Notes under the pieces: model-generated
What the model saw: only the letters and a program-made list of their open reading frames with translations
Databases searched by the model: none
Told to the model about the DNA's origin: nothing
From: Eremomyces bilateralis CBS 781.70
Taxonomy: Eukaryota
Assembly (NCBI GenBank): GCA_010015585.1
Contig: ML975153.1
DNA: 64,000 nt
Reading direction: 5' to 3' (one strand)
In this document: one piece after another, positions 1-64,000 of the stretch
How positions within the stretch are numbered: the stretch's first letter is position 1
How the letters are laid out: every line of letters starts with the position of its first letter
Program-made: the position numbers and the translations under genes

Positions 1-281
1 AGCTCTAGAACTCGCGCGGCCATTTCACGCAGACGTGCGTGGGTAGGGGGGAATCCTTGAGCGTCACTCTCAAGTATCCAGTCGACTAAAAACCTCTCTT
101 GCACCGGTGTAAGGCGTTGGTTCGATTGTTGAGCTGTAGAGCGCGATTGCATGCCCTTGAGGCGGTTTTGAAGCGTAGCTCGATTGACCTTGAATAGGGC
201 CGCAGCTTCATTTTGTGATTTGCATTGACCGGTCTCTACGGCATGGATAGCCTGTAGGAGTATCTCCTCTGAATTTGACAT
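1..281 (-). mobile_element. 5' end of a pogo/Fot1-type (Tc1/mariner superfamily) transposase or CENP-B-like ORF, truncated by the window edge
   Basis: Manual minus-strand translation from ATG 281 is open to base 1: MSNSEEILLQAIHAVETGQCKSQNEAAALFKVNRATLQNRLKGMQSRSTAQQSNQRLTPVQERFLVDWILESDAQGFPPTHARLREMAARVLE. This matches an HTH_psq motif (AA..F.V...TL..RL.G) followed by a CENP-B HTH (LT..QE..LV.WI......G.PP....R.MA..L). It is absent from the ORF track. No TIR was identified. Confidence 0.8.
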
Positions 282-684
282 CGTAATACGATATGGTGGT
301 TGAGATATTACGCGTTTGGTGATGGTGAAGATGGTGATACTGGCCAAGTAGGTGGTTGGCCAACAGGCAGGGGTTCGAACTTAATGGCAGAACGTCACAA
401 GTCAGGAGTCAGGACAAAGCAAGCAGCCGGCGGAGACTGGAGTCGATTCGACCCCTGGGCCTTGGCGTCAAAGGGCCAAATCGTGCTCGATCGGGTTACA
501 TAAGCGGCTCGAGCCATACTGGAGGGCAGCATCACCGCAGTCAGGGCGCGGTGCTTGTTTGAGACTTTGAGTGGTTGAATACCGTTTGTATGCAGTTGCT
601 TGACGCGCCGCCAACACGTTTCCTGTGTCATTCACGTCTTTTATTCATGCTGCACTAAGTATTTCCAAATACACCACCACGGTC

Positions 685-2182
685 ATGGCCTCGAATAGTC
701 CGGAAAAGCTCCTTGAGAAAGCGTTTTCTGAGCGCCCAAACCTTCTCAATTGGCTACAACTTTCCCTCCGTTAGTGACAGGTCGCATGCTGTTGTGGAGT
801 CGAGTGTTTGAATAGGGGTGCTGACCAGATCGCTAGAATCCACTCCCGCTGTACTTCCCTATATCCAGGAACTCACAACGTTCGTTCTCGACCTCAAGAA
901 GAACCAGAGTCAAGCCAATGATGAATCCTCACGAACCTCGAAGAAGCGGAAGCTCGACTTTGATACAACTCATACGAATGGCGCGAGTGGCTCATGGTTA
1001 GACGCGAGCGCCTCGCCGGCAGTTAGCATACAGGATGTTGGGTTCCAAATGCCGCAGCGCAAGAAACTCAAACTCGAGTGGTTAGGCTTCTCGTCCTCGG
1101 CACCTAACACCGGGGGCATACGTGCAGTTGGCAACAGTGGAGATGTTGAATTTGGATTGTCATGGCAGGACGTTGGTATGTATAGGCTTACATTTCATGT
1201 GGCATTCGCATCAGATCAGTCTCAAAAAGAATCGCCAGCTAACTTCCCTCAAGACCAGATGTTCTGTTTACCTGTACCTGAGAAAGCTAAGCCTTCATGG
1301 AATTTCGTCGTCATGCCTGTTTCATCTTCCAACCGCGAACCGATCTTATGGAATACTCCGGAACCTAGCAAGAAGGATATCGAAGCAGGGACCGCGACCA
1401 TTCAACCCCAGACGACGATTGACTCGATAAATCAACAGTTAGCTGGAATGAACCCTCCAAAACGCGTACATTTGCCCGATTACGAAGAGTTTTGTGGTCA
1501 AGATAACAAATCTTACAAGAAGGGAGAAAAGAGAGCATGGGTGAGGGCATGGAGGGGGACAAAAGATGGTGAGTGTCTTCAATAACGGGCGACTTTGTTG
1601 CATATGCTGATCCTCTTCTCAGGTTATCTCTTCTTCCTTCCACAGGGCATTCTATTTGCGTTCAAGAAACCTCTACTTTTCATACCCCTTGAAAACATCG
1701 AGTCGATCTCATATACGTCAGTCGTCCAGATAACGTTTAACCTCGTGGTCTCATTCGTGGTTCTGGGCAACGAAGACCCAGAAGAAGTGGAATTCGGGAT
1801 GATCGATCAGAATGACCATACGCCGATCGATGCCTACGTGCAAAAACACTCGCTTCAAGACACCAGTATGGCAGCCGAGAGACGCGCCAAGAGGTTGAAC
1901 ATCAACCCTCCAGAGGGAAAGGGTACTGAAAATGGAGATTCGACCGAAAATGCCCAAGGTGCTGCTGATGACGGTGCTGATGACGAAACGGAGCTTCAAC
2001 GCGCAGAGCGCCTATTGCAAGACGCAGAAGATGATGAAGAGGAGGATTACGATCCTGACGCTGAAGGGGACAGCGATGATAGTGAGGGAAGCGAGGGAAG
2101 CGAGGGCGAAGATGCTCACGGCGGAGGAAGCGACATCGAGGAAGTCGATTCGGAAGACGCTGAAGACGACGACGAAGATTAA
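685..2182 (+). CDS. RTT106: Histone chaperone Rtt106-like (PH-like domains plus acidic tail)
   Basis: ATG 685; introns about 770-836, 1176-1253 and 1569-1622. Motifs FQMPQRKKLKLE, CLPVPEKAK, RGTKDGYLFFLPQGILFAFKKP, ISYTSVVQITFNL and EFGMIDQ, with a D/E-rich C-terminus. Confidence 0.88.
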
Positions 2183-2941
2183 TATTACCAGTAAGACGAC
2201 CCAATTTCGAAGATCTACGGAAATTTCGCGAATCTCATGCTCGAAAAGGACAATATAGGGGGGCGTGAACATCACTGCAATCCTGAATTCCTCCCCTGGG
2301 GCCCGCAGGTTCATCCCAGGAGACCTTTAGGCTGCGTTCAGTTGTACAATATCTCCTGATGAGAATGAAAGATGCCCGAGTGCCTGTTGATACTCCACGT
2401 CTCTATTTATACCGGAAAATGCACATCTCGCAAGTTGCAGCGATTGGCTGCAGCAGCCTAGGAATTTCATGAGGAGAAATGGCTCTTTGAATTTGTAACC
2501 TGCATCAGAGCGGAAGGAGTCTTTTAAAGGTTAGCGCCACCATCATTGTATTCTATTATACCATGTCCTTTCTTCATCGTTCCCGGGCGACCGCGTGTGC
2601 GAACTCCCCGTCTCTGGTTACGCCAAGCGAAATAGATTGCACCCAAGTTGGTGTAATTCTATCAGGAATATCCTTCCCAAATGTAGATGAGCCCTTCACC
2701 AAACATTTGACAACTCTAAACAACGTTGTTTACGGGATCGCATAATTAGAGCAATATGTAATTTTGCCGTTTTGAGCTCGCGTTCGGATTCCAATTACGG
2801 ATCTGGTCTCGACGCTCTGCCAAGTTCGCTGATTGAGCGTTGCAATATGATATAAAATGATCCATTGTCCAGGCACAGGTGGAGCTGGCGAACTCCATCG
2901 TCTGCTCAGCCTATCGTTTTAGCCATTGAGTCTATTCCAAA

Positions 2942-4724
<1,783 letters not shown>

Positions 4725-5369
4725 TATTCGTCATATCGGGCCGGAGGGCGTCAGTGTCAATGTCTGTACTCCGTACAGCTCCTTGGATTTCCGCGAAAGG
4801 GCAATCCTGCGTATTCAAGCCATTGTTGCGAATGGCCATTTTGTAGTAAATACTGATGTTATCAATTCGATACGATATGTCGTTTTCGAATAAGTAGGCC
4901 GGGTTTGTGTGTCTTGAAAAGTCCTATTCTGGGCCTACGAGTATGGATGAATATGGATCAAGGAGAACTGAGTTGATATTTGCGCATTGTCGCCTGTAGG
5001 CTTGGTAAGTCCCTTAATTCCCCCCGGATGGAACACCTTGCTTAGTACCTAAGGGGCCTACTTGATATCTCTCGCTTTTCGAGATGCTGATTCCCGGGCT
5101 CTAACTCCGTGCTGTTCCTGGTGTTCTCATCAGTCCTCGTTGCGGCCTAGTACCATATTGTAACACTTGTCGGTACGGAGCACATGTATTTCTCTTCCTC
5201 CCTGGACTCCGCTACGGTTATTTCGGCGGATCCGGGTAGGCTACCAGAATCACAAGCGTGGGGTTGCTCCTTGAGCTTGGACATCCCCCCTCCGGATTCC
5301 GGGTTCCGGAACCACACAACAGCGACCCGACCGAGCGTGATCCTCTCCACTTGAGCAGCTCCGTTCTAG

Positions 5370-5375
5370 CCTCGG
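5370..5375 (+). promoter_or_regulatory. Possible FarA/FarB-type CCTCGG element upstream of the PTS1-bearing NMO gene
   Basis: CCTCGG about 146 nt upstream of ATG 5521; a single hexamer, so it could be chance. Confidence 0.25.
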
Positions 5376-5520
5376 GACGATCTCAGGGACCTCAAGCTTA
5401 TGAGATATTTACCAACCTCTCGAGACCCTCGTCATGGCTCCTTTATAACTTATTCACTATATTCAAACGTCCTTAGGAAGTCAAAAATTTGAAAAGATAC
5501 TCCTCGTGGTATATTAAATC

Positions 5521-6641
5521 ATGGTCCTCAAAACTTGGTTAACCGAAACGATCGGGGTGAAGGTCCCCATCGTGCAAGGGGGTGAGTTCCCATTCTAGTA
5601 ACCCCATCCTGCTGGTTAGACCGAGATAGGATCTAACACCCGTTCTCTTCAGGTATGCAATGGGTTGGAAGAGCGGAATTAATCAGCGCCGTCGCGAACT
5701 CCGGGGCACTGGGCTTTATCACCGCTCTTACTCAGCCTTCGCCTGAGGACCTCCGAAACGAAATCCGAAAATGCCGGACGCTGCTCAAAGATCCCAGCAC
5801 GCCTTTCGGGGTGAACATCACCATGCTCCCGGCCATGAACAAGCCCGACTATCTGGGATACGCTAAGGCTGCGGTTGAAGAAGGAGTCAAAGTGATCGAG
5901 ACCGCTGGAGATCCGAGTGCAGTCCTGCCATACCTGAAGGCGAACGGCGTGGTGATCATCCACAAGTGTGTGAATCTCAAGCATGCACTCAGGGCCGAGC
6001 GATTGGGAGTCTCGGCGATCTCAATCGACGGTATCGAGTGCGCCGGCCATGGAGGAGAAGACAACATTACGAGTCTCATGCTCCTCAGCCTATGCGCACA
6101 GCAACTGAAGATTCCTTATATCGGATCCGGCGGTTTCGCCGATGGGCGCGGTCTCGCGGCGGCACTGTCCCTCGGTGCTGCAGGGTAAGTCTTGGTCAAC
6201 TCAACCGCATTCTGGTCACTAATATTAGTTTGCAGAATCAACATGGGCACTCGATGGATGTGCACCGTCGAATCACCAATCCACCAAAACGTCAAGCAAG
6301 CGATTGTCGATGCTGATGAAAACTCGACTGTACTCGTGCTTCGAAAGTTCCGTAACACCACCCGCCTTCATAAGAACAAGGTCAGCCAGGAGGTTTTCGA
6401 GATTGAGAACACCAAGCTAGACGTCGAGTTCAAGGACGTCGCACACCTGATGGCGGGCTCAAGGGGGAAGAACGTGTATTCCACGGGAGACGTCGATGCC
6501 GGAGTGTGGTCTCTAGGTCTTTGCGCCGGTCTCATTAAGGATATTCCAACTTGCGCCGAGCTGACCGCGCGGTTCGAGAGGGAGGCAGAGCAGATCATTA
6601 CTTCTACCCGCGATTTGATTAAGCCCAGCGCGCGTTTGTAA
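5521..6641 (+). CDS. Nitronate monooxygenase / 2-nitropropane dioxygenase-family FMN enzyme with PTS1 (-ARL)
   Basis: PIVQGGMQWVG, FGVNITMLP, IDGIECAGHGG, SGGFADGRGLAAALSLGA and NMGTRW; two introns (about 5582-5652 and 6185-6235). Confidence 0.92.
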
Positions 6642-7160
6642 TTGAGTCCTGATCGGTTGTGTTGGCGTCTAGATCACTAGATGCTTAGAACGCGAAGGAT
6701 TGCTTGATCCTCTAACATTCTTGTATAGTCTGGCATTGTATGCAGATAGCAACCCGGCCACATACTCATCCATGGCTTGATATAAATGGATAACAATACA
6801 GCATTCATGGTCCGTGCGTTCAAAGTCTTCGGCGAAACGGAGCGAATGTAGGGTGTCAAGCTGATTGGACATTGAAACACAAATTTTGACGGATTTGGCG
6901 CCCCTAGGGGCTAGGGCGTAATGTTTCTGCACAGGGATGCCGATACGAACAAAAGAAAAACAAGTTGACTCATAAAGGGCGCAACAGATCCAGCCATGGA
7001 GGGGTAGGGATTGATTTTTCTACAGTATATACTGCGACCTCGCGTAAGACGCGTAGCCCTGACCCCTGTCTTACCTCATCTAGCACAAGTATTTATATTC
7101 ATCAGTGAATCCAAGCACTTCTGATTTCCTTCTCTTCCACTTCATGTCCATGTTTTCAAA

Positions 7161-7790
7161 ATGACACCTGCTGGAGAGAACCCGAATTATCCATTGCTTG
7201 GCGGCTGTGGTTGTGGTCGCATCCGCTATGCAATCGAGGTGGAGCCCCTGACCGTACATTGTTGCCACTGTACTTTCTGCATGCGGGAAACCGGCTCAAG
7301 CTATGCGGTCAATATCCTCGTCGATTCTTCGAAACTGAAACTGCTTCCATCGAACCCCCCTCCGCCCGCGGAAACGGCACCCGCTTCGAGCTCAGAGAGC
7401 AGATCCACGGACGAGAAAGCACCCGCCGCATTGGCGACAGCAACGACTTCGGAAACCATCGAACCGATTCCCATGCTCATCCCGTCGTTCAGCGGACTGG
7501 GCCAAACGATCTTCCGCTGTCCCAACTGCTACGTTGCGGTTTGGAGCCATTATGCAGGAGCCGATTCTCTGGTTAGCTTCATTCGGGCCGGCACTTTGGA
7601 CCGAAAGGATGTGATTGTACCCGAGCTGCACATTTACACAAGCACGAAGCAGCCGTGGGTTATCCTGCCAGATGGGGCGCAAGCTTTTGAAGAGTTCTAT
7701 GACTGGAGGAAAGTGTGGAAAGCGGAGAGCAGAGAATGGTTCGAAGCTGTTTTGAAAAGTAGGGCCAGCGAAATGCAGATGAAGCAGTGA
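7161..7790 (+). CDS. GFA / CENP-V (Mss4-like) zinc-binding protein
   Basis: GGCGCGRIRY, CCHCTFC, RCPNC and HIYTSTKQPW; intronless, 209 aa. Confidence 0.9.
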   Translation: MTPAGENPNYPLLGGCGCGRIRYAIEVEPLTVHCCHCTFCMRETGSSYAVNILVDSSKLKLLPSNPPPPAETAPASSSESRSTDEKAPAALATATTSETIEPIPMLIPSFSGLGQTIFRCPNCYVAVWSHYAGADSLVSFIRAGTLDRKDVIVPELHIYTSTKQPWVILPDGAQAFEEFYDWRKVWKAESREWFEAVLKSRASEMQMKQ

Positions 7791-9963
7791 AGAAATGCAA
7801 AGGTTATACTAAAGGAGAGGTACTCGTGGCTTCAGCTGGTATTAGTTAGAACTCGACTTGGTCGTCAATGATCAGCATTCATACTTTCAATTTCTTTCAT
7901 GTCGTCGGGACTCAAGTCAGGAGACAAAGTCAATTGCCGTCATCCAGTTCGCCCACTGTAGTGTGTTTGTCGTCTCCTTGGAATTAATTAATACCTTGTT
8001 GAAATTATATGCTGTTCGTTAATACCCTCGGTCGAAATAAATGGCACAACAAAGTACAGCGCACATATTACCCGAATATAACTCTCGACAGTAGGATGCC
8101 TGCTCGGCACCATACAAATGTCCACCGTATGCCAACGAAGCCTTCTTCTCGCCTTGAAACTGCTCATCAACACTTATGTGAAAGCGAACTAAGACTCTGA
8201 AATGCAACACGATGGATACCCAGGAAGGCAGGAACTTCGTAGAGAAAGCAACCGGATTCGCACTAGCACTGATGACTGAAGACTTGAAGTATTAGTAACG
8301 GAATGATGTCAACTCTTGGAATCCTAAGAATGAGAAGAGGAGATGTCTAATTTCTGGGCTGTGCGAGGAGTGTACCTATCTCCAGAAGTTCAGATGAGAC
8401 CCTCCATATTGTCGACTTGAAGCAAAAGTCCAAAGCAACAGATTTGATCCCGTCCAGTTTGGCAATTTCAGCTTTCAGTACTCCGCAGCCATCATGCCTT
8501 ATCTCGGGGCTCGGAGGATTAATGAAATGCGGATTAGCAGCGTCTCATGGTGGAACAATGGACCAATCAGGTAATTTCGATTGAACACTGCTTACATCAG
8601 CCGTCCGTCGCGTTTAACTTTCGATGGACACCTGCATAACTAGGTCAAGGCGATAATCGATAGATCCATCGAGATTCGAGTCGATCCTGTCGGTGCCTCA
8701 CTTTAGAAGGACCGAGAGCAGATAGACGATCGGTTGATTAACGATCCGCACCCTACCGAAGCTGAAGTGCTGAACGGAATCGGCAGCTTCTGCCGATGAT
8801 GTCATATCTACTCCATGCAATTCGCTTTGGCTTCAAGTTTCCTGCAGCTCCGGAGGCTTTGGATTAAGGAACTAGCATACGGAATACCTCGATCCTGAAA
8901 TCTTTGAATCTCTCAGCCTCGTTGGAGCCGGAACCAAGAGAGCTGATAGGCGCTAAGAAGGCGCGGCAGGAAAGGCTTTATTCCCCCCAAGGAAGATGAG
9001 AAATGACGGCGTGCACTCCACATCATCCGAAGCTTGGAACCTGGACCTTGGATGGTGTGCTGTTCAACATTCAAGGGATTCCTAGCAGTCCAAATACTGT
9101 ACGGAGTACGAACATGGAGTGGAGTATTACCGCAGAGCGATGGTCACTAGCAGAATCGGGCAGAACCAATTGGCTGCGGGAGAGTTCCAGAATTGAGGTG
9201 CGGGATCGCCAGGCTTTAAATCGTTCACTTAACATGGTCCCCCGGCCGTTTACATTCTTCCTCTGGTAATCCATTCATAATTGGTACGCAATACGGGTAT
9301 TATGCTCCTCATGCTACTGGTCAACCGCCCCCCCACACTACCAGACCCCATGATCCCATCAAATCGTGAACGATTGAACGGGTCAACGACTCAACGGGCA
9401 ACAAAGACGACGTAGCCGATAAATCGAACCAGTGGACCAATAACATCGGTACATCGGTAGGCACCTGTGCAGCCCTCCGAGGCTCCGACCATCCTGGAGC
9501 CCCACAAAGATGGCACTACTGCACGTTAGATGCTTCGCCCAGCCTTCTGACAACCACTTGCGTAGTACGCTGACCAGACTTTAGCTCCAATGATTCGGTC
9601 AGAGAACCGGGATCCCGACGGCATGGCCAACATGATCAATAAGAGCACCCGACTACCCTGGCCCTGAAGGGTAAGCGTGTGGATCTTGAAGATTCATACC
9701 TCGACTTTTTGTTCTTCTTTGAGGAATTCCGAGTTATTACTTGCTCGGAGCTAAAGCAGAGCCGCGTCCCTCGAACTTTCTTGAAGAAGCACCTGGACCA
9801 TTTTCTCAAATACCTTGCAAGGAAGGTACAGCCGGTGCTGTAGCTGGTACTTTGAAGTTTGACTGAGTCAAGCATCTCGGGAATCCTAACACTTTGCGCC
9901 GCATTCCTGGATTACATTCGAAGGGCTTCTCCAACAGAACATACGCAACATACCATAATCGCC

Positions 9964-12496
9964 ATGGATACCAAGGAAGAAGAAAAGGCGGTGGCCGGCA
10001 CCATCGCCGACCCTGAATTGACTTCGCTGGACTCGGCAAGCTTGATAAAGGGCGATATCCTGGGCCAAGAGTCCACAGATCCTGTGCTGAATGCGAAAAT
10101 GAAGCTTGTCAACGACGTGAGCATACTTCCACGCTCTTCGCGCCTCTCGCGGGAACAAACCCGACTGACAGATATCCGCAGACCATTGAGGAAATCGGAT
10201 GGACTGGCTATCAAACGAAGCTCTTTTTCTTGAACGGTTTCGGATACGCGGTCGACTCGTTGATTCTCCTGATCCAGTCCATCACAGCTAGTCAAGCGGC
10301 TCTGGAGTTCCGAGCGACTTTCGCCGAAGGCCAAACGATAGCCGTGTATGTCGGTATGCTTGTTGGCGCACTATTCTGGGGTCTCAGTGCGGATGTGATC
10401 GGACGAAAGTTCGCATTCAATTGCTCTTTGATGATTTCCTCCGTATTCGCTATCGCCGCAGGCGCCAGTCCAAATTGGGAGGTGTTGGGTCTCTTCAACT
10501 GTCTCTCGGCTTTCGGATCTGGTATGTCGATACCCGATTGAATCCGGTAACGTTTTCTGACTGACTCCAGGCGGAAATCTTGTCTTGGACACGGCGGTCT
10601 TCTTGGAATACCTTCCTGGGCAATATCAATATCTTTTAACGCTTCTTGCGGCATGGTGGGGTAAGTCGCATTTCGTTTACAACTCGAAGTCTGAATTGAG
10701 AGGAAAGCGTTGTCAACAATCTCTGGATGGATCATTTTGATTGACACGATGCTGGACTGCGGTTGCTGTGGTTGCAGTCCGCCGAATTATGGTGGCGTTC
10801 AATTTCATGTCACATGATCTAGATACCCGCTTGGCCACCCCCGACTTCTCTCCTGACTTCTGTCGACCAAAAGATACGAGCAGCAGAAACTGAGTACTGA
10901 CAATTCTTAGGCGTCGGACAATTGACTGTTGGTTTATTGGCATGGGCTTTCATGCCTAAATGGTCTTGTCTCGATTCCGACAGCTGCACTTGGCAGAACA
11001 ACAAGGGATGGCGTCTTGTCTGGTTTGTATCTGGAGCCCTTGTACTGGTCATGTACGCTGCAACCCTGATTTCTGCCTATATTGAGTGTTCCCTAACCGG
11101 TTCCACAGGTCGGTACTACGCGTCACCGTTATTCGCTTGAAGGAAACCCCGAAGTTCCTGTTAGGAGAGGGCAAAGACGATGAGGTCGTCGAAGTCTTGA
11201 GCTCGATTGCGGTTAAGTACAACCGCCCTTGCAGCCTTACCGTTGAAAGGCTGCAAGCGTGCGGTGTCACAGGGCAGCCCGATGGACGTCGTGCTTCGCT
11301 CTCCCACGCCAGGAACAAATGGTCCATCGGCGAGATCACTGTGCATTTCCGGGGCCTCTATGCCACCAAGCGGATCGGTATATCCACATCCCTCATCTGG
11401 TTCTCATGGTTATTGATTGGACTTGCTTATCCGTTGTATAACGTCTTCCTACCAATATACCTCAAGACCCGTGGCGCTCAGTTCGGCGAGACTAGCGAGT
11501 ACATCCGCTGGCGGTGAGTCAGTCCGGATTCCTTTCGGCGCTTTGTACTAACTGGTTGGCAGCAACTATGCCCTGGTAAATATGGCCGGAATTTTTGGGC
11601 CGATTCCCGCGGCCTATATGGCGAAGTCTCGGTACTTTTGGGGAAGGAAAGGCACCATGATAATCGGTGATAACTGCGCTTCGTACCAAGGCTGGTGACA
11701 GAAGATGCTAACACATCTTAAGGGGCCATCTTGACTTCGATATTCTTCTTCGCATACACCCAAGTCCGGAGTGCTGATCAGAATGTGTACGTGGATCCTT
11801 TACCCGCGTCTTTCGGCTGTCATGATAATCTGCGAGGATTAAACACGCGAGTCATGAGAATTACTGTTACTAACGTCTAATTCTAGGGCATTTACCGTCG
11901 TGGTCAATTTCTTGCTGGTAAGCTCATTCCTCTTCTTTTATTTGATATTGGTGGCTCAAATGGGACTCGCTGTGTTGCCTAGCCCTTTACGGGCCCATCA
12001 ATTGACTCAGTGGAAATATCTTCGTGTTTGTTGATCACAGGCTAACGAAAATTATAGAATATTTATTACGGTTAGTCGCCATTATATTGAAATGCTTCTC
12101 GTGATGATGTCCCTTCAAGGACCTCGTTCGTGGGCTGGCGGGTGGTGTCTTGCATAGGCACACCTGAGTGTGACGAGTTTGCGGCTCAGTCGCTAACCGA
12201 GCTATGCAGGCACACTCTATGCATTCACTCCTGAAGTGCTACCAAGCGCACATCGTGGGACTGGCAATGGAATTGCAATCGCGTTGAACAGATTCATGGT
12301 GGGCCAAGATCCGCCCCGAAAAGCCTAGGCGTCCAACGCTAATGAATAACCCTAGGGTATAATGTCAGCGGTCATTGCGCACTTCGCTGACACAGCCACG
12401 TCCGTTCCAATCTATATCTGCGCAGCTCTTTACATTGTAATGGCCATTGTGGCCGCCTGCTTCCCCTTCGAACCGCACGGCCGACGAAGCTCTTGA
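9964..12496 (+). CDS. MFS transporter (SV2/sugar-porter-like)
   Basis: NGFGYAVDS, WGLSADVIGRK, GGNLVLD..VFLEYLP, GWR, ETPKFL and YAFTPEVLPSAHRGTGNG. Ten GT-AG introns give a continuous frame to TGA 12494-12496. Confidence 0.9.
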
Positions 12497-12972
12497 TTCC
12501 ATAGCGACTACAGGATAGAACAGCAAGTGGACTCCAGATGGGGGAATTGGCAGTAGGTACGGCCAATTCAGGGTATTATTTGGTTGCGATTATTTCTGGG
12601 AAGGGTGGCTTTGTGATGCCGAGCCCTACGGCCTTCGTTGATAGTTAGTATGATACCCAATACAAGTATACAACCAAGACTCTAACTTTTCATCATGCTC
12701 TTATGGTTATATCTTTCAAGTATCATGTTCATTGGCATTTTGGTATAGATATGAAAAATTCGACTTCTGATAATATAGGAGAATTTTCGAAACCCTGGCA
12801 GGTATTCCGCTGGTCCACCTATGTTGACCATATAGAGGCGCTCGTAGCGGTTGGGATTCAGGGAATCTCAGGGTCATCAATCACCATTTCCAACGATAGT
12901 GTTTCCAACTTTGGCCCAGTAATGAGTACAATAGATCGCCAGCTCATATGATACATAAGTTAATCGACCCCT

Positions 12973-14432
12973 TTATAACTTGCCCTCTTGCTTCCGCCCA
13001 CCGAATCCGAAGAGATAAGCTGACAAGATTATTAGCGACAGGCGGGCCGAAATGGACTGTGCAACACTTACCGGCAACTTTTCGCATCTGGATCTGCTCA
13101 CTACCTTCCGTGATCCTGTACCTCCGGTGATGTCTCCAGATATGCTCAAATGGCCTATGGCGACTGTACCCATTCCCACCATGGGTTTGGATCGCGAGGT
13201 CTGCGGCCTCGCAGCACAGCCGGTTGCCCCAGTAGTTGCACATGGACACTTTGTCGCTGATGCGCTTCTCGACCTCCGTATGGTGCATCCCGTCCATCTC
13301 CGTGGCCGTCTTCCGGATCAGCTGGCGCAACGCCTCCGCCTGCGTGGCCAGCTCGACCAGCGGGAATTGAATGCCCTGGTTGTGGGAGAGCGGGGTGCCG
13401 AACGGCTGGCGGGCGTTGGCGTAGGCGACGGACTCGCGGATGCAGAAGAGGGCAGCACCGAGAGAGGAGGCGGCTTGACGGATCCGGTTCTCGTGGACGA
13501 ATGCCTGGGCTACGGCAAGACCGTTTGTCGGGTCGCCGAGGATGGTGCTCTCCGGTACCCAGACATTATTGATGGAGACGGTAGCGTGGTCTGTGGGCAT
13601 GTTGAGAGTCCTGTGCGGTCGCATTAGTCCACTCTGCCCGTCGATGCGTTGGAGCAATGATACTTGAGATAAAAAGGGGGGCTTACCATTCATAGCTGAC
13701 GACGTCGAGACCCGGGGTGTGCCTCGGGACGATGAAGGCAGTGATGCCTCGCGCACTTCCATCCTTTCCACTCGTCCTCGCAAAGAGGATGCAATGCGTG
13801 CAGTGATGCATGCCCGTCTGCCACTTCTTCGCACCATCGATCCTCCAACCCTTGACACCGTTCCTCGTCTCCGGTACCGCCTTGGTTTCCATATGCGTGG
13901 CATCGCTGCCATGGTTCGGTTCGGTCAGGCCAAAGGTGGTCCTGAACTTCCCTTCCAGCCTGAGCTTGATGAATTCTTCCTTCTGCTGTGGCGATCCAAA
14001 GTCACGGAGCATGACGATGTCCGGGAAGTTGCCAACAACGCTGTGCTCGTTCTGGAGGTCGTTGAAGAGACCCAGACCCTTGGATGCCAGATACTCGCGG
14101 ATGACGCTCATCCACAGATTGCCGCCGCGTCCGCTGCCGTCGTTCTGGCCGCCATATTCGACGGGAAGATTTAGGCGGAAGAATCCCGCTTTGTCGGCAC
14201 GGTTCTTGGCCTCAACCAGCAGATCCTCCCACTCTTGGCGAGGAAGACCGCCGTTGTCCCAGTCGGTCCGGGCGTGCTCGCGGCGGTGGTCGAAGAAGCG
14301 CTCATTGTCGTCCTGAGCTTGGAGGGGCTTAATCTCGCGGTCGATGAACTCGTCGAGTTCGTCAATGAATTGGAGAAGCGGAGCCGGAAGGGAGAAGTTC
14401 ATGGTATTCTCGGGCTTGACCTTGGACGCCAT
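12973..14432 (-). CDS. Acyl-CoA dehydrogenase family protein (ends -GKL)
   Basis: NDLQNEHSVVGN, FGLTEPNHGSDA, IDGAKKW, RQPFG..L..NQGIQF, QTHGGNGYS and YRITEGSEQIQ; two introns. Confidence 0.92.
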
Positions 14433-15082
14433 GGTGGAAGAGGTGGTCAGGGAGGGGATGGTAATGGATTCGGATTTGGTCATTGGAATTGATGTGATCC
14501 TACGGGGGATCGAATGGTAGTGGGTATCTATAGAAGGCAATTATGCTGAGGACTAAGTACCGTGAGATGAGAAGATGCATTGTGGACGTCGATATATTTG
14601 CATTCGGGTTGTTGTTACGAGATTACCTTGGTCTTTTGCGGTTACCGGAGCTTACAGATGCCGCCGTAGTTGCGGGGAGAACTTGCGGGGAAAGGAGAGA
14701 GACAAGGGAGTCAGGGAGTCCGTCCGGACTGCGAGTCAACATCATTACACATCCAGGCTAATTTGACACTCATCGCCGAAAATTGCCGTAGTTCCCGACT
14801 CGGATGCGTGCTTAGTTAAAATGGTCTGACAAGCTCACCATTGCGACATTGGGAGTGGTAATACATTGGAAAAGAAATATCGACACTTATATGGCGACTG
14901 GATGCGGTGGTTATGTTCAAAGCATCACACTACGATCCGCTAAACCCCTTACTTCTCCACATAGCTAGATCCATCCCACGAATGCAGATTGCAGTAGGGG
15001 TGACAACAATCGGTGATCCCTTCAAATAGGTACGTTCTGTGGCACTGCGCTTTACGAAAGCGGTCCCTCATCAACGAACGTT

Positions 15083-16175
15083 TTAATCGCCGCCCCCGCC
15101 GTCGTCGCCTCCAAAGTCTCCACCGCCATCCTCGTATCCATCCTCATACCCATCCTCGTGGGCATCACCAATTGCATCCCCAATCAACGCCCCACCGACC
15201 AGTCCCGCACCGAGACCTAGCGCAGCACCGCCGCCAGCTCCCATTCCTCTTCTCCTACCGCCGCCACCGTAGCCTCCGCCATACGGGAATCCACCATGCC
15301 CACCATGGGGACCGTAAGGCATGCCGTGGCCCTGATTATAGTAGCCGTGTTGTGGAGGGTAGCCGTATTGGCTTTGATGAGGACCTGGGTAGTATCCTCC
15401 GCCTCCTTGGTACCCTTGTCCTCCTGCGCCTATCGGGAGTTTGCCCTGGGCTTTCCCTAATAACTTCCCGAGGAGGCCACTCTTCCTCCCGGAACCTTTG
15501 TCGCTGACTGCACCATATTGTTGTGATGGATCGTAGGGACCTGCAGGGCCGGGAGAATGTGATGGTCCGCCATAGTTAGGCGCAGCGCCCTGAGGCCCAC
15601 CATTATAGTAGCTGTCGGATGCGCCTCGTCTCGCGTTTTCTTCTTCTTGGAGTTGTCGTGCAATACGCTCATCGTCGGATATATTGGGCTGACCGGATCC
15701 GGATGCCGACCCTGTGTTCTGAGGGCTGAATGGGTTGTTCGAGCCCAAACGGTCTCCCTTTTCCGGCCCAGATTGTCGGGGCGTGTCGTCGTACGCGGGG
15801 GGGGGAACTGGAACTGCGGATTCAGAGGCCGGAGGAGGGTAGATTGGCTCTGTGGGCCTTTCCCACTGTGACTGCTTTGTATAAATGTTCACGTAGAACC
15901 ATTCTTTGTAATGCTCTAGGCGCAACATCAGCGCTTAACTTTAGACAGAAAGCAACACGTGGAGCGCTATTGCTCAGGGATAAAGCCTACCATTCCATAT
16001 CGCCTTCCACCCTTCCGGAACCTTAATAGGGGGTGGTCCCTACGGATAGCGGGTTAGCCGAGCATTTGCACAGTAAGGGGCGCAGAGGAAAAGGCAGAAG
16101 AATTGGATGTGGGGTAAATCGCAGCCAGGTGAGTGAAGTCAGTCGTACCGGAGGCGGGGTAAAAGTTTCTGACAT
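15083..16175 (-). CDS. WWM1: WW-domain, Gly/Tyr/Pro-rich protein (Wwm1-like)
   Basis: Spliced N-terminus MSETFTPPPGPPPIKVPEGWKAIWNEHYKEWFYVNIYTKQSQWERP (WW domain); C-terminal GAALGLGAGLVGGALIGDAI..GYEDG. Confidence 0.8.
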
Positions 16176-17387
16176 CTATCGTCTGATAAGGAGATCTTGG
16201 CGAGAGACTCGTAGGTTCGAGTGGGATATAGGAGATGATTGTATAGGACTTAGTTATGGTATTCTGCGAAAGTAGACTTTGGGCACAGAGAAATGTGAGA
16301 TAGCTTGACAGTTGACACGATGCTCGGGATCTTATGGATCGTCTTTCATTGTGTCAGGGTCTAGGGGATGACGAGTTTGCCACTGGGAACGTGCGTGGAG
16401 AGATCGATGCATCCTCACGATTACTTTGAGGCTAGATTCCCGCACCGCCTGTACATACTAACTCATCATCATGTTATTTACCGGTCGACCACCTAAACCG
16501 GCAGAACCGGCAGAATACTCTTGATTAGAGGCGGTTGGGGGTTGTATCTACCTGTAAAGAGAGCCTCTTGCCCGTTTTGTTTGCGTAAGCTGTGGCTCAG
16601 CAAGGAAGTAAACGACAGCAGAGATGATACAGTTAGGTAGTAACATCACCATCGCCGGTGCTTTCTTTGCCATTGTACGCGTCCTGGAGTGGCCTGGGGT
16701 CTTCTGGTCATCCTTTCTCAGCCGCGTCACAGGCTCACAGCCACAAGTTGATTGCTGGGGCAGTGGGTACGGCCGTTCAGACAGTTCTCGGTTTCTCCAG
16801 CACTAGGGAGTAGGGAGGGAGGCCTCTTGATCTTTGAAGTAGTTTCTATTGTATCCCTGAAAACTTTCCTTGATTCCCGCACTGGAATTATCAAAAACCG
16901 GTCTGGATAGCAAAGTGTGAATTGGAATGAATGATTTCTTATTCCCTCTGGCCAATCGCTTCGGCCAATGTGGGGAGGTATAAATTGGTAAGTTATTTGC
17001 TCCGTGTGTTGGTGCTGGTGGTGTCCTGTGACGCTGGATCACGTGCATGCACACATTGATGAGCTTTCCGGTTGGAGATGGCAACGGTGGGCGAGAGGAC
17101 CCAAAGGTGCAGCTTTGATTGTGAGCTCCGCCGCGACTTCTTCCGAATCGAATTCGAGGCCTCACAGCATTAAAAAAAAGTTTCTCTACACGCTCTTGAT
17201 CCATTTGCGCGACGTCACTCCCTTCGATTCTCCTCGACACCCCATTGGGGCCCCGTTCACTATCGCGTATATACGTCCTTTGCGAGATCATCTTTATCAA
17301 TCGTTCCCAACCGCATTTCTCCGCTTGCCATCGCCATCGCTGCTCCTCGGAACCGCACTGATACTTCAGTGATACCATCGGCTCACA

Positions 17388-18507
17388 ATGGCTCCTCGAC
17401 CTTCAGACATCGCGGCAAATGCTGCCGTCCAAGCTCCTGGATCCTCCACCAAAGAGTTTAGGAAGGAGAGCACGGTTGCTCGATTTAGCGGCGCGGGAAC
17501 TGCTGGTATCGCGGAATTGCTCGTCTTCCACCCTGTTAGTCGATACCGAACATGAGCAGTTACGAGTCGACGTATCCTTACCATTAGATAGGTCGACACA
17601 ATTGCGAAGCGATTGATGAGTAACTATGGAAAGGTGGGTTCCAGTTCCCTTCGGCGTTAAAGAAACAGTGGCTCATGGCGCTCCCTACAGATTACGTCCG
17701 CCGCGCAATTAAATACTGTCATCTTCAAAGACAAGGCCGCGGCCCCGATAGGATCGCGATACCTAAGCCTGTTCCCCGGATTTGGCTGGGCTGCATCATA
17801 TAAAATCCTCCAACGAATCTACAAGTACGGAGGTCAACCGTTTGCCCGCGACTATCTGGCGAAAAATTACGGCAACGATTTTGACCGGATCTTCGGCAAG
17901 GGCAACGGCAAGGCGATGATGCACGCGACTGCGGGCAGCTTGATCGGCATCGGAGAAATCGTCCTGTTGCCGTTGGACGTGTTGAAGATCAAGAAACAGA
18001 CCAACCCCGAGGCCTTCAGGGGGAGAGGAGTGTTTCGGATCATCGCTGACGAGGGCTTTGGTTTGTATCGCGGATGGGGCTGGACTGCTGCGAGGAATGC
18101 GCCTGGAAGCTTTGCTGTAAGTGAATTCCGATATGCTTGTGAGATATCAATGCTGAAAATCCCTCGCACAGCTCTTCGGCGGATCGGCCGCTGCCAAGGA
18201 GTACCTTTATAAACTCGAGGATTACAACACCGCTTCTTGGAGCCAAAACTTCGTCGCTTCTATCGCTGGTGCTTCTGCATCTTTGCTCGTCTCCGCTCCT
18301 CTGGACGTTATTAAGACAAGAATCCAAAATCGAAACTTCGACAACCCCGAAAGCGGATTCCGGATCTTGTCCAAGATGATACGACACGAAGGTCCTTCAG
18401 CATTCTTCAAGGGGTTGGTCCCTAAGTTGTTGATGACCGGACCGAAGCTTGTCTTCAGCTTCTGGTTGGCGCAAACGCTGATCCCAATGTTCAATAAGGT
18501 CGTGTGA
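17388..18507 (+). CDS. GGC1: Mitochondrial GTP/GDP carrier
   Basis: FHPVDTIAKRLMSN, YKILQRIYKYGGQP, LLPLDVLKIKKQTNPEAF, ARNAPGSFALFGG and KGLVPKLLMTGPKLVFSF; three introns. Confidence 0.93.
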
Positions 18508-19216
18508 TGAAATGGAAGGGAAATCATGGTGTCTTACGGCGTTGGAATCATGCGGATTTAGCATACTAGGCAGCCACGGCGTTACCTTCCATCGGATAGA
18601 CTTTTGGGTATTCCGTACATAGAACTCTCATTTACCGTGTAATTGCATGATAGATCCCGCTCCGTCTGTGGTTCATACTATGCGAACATTGTGCACACTA
18701 GGCATTCACTACAATGTCTTAGAAGATCCAAGCATGATGTGCCAACGTGACTTCGTGTCTTGGGGGAAGTTACACGTAACACCTGGGTACTGTTAGGCGG
18801 TTAGAATAATGCCTAGAACTACTGTAGGAAATACTGAGGTCTGAGATGCTGCCACTAATGAAGCGAGAGATCATCACATCACGTTCACATCCAAAGGAGT
18901 TGTGGCCCTGATGTTCCTGTTGTCATCTTTGTCATAAATGTCACCTCACCCCCAAATAGATCCGGAATAGGCTTAGCGTGACGTAGAGGGCCATGCCTCC
19001 AGCTCCGGCCAGTCGCTCACTCCTCAGAGACATGAAACCTGAACGAAGGCAACACAACGTCAAAGAATCTCGCACCTATCATCTACCCTCATTTCCTACG
19101 CACTTTACGTTTCACCGCTGACGTCTCTTCCTACATCTGATAACGATACCCAGTCCCGTCCTATACCCATCGTCGCCTGGCCCGTACGGTCGTGTTCTTC
19201 GTCCAGCGTCATCATC

Positions 19217-20299
19217 ATGAATCCAGAGTGGTATGTCGTTCACCATCCCTCAGCGCGATGCCCCAAGCTGCTCGAAATTCATCAGAGACAAGAGCGCTGA
19301 CTTGAACTTTAGAGTATTATCATCCTTTACGAGCCTTGACGCTTCCTATCCATCGGTCCAGAGACGGAACGTCCACTCCGCCATCTCCGATCCCCACAAC
19401 CGCGCAGCGCTCAGGTTCCATGATTCGGGAGGAACGACGATCTGACGATTCTGCCATAGATACGATTACCTCTTCAAGCTGCTGCTTATCGGAGACTCGG
19501 GCGTTGGAAAGTCATGCCTGCTCCTGCGATTTGCTGACGACACATACACGGAATCCTACATCTCCACCATTGGCGTCGACTTCGTGAGTCCCCCATTCTC
19601 TTCGTACTCGCCGTTTCAGTCGCTCGTTGCCGACAGGTCGAAGCATGTTGCAGCCGTATCACTGACTCCCGATGCAGAAAATCAGAACGATCGAACTCGA
19701 TGGCAAGACCGTGAAGCTACAGATTGTGAGTATCATCCCGTTGCCGAGCTCGTCTTTGTCATATGCGAAATCGTCCTCCCTGCCCTTTGTTGTCATCCTC
19801 CAGCTGACGGATCGCAGTGGGACACAGCGGGACAAGAACGCTTCCGCACCATCACGTCATCGTACTACCGCGGTGCTCACGGAATCTGCGTCGTCTACGA
19901 TGTCACGGATATGGATTCCTTCAACAACGTCAAGCAGTGGCTGCAAGAGATCGACCGATACGCCACCGAAGGCGTGAACAAGCTGCTCGTCGGAAACAAG
20001 AGCGACATGGCTGACAAGAAGGTCGTGGAATACACGGTCGCAAAGGTTTGACCCCTCTTGAAACACTGCCTAGTTTGACGGTATATTGATGCATACGTGT
20101 TCAGGAATTCGCCGACTCGCTCGGCATCCCCTTCCTTGAGACGTCCGCCAAGAACGCGTCCAACGTCGAGCAAGCCTTCCTGACAATGGCCCGCCAGATT
20201 AAAGAGCGGATGGGAACTACCGCCAACCAGAACAAGGAGAAGATCAACATCGGCCAAGGCCAGAGCGTCCAGAGCGGAAGCAATAACGGCTGCTGTTAA
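19217..20299 (+). CDS. YPT1: Rab1/Ypt1 small GTPase; first intron is a nested (twin) intron
   Basis: [77 protein letters not shown] and C-terminal GCC prenylation motif. Confidence 0.97.
19228..19459 (+). other. Spliceosomal twin intron (stwintron), [D3,4] geometry: internal intron 19231-19312 within the external donor GTG|AGT
   Basis: Internal intron: GTATGT at 19231, branch GCTGAC at 19296, TAG ending 19312. Its removal joins GTG (19228-30) and AGT (19313-15) into GTGAGT. External branch TCTGAC at 19441, TAG ending 19459. The product reads ATG AAT CCA GA|A TAC GAT TAC. Confidence 0.85.
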
Positions 20300-21129
20300 G
20301 CGGTGTCCGATCAGTATGCCGCGCCCCTGCGGACGACAACACGCCGCAGATGGTCGTTGCACCGAAAGGGGACGCGGGGGAAAGGTAGAGAGCGTGGATG
20401 AGCAGCATGAGCATCGATAGGGCCGTCTCCTATAATACGCATTCATGCCATGCGGATGGATATGAGTGAAGGGATATTTTCGAAGGGGTCGGCGGGAGTT
20501 CTTAGGTTCGTGCCGAGCGTGTTTCGGCAGCCACTTGTCCGAGAGGGTTTCAGACAGTAGAATGTGCCGTTTTATCACGTCCAGTAGTCCTGCTCAACGG
20601 ATCGCGGTGATTGTCTCTTTGCTGTCGTCAGTGTTGGGCTTGTTTACTTGGGAATATATGTCAATTAGCAAGAATGTCAACTTTACGTTCTCACAATACG
20701 GCGATTAACCCACCATGAGATACTGTCCAAGTGTGCAATACTAGACACGCTGCTTTCGCTTTTAGCTCCAGCTGAGCTATACCACTCAGGAGCGGAGATG
20801 CTGTTTAGAACTCAGTTGCTGTAATAATATGCAGAGATTGGAATTAAGCGCTCCATTACAGGCCACGGACAATCCAAGGCATCCAATTTATCCTTTGCGG
20901 ATCCGTGGCACGTTGATATATTACCCTTGATCATATCATAGGGAGCAGGGAGTAATGTGACAGCGACCGATTCACCTCAGAAGAGTAACTCCAAATCATT
21001 TATCTGACATTAGGCCCATCGACCATCCAAAATTTTGATAGCCGTCCATTACATACTCCCGTTAAATTGCCTCAGTGCAACGATACCCAACGCTTGCATC
21101 CTCTGCATCATCCATTAGGCACCGGCCGA

Positions 21130-23490
21130 TTACAACGCCGGCGCATTCGGATCCTCCATACACTGATCCACACGCATCAACTGCTTGCCCGTCGCCTTCG
21201 CAATCTGAATAAACTGCCTCAGATATCCCACGGTGCTCGGGTACAGATAATGCAAGACGACCAAGTTCCCCCCCTTGGCCACGTCCCGGTTGAACGCATC
21301 GAGCTGCTTCTCCGGCGTCGACGTCTCCGCCCACAACCAGTCCTCGACGTCGACGCTCCAGTTGACAATGTACGGGCTATCGCTTCCCGTGGCCACGGCG
21401 AGCCGCTGGCGCATGCGGGCACCCTCGTTGCCAAATGGCGGGCGGAAGTACGGGGTGTCCAGCCCGTTGAGCTGCTCGGCGACGGCGGCGATATCCTCGT
21501 TGTATTCCCAGTCGATGGCGTTGTTGTCGGGAAGACCTTCCATCTTCGGGTGGGTGTAGCTATGCAGCGCGATCTGGTGGCCTTGGGACATCATTTCGTT
21601 GTAGACGTTGCTGAGGTTGGTGGACGCGTCTCGGAGCGGAGCACCAACGGTAAAGAACGTCACCTTGATGCCCTCTTCCTTAATGACGTTCATGACTTCC
21701 TGGGCGTACTCAGGTGAGCCGTCATCGATGGCAAAGGCAAATGAGTTGGGGCGCTTGCAGGCGAAGACGAGGTTGCCCGATGCCAGCTTGCTGGGGATGG
21801 TAAAGCCGGCAGGCACAGAGGGGACGATCTCGACTTTGGAGAAAGTGGTGGGCTCAGTGGTATACCATGCCTTCAATGAAACGCCTATGACACGACTCAG
21901 GTTGATGTTGAAGTGCGACATGGGAATATAGATGTCGCCGTTGCTTGCATACCGGGCCGCCTCGAGCGAGTCCCACGTTTCGGGGTACGGGGCAATCGCT
22001 TCGCTGCACTGAGAGTTATGTTGCTGCAGCGAGACGGTGAACTTGGTGGAGCCGCTGTACTTGACGTGAAGGTACGAGCCACTGTAGTCGGACAGATCCC
22101 TGCACGAAGCAGAAATCTGGGTATAGAATGAGTAGTCCGCATCGGTGGAGGTGATCTGGAGCTGCTTGGTGCCCCAATTCAAAGTCATTCCCTCATCCCC
22201 CCCATGCCAGAATCCAAGGGCGTTGCTGCCGGAGTTGGAGAACTCGTCGATGACAAGGGCTGCGGCAGTTCCCGATGGCGCAGGGACGGTCGCGGTAGGG
22301 CCACCGGGGTTGCTTGTGGTAGGAGGGACATATTCCGACCCAGTGCTGCCGCAGTAGAAGGACATAGGTCCGAAAGTGACGGCCTTGTTCACCGATCCAA
22401 AGAAGATGGTGGAGACCTTCGTTAGGTCCAAGCCCGAGAATTGGGAGAACGGGATCGTGTACAGCTTCTCCGTACCATCGAAGGTCCAGCCAAGCTGTTG
22501 GGTGGTCTGATAAGCGAACTGGGCGTCCTCACCACCGCAAGTGGAGGGAGACGAGAGTTCGATCCCGAAGGTGGTGCCAGAAGCAGCCTTGATACGAAGC
22601 GAGATTCCGCCATACACATTCTGAGTGTTGGTGCAGCCGGTCTTGCTGTAGAAATAGGAGTCCGTATTCTGGGGTGTCAGGGTTACGCGATTGTTGGCAA
22701 CGACAATAGACTGCATCGTTCCATCGTCACTAGTCGGCTCAATCATCGCATTATAGTACAAGAAGGTCAGTCGTGACTGGGAGGTCCAATCATCGATCAA
22801 CAGATTCTTGCACTGTCCTGTTGGCGAGGGAGTGGATGATGTAACCAACGTTGAGCTTGGCTGTTTTGTGGAGGTTGGCGGGATGACAGTATCAGATGAT
22901 TGTCCTCCACCGGCAGCGCAAACGAATTGAATGTTTCCGAGCTGCCAATTTGTGGTTGTGTCCGAGAAACCGGACCAGACGAAAGCCGTGATGGCATTGG
23001 CGTTCGCACCGGAGAAGGAACTTAAAGGAACAGTGACAGTCTGGGTTGAACCGGTAAGTCCGCTAACGAACGAGTATGCGCTGTTATATGAGCTGGCGGA
23101 GCAAGAGGTCTTAGATTGAACCTCAAGGGCGAGTGATCCACCTGCGGGCCCTTTGATCGAGAATGAAATGGCTTGGTGTCCATTAGTAGAGGCTGTCTGG
23201 CATGCGAAGGTCTCATAGAAATATGAGCCGGACTTTGGTTTGAACGTCAAAGTGCCACCGCTGGCGGAGATGGATGTCATGGATCCATCATCTTCATGTA
23301 CGATCAGCACTCCGATCTTTCCCCACAAATTGGGGCATAACCTACCGCTCGTCCATTCGTTCAATGAATTCGTGTTGGAAGACCAGTTGGAGAAATTATC
23401 GATTACGCGATTCGAACAGCTTTGGGCCGTGGATAGCTGGGTCTGGAGCAACAGAGCCGCCACAGCAGTGGCTATATAGCCAGACAACAT
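21130..23490 (-). CDS. Secreted CE4 polysaccharide deacetylase with three N-terminal repeated Cys-containing domains
   Basis: Signal peptide MLSGYIATAVAALLL; NodB motifs AIDDGS, HSYTHP, YFRPPFG, DVEDW and LH; one 54-nt in-frame intron at 23292-23345. Confidence 0.9.
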   Translation of the reverse strand: MLSGYIATAVAALLLQTQLSTAQSCSNRVIDNFSNWSSNTNSLNEWTSGRLCPNLWGKIGVLIVHEDDGSMTSISASGGTLTFKPKSGSYFYETFACQTASTNGHQAISFSIKGPAGGSLALEVQSKTSCSASSYNSAYSFVSGLTGSTQTVTVPLSSFSGANANAITAFVWSGFSDTTTNWQLGNIQFVCAAGGGQSSDTVIPPTSTKQPSSTLVTSSTPSPTGQCKNLLIDDWTSQSRLTFLYYNAMIEPTSDDGTMQSIVVANNRVTLTPQNTDSYFYSKTGCTNTQNVYGGISLRIKAASGTTFGIELSSPSTCGGEDAQFAYQTTQQLGWTFDGTEKLYTIPFSQFSGLDLTKVSTIFFGSVNKAVTFGPMSFYCGSTGSEYVPPTTSNPGGPTATVPAPSGTAAALVIDEFSNSGSNALGFWHGGDEGMTLNWGTKQLQITSTDADYSFYTQISASCRDLSDYSGSYLHVKYSGSTKFTVSLQQHNSQCSEAIAPYPETWDSLEAARYASNGDIYIPMSHFNINLSRVIGVSLKAWYTTEPTTFSKVEIVPSVPAGFTIPSKLASGNLVFACKRPNSFAFAIDDGSPEYAQEVMNVIKEEGIKVTFFTVGAPLRDASTNLSNVYNEMMSQGHQIALHSYTHPKMEGLPDNNAIDWEYNEDIAAVAEQLNGLDTPYFRPPFGNEGARMRQRLAVATGSDSPYIVNWSVDVEDWLWAETSTPEKQLDAFNRDVAKGGNLVVLHYLYPSTVGYLRQFIQIAKATGKQLMRVDQCMEDPNAPAL

Positions 23491-25415
23491 ATTGGAAAGA
23501 AATCCAGAAGCGACTGACGGAATAAGCGAATGAACGAGCACAAAGACTCAAGGACAGTCAAGAAAAAGCGAGTGATTTTTGAACGAAGCCGCAACGAAGG
23601 ACGGTATGAATGGTAGAGAAGAGACAGAAGGCGCGAGCATCAAAAGGAGCAGGCTGGGGTAAGTAAATACAGACTTCGAGAGAACCATGGGTCCCGGTCA
23701 AGCAACATGGTTTTGGGGCTCAATTAACAGAGCACCATGTATCATTCACGCATCCGTCAGAGCTCTCAAGACCTAAGGGCAGACTCAGCAAGGCAAAAGC
23801 GCCAATACTGGCACGGCGTTTCAGTCGGATGAGCCGGTTGGCCCGACCCGAACAAGAGATTTGAGATTGGCGACTGGTGGTCCAGTGATGATGGCCGGAA
23901 CTCGGAAGGAAAAGCCTCTCTACTCTCCACCATCAATTCTCCCTCCATCCTCGCTATATTATGTTCGAACTCGAAGTCAGAACTCCTCAGCTCCCATACT
24001 TTCAAGCCCTCGGCGCCTCAACCGCTCAGTAGGAGGGCAGGCAGTCCCAGGCAAGGGATTTGATCAGTCGACTGCATGCCATTCACATCAGATGGCTTTA
24101 ATGGGGAGGGCACGGGAAGGACTGGGTGAAGCGGCGATGCGTGATGCATGTACATGGGGCGGAGGTATGGGTTAGCCAAGAATTTGACCAGCAAAATCAT
24201 GCATTTGCTTGGAACTTGGATCGTGGTCTAATAGTGTCGATGGAACGGTAGAAAACGAGACGAAGAACGGGACGGGAGCTGCAGTCGATGGAAACATGGC
24301 AATTGGGAAGCAGTTTCTCGGCTGCCGGGTTCGCCTGGAGGCTCGAGATTATCGTGGCGCTAACCGCATTAGGCCAAATCCCCTGATCGTTTGTATGATT
24401 AACTGGGTAGGGCACACAACTCCGGCTTAGCGCCGTCCGGGTGGCAAGGAGAGTTTTTTTAGATTGTAGCGTCCCCGGAAACATCGTCCCCCTGACAAGG
24501 AAACAAAACGAAGAACAAGACCTGCCAAGTCCCAACCACGCCAGCCGGAATCGATGTTAGAGCGGTACGGCTTTCCGACTTCAGACGATGGCGCTTTGGT
24601 GGCGCTTTCTGAACACCACTCCCGCGAGCTTGTGACACAGAAAATCTCAGGAACCGTGTGTCATGTGTGACTACGGGATACAGTATCTGGAAAGTCGGGG
24701 ATATGATCGACCATTGAAGTCCTCCAAATGGACCAAATCAACAGACACGAGGTTGTGGAGCAAAGACAATCACCTGCCCTAGAAGCGTTGCATCGCGTAC
24801 GTAATTCGCGTTCTGTGTTAAGCAGGACGGCCTGAGATCTCGGCACAATCCTGTTGTCGGTTGTCCAGACTCCAGAGGTCCGAAATAGTGCAGTCAAGAG
24901 TGCTTGGCAAAGCTAAATTTGCAAAATCGAATCATGGTTAAGGCCTGTCTAGTTGCCATACTGATACAACTGAGTTATAGAGCAATATTCCAGTGCTGTG
25001 GTTCCCGTCCATTTGATTTAAACCCGAGCTTCAACATCAGGAATCCAGAATTGTCCTGCCACGGATGCACAGCATGTCGTATTGCCACGCTCATTTAATG
25101 CAGTGACGCCAGCAAAGTTGCGAGAACGTCCATAATAATTACTGAATATGCGTTGCCCGGGACTGAATATCCACTCACTGAGTACAGAGGGAGGAGTCAA
25201 GTCGAGTGGAGGAAAGAGGAGTGGAAACGTCACAAATTGATTCGCCCTGGTATCACTGAAGCGTATCCTAGGGTTTCAACGGCCGTGTCACTGCATATTG
25301 TGAATTCATGCTATCGTTGAGCATTATCAGAGCAATTCCAGAACAATTTCTACATCAATGTAGACGGGAACGCCACTGCAACAAAGAATGTGGCTTTCAA
25401 AACGCTTGGTTTTGT

Positions 25416-27801
25416 TTAGAAAGTGTCATCATGCGTCAAACCGCACTGCTTGCCTTGGGTGACCTGTGTCGCATTTTGATAGTCGGTGTACTCAGGCAAC
25501 GAGCAACCATCAGCATAGTACTTGACTGTCCCAACCGCCAGAGAGACCTTCAGAGAAGGGAGGCTTTCAAGAGGAACCTCCTCACCAGTGATCTGTATGC
25601 ACATTAGTTTCCTTTGGTCGTTCTCCGAGCGCAGAATGCATCACCCACCCGTATGACCTTCCACGTCAGCCTGTCCGTCAGATACTCGTCCACGGCCTTG
25701 GGATCGATGGCATCCAGAGGAGTCCCGCTATCTTCAATATGATCCAGGATCGCCTCCGTAATTGGCACCTGTCCGGTTGCCAGCGACCCCTCCGTGAGCT
25801 GCCTCCGACAGTTCTCGCAATGCGGTTCTTCCTCGTCTTCGGGGAGAGGAGAGCTGAAAGTCACCACGCACCCGACATATGCTGGCACCACGGCGGTGCT
25901 GCCGCTCTCGCCAATGTAGATTTTCACAATGTATTGAGCTCCGCGATCCAGTTCCAGTCGGGAGTAGCGCACGTTGACAATGTAGTCGGGCATTTCAATG
26001 AACGAGTGGTCATGCTCTTCGGTTCCACGTGCCTCTGGGTCCTCCGGCACGCCCCCGGCATTTTCCGTGGCAGTGAGGGGAGGAGCTGACCGTGGAACAG
26101 AGGCTGGCATTGCTGGTGCCGCCGTTGTGGCGGTTGATCGTGCGGAAATAGGAGCTTGGGTTATGCCTCTCTCTGCCGTAGCAATTGAAGCTACTGCAAT
26201 AGGCATTGCCTGTGCCGCAGACTCGGCGCTCGTGACGTTTTCTCCTTGTAGAGTAGGGTCAGAAGCAGACACTGCTCTCGCGACCGTTTCTGCGACAGCG
26301 GGTTCAGATGCAAGGGCAGACAAATCTGCCCCTACTGCTATAGGAACAGGTGTTATGGTAGACGCAGCGGCAGCCAAAGCTCGCTGAATAGGAGGCTGTA
26401 ATGGGCGTGTTTGATCAAGCCCAAGCACTCGTTGGCGCAGCGGGCCGTACAAACCGTTGATCTTTGATCTGATGGCATCTAGGTACAGCTGCTGGTTGAA
26501 CCGACCGCTGCGCTGGTATTCGGGTAGCCATGGCTGAAGTTCCGGATACGTGTATCCCAGTCGAGTGCAGTAGCGGACATCATTCGACGTGATGAGCGTG
26601 TAGTTGGAGTCCTTGTTGAAGGGCTCTAGTCCATCTGTTCCTCGTTCGCGGATCCTGGGATTATTGTCGAACCAAGCGGTGGGGTTCAATTCTTGCCAGA
26701 GAGCGAGCAAGCGGTCCACATTATTGTGATGCATCCAGAAGATCGGATCAAAAGCCGCCACGCTGGGAGAAGCCATATGCCCAGGGTTTCCAAATTGGCC
26801 ATCGCCCCCGGTCCAGACATGAACAACGTTGTGTACAGATTCTAAACTCAAATATCCCGCAGGTCTTGGAATGGCCGAGATCACCTGAGTGGTAGCAAAA
26901 ATATGGTAGCTGACAGCCGCAGGATAGGTCAGCAGGCGATACACGTCCTCCTTCATCGTTGTATCCCGGGTGTTCGGGTTGCCGTCCTTGTCGTTCAAAC
27001 TTAGGTAGCTATTGATGAGGTCGACGTTCTGCACCCCATCTATCCAATTCTCTTGTCCTCGGGGGCATCTACTCGTTGCTCGAGTCTGATCATACCGCAC
27101 GCTGCGAGACGGTTCATTCGGAGTGTTGACCCGGCCGCTGGCAAAAGTCTGATTCTGCGTCAGGTGATACTCATGCATCGGATTCAGAACCCTCTGGCGC
27201 CCTCCTGGTCCATCCACATCAATCTCAACGTTGATGCAGATGTCCGGAACCCGCGCCGAAGCAGTATCCCAAAATGGGAGTCTCCATGTGTCCGCAGCTT
27301 GTCGAAGTTGCGGTTGTCTGGACGAAGGATATCGCTCAATTACACGGAGCATAAGCTCGTAGACACGTTGCTGTGAATTGATCAGGGCACATTCCACTTT
27401 GGGAGATCCCATTCAAATTACCTCAAAAAGGAGCAAATAAGCTCGGTGCCAGGTTGGGAACATGATGGAATTGTGATAGCAATAGCCACGACCCTGTCCC
27501 GGACGACTAGCGTTCGCGTCCCACGTCACATAAGGTTGCCCATGTATGCCTAATTGAATGAGTCAGATGTTGCGCGGTTCACCTAGCCATGACGCTGATC
27601 CAGGGAGTTCTTACCAGCGATTTGAAAGTAGGACAGCTTATCTTGAATGTCCATATCCTGGAAAGACCGCATAGCAAGAACGAACAGCGAGACTTGAGAT
27701 GCGCTAGCAGCATCACGGAACCACTCATTGAGTTCGCGTCTGATTGGTACTGACCCATTTGGGCCAGTCCCGGCACGAATTCCTGTGATAGCATACGACA
27801 T
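25416..27801 (-). CDS. Fungal cytosolic tyrosinase with C-terminal shielding domain
   Basis: CuA GIHG..GYCYHNSIMFPTWHRAYL; WRLPFWD; CuB LESVHNVVH..GHM..AAFDPIFWMHHNNVDRL; LGYTY; C-terminal CENC motif; three introns. Confidence 0.93.
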
Positions 27802-28982
27802 AGTGCAGGACTCTGAATATTATGAATAATTGACTTGATGAAAGCTGTATAGACAACCCCTAGGGGAGACCATGGTAACCACATTACTTATACCCAGTTC
27901 AAGACGAACATCGTGCACCGAACGAGCTGAACGGGGCTGAAGTATGTGTGAAGAACCCCAGTTGAGATGTATGCCGTTACCTTGTTGTTTCTGTGATCTA
28001 GAACTGCACAAATAAGTTTATGGCTTGAGTCCTTCTCCTGATTTGTGAGGCTTCAGGTGGAGGTTAAGTGCTGCATGAGATGCAGTGGTGCTGAAACCTA
28101 AGTGCCAATACTGAGAACGCCATTACATTGGCTCAATACAGCTTCAAGAGCTCAAGGGCCACGCCATGTAGCAGCACAGAAGGGGTATATGCTCGAGCGA
28201 GAGGCTGAGAACAATGGTACTATACTCTACTGAAAGTCGTAGGAGGCGAGCCTATCCAGGTTGTCTGCCAGGTTCAGAAGGGTATGGAGTTAACTGCGCC
28301 GTAATTACCGCCATTGGATATATCATGTGCCCCCGAGACCGACTTGTCTGAAGCCCGAAGGACAGGCTGTAATGGTGAAAGCTATCGGTGAGGGCTAGGA
28401 GCTGAACATATAGGCGACACTGCATATAGCTGCCTTGCATGCATGTGTGATATCTTATGTGATGTTTAAAGCCACTGGATCGCGAGCCAATGATACTCTC
28501 GTGGTCGGTCGCGCTGAAATGCTCCCTCATGACATGAGCACAGAAGTATCCCTTCAGGTTCTAGACCTCTAGGGACAAGATGAAGATTGTTCGGCTGATC
28601 AGCTGTCAGGATCCTGGAGTCGAGACGAGGATCTGGCGATTTGTTGTCAAGACAAGGGGATGTTGGAATGCCTTGAGGAACGAAGTGACTCGAGGTTTAG
28701 TTTATTTTAATTATTATTAACTACAGCAAACGTCCATAATCAAAAGGCACGTGATACGGTAACCAGCCTGTTATCCGTGGCCCTTGGACCCACACGGAAT
28801 AATTGTATGTAGCCTAGCATCGTACAGTTTAACACACCAGCACCATAATCTAGCCTATTGTGGCATTTTAAATACAATCTCTATCATAGTCACATTGCGT
28901 CAATAGCATCTTCTACCCTCTACCCTCTACCACCTTTGGAGGATATTTATTCACAGCTTCAGACGCAACGCATCTGCCGGTT

Positions 28983-30350
28983 ATGGCAGCACCTCGCCTG
29001 ATCTTTCTATATCCTGCCTTTTTCCGGTCAGCTTCTGCACCTGCCGAGCAGAGGTTAGTCCAACCATGCCTGCGACCGAAGACCCAACGTCGGGCACCAT
29101 CACCCAGATCATTTCGAACTTCGGCTCGGTGCTGTGACGAAGGTCTCCGCCAAAAACGATACGGCAGCGCGAACGAACCGATACCTCCTCAGCTGGAGGC
29201 GCCCGATGATGCAACGAAATCGCAAACTTCTGGCGGAGCGGCCGCGTCCGAGACACAAGCACCGGATGAACATTCCCCAGAGCAAGGAAATAGCAAAGAT
29301 GGGCAAAATCCTCCGAGCTCAGATGCGCAGAAACCACCACCGGTAGCTCATCACGCCCTCGAGACCGTTCTACATCTAGCATCACCAGCATCAGAGAAGA
29401 CGAAAAGCGAGAATGAGGAAGCCGGAAAGCCCCCGCACATGCGTACCCCACCATATGTGCATCACTTCGATACATGGACATTGGTGCGGGATCTGGAGAC
29501 GGGAGGGTTCTCTCAGGATCAATCTGTCACCATGATGAAAGCTGTCAGACGGCTCCTTACAAACAACATGGACCTTGCACACAAAGGCCTGGTCAGCAAG
29601 AGCAACGTGGAAAATGTACGTGCGATCCGAGATTCATCTACAGTACCCACTCAGAAGCGAGCGCAGCATTCAGCGATCACAACTAACCGCTGATGTCGAT
29701 ATAGGAGACCTACTTATTCCGCGCGGCTTGCTCGGAATTACGGACCGAGATCCAGAACAATCGAAAGACATCTGTTGAGCAGATGCGCAGCGAACGTAAT
29801 CAATTACAGCACGAAGTTGATATCATAAATCAGCGGATGTCACAGGAACTCCTTTCGCTTAAGGAAGATCTAAAGGGGATGTTTGACGACCGGAAGATGA
29901 ACGTACGATCTGAGCAGCGCGAAATGGAATCCAAGGTAGGCTTTATTCTGCATCCATTGGTCATATTTGTGCCGTTGTACTAACTCCCGATGATAGATTC
30001 AAGAGCTTAACTACAAAATCACTGTCGCTCTCAACTCAGACGCTCGCACCCAAGTTGAAGGACTCCGATGGGTCTTAACTAGACGTGCGGCAACCGCCTT
30101 AGGACTCTGCGCCTTGATGGTATTGATCACGCTCCGATACTACAGCTATATGACGCACACGCAAGAAGCTGAGAGAAAAAAGATGGCCGAGTCGATAGCG
30201 GGCGATAAGAGAGGGTTTGGAGGTGGATCGAATGGACCGAATGGAAATATATCCGGGTCTGGGATCCCGGAGAGCAGCGATTTAGCGGTCCGGAGTTCTA
30301 GCGGTCAAGCTGCGGAAGGTTTGCTGGTTAGCGAGGGAAGTTTGGGTTAA
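28983..30350 (+). CDS. Mitochondrial DUF1640/CCDC90-like coiled-coil protein
   Basis: Arg-rich presequence, PYVHHFDTWTLVRDLE..GF, ETYLFRAACSELRTEI, IQELNYKITV and a single C-terminal TM segment; two introns. Confidence 0.85.
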
Positions 30351-31127
30351 TGAATGCGGTGTCGACCAGCTGTTGGACGCGGGCAGCGATTTGGTCACAT
30401 ACGACGGGAGTGATCCATTAGCACTATAGAATTAGAATCCGAAGATACCCAGAATCTGGTCAATCGTGCACATAGAATTGGTTAACCTCATGCATAAGGT
30501 ATGATCTATAGCGGCACTAGGCAAAACGAAACAGTTATTGGTTATTCATTCAATAATTAGTTAGTAGGACTTGTGTACACGGTCGCATCAATTCCGATGC
30601 GCCCCTTGGGATATCCCCCCTCCAAAGCCAAACCACATCATTTCCCTTCATTAAATGGCGGCACTCATGGGTCGCGGGTAGGATACTCCATGAAATCCGT
30701 GGTCGCCTCACTTTCCATTGCTCGCAACTGGAGAACCCTTGAATGGGGGCGTGGATTCGGAGCAAACTTGAGCTGCAGCGGCTGCAATGCTGAATCATGT
30801 TTGCTTCAATATGAGCCTATTCTCGCCTCGTAAAATCGATACCTACCACGACGTTCGGCGAATGGACTTCTCCTCTAAGCCGAGAAATGCGTCCATCAGG
30901 TTTCAGACGTGACCTAGCAGACTCGACCTGACATGCGAAATACTACTCCCGGTGATCCAGAAAACCAGATTGGTTCTGTCCCCGCGGACCAACACGTTTA
31001 GATGCCTTCGGTGTCGTCCCAAGAAGGTAGAGTATCCGAGTAGATCTCAAATTCGATGTAAGATCTATGCGCATCGACACTTCGCCTCCCTCTTGCTTCA
31101 TCACATAGAAAGGCAATCGAGCCACAT

Positions 31128-32692
31128 TCATGCACCTGGCGCTCGACTTGAAGCATCCTTCTCGCCAGTGTGAGGTTCAGTGCGAACATCCCAAGATTGG
31201 GAAACCGAGATAACGTTCGGATTCGGCGTTCGGTCTGCTGCGGTCGATGAAGCTCCAGCAGAATGTGATTGTTCGGGAGGGGGACCACCAGCCAGAAAAC
31301 CATCAGTTCGCTCGCTGTCCATATCGGGAATGGCCTGTCCCACTTGTTGTTGGATGCCTCGTTCTTTCCCGCGTGTGGATGGGTCCGCCGAGGAAGCTCC
31401 AGCAGAACGTTGTTGTCCGGTAGGGGGACTGTAAGCCGTAACACTATCCGTTCGCAGGCTATCCGTGTCGGGGATGACCTGCCCCACTCGTTGTTCAATG
31501 TCTCGTTCTTGCCCGCGTCTGGATGGATCCGTCGCCCAAGCGTATGCAAACGCACTACCACCAGGCCCTCCGCGATCGCCCAGGTGACGAGCGGTGGCTG
31601 GATTAGCCTCGGTCGAACTCTTCTCTTTGCCTGATTCAATCGAATCCAGCGCTTGATTCCACTGATCTTGCAGGTTCTGCGCGTGCTCCGTCCCGATAGG
31701 CTCCACCCCTATAGGCTCCGTGTCGGTCATCGTCCCTGTCCCCGTAGCTCGAGTGCGATGGTCCACTGAGCTCAATGAATAGGTGTTTATCCGTGCCATC
31801 TTAAATGCCCGGAGGCGGTCCAAAGCAGTCTTGAAGTCGTCCAAAATTACCGTATCCGTAAGACACTTGAACACAAAGGCGAGTTTCCAAAACGGATTGA
31901 TGCCAACGGGAAGAATGGACTGGAACGCTTGGGTAACGGAACAGATGTCGATGATGATGAAGATGATGGAGAGAAACATTGCCCCAAGCATGACGCCAAA
32001 TCGAGGAGATATTCGGATAACTTCCCAAATACTCAAGTCGTATCGTACTTTAATATTGTATATCAGCGCTACCGTTGTGAAGATCCACCATGGGTCCCTA
32101 TTCCACCATGTCAACCAGTTTTCGTATATAGATTTGATATAGAATCACTTACCGACACAAGGCTTCCCATGGCCTTGTTCTCAGGAACAGATCATTGATG
32201 CCATGGAAAAAGGCAAAGTTCGCATAAATTTCGACAACCCAGTACGGCTGGGCCGCGATGACGGTGCCGATGAATAGCCAGCTTGCCCATTTTTTTAGAA
32301 AAGGTTTGATCTTGATCCAGGCAATAACATTGTGGATCGACCAGGAGATATTGAGTGGAACGGCGCTGCCAGACAACCACCAGCCGTAGATGGGTTGATC
32401 AAAAAAGATCCAGAAACCGTGCCAGATACCAAGAACTAACTGCGCAACGGGTTAGAGGACGTTTGATATTAGGATAAATCATGGCACTAACCTCTAGCAG
32501 GATGAGTTTGTGTAGAAGAACCCCTTTCCGCATGTTTGCTATGGTAATACATATCATGACGATCAAGGATCCAACCATATATCCTTGAGCCCAGCCTTCC
32601 AAGACCAATCCATGAGGGTCAGTAGGCTTTTGGGCTCCGGAATTAATACCCTCTTCTCGGCGAACGAACGCCATAGTATCTGGGAGAAACAT
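31128..32692 (-). CDS. Conserved fungal multi-pass membrane protein of unknown function with a long disordered tail
   Basis: Several hydrophobic segments; NMRKGVLLHKLILLE, RDPWW, GINPFWKLAFVFKCLTD..LDDFK; two introns; start at 32692 or 32674. Confidence 0.75.
31246..31533 (-). repeat. 144-nt (48-aa) in-frame tandem duplication
   Basis: GAAGCTCCAGCAGAA occurs at 31249 and 31393; the protein has two copies of DPS.RG.ER.I.Q.VGQ.IPD.DS.RTD.....PP..Q..SAGASS. Confidence 0.9.
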
Positions 32693-34507
32693 TGCGATCG
32701 ACGTTACAGCATTCAAAAGCACCCAGGAGAGTAGAAGGCGTGTGAGAAACTTCGCGAGAGGAGGTTGGCTCCTCATGCAACTTAAGTAACAAGGCAGCTT
32801 CAATAGGTCAAAGAGGTTGCTTGTTCGGGCCTAAAACGAACAGCCAGAGCAAAGGTCACCATATTGAATGGGTTCGAAACTCAAAGGGCGCAAAATAAGC
32901 GAAGGCATCTCACGATGAAGGAAACTCGCGGGCATATGTATGATTTCAGTCGATGGCCGGGGAGGATTGTACCCAGTAGTAATTCATGCCGGCAGGTATA
33001 AAGTACCGTAGTGCACGATGGGAACCAGGATGGGGCGAAATAGATGGTAGTTATTAATTATGAGGTTGTCCGCCCTAAAGCAAGACGGGGAGAGCGATAT
33101 GGCGGTGGCGTGCCGGAACCCCCAGAGTCAGACGACAGTCGAAAAGACCTGCGGTTGGTGACTGGGTGTGCTCCAGACCTCCAAGTCCCCGCAATTTCCT
33201 TACTTCATGGGATCAACGGTGCTGGCCTGCTCGGTCGGATACAATTGCTGGATGCAGAGGTCTACGCCATCCGGGTCGCACCGAAAATGCACGAATCCAC
33301 GCGCGATGTCGCGACCCCCAAGCATGCAATAGGTAACGGAATGGCCAGGCTGTACTCGAAGGGTCCAGGGAGTAAGCAGCAAGCCGGGGTATCGGAAAGA
33401 CAGCGGGATACTGTCATACAGGACATGGACGTAGTGACTACGAGTCCCTGGAGCCTTTCAGTGGTCATGAGAAGGACCAGCAAGAATTACCGACTGATTA
33501 ATGCAAACAAATCAAGCCGCAGTATCAATGGTCAGGAATGCAGAATGGCGCTTGGGAGGGCGCGAGGAATGAACCAATCGACGGGATCCCTTGCGTAGCT
33601 AATTACCATCGAGTTTCTCTGTCGCCCAGATGGATCGGTTGACGACGGACAGAGGCGAATAAAGGATATCTTTTGATGAAGCTCGTTTTTTCATTGGGGA
33701 TCCGGGGATCTGCTTTAAAATTTTGAGGGAGCTTCGTGATCCCGAATCCCCCAAATCCCCAATCCTTTCAAAAGTCCGCTCGCTTGCTACCTTATTGTTG
33801 TGACGAGAGTAGCCCTGTTTTCCCGAGTTGCAGTCGCGCAAACAAGGACAAAGAACTGAAAGAAGGGAGATTGGATCGAGTCTTGGTTACGCAAAGCATC
33901 GCAGCGCCCCTTCGTCGGAAACTTTCCACTGGTACAAGCAACGATGTTACGTTGATGCGCATCATGATTGATGGACGGGGCAGTCGTAGGATGAAGCTTG
34001 AGAGATGAGATAGGTGCGGTACATGATACCATCTTATATCAGCTGCAGAAATATGAGCAGCCGTTGATCGATGCAAGATGGCGATGGGAGATTGGAGAGA
34101 CGTCATCACCCATCAGGTCGCCGTGGGCGGCACTTTCCCCGATCGGATCAGAGTGATACAGCTGCAATTACTGTGGCTTAGTCATTAAATGGATCTTCTG
34201 CCTGGCTGCCTGAGTGCCTGAGCAGAGTGCCATTATAGCGTAGACTGCAACGGTGACCGCATCAGGATGTGTACATCAAGTTAGTCCAGAGTCCAGAGTC
34301 CAGAAGTCAAGATGTATGCTGTGCCATATCAAAGCGTCGTGATACACGTTTCCCCATTAACATTGTGCCACAGTAATCCCAACCTCTCAGCGTCCAGCTT
34401 CTTATCCTTCCTACCCGGATTCTCCAATCTTTGTACTCCCGTAACCTGTTCGCTTAACCTCCCGTATTCGCTGTGTCGTGGCATCAGCTCCGTTGCCGCC
34501 CCGAGCC

Positions 34508-35731
34508 ATGACCGCCCCCGAACCGCAGCACATCGTGATCATAGGCGGTGGCATCATCGGGTGCTGCACCGCGTATTTTCTTTCCCGTCACCCCCTGTAC
34601 CATCCATCCACCCACTCCATCACCCTCATCGAAGCCACCACGATTGCAGGAGGCGCCTCCGGCAAAGCAGGGGGACTCCTGGCGAAGTGGGCATACCCGT
34701 CGTGTCTTGTGCCCCTGAGTTTCCGGCTGCATGCGCGGTTAGCGGAGGAGCACGCTGGCGCGCAACGATGGGGTTACCGCCTCGTCGAGTGCGGTCAGCT
34801 AGGCGCGACAGCGCGCACGCTTGCGACATCAAGACCGTCGAGTACTGCATCGGGTCAGGGCCCTGCGGAATCATTGGGGAAGCGCTTGGGCCTGGATAAA
34901 ACGCTCAAGGCAGCAGGCCTCCCGGAGGGGTTGCAATGGGTTGCTCCTGATGCGGTGACTTCGTATGAGGAGATGAGCAAGACTGGTGACACGGCGCAGG
35001 TGCATCCGGAACTGTTCACGAGAAGCATGGCCGTCCTGGCCAAAGAACGGGGGGTAAACATTGTTTATGGACAGGCTAAGTCGGTCGGCAAGACTGATGG
35101 GCGTGTCCAAAGTGTCACTTATACAGATAAGGAGACAAAAGAAGAGAAGATAGTATCGGCGGACACAGTCGTTCTCACGGCCGGTCCATGGACACAGAAC
35201 CTGTATTCCGCCGCGCCGATTGTTGGCTTGCGAGCTCATTCGGTGGTCGTCCGACCGTCCAAACCCCTCTCCTCCCACGCTCTATTTACACAGATTCACC
35301 TACCAGCGGGCTTTTCCCGGTTGAAACGCGCACAGCTCGTCACTCCTGAGATTTATTGCCGGCCGGATAACACCGCGTACGCGTGCGGCCCGGGAGATCA
35401 ACTCGTGCCACTGCCCTCGACATCGGACGACGTCCAGATCGACCAGTCGCGGTGTCAGGATGTCATTGATCAGATCGGCGCCATTAGCGACGAGCTAAGA
35501 GATGGGGAGGTGCTGGTGAGGCAGGCGTGTTATCTACCTGTCTCCGAAGCTGGAGGGGGTCCGTTTATTGGCGAAACCAGTGTCAAGGGGCTGATCATCG
35601 CCGCCGGACATACGTGCTGGGGGATTCAGAATGCCCCTGGCACCGGTTTGTGTGTCAGTGAACTGGTGTTGGATGGTAAGGTCAAGAGCGCGAATATTCA
35701 GAGCTTGGATCCGACCAAGGCGGGCATGTAA
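34508..35731 (+). CDS. TDA3: DAO-family FAD-dependent oxidoreductase (Tda3-like)
   Basis: IIGGGIIG, AGGASGKAGGLLA, TAQVHP, QACYLP and GHTCWGIQNAPGTG; intronless. Confidence 0.87.
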   Translation: MTAPEPQHIVIIGGGIIGCCTAYFLSRHPLYHPSTHSITLIEATTIAGGASGKAGGLLAKWAYPSCLVPLSFRLHARLAEEHAGAQRWGYRLVECGQLGATARTLATSRPSSTASGQGPAESLGKRLGLDKTLKAAGLPEGLQWVAPDAVTSYEEMSKTGDTAQVHPELFTRSMAVLAKERGVNIVYGQAKSVGKTDGRVQSVTYTDKETKEEKIVSADTVVLTAGPWTQNLYSAAPIVGLRAHSVVVRPSKPLSSHALFTQIHLPAGFSRLKRAQLVTPEIYCRPDNTAYACGPGDQLVPLPSTSDDVQIDQSRCQDVIDQIGAISDELRDGEVLVRQACYLPVSEAGGGPFIGETSVKGLIIAAGHTCWGIQNAPGTGLCVSELVLDGKVKSANIQSLDPTKAGM

Positions 35732-36096
35732 AGCATGAGACACGTGTACCAATATCAAAGGAGCGCAGTGGATCCTTGCATCTTCAAAGGTGATACGCTT
35801 CGAGAAATCCATTCTTCGGTATGCCGTGATTAAACAGAAAGGGAGTAACGACGAGCCGGGCAAGGAAGTAAGCCACGCATGAACTTTGGTTCCAGCGCTA
35901 ATTCCCCACCAAATGATCTGGACTTGGGCCTCGGATTCGCTACAGACGCTCAATCAACTTTGTGCTCATTAGGAAGGGTATGGTTCGTGAAAACTAGACA
36001 CAGCGAAATGAACGGCCATCGTACTTTGGCTGAAAAAAAACCGCAACATGATTACTACCACCGAGCACATCCACCATCCGCCAAACTCGACGCCTC

Positions 36097-39000
36097 TCAT
36101 TTTGCTGCAGAAGTTGCCAATTCTTGAGCGGCCTAAAAACAAGTCAGAGAGAATGAACTGCGTTAAGAATTCCGTCCTAGGTCCGAACCCACCTTCTCCA
36201 AGTCATAATCATACTTCTCCAAAGTGGCCAATGCCTCGTGCCTCGGGAACCCCATGCTCGTCAACCGTTTCAGGATCGGATCATCGTGCTCGCTGCCCGC
36301 ACTCAGAGCCCGTGCGAGCTTGGGAGGTTGCGAGTCCTTCTCCTGCTCGATGGAGATGAACCCCACCTTTGCGTTTTCAACGGCAGGGTTGGACGGCTTG
36401 TCGACTATGCTGTTACTCGAGTCGAGACCGGAGAAGATAGCGTCCCAGTCATGCGAGCTGGATGTCATGGGAATGGCGGGACTGCTGACTTTCGAAGCCG
36501 ATGGCCCGCCGCTGCCGGACGTCGCGAAGCTTTGGGACATATGTTCGAAGTCGCTCGTGGTCGCGGTGCTGGCGCCCGCACCGTGTGCAGTTCCGGTCGG
36601 CGTGGCTTGATGGGATGTGATGGTGTTCGTCTTGGAAGCCGTCGGGGAGTCAAAGGTCGGGTTGAAGTCGCCAAAGGCATCCGCGTCGCGAGATGCCGAG
36701 ATGAAGTCGACGTCATCGTCGAGCTTGTCGTCGGTACCCTCCTTGGCATCGGTCAAGTCATCGAATCCGGAGTCGAAATCATCGCCGAAGCTCGGTTGCG
36801 ATCGGTGCTGACTGATGGGTTGTGGCTGCAAAGTCGCGGCGGACGGGGCCTGTGTCGGACCGGAGGACGCCTGTGGGGTTGTGTTAGTGCCGTCTTCCTC
36901 TTTAAGGGAGCTCTCGCTGAGTTGCTCTGAAAGGGCGGAGTGGAACGTATCCGATTGCCCTGAATCGGCCGACTGAACGGCCAACGAGGGTGTATCGCCA
37001 TCATCAGGGCTGTGCTCTTGAGAAGCTCCCCTTGCCGAATCACCATATTGAGACAACTCTGGAGGGGGTGTCGTGCTTACCCCGGATGCTGTTGCAAATA
37101 GATTCTGTCCCGCCGTCTTCTCAGATGTGCTCGTGGCAGGGCTGGCAAATGTTTTCTCGGGTGACGTGGCCTGCGAGCCCGGTTCTGAGGTCGGATCTTG
37201 TCGCGAGGGCAACAGCCCGCCAAATTCAGGTGGAAACTGGTTGGATCCGGTCCGCGCTGGCACAGACTGCTCATAGCTTGGCGGGCCTTTCTGGGCATTT
37301 GGAGTTGGAAGATCCGTCGATGCGCTCGATGGAATCTGGCTAACGGGCGGGCGTTGGGAGGATACTTTGAAGAAATCATCGCCGGTATCCGTAGCGCTCG
37401 TTCCCGGCCTCGACTGAGACTTTCCCGTCCCTGCACCGGACAGGCCACTTCCCTTCCGCTGGTGCTGAGAGCTAGCTGGCGTGAAGCTATCTTCAAAACC
37501 TTGCGCTGGCTCACTATTGCTATCACTATCGTCGTCCTGTCCTACGTCTTCGATAGGAGGAAACTCCTCCTTGAATTTCTTGGAAGCATCCCCTCCGGAA
37601 GAGGAAGCGCCATTGACACTTGTACCTGTAGGAGCCTTGCCAGAGCCAGTTCCAAAAGACGCAAAGGCGGCGTCAAAGTCAACCTTGCCGCCTCGGGTGG
37701 CCGATGAGAATGGGTCAGATCGGTCGGTTTGCCGAGCACTGCTTCTGCTCTTGTCGCTGAACGCACCGGCACTACCACCGGTGATATCAGCTTGCAAGGG
37801 GCTGGATGTGGACGGGAATCCCCCAGGAAGAGGGAACCCAGAGTGCTCTGGCTTGCTTGCTTCACCGCGGGACCCTTCTTGACCCTGCACATTAGAGGAG
37901 CTAGACGCATTTTTCGGGGTGTCAGCGCCTCCGATTCGACTCGCTGGAGTTGCGACTCTCACTGAGGAGCTGAAAGAGTCTGTGCGAGGGATGCTGCTCG
38001 GTAGGGGGAGCTCGCTGGATGTGATTTGCCTGGACTGGGGAGGCGGCGGAGGTTCATTCGTCTCTTGATAAGACGATAGGGGCGGGCTGGTCGAAGGTGT
38101 TGGGGCATCTGCTTCGGACGAAACCACAGATCCGCCAGCTTGATGAGAGGTGGCCGCAGCTGCAAAGTTCGGGGCATTCGAGCGTGGGAAAGAGTCGGTT
38201 CTGGATGCAAATGACGTCTGTGGAGGTTGACTGGTCGACGGCCCCGTGGGTGCGAAGGCAGTGTTGAAGAAGTTATCGAACCTGTCGTGAGCAGTGCCGC
38301 CAGGGCTTGTCGGTGTGAAGGTAGACGGGCTTGTAGTTTTGTCGAAGCTCTGTTGGGGCGATTTCCTGAAGAATGGATTCATGCTCTGATTACTCGCCGC
38401 ACTGGGAGCAGGACTCGTCACGGGAGACCCGGTCTGATCGGCTGCTGCGCTTCTGGACGCTTGCTTTGCTTGGTTCAGTTCGTTCATTTCCGACTTGAGC
38501 TTCTCACGCTCGCCCTCATTTGTTGCAAGTTGCTTCTTGTTGATAGAGACCATCCCTTTCTGGTGGCGGGCTTCGTTACGGAGCTTTTCAATCAGCGGCT
38601 TTAGTTGGGCCACTTCGTTGTTCGTTTGGCCGATACGCTCTCGAAGAGAGGTATTCTCTCGTTGCGCTGATTGGAGCTGTTCTGCGGATTGGCGGTGTTG
38701 CACCTGCAAATCTTGATACGTGCCTTCAAGCATGGCGAACTCCTTCTGCAACTTTTGAGCATCATTGCGACTAGAAGCCAGGCGGTCTTCCAAATCTTTA
38801 ACCACTTTGACTTCCTGCTCATACTGAGAGCGGAACTGTGACAGCCGAAGCTGGAGATCACGCTTCTGCGTGTTCGTGCTGCTTAGATCACTTTCCGTTG
38901 CCGATTTCTTCGATTGCACCTCCTTCGTCTTGTTTGCAAGCTGGCGCAGCTCATTCGACATATTCGCAAGCTCCGAAGTATCGGGCGTCAACTTCTTGCT

Positions 39001-40743
39001 AACTTCGGGGTCATTGTCCCCTAGGAGATCATCCATTACGGCCTGTGGGCTCTTCGCTTGGGGTCTCTCCGCTCCAGAGCCGCCGGTGGAGTGGGAGGTC
39101 AAAGTTTGACCAAACGAGGACGTGGGCATGAACGGTTTGAACTGGGTTTGGCTCCGGGCAGCTGAAGGGAACGTCTGTGAAGCCGACGGGGAGCTAGGCT
39201 TGCTGCCGAATGGGTCAGAGTCGAATGTTTTCGATTGGGTTCCAGATTCTCCAGTTGTCTGCTGAGTCTGAGCGGGAGCAGAGCCGGAAAACGCATCCAG
39301 CCCAAACAAGTCCTCAGATGCAAGCTTCGGAGCAGATGATGCGGGCTGAAAGCCATCGAAAGGGGTCGCAGATGATGGTTGGGGCGGCGGCGGGATCTGT
39401 GCTTGATTTCGCATGCTGGGAGGAACCAGATTCGGCGGCAACGCTGCCGGAAGTGGTGGGGGAGATCGTTGATTTTGCGTCCGAATAAGATATAACGCCA
39501 CGGCGAATTCATCCCGGTTCAACCGACCGTCGTGGTCGATGTCGGAAAGATCCCAGATCTGCGCCAATATCTCGTCTGCAAGTTTGGAATCTTTGAAATA
39601 GACGGCCGCGACATCACCACCCAGAAATCCAGACCGGCCCGGGTCCATAGTGTTGAACAACTCGTCAGCCCTCTGCTTCATATGTGGATCGATGAGCCAT
39701 TCTCCCGGCGCCGCTGTTGGAGGAGCAAACGGTGGGTACTTCGTAAGCGGGCTACTCGTCCTCTGAGCGTTTTGGCCGCTAAATTGTCGAGGAACGGGTG
39801 TCCGGCGTGAGGCAGCTTCATAAAGGCCAGGAGGGAGTTTCACAGGCAATGCTGGCATGGCGCGGGACTTGAGGGATGAGACGAGATGCATAGAAATCAC
39901 AAAGTCAGTCTCATCCAGAGCTCCTCTTTCATGGGTGTCGGCCAAAGTCCAGATTCGACTCAAGACATCGTTCGGTAATCGGGCTTTCTCGAAGATATTC
40001 CTGGCTTCGGTTCCTAGGATTGCAAGTCAACATTTGTGGGCACTATAGAATCGAATAACAGACCTCCGAGTAGCCCGTTGACCTGGTCGGTGGTTTGAAA
40101 CAATGCCCTATAATCCATCGCTTTCTCTGAAGTTAGGGGTGGTACGCGAATCGGACCGCCGCTCGATTGTGCTTGAATGGGAGCAGCCGGAGGCGGCGGG
40201 GTCGGTGCCGCTGGCATGTTGAGTCCTTCGAATTTCGCAAGTGGGCCAGCTAGAGAAATAGTTAGTTCATCAATACCTCGTCGCTAGGATCAACGGTTCC
40301 AGGGGAATATCGTGGTACTCACGTCTTCGAGCGAGCTCTGTTGTTGGTTCCAGTTGACCTTCTTGGTAGTGCGCGATCAATCTGAGTGATTGACAAAAAC
40401 CCGAAAAGTCTAAGAAACCTCGGTTTTCTTGGTCGGCTACCTGCCATATCTGCCATTGGAGACGCGGTCAGTCATATTTCGCATCCGAACGTGGTCTACG
40501 ATGTGCATACCCGTCCGAGGACGTCTGACGCGAGCTTGGTCCTCTGAAAGAACTTCACGGCAACATCTCCGGTGACGATCCCAAGAGTATCCGGGTCTGC
40601 CTGGTTGAACAGCTGGGCAAAAAAGCGCTTCTCTTCCGCAGTGAGCCGCAAATGAGCTAGGGAGGGGGGCAGTTAGTAAATATAGGTATCAGTAGATATG
40701 GGATGAACCGCGTACCAAGCTCCGGACTATTGGGGTCAGCCAT
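36097..40743 (-). CDS. EDE1: Endocytic scaffold Ede1/Eps15 (3 EH domains, coiled coil, C-terminal UBA)
   Basis: EH motifs (IWQVADQENRGFL, IWTLADTHERGAL, IWDLSDIDHDGRL), central coiled coil, NPF/DPF motifs and UBA LTSMGFPRHEALATLEKYDYDL; five introns. Confidence 0.93.
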
Positions 40744-41508
40744 AATAAAGAGCTGGTGCTATGCTCAACCTGTGCTTGTTTTTGTATGAATGCGACGGAT
40801 GAGTCGATATCGCGGGACCAGAAGTGTTGGAGCGAGTTGCAAGGCGGTGTGGTGCGGAAACAGATGAGGTTGAACGGAGCAAGCGGGTAAGGATGGCGCA
40901 AGCCTCCGACCGCTAATAGCAAGAGAGACAACCGAGAAATGCAAAACTAAGGCTTCGCCTTGTTTTCCAATGCGGAGAAGAACAGGCAATCAGCAGCACA
41001 GTGCAAAGAGAATAAGAGATGGGTGGATGGTCGCGGCGTTGATCTGGAGAGATGGAGGTGTCAGATGCTGCGGTAGGGGAGAAGTGAAGCTGGAGAGTAG
41101 GTTGCACTTGCCCAGTTGTCCCCCATACCCTGGTCGCTCTTTCCAACCACACTACCACAGACAACGCGGGTGCACGGGACTTCCCTGCCATCGACACATC
41201 ATCAGTAACGAATCACGACTTCACCAACGAAGGCTGCCAATGACATGAGCAACGAAGAAATGCACCACCGCCTCGTTTGAAGGGCTGTCTGCTTTCTCCG
41301 CATTATTGCGTGGGGTTTATGCTATTATTGTATCCAATCACCCAGTTATGTTAATTCCTTTGCGGAAGGAGTCTCTGGTGCTATGCATTGATGAAGTACG
41401 GAGCGAAGAGGTCTTTCTACCATAACCTTAACGTTAAATCCCGTTGCAAGGACACAACCCGATGCCGATGCGTGAGGTGAGTACTGGTACAGCTAATCAT
41501 ACATAACA

Positions 41509-42514
41509 TTACATGCTCAAGGAGCTAATTCGCCGTGCTTGCCAATTCCTGTCGTTAACCCCCTCATTTGCTCTCATTTGCTCTTGCCTGTCCGATCCAC
41601 CATCGTCCGATGAGCTTCTGCAGCATCCGAAAGCCAGGCCAGGCATCGCCTCCTCCTTTTTCCCCCACGCTCTCCCGAGAAGCCAGTCCGTAACGCTGAT
41701 GACGCGTGCCGTCTTATCGTAGTTCTCCCCTTCATCTGCCTGCTCGATGATGTGCTTAACGATTCGGCCTTCCTCGTCGAATTCGAATATGAACAGTCCC
41801 GTAAACCCTTCCTGGTCGCCCTTTGCACCGGTTGAAGCAATTCCGCCAGGCTGTCTGACCGCACCAGATACGAAGGCTCCATTGCCGTTTTTGCTCGACT
41901 TGCCACACGTCCTCCATTTCACGACCAGCTTCTCGTGTCGGACATCCTGAGAAACCGAACGGCCGCCAATCTTCACCATCCGTTCGGATAAGATGTCCAA
42001 TCTCACGTTTCCAACCACAGGGATCCTACCCCAGGCGACAGGTGCAGTCCATAGTGCCGCTCGGTATGGGATCTTTCCAGTAACGGTCGGTAGGTGAGGG
42101 TGGGTCGACGGGAAGAGGACGAGTGTGATTTGGGGGGAGAGGATATCCGGAGGAAGGGGAGATTGGAGAAGTGTTGGTAGTCGCTCGTGGAGGATACGAA
42201 TGGCTATAGAGTAACAATGTTAGCTGATATATTGCGCAACGCTGGGGAAAACTTTACGCACTCCTTCCTAGCTTGAGTGTTCGCTCATCCGGGGTTTCAT
42301 GGTCACTACCGGGCCTTGGAGAGCCGGAAGTCGTGGTCAATCGCGGCGCGCCGCTTCTAAAATGATCGCGATATATCAACCGGTCCGTCTCATGGACCGA
42401 TGCTAAGCCACGGCTAGCTTGCTTTCGAGGAGGAATTGTTTTCTGGGATACATAGCGCAAGCCCTTGAGGCCGCCATATCTGCGGAATGGTCTTTGCAAC
42501 AGCAGATGCCGCAT
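41509..42514 (-). CDS. Predicted mitochondrial protein, MMU163/Mug163-like
   Basis: Arg-rich N-terminus, DERTLKLG, LHL/RLFPSTHPHLPTVTG, WTAPVAWG and FTGLFIFEFDEEGRI; one intron (about 42209-42263). Family recalled from memory. Confidence 0.65.
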
Positions 42515-43621
42515 GGGATTGCCCGGTCATAAGCCTGACGCTCTCATGACCGGGAGGGATTCGAAATTCGATGCAAGAAACAAAGACGGAAATTCAGCCA
42601 GGAAGTGGCTTTGTAGTAGTACCACGACTGGACTGGTGTGGCGTGATGAACGATTAAGCTGAAGTGATCAAGAGTGGATGCTCATGGACGCCGTTATATA
42701 TAGAGTCCGGATTAAGGTATTATTGTGAGAAATCGGGAATCCAAAGATTCATATTGTTTCTTATAGTACCGTTGTTACAAGTTTTAGCAAATGGACACTT
42801 CCAACGATCAAACATGTGCTTGGATTGATTACGTCGGTCCAATCGTGTTCCATGGATTTTGAGAAATGTTAAGTGAATTGATGCTTCGCGGTCACGTGCG
42901 TTCGACCTCTGAGATAATCGAGCTGTTTAACTCGATCCTATCATATCATGCACACATCTAGATTTATTCCATAATTCGATTGGTCTTACGAAAACAGCAA
43001 CCTGTGTTGCATCTACAACCCAATCTATCGCCCTATCTGTCATAATTATTCGGCGGAAACGAAATGCTCGAGACATAGATCCAGCGGCTAGCAGATCTCG
43101 TCTCGTCGGCCTTCCTACCCGGCGTTATTACACCAATCCTAACCTGCCCTCCCACAGAGCTTCGAATTCGACAGATATATATACCTTAAGATGCAGGATT
43201 GAGGAATCTGTCCTGTCGTTCTGTCGAGCACAATCCAATCTCCGCTCAGCATGCTTAATGAGTGATGTCTACGAAGTACGCCCCTTGCCATTCCAGTAGC
43301 TTTGCGGAATACTTTTTTCCCCTTTCTCTAAGTCCTTGTGAAAAACATTGCGATCCATCGGAACGGCACAGTTCTTGTCACCAGTGTGTACTTCCCCCGT
43401 GTCTAGAAAGGCCTAGAGTTAGAGGACAGGGTCGTTACGTCCATCTCCTAATTTTGCCCCCGAATCCCTAGTCACAGTCACTGTGCTTGTCCCTCGATAC
43501 TTACTGCTAAGTTTCGCTACCGTTTTAGTACTACATCCCGCTCCCTGAGGTCAGCTAAATAGGAGTCAGATAATGTATTCGGGAAACATGAGACAGAAAG
43601 GCGAAGGTCAGGTCAGGGGGT

Positions 43622-43667
43622 AGCCAGGAGGACAGCCAAGAGGACAGCCAGGAGGACAGCCAGAAGG
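43622..43667. repeat. 12-bp tandem repeat AGCCARGAGGAC, about 3.8 copies
   Basis: agccaggaggac agccaagaggac agccaggaggac agccagaagg, lying just downstream of the WD40 stop codon. Confidence 0.85.
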
Positions 43668-43720
43668 CCGATGTTAATATTATAAAATTAACGATCGACA
43701 TCGCACCCGTAGCACACCCT

Positions 43721-45076
43721 TCAGTCATCACCCATCAATTCAGCCAGTTCCGCATCTTCTTCAGCTGTGAGCACGTCCAACTTAGGAGCCACTGTCTCGT
43801 CTTCCGGCGGCGGCGCCGATAGCTTCTCCAGCTCCTTTGGGTTGAGGTTCCATTGACGAATAGTCGCATCAATAGAAATGCTCACAAGAATGGTACCTTG
43901 AAGCAACAGGCCAGTAACCTCTTCAAAATGTCCGTCCAGAACATATAGCAATTTCGCATTCTGACATAGAAGGCCACGTTAGTCGTCATATGGTTTCAAG
44001 CGGCATCCAGTGTTGTGACTTACGCTTTTGTCCCATATCCTAACATTCTCATCACGGCAAGCCGTTATCACCCAACCAGCGTCATCGTGGATACATAAGT
44101 CTCGAACAAAGTCGGGATGTTCGAGAGTGGTATCGGCTCTCCATCCTCGCTCCCGGCTCAGACACTTCACTGACTTGTCGGCAGAAGCAGTCCACAAATC
44201 GCCATCAGAGTCGAAACTTATGGCATATACGCTCGTTTCATGTGGTACGAGTGGCTGGATGTTTCCCTCGATGCCCGGCTTCGATATCGACGTTGAGCTC
44301 GAGTCAACCTCAAAGCCCTCTTCGGCACTGATACGCCACTTTCGCAGCTCTCTCGTGCTATCAGCACTCCATACCACTGCCGTGGTGGCAGAGGAAGATA
44401 TGGGATCCAACGCCAGCGCCTGGATAGCTCGTGCATGTCCTTTGAGGGTGTATAACTGTTTACCAGATATAACATCGTGCACATGGATGAGGGAATCAGC
44501 GCCGCTGCTAACTAGTAAATTCCTGCTCCCGACAGTGGTCACTAGAAGGGCCTTCACAAAATCAGAGTGACCCGTAAGCACTGATTGTGACGGTAGGGCT
44601 GCCTGAGAAGCAGAACTCGCAGTATCGGAATCCCACTTGTATATCTTTTTGTCCCAACAACCTGCCAGAACCGTTGCTTTGCCGTTCATTACGGACACGG
44701 TTACTGAAGTAAGCGGAGCAATAGGTCCTGAGAAGGTGCTGATAATTTGGCCATCCTATAATACGTGCTTAGCTTATTTTCTTAGCATTCTACACCTCCA
44801 AAAGGTTCGAACCTTGATGCTCACGAGCCGGACGCTACCAGCGGCTTCGGCAACATAGACATTTCCATTGTTGCTCGGATCAGGAGTCACGGCAAGCAGC
44901 TTTGAGCGGCATTGAATCGGGTTCCCGTTGACATTCTTCGACTTCGCCTTTTTGCGAGCATATTCTGCCTCTGATGAGCTGATATCGTCAGCATACCGAA
45001 TAAAGTCATTGGGGGAAAGGCACACGAACTTGGTTTGGAAATAGTATCCAGGATCAGAGCCTATGGCCGGTGCCAT
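43721..45076 (-). CDS. WD40-repeat protein
   Basis: GHSDFVKAL, GHARAIQAL, TASADKSV, RDENVRIWD and GHFEEV..IDATIRQW; three introns. Confidence 0.88.
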
Positions 45077-45604
45077 TTCCGTTTATACTGGTACAAGGAT
45101 ACCGGTAGGTAATACCAGATGTTAACGCAAATAAACGGAGCGAGTTTCCGCTGCCGGTTGTATTTTCCACAGCGCCCGGTGGAAAGGTATGATGTAATTT
45201 CCGTATTCTCCCTCATCCATTCCTAGTCACAGCTGAGGTACGTTTTGAGAACAGTAATATCTCGCAGGCATCAGATCCCTTCCCACTTGAATTTTGACTT
45301 GTTGCAGAGCTTTAAATAGCTTGGCGTGTGCCTCCAGACCTGGAATATCGCACAAAAAAGTCGTGCTGTTGAATTGGATGTCAAGCTCTGTGAGCATCCT
45401 TGCAATGGAACTGAGATCTTAACGATAATCACATTCATCTGCGGGTACGTATTACAGAGCTCATCCCTACCTTTTTCTATACATGCACCTCAGCAACAGG
45501 AATATTACCAGAATAGAAATATTATATTAGGTATTGAATGGTAGCTGATAGGCACATTGCTAATTGAACAAAGAAAGACGAACTCCATATTCCATTCTCC
45601 TAAT

Positions 45605-47797
45605 TTACTGCCCTGATCCGCACTGTTGCTGCCACCCGTGGTGGTGCAACCGGGCAATACTCCGGTCAATCAAATGACACCTCGTATCAATCCGGATGAT
45701 TGAAACGCGCCCTTTCACAACAAAATCAATAGGATGGGCGGGTCCATCGAAAGACCACTCTCCAGCCACTGCATCCTGCCTGATGCCTGGAATAAGCATG
45801 GGGAGATTCGCGGGCCAGGGAACGTTTCTGAACAGATACCTCCCATCCCATGGCCCAGCTGGCTCAAGACGCATGAAGCCGCTGAACTCATGTGAATGCG
45901 ATGAGACCTGATGGGCCAGAAGGTTACCCAGCGAATGATAGGATCGTAGCGATCCAATACATCCAGGGCATCGAAGAAGCAAACTCTTGTCCCCCCCTCC
46001 CATTTCCGAGCATGCTCTCAACAGCTCCCGGTATGCCACAATAGCATCTTCAAGCGTTAGATCTCCTACGTCGTCCGACCAAAACACTTCTGAGTCCGGG
46101 AACAACGAAGGGGACCACATGGCCATGTTCCTCACTTCCTGAAGACCTTGCCACACCAGTCGAAGGCCAACCAAGACGAACGCTTCGGGAGACTGGATCA
46201 ACTCCAGGTTCCCTTTCATGTACATCTCCACTTTCCTCAAGCGTGAAATGAGGCCTTTCTTCGCCCGGAATTCCTGGAGATAACTGAAACGATGGAGGAA
46301 TTCTTTTTCGTCTTCCTGAGAGACGTAGAGCGGAGAGCTGAATGTGTATTCCAGCGTCGGACTGGGAGGCGGTGAATTCCATCCGTCTAAACTCAGCTGC
46401 TGCGCTTCCAGTTTCTGCGTCTCTTGATGTTGAATCGACCTCGCCTTCTCCAACCGGCCCTTCAATGCCTTCCAAGCTGGTTCTGTCGGTGGGGTTCCGA
46501 GGGTGATAGCTCTGTTGAAGGCTGGAATCAAACGAAGCTCGTCAGCGCTGAGCGGTTCCTCCATGTGAGCGGCCTGTTGCACGAAGTACTCCAACCTGTT
46601 TCTCCGATTTTTCTCCAGCTCGTGGTATCGTTTGTGTTGAATGGAAGCTTGCCATTCATGAGCCTCAGCCGAGAATTTGCGTTCAGCTTCAATGATCCGC
46701 ACTTTCTCGGTGAACCAAGGTGGTCTATCGGCTCCCGGCTCGTCCTTCAAGGACTGGGAATTCCTGTTATACCAATCTCTGATTTGCACAACGTCCTCTC
46801 GCAGAAAAACAGCATCAGAGAGATGCGGGAGCGTCTCGATCTGGCCCCGAGACGACAGAGATTTGATTCGAACTACGGGTGATAGATGTCCGCGACGTCT
46901 AGAGACATGTTTGCCTCTCTCAGCCATCAAGACGCACTGAAACAGCTCGCTGTTCTCGAGAACCTGTTCCGCCTCATCGGCCTATATATTTTATTAGTCC
47001 ATGTAGTTCGTCGTTGCAGTTCTTTGCTTACATTGATCGTCTCCTTAGAAATGCACTTTTGGCACCAACGTTTTAAGAAGGCGAAGGCTATTCGGTGGAC
47101 AGGCGAAGCGCTGCACCTCTCGCAGGCGTTACCCGAAAGAAGTGCGATATATCTTCGTTCAGATATGCTTGGTGGAGGGTCGGGAGATTCGGGCCACGTT
47201 CCAATTCTGCGCTGCCTCCATATCGAAGAATACGACAATGCTGTTCGGGTGGCTCGACTAACGCACCAACCGGCAAGCAGAGCTCTAACATCACAAAACT
47301 CGAAAATGTTGGCCCATATATCAGGAGGCAGCAGCCCGGTCGAACGTTCGATCTTCCCGATGTCTCGCTTGTCGGTCTCGGGTGCGTCGTCTCGATCAAC
47401 AGAGACGGCGTCATCCTCTGCGGATTCGAAATAATCGACTATCTCAACATTAGGATCTCCTCTTAGTTGGGAATGAGAGCCTCAGCTTACCCCAGTGAGC
47501 TGCTTCCGAAATCTCGCTATCTTCGCGAAATGTGGGGATTCCTACGTGGGGAGCCTTGGGTCGTCGATGAGATGGAGACGATTGCCTTGCTTTCTTGTAC
47601 GGTGAGGTCTTTTTCGAAGCTGTAGCAGCTCTTTTCTGGCCCCTCTCGATTTCTGATGGCGTATTGGGTCGCGCGACCTCCGTCGCGCGACAGTAAATCT
47701 CAAAGGCAGCGAGCTGATCGAACCATTGACCAGTATTCGACAGGGGCAGAACACTCTGCGGTGACCACACAGCAGAGTCCGTGATGATGTCAAACAT
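45605..47797 (-). CDS. F-box protein with C-terminal C2H2-like motif
   Basis: After intron 1: LLPPDIWANIFEFCDVRALLAGWCVSRATRTAL (F-box), CERC..WCQKC and CPGC..LLAHQVSSH; second intron about 46983-47031. Confidence 0.7.
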
Positions 47798-49494
47798 CGT
47801 GGAAAGGAAAATATTCGAAGTGTTTAGTCATCGGTGAAGTCAACCTCATAAAGCACTCGACTGTCTCAATAGAAGAAAAACGATCAACGAGTAGGTGAAA
47901 CAATTTCTGCGCACATCGTGACTCTTTAATACCTGTTCATTTCATCGGGTTGGAAAGGGCTCCAGAAAGCACCCAGAGTTGAGGATGAATCATGTCCGGA
48001 AATACATGGTTGACAAGGAACCCCGCCTATGGCTAAGGTATCCTATGAAAGCTTACCGCAATTTCCAAACATTTGACTTGGTCAATGGATAATCTGTGGG
48101 TGGTTTCCAACCGGCGATTGCTCGACGCTGGAGTTCAACCATGGTGCTCGTAGCCTCCAAAAAAGGGTCCAGGGACGGGTTATTTAAAGTTGTTGTTGTC
48201 CCCAGGGGGGCCAGGCCCCATCATAGCGGTAGGAATTCAAGTCGAACTTTGTACATCCGTGGGGGTGGGACGCGATTCGGTATTGGATCGTTACCAATCT
48301 GAGCCGAAGACGGCGATGGCGCGCTGCTAAACCGTCACGCGTTCGTGGGAACCATGGTTTGGGTTCGACCACGGCACGTTTCGAATATCCGAGCCTCAAC
48401 GCCGTCAACTACGGTACCAAAATGAATACGGTCAAATGTAAGGACCAAGCGCTAAGTTCACGGGATCCAGAACCATCATACATGAGGATCGGGGTCGCCG
48501 AAAGTGGTACTGAACCGATTGTTGCGGAGGTCGGATCTGACGTTGGTCATGCTGCCTTTTATATTCATCGGTAAGGGTGAATCTCTTTCGTTGATTCTCA
48601 GATACACTGGGTTGTTTCACCGTATCCCATGCGGAGGCTTAAAATTTGTTAAGAATCGCCCGTTATTTCGGGCCGTGTTTCCTTCAACTCCGGGACCAGA
48701 CCTGCAAGCGATCCGGTGGAAATAAATTTGGTGCGAGGCGGGATGTACTCGAAGAGTCATGTTAATCGCAACCAAACAGTTCGGCAGTTTGCGGCATGAC
48801 TCGGTACTCGGTAGATACGGCCCTATCTCTCGGATGTCAACAAAGATCTTGCAGCATGATATCAGAATCCGGTGCTGGCCGAGAGGTGTAATCTGTGGTA
48901 GGGACTCCGTATTAGCCCGAACATGTTTGAGTGAAACTGGATATCGCAATGCAACAATTCAAGCTTAGATCTTTCTCTAGTTGGCTTGAAAGGTGACGGC
49001 AGCTTTGAGCGCCAACCTCCACACGAACCGAGACATTGTAGTATCGAGATTGGCGAGTAGGCGATGGAATTTAGCAGAGACATGAGCCATTCCGTTGACA
49101 CTTGGCAGGTGTCAGTCCCGAAGGCACAGGAATAGGTAAGGCACACCATGAGATTCGGCCCACGAGTTCAGGACATCACCACATGGCTCCCACGTGGTTC
49201 TGTTCGTGTTGTTTGGTTCTGAGTTGCGAGGTTCGTGAGGAGCTGGTGATATCGGTACGGGATACCGTAAAGGCGGATACACGTGATCGCTCGAGTTAGC
49301 CGTCAGGTACCGCCACAGAACGATTTCAGGAACTGGAACTCAATCAAAACTTTTTTCTGAGCCGGTATTGGCTCTCGACTTTTGGCCTTTGTAGATACCT
49401 TATCATCAAGTCATGTATTTCTAGGCACAGAGGCTGTGTTCTGACGAATATCAACTTTTGTTGCTGCTTTTCAGGTTCTGGCCCTTAAGTGGAG

Positions 49495-49555
49495 ACGCGT
49501 CCTCGTCCACTCATCCCTGCCCGCACGCGTCTCCAGGAACACGATAATTGCGCGT
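49495..49555 (+). promoter_or_regulatory. Cluster of MCB-like elements (ACGCGT x2 plus GCGCGT)
   Basis: ACGCGT at 49495 and 49525 and GCGCGT at 49550, 240-300 nt upstream of ATG 49793. Confidence 0.5.
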
Positions 49556-49792
49556 CACCAAGATTCCCGCATATGGTCTATGGGCGAGAGAGTTCTCGCT
49601 CATCACAGATACCACTTTTACTCGTCGCCCTTAGTTAATGATAAATTGTGGTAAACTTATGAACAGAGCGTTGCAACTACAACACACCAAGTCAATATAA
49701 GGTTCTCCATTCCATAACTTTGGTCTGGATCGTGCTCAGCGCCGGACCATTTGCATCTTGGTACGGAATATCGCGGGTGCGCTGCTTCAGCC

Positions 49793-50796
49793 ATGCCAAA
49801 AAGGCCCCGACCGGTGCCAGATCAGGCTCCAGTCCCAAGAAAGAGCCTTCGCATTTCAAGAGCAGTCGGACGCGGTGAGAGCAACTTGGTCGAGGCAACC
49901 CCTTTCAGCGGGATTCATTCCGGTGCATCTTCGGTATCTCCGATTCATGTAGCAAAGACAGAACTACATCCCAAAAATGAGGCGACCACCGCTGATACAG
50001 CAAGTCTCGAGAGTCAGCAAGGTTTCAAGGCATCGGAGATATTAGCCGGCGGTTTTGACCAGCTTCTCAAAGACTACCCAAACACCGTTCCCAAGGAACT
50101 CCGGCCGTTGGATAAACGACGCTTAGAGGAACTCCCTGCTATCTTGAAGAGCCGTGGAGATCAATTCCCGAACCCATACCTCGAAAAAGACGAACTCGTG
50201 GAACTAGTCGAGTGGAAATTGTAAGCTCTACTTCCCAATTGCCATTAAACATATGCTGAATATTAGATTTGTAGGAAACATGGAAAATTTCGTCCAACGT
50301 TGCTGGCGTTGGTCAAATCAAACGACTCCGAACGAGTGAAGGAGGTGACCTCTGATGCCTTTTCCATTCTTGTTACGAAAAAACGTGGTCCTCAGGAAGT
50401 CCGGGAGGCCATGAAACGGCTTTGCGATCTCAAAGGCATTGGGCCAGCCACGGCCTCACTGATGCTTTCTACATTTGATGAAGACAATTTGCCATTCTTC
50501 TCTGATGAGGTGAGAGCTTTTCCAGCCAGCGACCGACCTTTTGCTGACTACAACTTGTTCTCCAGCTCTTCCTGTGGTTACATTGGGATGAACCTGTCAA
50601 CGCAGGCACGGCGCCCAAGGGGAATGGAACGGGATGGAAGCGGAATATTAGGTACACGGCGAAGGAGTATGAGTCCCTCATTGACAAACTTGTGCAAGTA
50701 AAGGAACGCCTGAAAACATCCCACAATAGAGATTCAACAGCACTTGAGTGGGAAAAGGTTGCATGGGCACTTGGGAAACAGCAGATGCTTGGCTGA
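49793..50796 (+). CDS. Uncharacterised helix-hairpin-helix (DNA-glycosylase-like fold) protein
   Basis: KDELVELVEWKL|KHGKFRPTL, HhH LCDLKGIGPATASLMLS and PFFSDE; two introns. Confidence 0.75.
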
Positions 50797-51709
50797 AGTG
50801 ATAATGCATAATAGGACAAGTCGGTTAGAACAATGTAGGAGACTTATCTTCGCAGGTTTCAAGAGAGGACGCAAAACAAGGCATGATCGACAGATGCATT
50901 CATGCAGAAAGGGATTTCAGGATAGTGTGAGATCCAGGTCCACAATGCAAGTAATGAAACAAGATCCTAGATGCTGGTGAAAGAAGAGAGTGGTATAGCC
51001 ATGCGGGATGATGAGGCATCGGATGATGGCAATGCAAGACTCTAGGAGCAACTGGGACATTCTTGAACAGGTCTCAGATAGCATAAGCCTAGTGTAGCCT
51101 GTGTTGACTGAAACACGGAATAAGGAATTGTTTGGAAATATGGATTGCAATAAAGGAATGGCAATGGTTGATGTGGTGTTCTAATTTTACCGTGAGCGGA
51201 ATGTGATTTAGATGTTTATTGAAGGGAACTCTGGCGGAGCGGACGTTAGGTGGAGCGGGGATATTCCGGGCGGAGGGTGCCAAGCCAATCGGGCAGGTTC
51301 CACTCTGCTGTTCCATCATCCAACCCACTGTTGTGCAACGATCACAGATCACCCCTCAGCCACAAGAGCTCATGAATTTGCAGTTTTTGGCTGTCTCTCT
51401 ACCTTTCCACCTCACATCTCACTATCCTCGTTGACAAAAGACACCAGAAGATTCAATAAGAGTCTATTAGTATTCGGTCTCTCCATCGTCTTGCCTAACC
51501 TTGACCTCGTTCTAAAGCTCCACGCTTTTCACCTTCCACACAAAACCCTCAACCCAATACTTCCCCCACGCATTTCACGGTTCGGCATACACGAGCTCTA
51601 CAACATCTGGAGACTTTGCAAAGTGGAAATAGGGCTTGTACGCCCGTGTCAATAGGAGCTTCGACCTTTGACCAACGTGGAACTGAGGTGCTCATCCCAA
51701 ATCGTCACT

Positions 51710-54700
51710 ATGTCTATGTCCATTGAAGAGTTGGACTCTACGGTCCGCGCGTTCTACGAGGGACGCGGAGATATTGTAAGTACTATCCTCTGTCTCATAA
51801 CATGGGGTAGATGCTAATATGTACGGCAGCAAAATAAAGCCCAAGCGACCCTGAATCAGGTACGTTCCCCCAACTCCCTCCGTTTGTGTCGACTCTGACC
51901 CTGTCTGTAGTTCAAGGAGAGCCCGGATGCATGGCTTCTGGTGGACAAGATCCTCGAAGATGCGACATATCCGCAGACGAAATGTAAGGACTACTCAAGA
52001 CGAGGTGGAGGTATCACTGACATCCCGTTAGATTTGGGACTTCAGGTCCTAGACAACGTCATCAATACTCGGTGGAAGGTTCTGCCTCGGGAACAATGTC
52101 AAGGTAACGCATCATTTCGGTCCTAGAAACTTACAGGATCAGTTACTAAACTTTTAACCAGGCATCCGCAACTTTGTCGTCAGCTGCATCATCAAGCATT
52201 CTTCAACCGAGGATGGCCTCCGGACGAACAAGACTCTCCTCAACAAGCTCAACCTAACCCTTGTTTCGATCCTCAAGCAGGAATGGCCCCATAACTGGCC
52301 CGCATTCATCAACGAGATTATCGCCTCGTGCCACTCGAGCATCCCGATCTGCGAAAACAACATGGTCATTCTAAGGCTACTGTCCGAGGAAGTTTTTGAC
52401 TTCTCCCAAGATAAAATGACCTCCTCGAAAGCGAAAGACATGAAGGCGACGATGTGCGAGGAGTTCACATCAATATACCAGCTTTGTCTAGAGATCTTGC
52501 GCACTGCTGGTCAAGCGACCCTAATCCGCGCTACACTGGAGACATTGCTTCGATTCCTCAGTTGGATCCCGCTTGGTTACATTTTCGAGACTCCCGTGTC
52601 TGGCATGAGCTTGATTGAGACACTGCAAACCAGGTTCCTGGCTATCCCGGATTTCCGCAACATTACGCTGAAATGCTTGACCGAAATCGCGGGCTTGCAC
52701 ACCGATCCGCAATACAACGAGAAGCTTGTTTCCATGTTCACCGATACGCTGACGGCTGTCTCTACCATCATTCCCCTCTCTCTCGACTTGAAGTCCACCT
52801 ATTCGAACAGCAATAATCGGGACCAAGAATTTGTTCAGAACCTTGCATTGTTCCTGTGCAACTTCTTCACGATGCACCTTCCAGTGAGTGCAATTGCAAT
52901 CCTGCGTTAGTATAGAAGCTAACAAGTCATTAGGTCGTCGAGAATCTACCTAACCGCGATTTCTTGACGCACGGTCATTTCTATCTTATCCGAATCAGCC
53001 AAATCGATGACCGAGAGATCTTCAAGATTTGTCTAGATTACTGGACCAAGCTGGTGTCAGAGCTATACGAAGAGGTGCAGCAGCTCCCTCTCACCGACCC
53101 CAACCCTTTGGTGAGTCTGGGCCTGGCTGGTCTCAATTCCGGTGCGCGGGATCCTGCAATGCTAGAGAACCTTCCTCTGCGCAAGCACAAGTACGCCGAG
53201 GTCTTGTCGAACCTGCGAACTGTGATGATTGAGAAGATGGTCCGTCCTGAAGAAGTTCTCATTGTCGAAAACGACGAGGGCGAAATCGTGCGCGAGTTCG
53301 TGAAAGAGAGCGATACGATCCAGCTTTACAAGTCCACAAGGGAATGCTTGGTCTATCTTACGCACTTGGATATCGCTGATACCGAAGTAATCATGTCGGA
53401 GAAGTTGGCAAGGCAGATGGATGGCTCCGAATGGTCATGGTCGAACTGCAACACTTTGTGTTGGGCCATCGGTTCCATATCCGGCGCCATGAATGAGGAA
53501 ACTGAGAAGAGATTCTTGGTCACTGTCATCAAGGACCTTTTGGGTCTGACTGAGATGAAACGTGGGAAAGATAACAAAGCCGTGGTTGCCAGCAATATCA
53601 TGTATATTGTTGGGCAGTACCCGCGGTTCTTGAAGGCTCATTGGAAGTTCTTGAAAACTGTCGTCAACAAGCTTTTCGAGTTCATGCATGAGACCCACGA
53701 AGGCAAGCGTTCCGAAAGACCACACTATGCAAAGCTAACATGGTTACAGGTGTACAAGATATGGCTTGCGACACATTTATCAAGATCGCGAACAAATGTC
53801 GCAGACATTTCGTGGCAACTCAGCCTGGCGAGACCGAGCCGTTTATTGACGAGATCGTGCGCAACCTGCCGAACATCACAAAAGATCTCTCGCATCAGCA
53901 GGTCCACACTTTCTATGAGGCGTGCGGCTTCATGATCAGCGCTCAGGGGCAGAAGTCTGTGCAAGAACGACTCATCCAGGACCTCATGGCCTACCCCAAC
54001 CAAGCCGTATGTCTTCCAAGTTGCTGGTTCTTGGGCAAGCTAACGGTGCGTAGTGGACCAGCATCATTAAACAAGCGCATGTGAACCCATCCATTCTCGA
54101 GGATGCCGACACCATCCGAGTCATTGGCAACATCATGAAGACCAATGTGTCCGCCTGCAGTTCGATTGGAACCTACTTCTACCCTCAAATCGGGAGAATA
54201 TATCTGGACATGTTGACCATGTATCGAGCAAGCAGTACGCTCATTGACGAGGCTGTACAACGGGATGGTAAGTCCTCTAAGCACTAAAAGAGGTCTTTGC
54301 TAACAAACCCAGGTCCGATTGCAACAAAGATGCCTCGAGTTCGTGGACTGCGCACGGTCAAGAAAGAGATCCTCAAATTGATCAACACGTATGTCGAAAA
54401 GGCGGACGATCTCGAGATGGTTCACACTAGCCTGGTGCCACAACTGCTGGAAGCGGTGCTCTTAGATTACAAGAAGAACGTTCCAGACGCCCGAGAAGCG
54501 GAAGTGCTCAATGTGATGACGACGATCATCAACAAGTTGCATGTACGTTGCGACCCAACCTTTGCAGATCAGACGGACCAAAGATTGACCATTACTGACT
54601 ATTCCTAGGGCCTGATGGAAGATCAGATCATGAACATCCTCGACTCGGTCTTCGAATGCACGCTGGAGATGATCAACAAGGATTTCTCCGAGTACCCCGA

Positions 54701-55477
54701 ACATCGTGTCGAGTTCTTTAAACTTCTGCGCACGATCAATCTTCGCTGCTTCCCCGCTCTCCTTCGCCTCGATAACCGCCAGTTCAAATTCATCATCGAT
54801 TCCTGCATGTGGGCGAGCAAGCACGACAACCGTGAAGTCGAGAGCGCCGGTCTCCAGATGTGCAACGAGCTCATCATCAACATGTCCGAAATGGAACCGC
54901 AAATCTCCAACCAGTTCTTCCAAACTTACTACACGTCCATCCTGCAAGACGTTCTCTTCGTCCTCACGGACAGCGATCATAAGGCCGGCTTTAAGTCGCA
55001 GTCGTTGCTGCTGCAGAAGATGTTCTACCTGATCGATTGCGGGAAAATACAGGGCCCGGTCTATTCGGCCGACATGGCCCCTCAGGGAACGTCGAACAAG
55101 GAGTTCCTCAAGAATTTCGCAGGCAACCTACTTGCCAATGCATTCCCGAATCTCACACCGTAAGTCAACATGTATATCCTTATTTATACCGTTGCCCTTC
55201 GTCATGCCCGGCTTGGAAGAATTATACTAACTCCTCTAGGTCACAAATCGCGACCTTCCTTGAAAACCTGTTCAACTCTACTACCGACGTGAACCGATTC
55301 AAGTTGCTCCTTCGAGACTTCTTGATCTCCCTCAAGGAGTTCGCCGACGACAACGCCGAGCTCTTTGCAGAGGATCGCGAACTCGCCGCTAAGCAGGCCA
55401 AGGAGCAAGAAAGGGAGCGCGCGATGAAGGTTGGCGGGTTGCTGAAGCCCAGCGAGATGGACGACGACGAGTTGTGA
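51710..55477 (+). CDS. CRM1: Exportin-1 (Crm1/Xpo1)
   Basis: [73 protein letters not shown] and GGLLKPSE; ten introns, one of them GC-AG. Confidence 0.97.
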
Positions 55478-57673
55478 CTGCGGGAAGAGTTGGACGTGAC
55501 GACCGCTACGAGAACTGGTTGGGATACCCAGGCTGTCGATCAGCCGCCACCGGAAGGATCGAAGGAGAGCGGCGCGTGGGATGGTTTCCACGCCTACGGT
55601 TTATGATCGAGGGACAAGGTGAGTGCGCGCGGTGGTCAAGCTGGTGATGCGTTGCAGGAGGGTTGCGGCTCCGCGGCGAGTCCTCGGTGCGACAAACGGC
55701 CCGGCTCGGCCTGCGTGGGCAAAAAGTACTAGACAGTGTGCGATAGGAAGGATGTGAGCAATGAGCATATGTTGATTAGCCTGGCGATTCCCTTGCGGCT
55801 GTTCCCGTTGGGATCGGTTCATCCGTCGCGATGCTGTAGGTCGGACAATACAAAGATTTTCTTCATTCTGATTCCTAGTGGTTGCCGTGTCGGACGGCTG
55901 GACGAGTAGGTACTGGTACTGGCTTAAGGAGTGATTTGTGCATCCACTTGTCCAAGGACGAGCGAATCCCATATTCCCATGTCAAGATCATGGTCAAATA
56001 ATGAATATGTATCGAAGGCGAACGAAGCACACCTTTATCAATATCGGGTTCACGATGGATCATAGAATGCTTCCGAGTTCCACCAGCATGTGGTAGAAAT
56101 CTCGCCAGGCACGGAAGCAGAGGTACCAGACCTTCAGAGCGCAGACTGAATTGTATTGACCAGCCAAAAAGGGTACAAGGTCACAGAGAAAGGACTACCT
56201 ACTAAGGAGAGTTAGTCACAGTGCCAATTAGGAGCCGAATTGGCATCGACAACCCGTCTAAACTCTAAAATCTAAAAACAGCACTGAGATAGCGAGATCT
56301 GCGTGGCAGTTAATTACAGGTTGAATCATGAATGCCGTACAGCCCGTACTCTGTTGTATTCACCGGTAATTACTCCCCGACATCACCGCCTGTCGCCCAT
56401 GAGCCCAGTGTCAGAGCCCGGAGGCCGGAAGCCATCGCCGGCTGGATGGAACCCCTTGGACGGGTGAGTGTGGGGAGTCTGAATAAGCTGTGGCTAAATC
56501 TGATTGCTGTTGCTGACATACATGCGGCGGAGGCTGGTTTCATGATTCTTCCTTGATCCCGTCGTTCACAATCCTTCGTCCTCCATCTTCTGTGTATTAG
56601 CTATTGTCGAATGACGCAGAGGTACTGATCTAATTAAGTCAATTTAGACCTGAGTCGGAAGTTAAGAACCGAGGGCTGTGTAGTCTATAATGGGCTGCTG
56701 GGCTACCGAGTGCTGGGCGGCGACTCAGAGCGAAAGCGGTGAAATTTGATCGATGGAACGCAACAGTAACTGTGCAAGGTTAGAGGCATTCCGTTAGGGC
56801 TGACTGGTGGCGTGGGACGGGCGCGGGATATTCGGTGTAATCAGGAACCACCTGTTGACTATTCTCTGTTTGTGGGCGAAACCCCTTCAGCCTTGCTCCC
56901 TTCGGGCTTAGCCGTCCGCCCCTTTTTTTTCTCGCTCGCTGCTGGCGCCGCCCGCCAACGCCTATCACAGCTTGAGCGAGTTGCACGAAAACACGAGCTC
57001 CCTCGCCCTCACGCACCAACGTCTCGGCAAAATCGCGCGTTTTGTTTGGATGTTTGTTCGGGGGCCTTCTCTCGGCGCGTCAGCAACACGCCGGATAAGT
57101 AACGAAATTCGAAACGCATCCTCAGCTCTCTGTCGTGTCTCCAACACCGCCAGTTCGCAAGGCGCAACACCGCGACGACCTGCATCACTAAATGCTGACT
57201 GGAAGGAATTCCAACCACCGAGGAAATTCGACCGGTCGATCCAGTAGGATCCATGTTGAGGTGTCGACTAACTGGACACTTCGATGCTGATGAACGCTAA
57301 CCGGTAGATTGCTACTGGGTTGAGAGAGCCAACCCATGTCGCTGGGGCGTCTCTTCGTGATAGCCTCAATCCGTGTCCAGAAATAAAAGTAAGCCACTCG
57401 AGCGTTTTGTGGGCTTTAAGTGGATTGGAGTATGTGCACTCTCCTGAGCTGAACGCCTGAACGGGCTATCAGTCCTTCGGCCTTCTTTTAAGATGGTTGA
57501 CTTGACCTCTGTCGTTTAGCCCTTCATCCAGCCATTGTTCATTCGTCCTCTATCATTTCTCGAGTCTCCTTTGCGCCTTAATACCCTTCGTTCTTCTCAC
57601 ATTTCGTCCATATATAATATTTCCGTCCTCATTTCATTCAATTCCGTCGTATCAACCCGTCACTACAATCAAG

Positions 57674-58348
57674 ATGTTGTTCAAGTCCGTCGCCATCTTC
57701 GCCGCCGTGGCCGTCGTCGCCAGCGCCCAGGGCAACTGTCCTCAGAACGCTGAGGCATCTTCGTGAGTTTGCATGGTATTCCGTCTGTTGTGTCATGGTG
57801 TGCTAACAGCTACTCCAGCTTCTTCCGATCATGCGGCGACAAGCAAAATGACCTCGCCAATTGCAACGGAGACGACGTCCCTTGCACCTGCTCCGTCTAC
57901 GGTGCTCAGTCTGAGTTCGTCTAACATCAGTCTTTGGAAGTGAGGCGTCGTACTAACCAGCATCCGTAGCTGCTACCAAGACTACATCACCTCCTACTGC
58001 AGCCAGTGGCAGTACCCCGGAAACGACTACCTCTCCGGAAACTGCGGTGCCAACTCCCCGGTGACCAAGTCGTCCTCCTCTTCCCCCGCCTCCGCCACCG
58101 CTGGCACCACTACCACCGACGCTAAGCCCTCCGCCACCGGTGCGTCCTCATCTTCCTCCTCCAGCAACGGTACCACCTCCAAGGCCAGCACCGCCTCTGG
58201 TTCATCTAGCTCTGAGGAGGCCGCTGAGACTAGCACTTCCACTAACTCTGCCCCAGCTCAGCAAACCGGTGCTGCCGGTAGCTTCAAGGTCGAGGGGGCC
58301 ATGGCTGCTGTTGCCGGTGCCGCCGCTGGCTTCGCCATCTTGCTATAA
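57674..58348 (+). CDS. GPI-anchored cell-surface protein: 8-Cys N-terminal domain plus Ser/Thr-rich stalk
   Basis: Signal MLFKSVAIFAAVAVVASA; introns 57763-57819 and 57915-57969; S/T-rich region; hydrophobic C-terminus AMAAVAGAAAGFAILL. Confidence 0.85.
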
Positions 58349-58960
58349 GTGGTCGGTTAAGGGGCTTGCCCGGGAGTTCCGACATGAACAACCTGGGTGG
58401 TCGAGGACAAGTTGCGGGATCCTCTAGGAGCAGAACTAAAATGGCTAATTGGGACCCATCCGCGTGCCATGTGTGAGATAAGGAAGATTCCATGTGGCCC
58501 AATACCGTGTAATTGCTGGAGATTTGCTTTCAGATTTGCTTTAGATCATAGAGACGCGCATAATACCACTGCAAAGCTCGGGAGTTTCTTCAACATCATT
58601 GTTCAGGAGCCAGAGCCTGCACCAGTGCAAATACAGAAGCTTGGTTTCCTTATGATAGTATTCCGTGCGCGTTGTTTGACGATTGGTAACTGAGGTGCTG
58701 TACTACGTCGGTGGACCGTTTCTAAAAGAGGAAGTCAAATTTTCCAGCCCTGGTCTAGCCCAATTTTGGTCCCACTCGGAATATTGAATTGAATGTTATT
58801 CCTGTTTTTCCAGACCATGGCAAGTTTGATAACACTAATCATTATCTTATTACATTCTAGCATGCACTTTCTTGTATCTACTAAACCCTAATATCGTCGG
58901 ACTGTGGAAATACTCACATGCCCAGTCGATTCCTGCCCACTTGGGTTTGGGGCACTGAAG

Positions 58961-59635
58961 ATGGTCGATCGGTTGGAGGGAGAAATGAGTCTGGCTCGAT
59001 GTCCAGACATTTATCTTGTATTAAATACGCCGAAAGGTGAGTACGGTAGCGTTGCATGACGATGAGATACCATGCATAAACAACTTAAATGTCGTTCTAC
59101 AGGTCGAGGAGTGGTTGCGCGGAGTCATATACCAGCTAGAACCATTTTGGACGTTTGTCCAGTCTTGGTGCTATCTCTCGAGGATAATGAGAAGCATATA
59201 AAGCATACAGAGCTGTTTCACTACACATAGTAAGGCCCTATTATACCGTATTATGCACAGGTTTGCTCTACGGGACCCTCCTGACCGTCGACATCTGCAG
59301 TAACTGGCCGCATCAAGATGAAAAGGGCATTCTCCGCATGCACCAGGCCATATGTTTCGGACTCGGCTCTATGTTCAACCATTCCCACCACAATCAGAAC
59401 GTCGTATGGGAGCGGGACCAACAATCAAAGACCATCACATACCGGGCCGCACGAGACATTCCACCGGGCGAAGAACTTTGTAATCATCCGCCCGATCCCA
59501 TTAGGTTTCGCACAGCGATCTAACCGTTCCTTTCTTTTAGGCATCTCATACGGCTCCCATCTGACATTTACAGATGCAGATAGCCCCGAGGGCGAAGAAG
59601 AACCGGAGCTCTTGTTGGATAAAATACAGATTTGA
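58961..59635 (+). CDS. Small stand-alone SET-domain methyltransferase (S. pombe Set7-like)
   Basis: KGRGVVA, GLGSMFNHS and RDIPPGEELCISYG; three introns. Confidence 0.87.
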
Positions 59636-59829
59636 CCATCGACGGCCAATGGGAGGAGGATTACCGATTTAGCAGTCCAAGTGCAGAAGAGGAAGTTCAT
59701 CAAACATGCCGATGCCTGCAAAATCAACCCGATGTCGCCACAAAATACTGGGAACCCTCATCAATGTCTCGATTTAGAAGACAAGAACACGATGCCGCCG
59801 TACCCACTAGACCAATGGATACAACTACA

Positions 59830-61674
59830 TTACTTCGTCTGAGCGTCATCATCCTTCTCACCCTCGCCTGCATCGCCTCTCTCCTGAGTCTCCGCGTCTT
59901 CCGCCTGGTTTCGCAAGTCGTACGCGATCTCGAAGCATTCCTCCAGCAGCTGGGTCACCGCTCCTTGGCCATCAGGGATGTCGTTCCCAACCATGAATTT
60001 ACCTTCCACCCTCATGTTATCGATCGAGTTGAGCTGCGGCCGGTTAGCGAGTGACGATAGAATGCGAGTAGGTATTCTAGACATACCTTGAGGCTGTATG
60101 GGTACAACTCTCGAATGGATGCACATCCTCCGGCATTCTTCACCTCCAGAAGACATCGCTTGAGGGTATTGAGCTGGTTGTAAATCGGGAGGAGAGCCTC
60201 GGATACAGCCTCCGAGGAGATTAACAGCTGGAAGATGAGGGCGTAGCTCTTCCGAAGGAGGTACAAGAGCGTCTGCGTTGCTTGTTAGCATGACTAGCTA
60301 CCAGACAGCGTTGGTCATGATACGTACCCTCTGCGCGTGCAGGTCTGATGGTTTCCCTTCGCTGTCAAGGAAATGGCCGTCCACACGAGATTCATCAATC
60401 CGATCAAGCTGTCGCTGGAATTGAAATAGGTCGGTCTCTCGAAGGGACCACGCTTGCGTTAACGTGAGCTTGTCCAAGTGATTCCTGATTCCTAACAACT
60501 TTTGGTAGACGTCTTGGAACTTCTCTTCGACTTTGCCTTGCCTAATGCTTCGTGAGTACAGGTGATTAACGGGAAACGGTGCTGAACGTACTTCTCCTGT
60601 ATGAGATGCACCCATAATGCGCATCGAGTGTGTAAATCCGCAACCAGCCTCTCCGCGCTCGGATGGAGGCTCGATTCCGTGCCAAAGACTTTGATATGAT
60701 CCTCGAACCTCTTCGCATAGGAGCGGTCGTCTTTTAGGATGTTTTTCTGCCGCAGATCCGCCTCGATATCCAAGAGCTCCTGCTTGATGCTATCCACTTC
60801 CGCTGCGGGGAACTAAACGGTATCAGAGAAAATTATAGGGACACTGGAACGAATAATTGACGGACCTTTGACTTTGTGTTGCATGCTGACAGCGTCCTTA
60901 ATATGGAGACCAATCTCTCATAAGTGTTGCAGAGTTCCTTGTTCTCCCTCAGAGGCGCCAGCCACTCTTTCAGCACGTTCACTATCGTTTCGCAGGCTTC
61001 TACTCTGGCTTCCAATAAATTTGAAAGATGTGGATCATAGCTCTGGCGACTGCGCTTGACAATATCTCGAAATTCTTCTATACGGTTGCTAATCGACTCA
61101 ACGTCTTTCCGGTAGAAGAACGCAGCTTCTTTCAGGTGGTCGAGCAGTCTCTGTAGGAGCGTAAGCAGGTATAGGAGCCGGGTTATAGCGGGAAATGGAC
61201 CTTTGCGTTGGAAACGGCCGAGTAACTGGAAAATAGGTCAGTTGGCTGTATCAAATTCGAGCATTGGAGGGCGTGGCGCTTACACGGCAGGAGCTTCGTG
61301 GTTTTTTCCAATGGTCATAAACGCCAACGATATCAGTTGGAAGCAATCATCCAACACCGTATCGACTATCAATACAATCAGTACCTTTTCCAAATACTAT
61401 CGGGGAATATGCGTCGCATTCCGGACTGCGGAACGCCACTCTGGGAACAATGCGCACCTCGACTATCATCCGTCCGTTTCCCTTTCCGCTTCTCGTCCAG
61501 AGCATGTACTTGGACGATAACCTCCTCGTACGCCCCAATGATATCCTGTGACTTCACGTACGTCGACTTGTCCTGCCGCAGCAGCTCGAGCCCGTCGCGG
61601 ACCTGGAGCAAGCGGTCTAATATCGGCTTCTCCGCGGGGTCGAGCGGGGCTCGCACGACCGGAGAGTCGGTCAT
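59830..61674 (-). CDS. DUF2408/UPF0662 protein (Ypl260w/Cub1-like)
   Basis: LLRQDKSTYVKS, DDCFQLISL..MTIGK, TQAWSLRETDL, SEAVSEALLPIYNQL.TLKRCL and ELYPYS; multi-exon. Confidence 0.8.
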
Positions 61675-62365
61675 GGTCGTGGACGTGGGTTGGAGGGTGG
61701 GATTGAGGGATGGCACGTCAATGCGATAGGAGGAGATCGGGAAGAGTGAGGATGGGAATTGGAAGTATCTGGATATGCAGGGTTGGGTGAATGACGATTG
61801 GGACCCAGGCGTGCCAGGAGGAGGTGATGATATGCATGCAGCTGGATGACACCATGGATTGGCGGGGTGCTCTGCTTTATCGTTCATGATCCCATCCATG
61901 ATCTATCCCATGCTTTTGTAGTACTTATTACCTTTTCTAACGGATTCTATATTATACAAGCTGAAACCGTTAATGCCGCCATTAGTTATCAGGAAATAGT
62001 TATCTGTAGTTATTGCTTATGCAAACCCTAGTCATACGTTATGGTGGCTGACTTGATCACTTTCATCGACCTGCGTGTGACTGCGCTACATATTTATACC
62101 ATTTTAATCGATATAAGATACACTTCTATTATTGAGTGGGGTGGGGGTCGCAGTAAACCTCTTCCTGAATTCCTCCTGGTGACGAGTGTCCAACCAGATG
62201 GGCAGTTAGGAAATTGGTTCCCTCCGACGAGCGAGAGGCTCAAGAAATCGTAACAAACATGTCCCATAACCCTAAAAAACCATCATTGTTGCTCAGAACA
62301 TCTTCGACGACGGCTCCCCATCCCTTCTCTGTTGCGGAGCTCGCCATCAACGGATCGGCGTAGAG

Positions 62366-63706
62366 TCACGGGCTAAGGGGGGCCTGAATCCGAGGGGGTG
62401 CCTGAATCTTCCTGGGCATGATCCGTTCCACTGTATGGAATGCTTCGAAGACGAGAGCCGTCACCTGAGCTTTGGACAGGGTCATGAACGGGGTCGGCAC
62501 CTTGCTCAGTCGATAAAGAGCCTCCGCAAGAAACGCTCGACAAAGCCGATACTCGACGATGAGCCCGGTGGACACCATGACGTCCCTGGTCAGCATGAGG
62601 CTGTACGCATTCGCCGTAACGATGTCCGGCCACACCGCACGGATGTCGACCGCAAGCGCTTCGTACTGATCCGCGGGAAAGGCAATGTCGATTCGGAGAA
62701 ACTGGGCGAGCCGCGTAGGCAGAGGACAGTACCCGGTATTGGAGTTTCCGACGAGGTACCACAGGGTTTTGAGTTTAGTCGCATCTCCCGTCTGCTTGTA
62801 ATTACGTACCAGATCCTTGAGCTGATCGCCGAATGATTCTGCCACGTGCAGGATGCTGCCCGCCAAGTCTTTTTCCTGAATCTGCCCTGCATGTGCCGTT
62901 GGCGCTCCATGTTGGTTATCAGCTGGCTGGAATCCCGTCTGCCGATGGAATGGATCGTTATTGCCATTTCGAGCGGTCCCGTCACGCTCTCCGTCCTCCA
63001 ATCCCCAGATTTCTCCGCCATCATCGCTTGTTCCGTCTCTATCACTGATTCCTCCCTGCTCCGACAAAATCTCCGCTCCCTTGCCCAGCTGGAAGGCCAC
63101 GCCCATGGCTCGGTTGCCCCAGTGGACGCTACGCGCTTCGACGGTCCGTCCGGGAAGGTTATCACGAAAGTGCGAAAGAAAGAACACCTCATTTCGCATT
63201 CCACGGTACGGGGTGCATAAGCCGTGTTTGTCGGGGTCAATCAGAGCGAAGACCTTGAATCCTCCGGCCTCTCTTCGTTGCTCTGTGGTGATCCGTACCA
63301 CTGCCATGAATGGAAGTTGATTCCCATGATCCCAGTTCAACACTGATTCTCGAGAAGGCGGGGTAACACCGACAACGATATCTTTATTCACATAGTTGGC
63401 GGATTTCATGTATCGATGGCCGAGGCCCGGAACGATATATCCGATCAAGAGGTATTTGTCGGCGTATTCTGACGGGGATGCTCGTGTCTCTGCCTTAGTC
63501 AGATTATGCGTCGTTCGAATGGTAACGCCATCAGCGCCCAATCGTCGAGTATACGGGATGCTCGAATTCGACCACGCATTGATAAGCGTAAAGTGCTTGG
63601 GCGTCGGCGTCGGAAGCTGAAGCGCCCAACCGCAGGGATTGATCGCATATTCCGTCTGCTGCGGGCCTTGCGAGGGCTGAGCCGGTGAACTGACAGCCAC
63701 TGCCAT
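62366..63706 (-). CDS. Hypothetical protein, 446 aa, intronless, no recognised domain
   Basis: Long ORF with globular-looking N- and C-terminal halves and a G/D-rich linker; no family recognised. Confidence 0.6.
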   Translation of the reverse strand: MAVAVSSPAQPSQGPQQTEYAINPCGWALQLPTPTPKHFTLINAWSNSSIPYTRRLGADGVTIRTTHNLTKAETRASPSEYADKYLLIGYIVPGLGHRYMKSANYVNKDIVVGVTPPSRESVLNWDHGNQLPFMAVVRITTEQRREAGGFKVFALIDPDKHGLCTPYRGMRNEVFFLSHFRDNLPGRTVEARSVHWGNRAMGVAFQLGKGAEILSEQGGISDRDGTSDDGGEIWGLEDGERDGTARNGNNDPFHRQTGFQPADNQHGAPTAHAGQIQEKDLAGSILHVAESFGDQLKDLVRNYKQTGDATKLKTLWYLVGNSNTGYCPLPTRLAQFLRIDIAFPADQYEALAVDIRAVWPDIVTANAYSLMLTRDVMVSTGLIVEYRLCRAFLAEALYRLSKVPTPFMTLSKAQVTALVFEAFHTVERIMPRKIQAPPRIQAPLSP

Positions 63707-64000
63707 TGGGAATGAGGCTTAGGAGACGTAGTCGATAGCAAAAGGAAGGCCTCTAGTGATCGAGATGAGTGATAGAAATTAGTGCGAGGCTCAGATCGAA
63801 AACTCGATGTGACTGAGTTTGGACGGTGCAAGAGGAAGATGTAAGAATGAGAGTGGAAAGTCACTAAGTGTGTTATTAGGACTGGCTCACTCTTACGTGA
63901 TAACAATTTGGAAATCCTCATCTTCACTTCCCACTGACATTGGTACGTGCACGTATCTCATATCAGTCCAGTCACCGAATCTATTTACCCTAAAGGCAAA

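Follow-up and report, generated by a model that had tools for sequence, protein, structure and literature searches.

In the 64,000-nt stretch of fungal DNA analyzed here (the window), the first two exons of a ypt1 gene are separated by a 232-nt intervening sequence, located at 19228-19459, that opens with two GT dinucleotides 3 nt apart. This locus raises the question of which of the two serves as the donor, and of whether the intervening sequence leaves the transcript in one reaction or in two. Based on its splice elements, on their recurrence in other fungal loci and on the exon joint found in an RNA contig, we propose that ypt1 intron 1 is a donor-disrupted stwintron (twin intron) of type [D3,4] that is removed in two steps; we assign this reading, in which the order of the two steps is inferred, a probability of about 0.78.

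The host gene is the ypt1/Rab1 gene of a Pezizomycotina fungus, and it lies on the plus strand. The coding part of exon 1 (19217-19227) has only 11 nt, the ATG at 19217-19219 plus 8 nt, and covers Met-Asn-Pro together with bases 1 and 2 of the Glu4 codon. Exon 2 (19460-19583) supplies the last base of Glu4, includes the P-loop and runs to …GVDF; it is followed by exon 3 (19678-19725), exon 4 (19818-20045) and the coding part of exon 5 (20105-20299), which ends in …GCC and the stop codon TAA at 20297-20299. Exons 2 to 5 are all covered by an RNA contig described below, which ends at 20693, so that the 3′ UTR reaches at least this position. Exons 2, 4 and 5 match the Pfam Ras family (PF00071), with E values of 8.1e-13 for exon 2 and 1.8e-28 for exon 4. 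The peptide encoded by exon 4 shows 99-100% identity to Ypt1 proteins of named Pezizomycotina, the Ypt1 of the window is 94% identical to a Dothideomycete Ypt1, and its C-terminus, GCC-stop, carries the CC prenylation motif expected of Rab1/Ypt1. A protein search with exon 5 returned no identical named protein, the best matches being an unnamed one at 94% and one from Trizodia sp. at 86%. In the Ypt1 tree, the window falls inside the Pezizomycotina clade with support 99/99.

The other three introns of the gene are shorter. Introns 2 (19584-19677, 94 nt) and 3 (19726-19817, 92 nt) are canonical, with the donor GTGAGT in both cases, and their removal appears in the RNA contig as the joints 19583^19678 and 19725^19818. 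Intron 4 (20046-20104, 59 nt) has the unusual donor GTTTGA, which retains G at +5; its removal is likewise confirmed by the RNA contig, with the joint placed at 20043^20103 ('cut +2').

Upstream of ypt1 and on the same strand lies a mitochondrial carrier gene (17661-18507), with Pfam Mito_carr matches on two open reading frame pieces; it is transcribed to about 19079, and a contig of the RNA run spans 18700-19079. Downstream, the minus strand holds an 805-aa open frame at 21130-23547 with a polysaccharide deacetylase domain (PF01522, E 1.2e-18). A further minus-strand open frame, at 15083-15934, has a weak WW-domain match (E 1.5e-4) that is under the cut-off of Pfam.

Read from exon 1 to exon 2, with slashes marking the boundaries, the elements of the intervening sequence follow the order GA/GTG/GTATGT…GCTGAC…TAG/AGT…TCTGAC…TAG/A. 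The internal U2 intron (19231-19312, 82 nt) comprises the donor GTATGT (19231-19236), the branch element GCTGAC (19296-19301), whose branch A at 19300 is 12 nt before the 3′ end of the unit, and the acceptor TAG (19310-19312); all three elements are thus present at normal U2 spacing. It is preceded by the GTG at 19228-19230, read in the sequence as nucleotides 1 to 3 of the split external donor, and followed by the remaining 147 nt of the external intron (19313-19459; 150 nt with GTG), which contain AGT (19313-19315), the branch element TCTGAC (19441-19446) and the acceptor TAG (19457-19459), the branch A at 19445 being 14 nt before the end at 19459. Excising 19231-19312 joins GTG to AGT and rebuilds the consensus donor GTGAGT, and the external intron then becomes canonical in its donor, branch element and acceptor (GTGAGT, TCTGAC and TAG). 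The split falls between nucleotides 3 and 4 of the external donor, which defines the type [D3,4]. Within the intervening sequence, 19310-19312 is the sole internal acceptor with a branch element that also rebuilds a consensus donor. As it stands, the outer hexamer GTGGTA departs at positions 4-6 from GURWGY, the fungal donor consensus given in PMC7138796, and would probably be weak or unable to act as a donor.

The consequences of the possible splicing events were deduced in silico. The mature product has the conserved start MNPEYDYLFK, whereas one-step splicing of the internal donor to the last acceptor results in MNPE followed by an in-frame TGA, because the left-over GTG is then followed by the first A of exon 2. 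The intermediate that has lost the internal intron alone also yields MNPE-stop, with the stop at codon 5, and the unspliced RNA encodes MNPEWYV… with a stop after 27 codons. Two further models, one with a 1-nt exon and the other joining the outer GT to the internal acceptor, were rejected, as a stop or a frameshift results. The first-pass annotation, made from the DNA sequence alone, had listed every element of the nested intron, the translations of the mature, one-step and intermediate forms, and the stops produced by alternative splicing, the 1-nt exon model included; our sequence check found each element where it had been placed, and the in silico products agree with the translations and the stops.

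The RNA data consist of the assembled Logan contigs of one public run, which is not on record as RNA; assembled contigs drop rare forms. One contig of 1019 nt, with 0 mismatches to the window, joins 19227^19460 ('skips 232, GT..AG'). The same contig is without 19584-19677, 19726-19817 and 20046-20104; as it is without all four introns, it must come from spliced mRNA. The 232 nt are therefore removed exactly, and the mRNA starts with MNPEYDYLFK. The mature junction that the first-pass annotation had predicted is thus present in RNA, and a different upstream start exon, which it had named among the observations that would speak against its model, is excluded by the contig. The contigs of the run show the mature form only, with no 19230^19313 joint; given that contigs lose rare forms, the order of the reactions is not deducible from them. 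The mRNA contig covers 19198-19227 before the joint, i.e., it begins exactly 30 nt upstream of it, a start that would fit a graph branch produced by other isoforms.

To extend the comparison to other fungi, metagenome contigs were scanned with the full-length Ypt1, and 80 of the 542 matching stretches, mostly intron-less cDNA-like contigs, were kept. A separate scan of genome contigs added 5 loci, for 85 fetched loci in all; it returned no fungal DNA, its yield being, besides a single 271-nt fragment, four Rab-like genes of Asgard archaea. The Rab-like GTPases encoded by these four (L082-L085), which are on Asgard (Promethearchaeota/-ati) MAG contigs, share 34-40% identity with fungal Ypt1; small GTPases of this kind are a known feature of Asgard archaea. 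In 59 of the 85 loci, ATGAAYCCNGA is directly joined to exon 2, and none of the 85 metagenome or genome-contig loci contains an intermediate-like form or the form spliced 3 nt further downstream (+3).

An intron at the ypt1 site is spanned by five of these loci (L019, L057, L024, L078 and L060), and all five have the arrangement GA/GTR/GTAYGT or GTAAGT…branch…YAG/AGT…branch…YAG/A. Their internal donors are GTACGT or GTAAGT, preceded by GTA or GTG; a branch element stands 14-19 nt before the internal YAG (two of these distances were counted by eye); and the rebuilt donors are GTAAGT or GTGAGT. The internal unit is complete in its donor, branch element and acceptor in every case, with internal introns of 74-401 nt and external introns of 57-101 nt. 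A comparison of ypt1 first introns, such as the first-pass annotation had called for, finds GA-GTR-donor…YAG-AGT conserved in 5/5 other loci, and the central claim of that annotation, an internal U2 intron splitting the donor between nucleotides 3 and 4, is supported by the same layout in all five. For the window and these five loci together, every slip predicted in silico leads to a stop at codon 5 (TAA or TGA; 6/6); each off-pathway product ends in a TRA stop because the GTR is followed by the opening A of exon 2. A further locus, L005, is truncated and starts with …TTCAG/AGT, which fits the layout, and L014 begins too far downstream to show it.

The comparison base is small, as it comprises these five loci, including L019 and L057, which are near-copies of each other. 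The two differ at 7 of 179 intervening positions (by eye), none of which is in GTA/GTACGT, the internal branch element or CAG/AGT; one difference changes the final base of the external branch element, where T and C both agree with the consensus. An alignment of four Pezizomycotina sequences shows, outside exon 1 with GTRGTAYGT and outside exon 2, scattered conserved columns only. The interiors cannot be aligned and the elements are nevertheless shared, which indicates that the splice elements are kept while the rest drifts. As for the origin of the loci, the C-terminal tail of L078 matches a Curvularia-type Pleosporales protein, and that of L024 matches the Endocarpon (Eurotiomycete) cluster; by the same tail, L019 and L057 look like Dothideomycetes and L005 resembles Capnodiales. 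The branch elements of L060, which encodes MNSE…, are ACTAAC, and its ypt1 gene is otherwise intron-free. In the Ypt1 tree, L060 groups with Sugiyamaella and Starmerella (98/96 and 97/87), with Yarrowia adjoining, and this position identifies it as a Dipodascales-like yeast of the Saccharomycotina. The layouts of this yeast-like locus and of the Pezizomycotina may share a common origin, although convergence is possible.

The frequency with which such an arrangement arises by chance was estimated with dinucleotide-preserving shuffles of each intron interior (20000 trials per locus), the motif being a branch element plus YAG/AGT. It appeared in 194/20000 shuffles for the window, 292/20000 for L019, 183/20000 for L057, 223/20000 for L024 and 142/20000 for L078, i.e., in 0.7-1.5% of the shuffles of these five sequences of 175-232 nt, and in 1089/20000 (5.4%) for the 458-nt sequence of L060. 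Each of the six real sequences has exactly one such site. Multiplied by hand over five independent loci, the shuffle rates give a joint chance of about 6e-10.

A set of 17 canonical introns of the same genes, from which L057 was left out as a near-copy of L019, served as the control. These introns measure 54-94 nt, and the nested intervening sequences are 2-5 times longer. None of the 17 has GT at +4,+5, and 15 have G at +5; in the outer hexamer GTRGTA, +5 is T in 6/6 loci. The two control introns without G at +5 have the donors GTGAAC and GTAACT (L024 intron 3 and L078 intron 4), and weak donors thus do work in these fungi.

According to the two-step reading, intron definition would pair the strong donor GTATGT at 19231 with the nearest branch A (19300) and the TAG ending at 19312, and 82 nt would leave. 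GTG (19228-19230) would thereby meet AGT (19313-19315) in the consensus donor GTGAGT, from which a standard reaction would excise the 150-nt external intron by way of the A at 19445 and the TAG ending at 19459, joining 19227 to 19460. The chief alternative is a Δ3 tandem (GYNGYN) donor used in one step: U1 would sit on the downstream register while cleavage took place at the upstream GT, a single 232-nt lariat with the 5′ end GTGGTATGT would be released, and the internal branch element and acceptor would be idle. Formally, the outer GT could be the donor of a single reaction, as the 232 nt start with GT and end with AG; two GTs 3 nt apart (GTRGTA) are present in all six loci; the available text of PMC1779574 and PMC11162779 describes GYNGYN donors as well as U1/U6 registers that are non-canonical; and the two control introns without G at +5 show that weak donors can work. 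The RNA contigs, with the upstream junction alone, would suit this one-step reading as well; a +3 form with its stop may be degraded, and contigs drop rare forms. A tandem donor nevertheless leaves unexplained why a branch element and YAG/AGT occur, at varying positions, in six of six sequences that cannot be aligned, and why these exceed the canonical introns of the same genes 2-5-fold in length; moreover, under intron definition, the nearest acceptor would be the partner of a strong donor (PMC7138796, in its accessible part). The conserved internal branch element and YAG/AGT, the length and the unalignable interiors thus favor two steps, and we regard the one-step tandem donor as unlikely.

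Both routes might also operate together, most transcripts being processed in two steps and a sizeable share in one step from the outer GT. There is a precedent in the [D6,7] sequence of Lipomyces starkeyi, which, according to the text available from PMC7138796, leaves in one or two reactions; there, however, both donors are near-consensus, while here the outer hexamer is off at three positions in 6/6 loci, and the internal 3′ elements, being strictly conserved, would seem to be needed. Mixed processing of this kind therefore seems improbable to us. That the internal signals are meaningless, the true start being in another exon, is favored by nothing except that the coding part of exon 1 is as short as 11 nt; the mature junction in RNA, the loci in which ATGAAYCCNGA runs straight into exon 2 and the joint shuffle probability all speak against a chance pattern or a wrong gene model, which we consider extremely improbable.

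Many annotated fungal Ypt1 proteins carry wrong N-termini. Among the 146 models with the YDYLFK motif, 32 start inside the intron and read through its last acceptor (…R-YDYLFK). These 32 were discounted as support for the nested layout, as they show only that the 11-nt exon 1 was missed. Other models bear on the sequence around the donor. MNPEWYV in Curvularia kusanoi and MNPEWYA in Claviceps sp. are read-throughs of GTG GTA YG. MNPEC… is found in Bipolaris, Exophiala dermatitidis and Aureobasidium pullulans, and MQPEC in Exophiala/Lithohypha; a protein starting with MNPEC… would need an exon ending in …GAGTG right before a GT donor, and MNPEY… in Pyricularia would need …GAGTA in the same place. 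MNPEV…, annotated in Cudoniella, Pseudomassariella and Aureobasidium, is what would result if GA were joined to the RGT that follows the acceptor. Taken as evidence from protein models, as distinct from DNA, these N-termini would fit the presence of the layout in Dothideomycetes, Eurotiomycetes, Leotiomycetes and Sordariomycetes. The nested intron may help to explain the wrong N-termini, much of which may be accounted for by the 11-nt exon 1. Some public Ypt1 models include an upstream M1 aminopeptidase (PF01433) as a fusion and others a mitochondrial carrier, as in P0109 and P0280, which combine PF00153 with Ras; the carrier fusions suggest conserved synteny, with merging of the two genes where ypt1 exon 1 was missed.

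The occurrence of the layout in several filamentous ascomycete classes and in a yeast-like lineage suggests that nested introns can be stable for hundreds of millions of years. A far-reaching and tentative reading, to which we give rather low odds, is that the [D3,4] arrangement arose once, before the split between Saccharomycotina and Pezizomycotina, which would make it the oldest stwintron known, and that an essential Rab has retained it as a gate that needs two ordered reactions and turns slips, whether one-step use of the strong donor, stalling at the intermediate or retention of the intron, into a TRA stop at codon 5. If this were true, the output of Ypt1 would be tied to spliceosome capacity and to mRNA surveillance; the first-pass annotation had put forward NMD-type control of the Ypt1 level as a possibility. 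As an essential housekeeping gene that every fungus has and that is highly expressed, ypt1 would be an easy model for the study of intron definition and splice order. The locus also bears on the origin of complex introns, as in 'stwintronisation' by duplication of donor bases, for which the GTA-GTA sequence fits a 3-nt duplication, and on why the 5′-most introns persist.

Among known stwintrons, almost all are of type [D1,2], according to the part of PMC12403724 available to us; the first-pass annotation had placed most of them at donor positions 1-2 or 2-3, which is broader than this literature supports. The types shown by 2020 were [D1,2], [D2,3], [D5,6] and [A2,3], to which PMC7138796 added [D4,5], [D6,7] and [D7,8]. 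[D3,4] is absent from the type lists in the available text of PMC7138796 and PMC12403724, the terms ypt, Rab, GTPase and GTP-binding are unmentioned in the main text of the stwintron papers examined, and no ypt1 twin intron was found in the literature searched. The earlier suggestion that this case is unreported fits these type lists and main texts, as far as they are accessible, and a [D3,4] stwintron in ypt1 has apparently not been described before. It would join the series of donor-disrupted twin introns.

Two kinds of splicing outside the stwintrons resemble the ypt1 arrangement in part. Δ3 tandem donors likewise place two GTs 3 nt apart at the end of an exon; in the descriptions available, each of the GTs is cut in a single step, with isoforms one codon apart as the outcome, whereas in ypt1 the upstream junction is alone in the mRNA contigs, the +3 form would have a stop and a 3′ splice site is conserved internally. 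Recursive splicing at zero-nucleotide exons, as in BOT1 of Cryptococcus neoformans (bioRxiv 10.1101/224170, in its accessible text), shares with the two-step reading of ypt1 two consecutive reactions and the regeneration of a 5′ splice site. There, the first reaction takes the exon's own donor, and the new donor is situated entirely downstream of the joint, while in ypt1 a separate internal donor would be used first, and the 3 intronic bases left behind would form half of the new donor.

The closest published relatives are the [D2,3] stwintron of bioDA in Sordariomycetes and the [D4,5] stwintron in the reticulon-like gene of Lipomyces lipofer. As far as the available portions of PMC5639578 and PMC7138796 describe them, both have, like ypt1, an internal U2 intron within the 6-nt donor of the external one and a location close to the 5′ end of the gene, at an old intron position, and in both the internal excision rebuilds a consensus donor (GUGA/GU in L. 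lipofer; PMC7138796). Unlike them, ypt1 is split between donor nucleotides 3 and 4, and its one-step by-product has an in-frame stop rather than a frameshift; in addition, the published cases have sequenced intermediates, while the two-step order in ypt1 is deduced from sequence. The [D5,6] stwintron of rtnA, a reticulon-like gene, is described in the accessible text of PMC6616335 as the oldest reported stwintron, found across nine classes of Pezizomycotina. Like the one proposed for ypt1, it is an ancient donor-disrupted stwintron that has been kept across classes while its interior drifts. In Lipomyces, rtnA has different nested layouts at a different position of the gene, according to the text available from PMC7138796. 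In contrast to rtnA, the ypt1 layout is also found in the Dipodascales-like yeast contig L060, and it may thus predate the Pezizomycotina.
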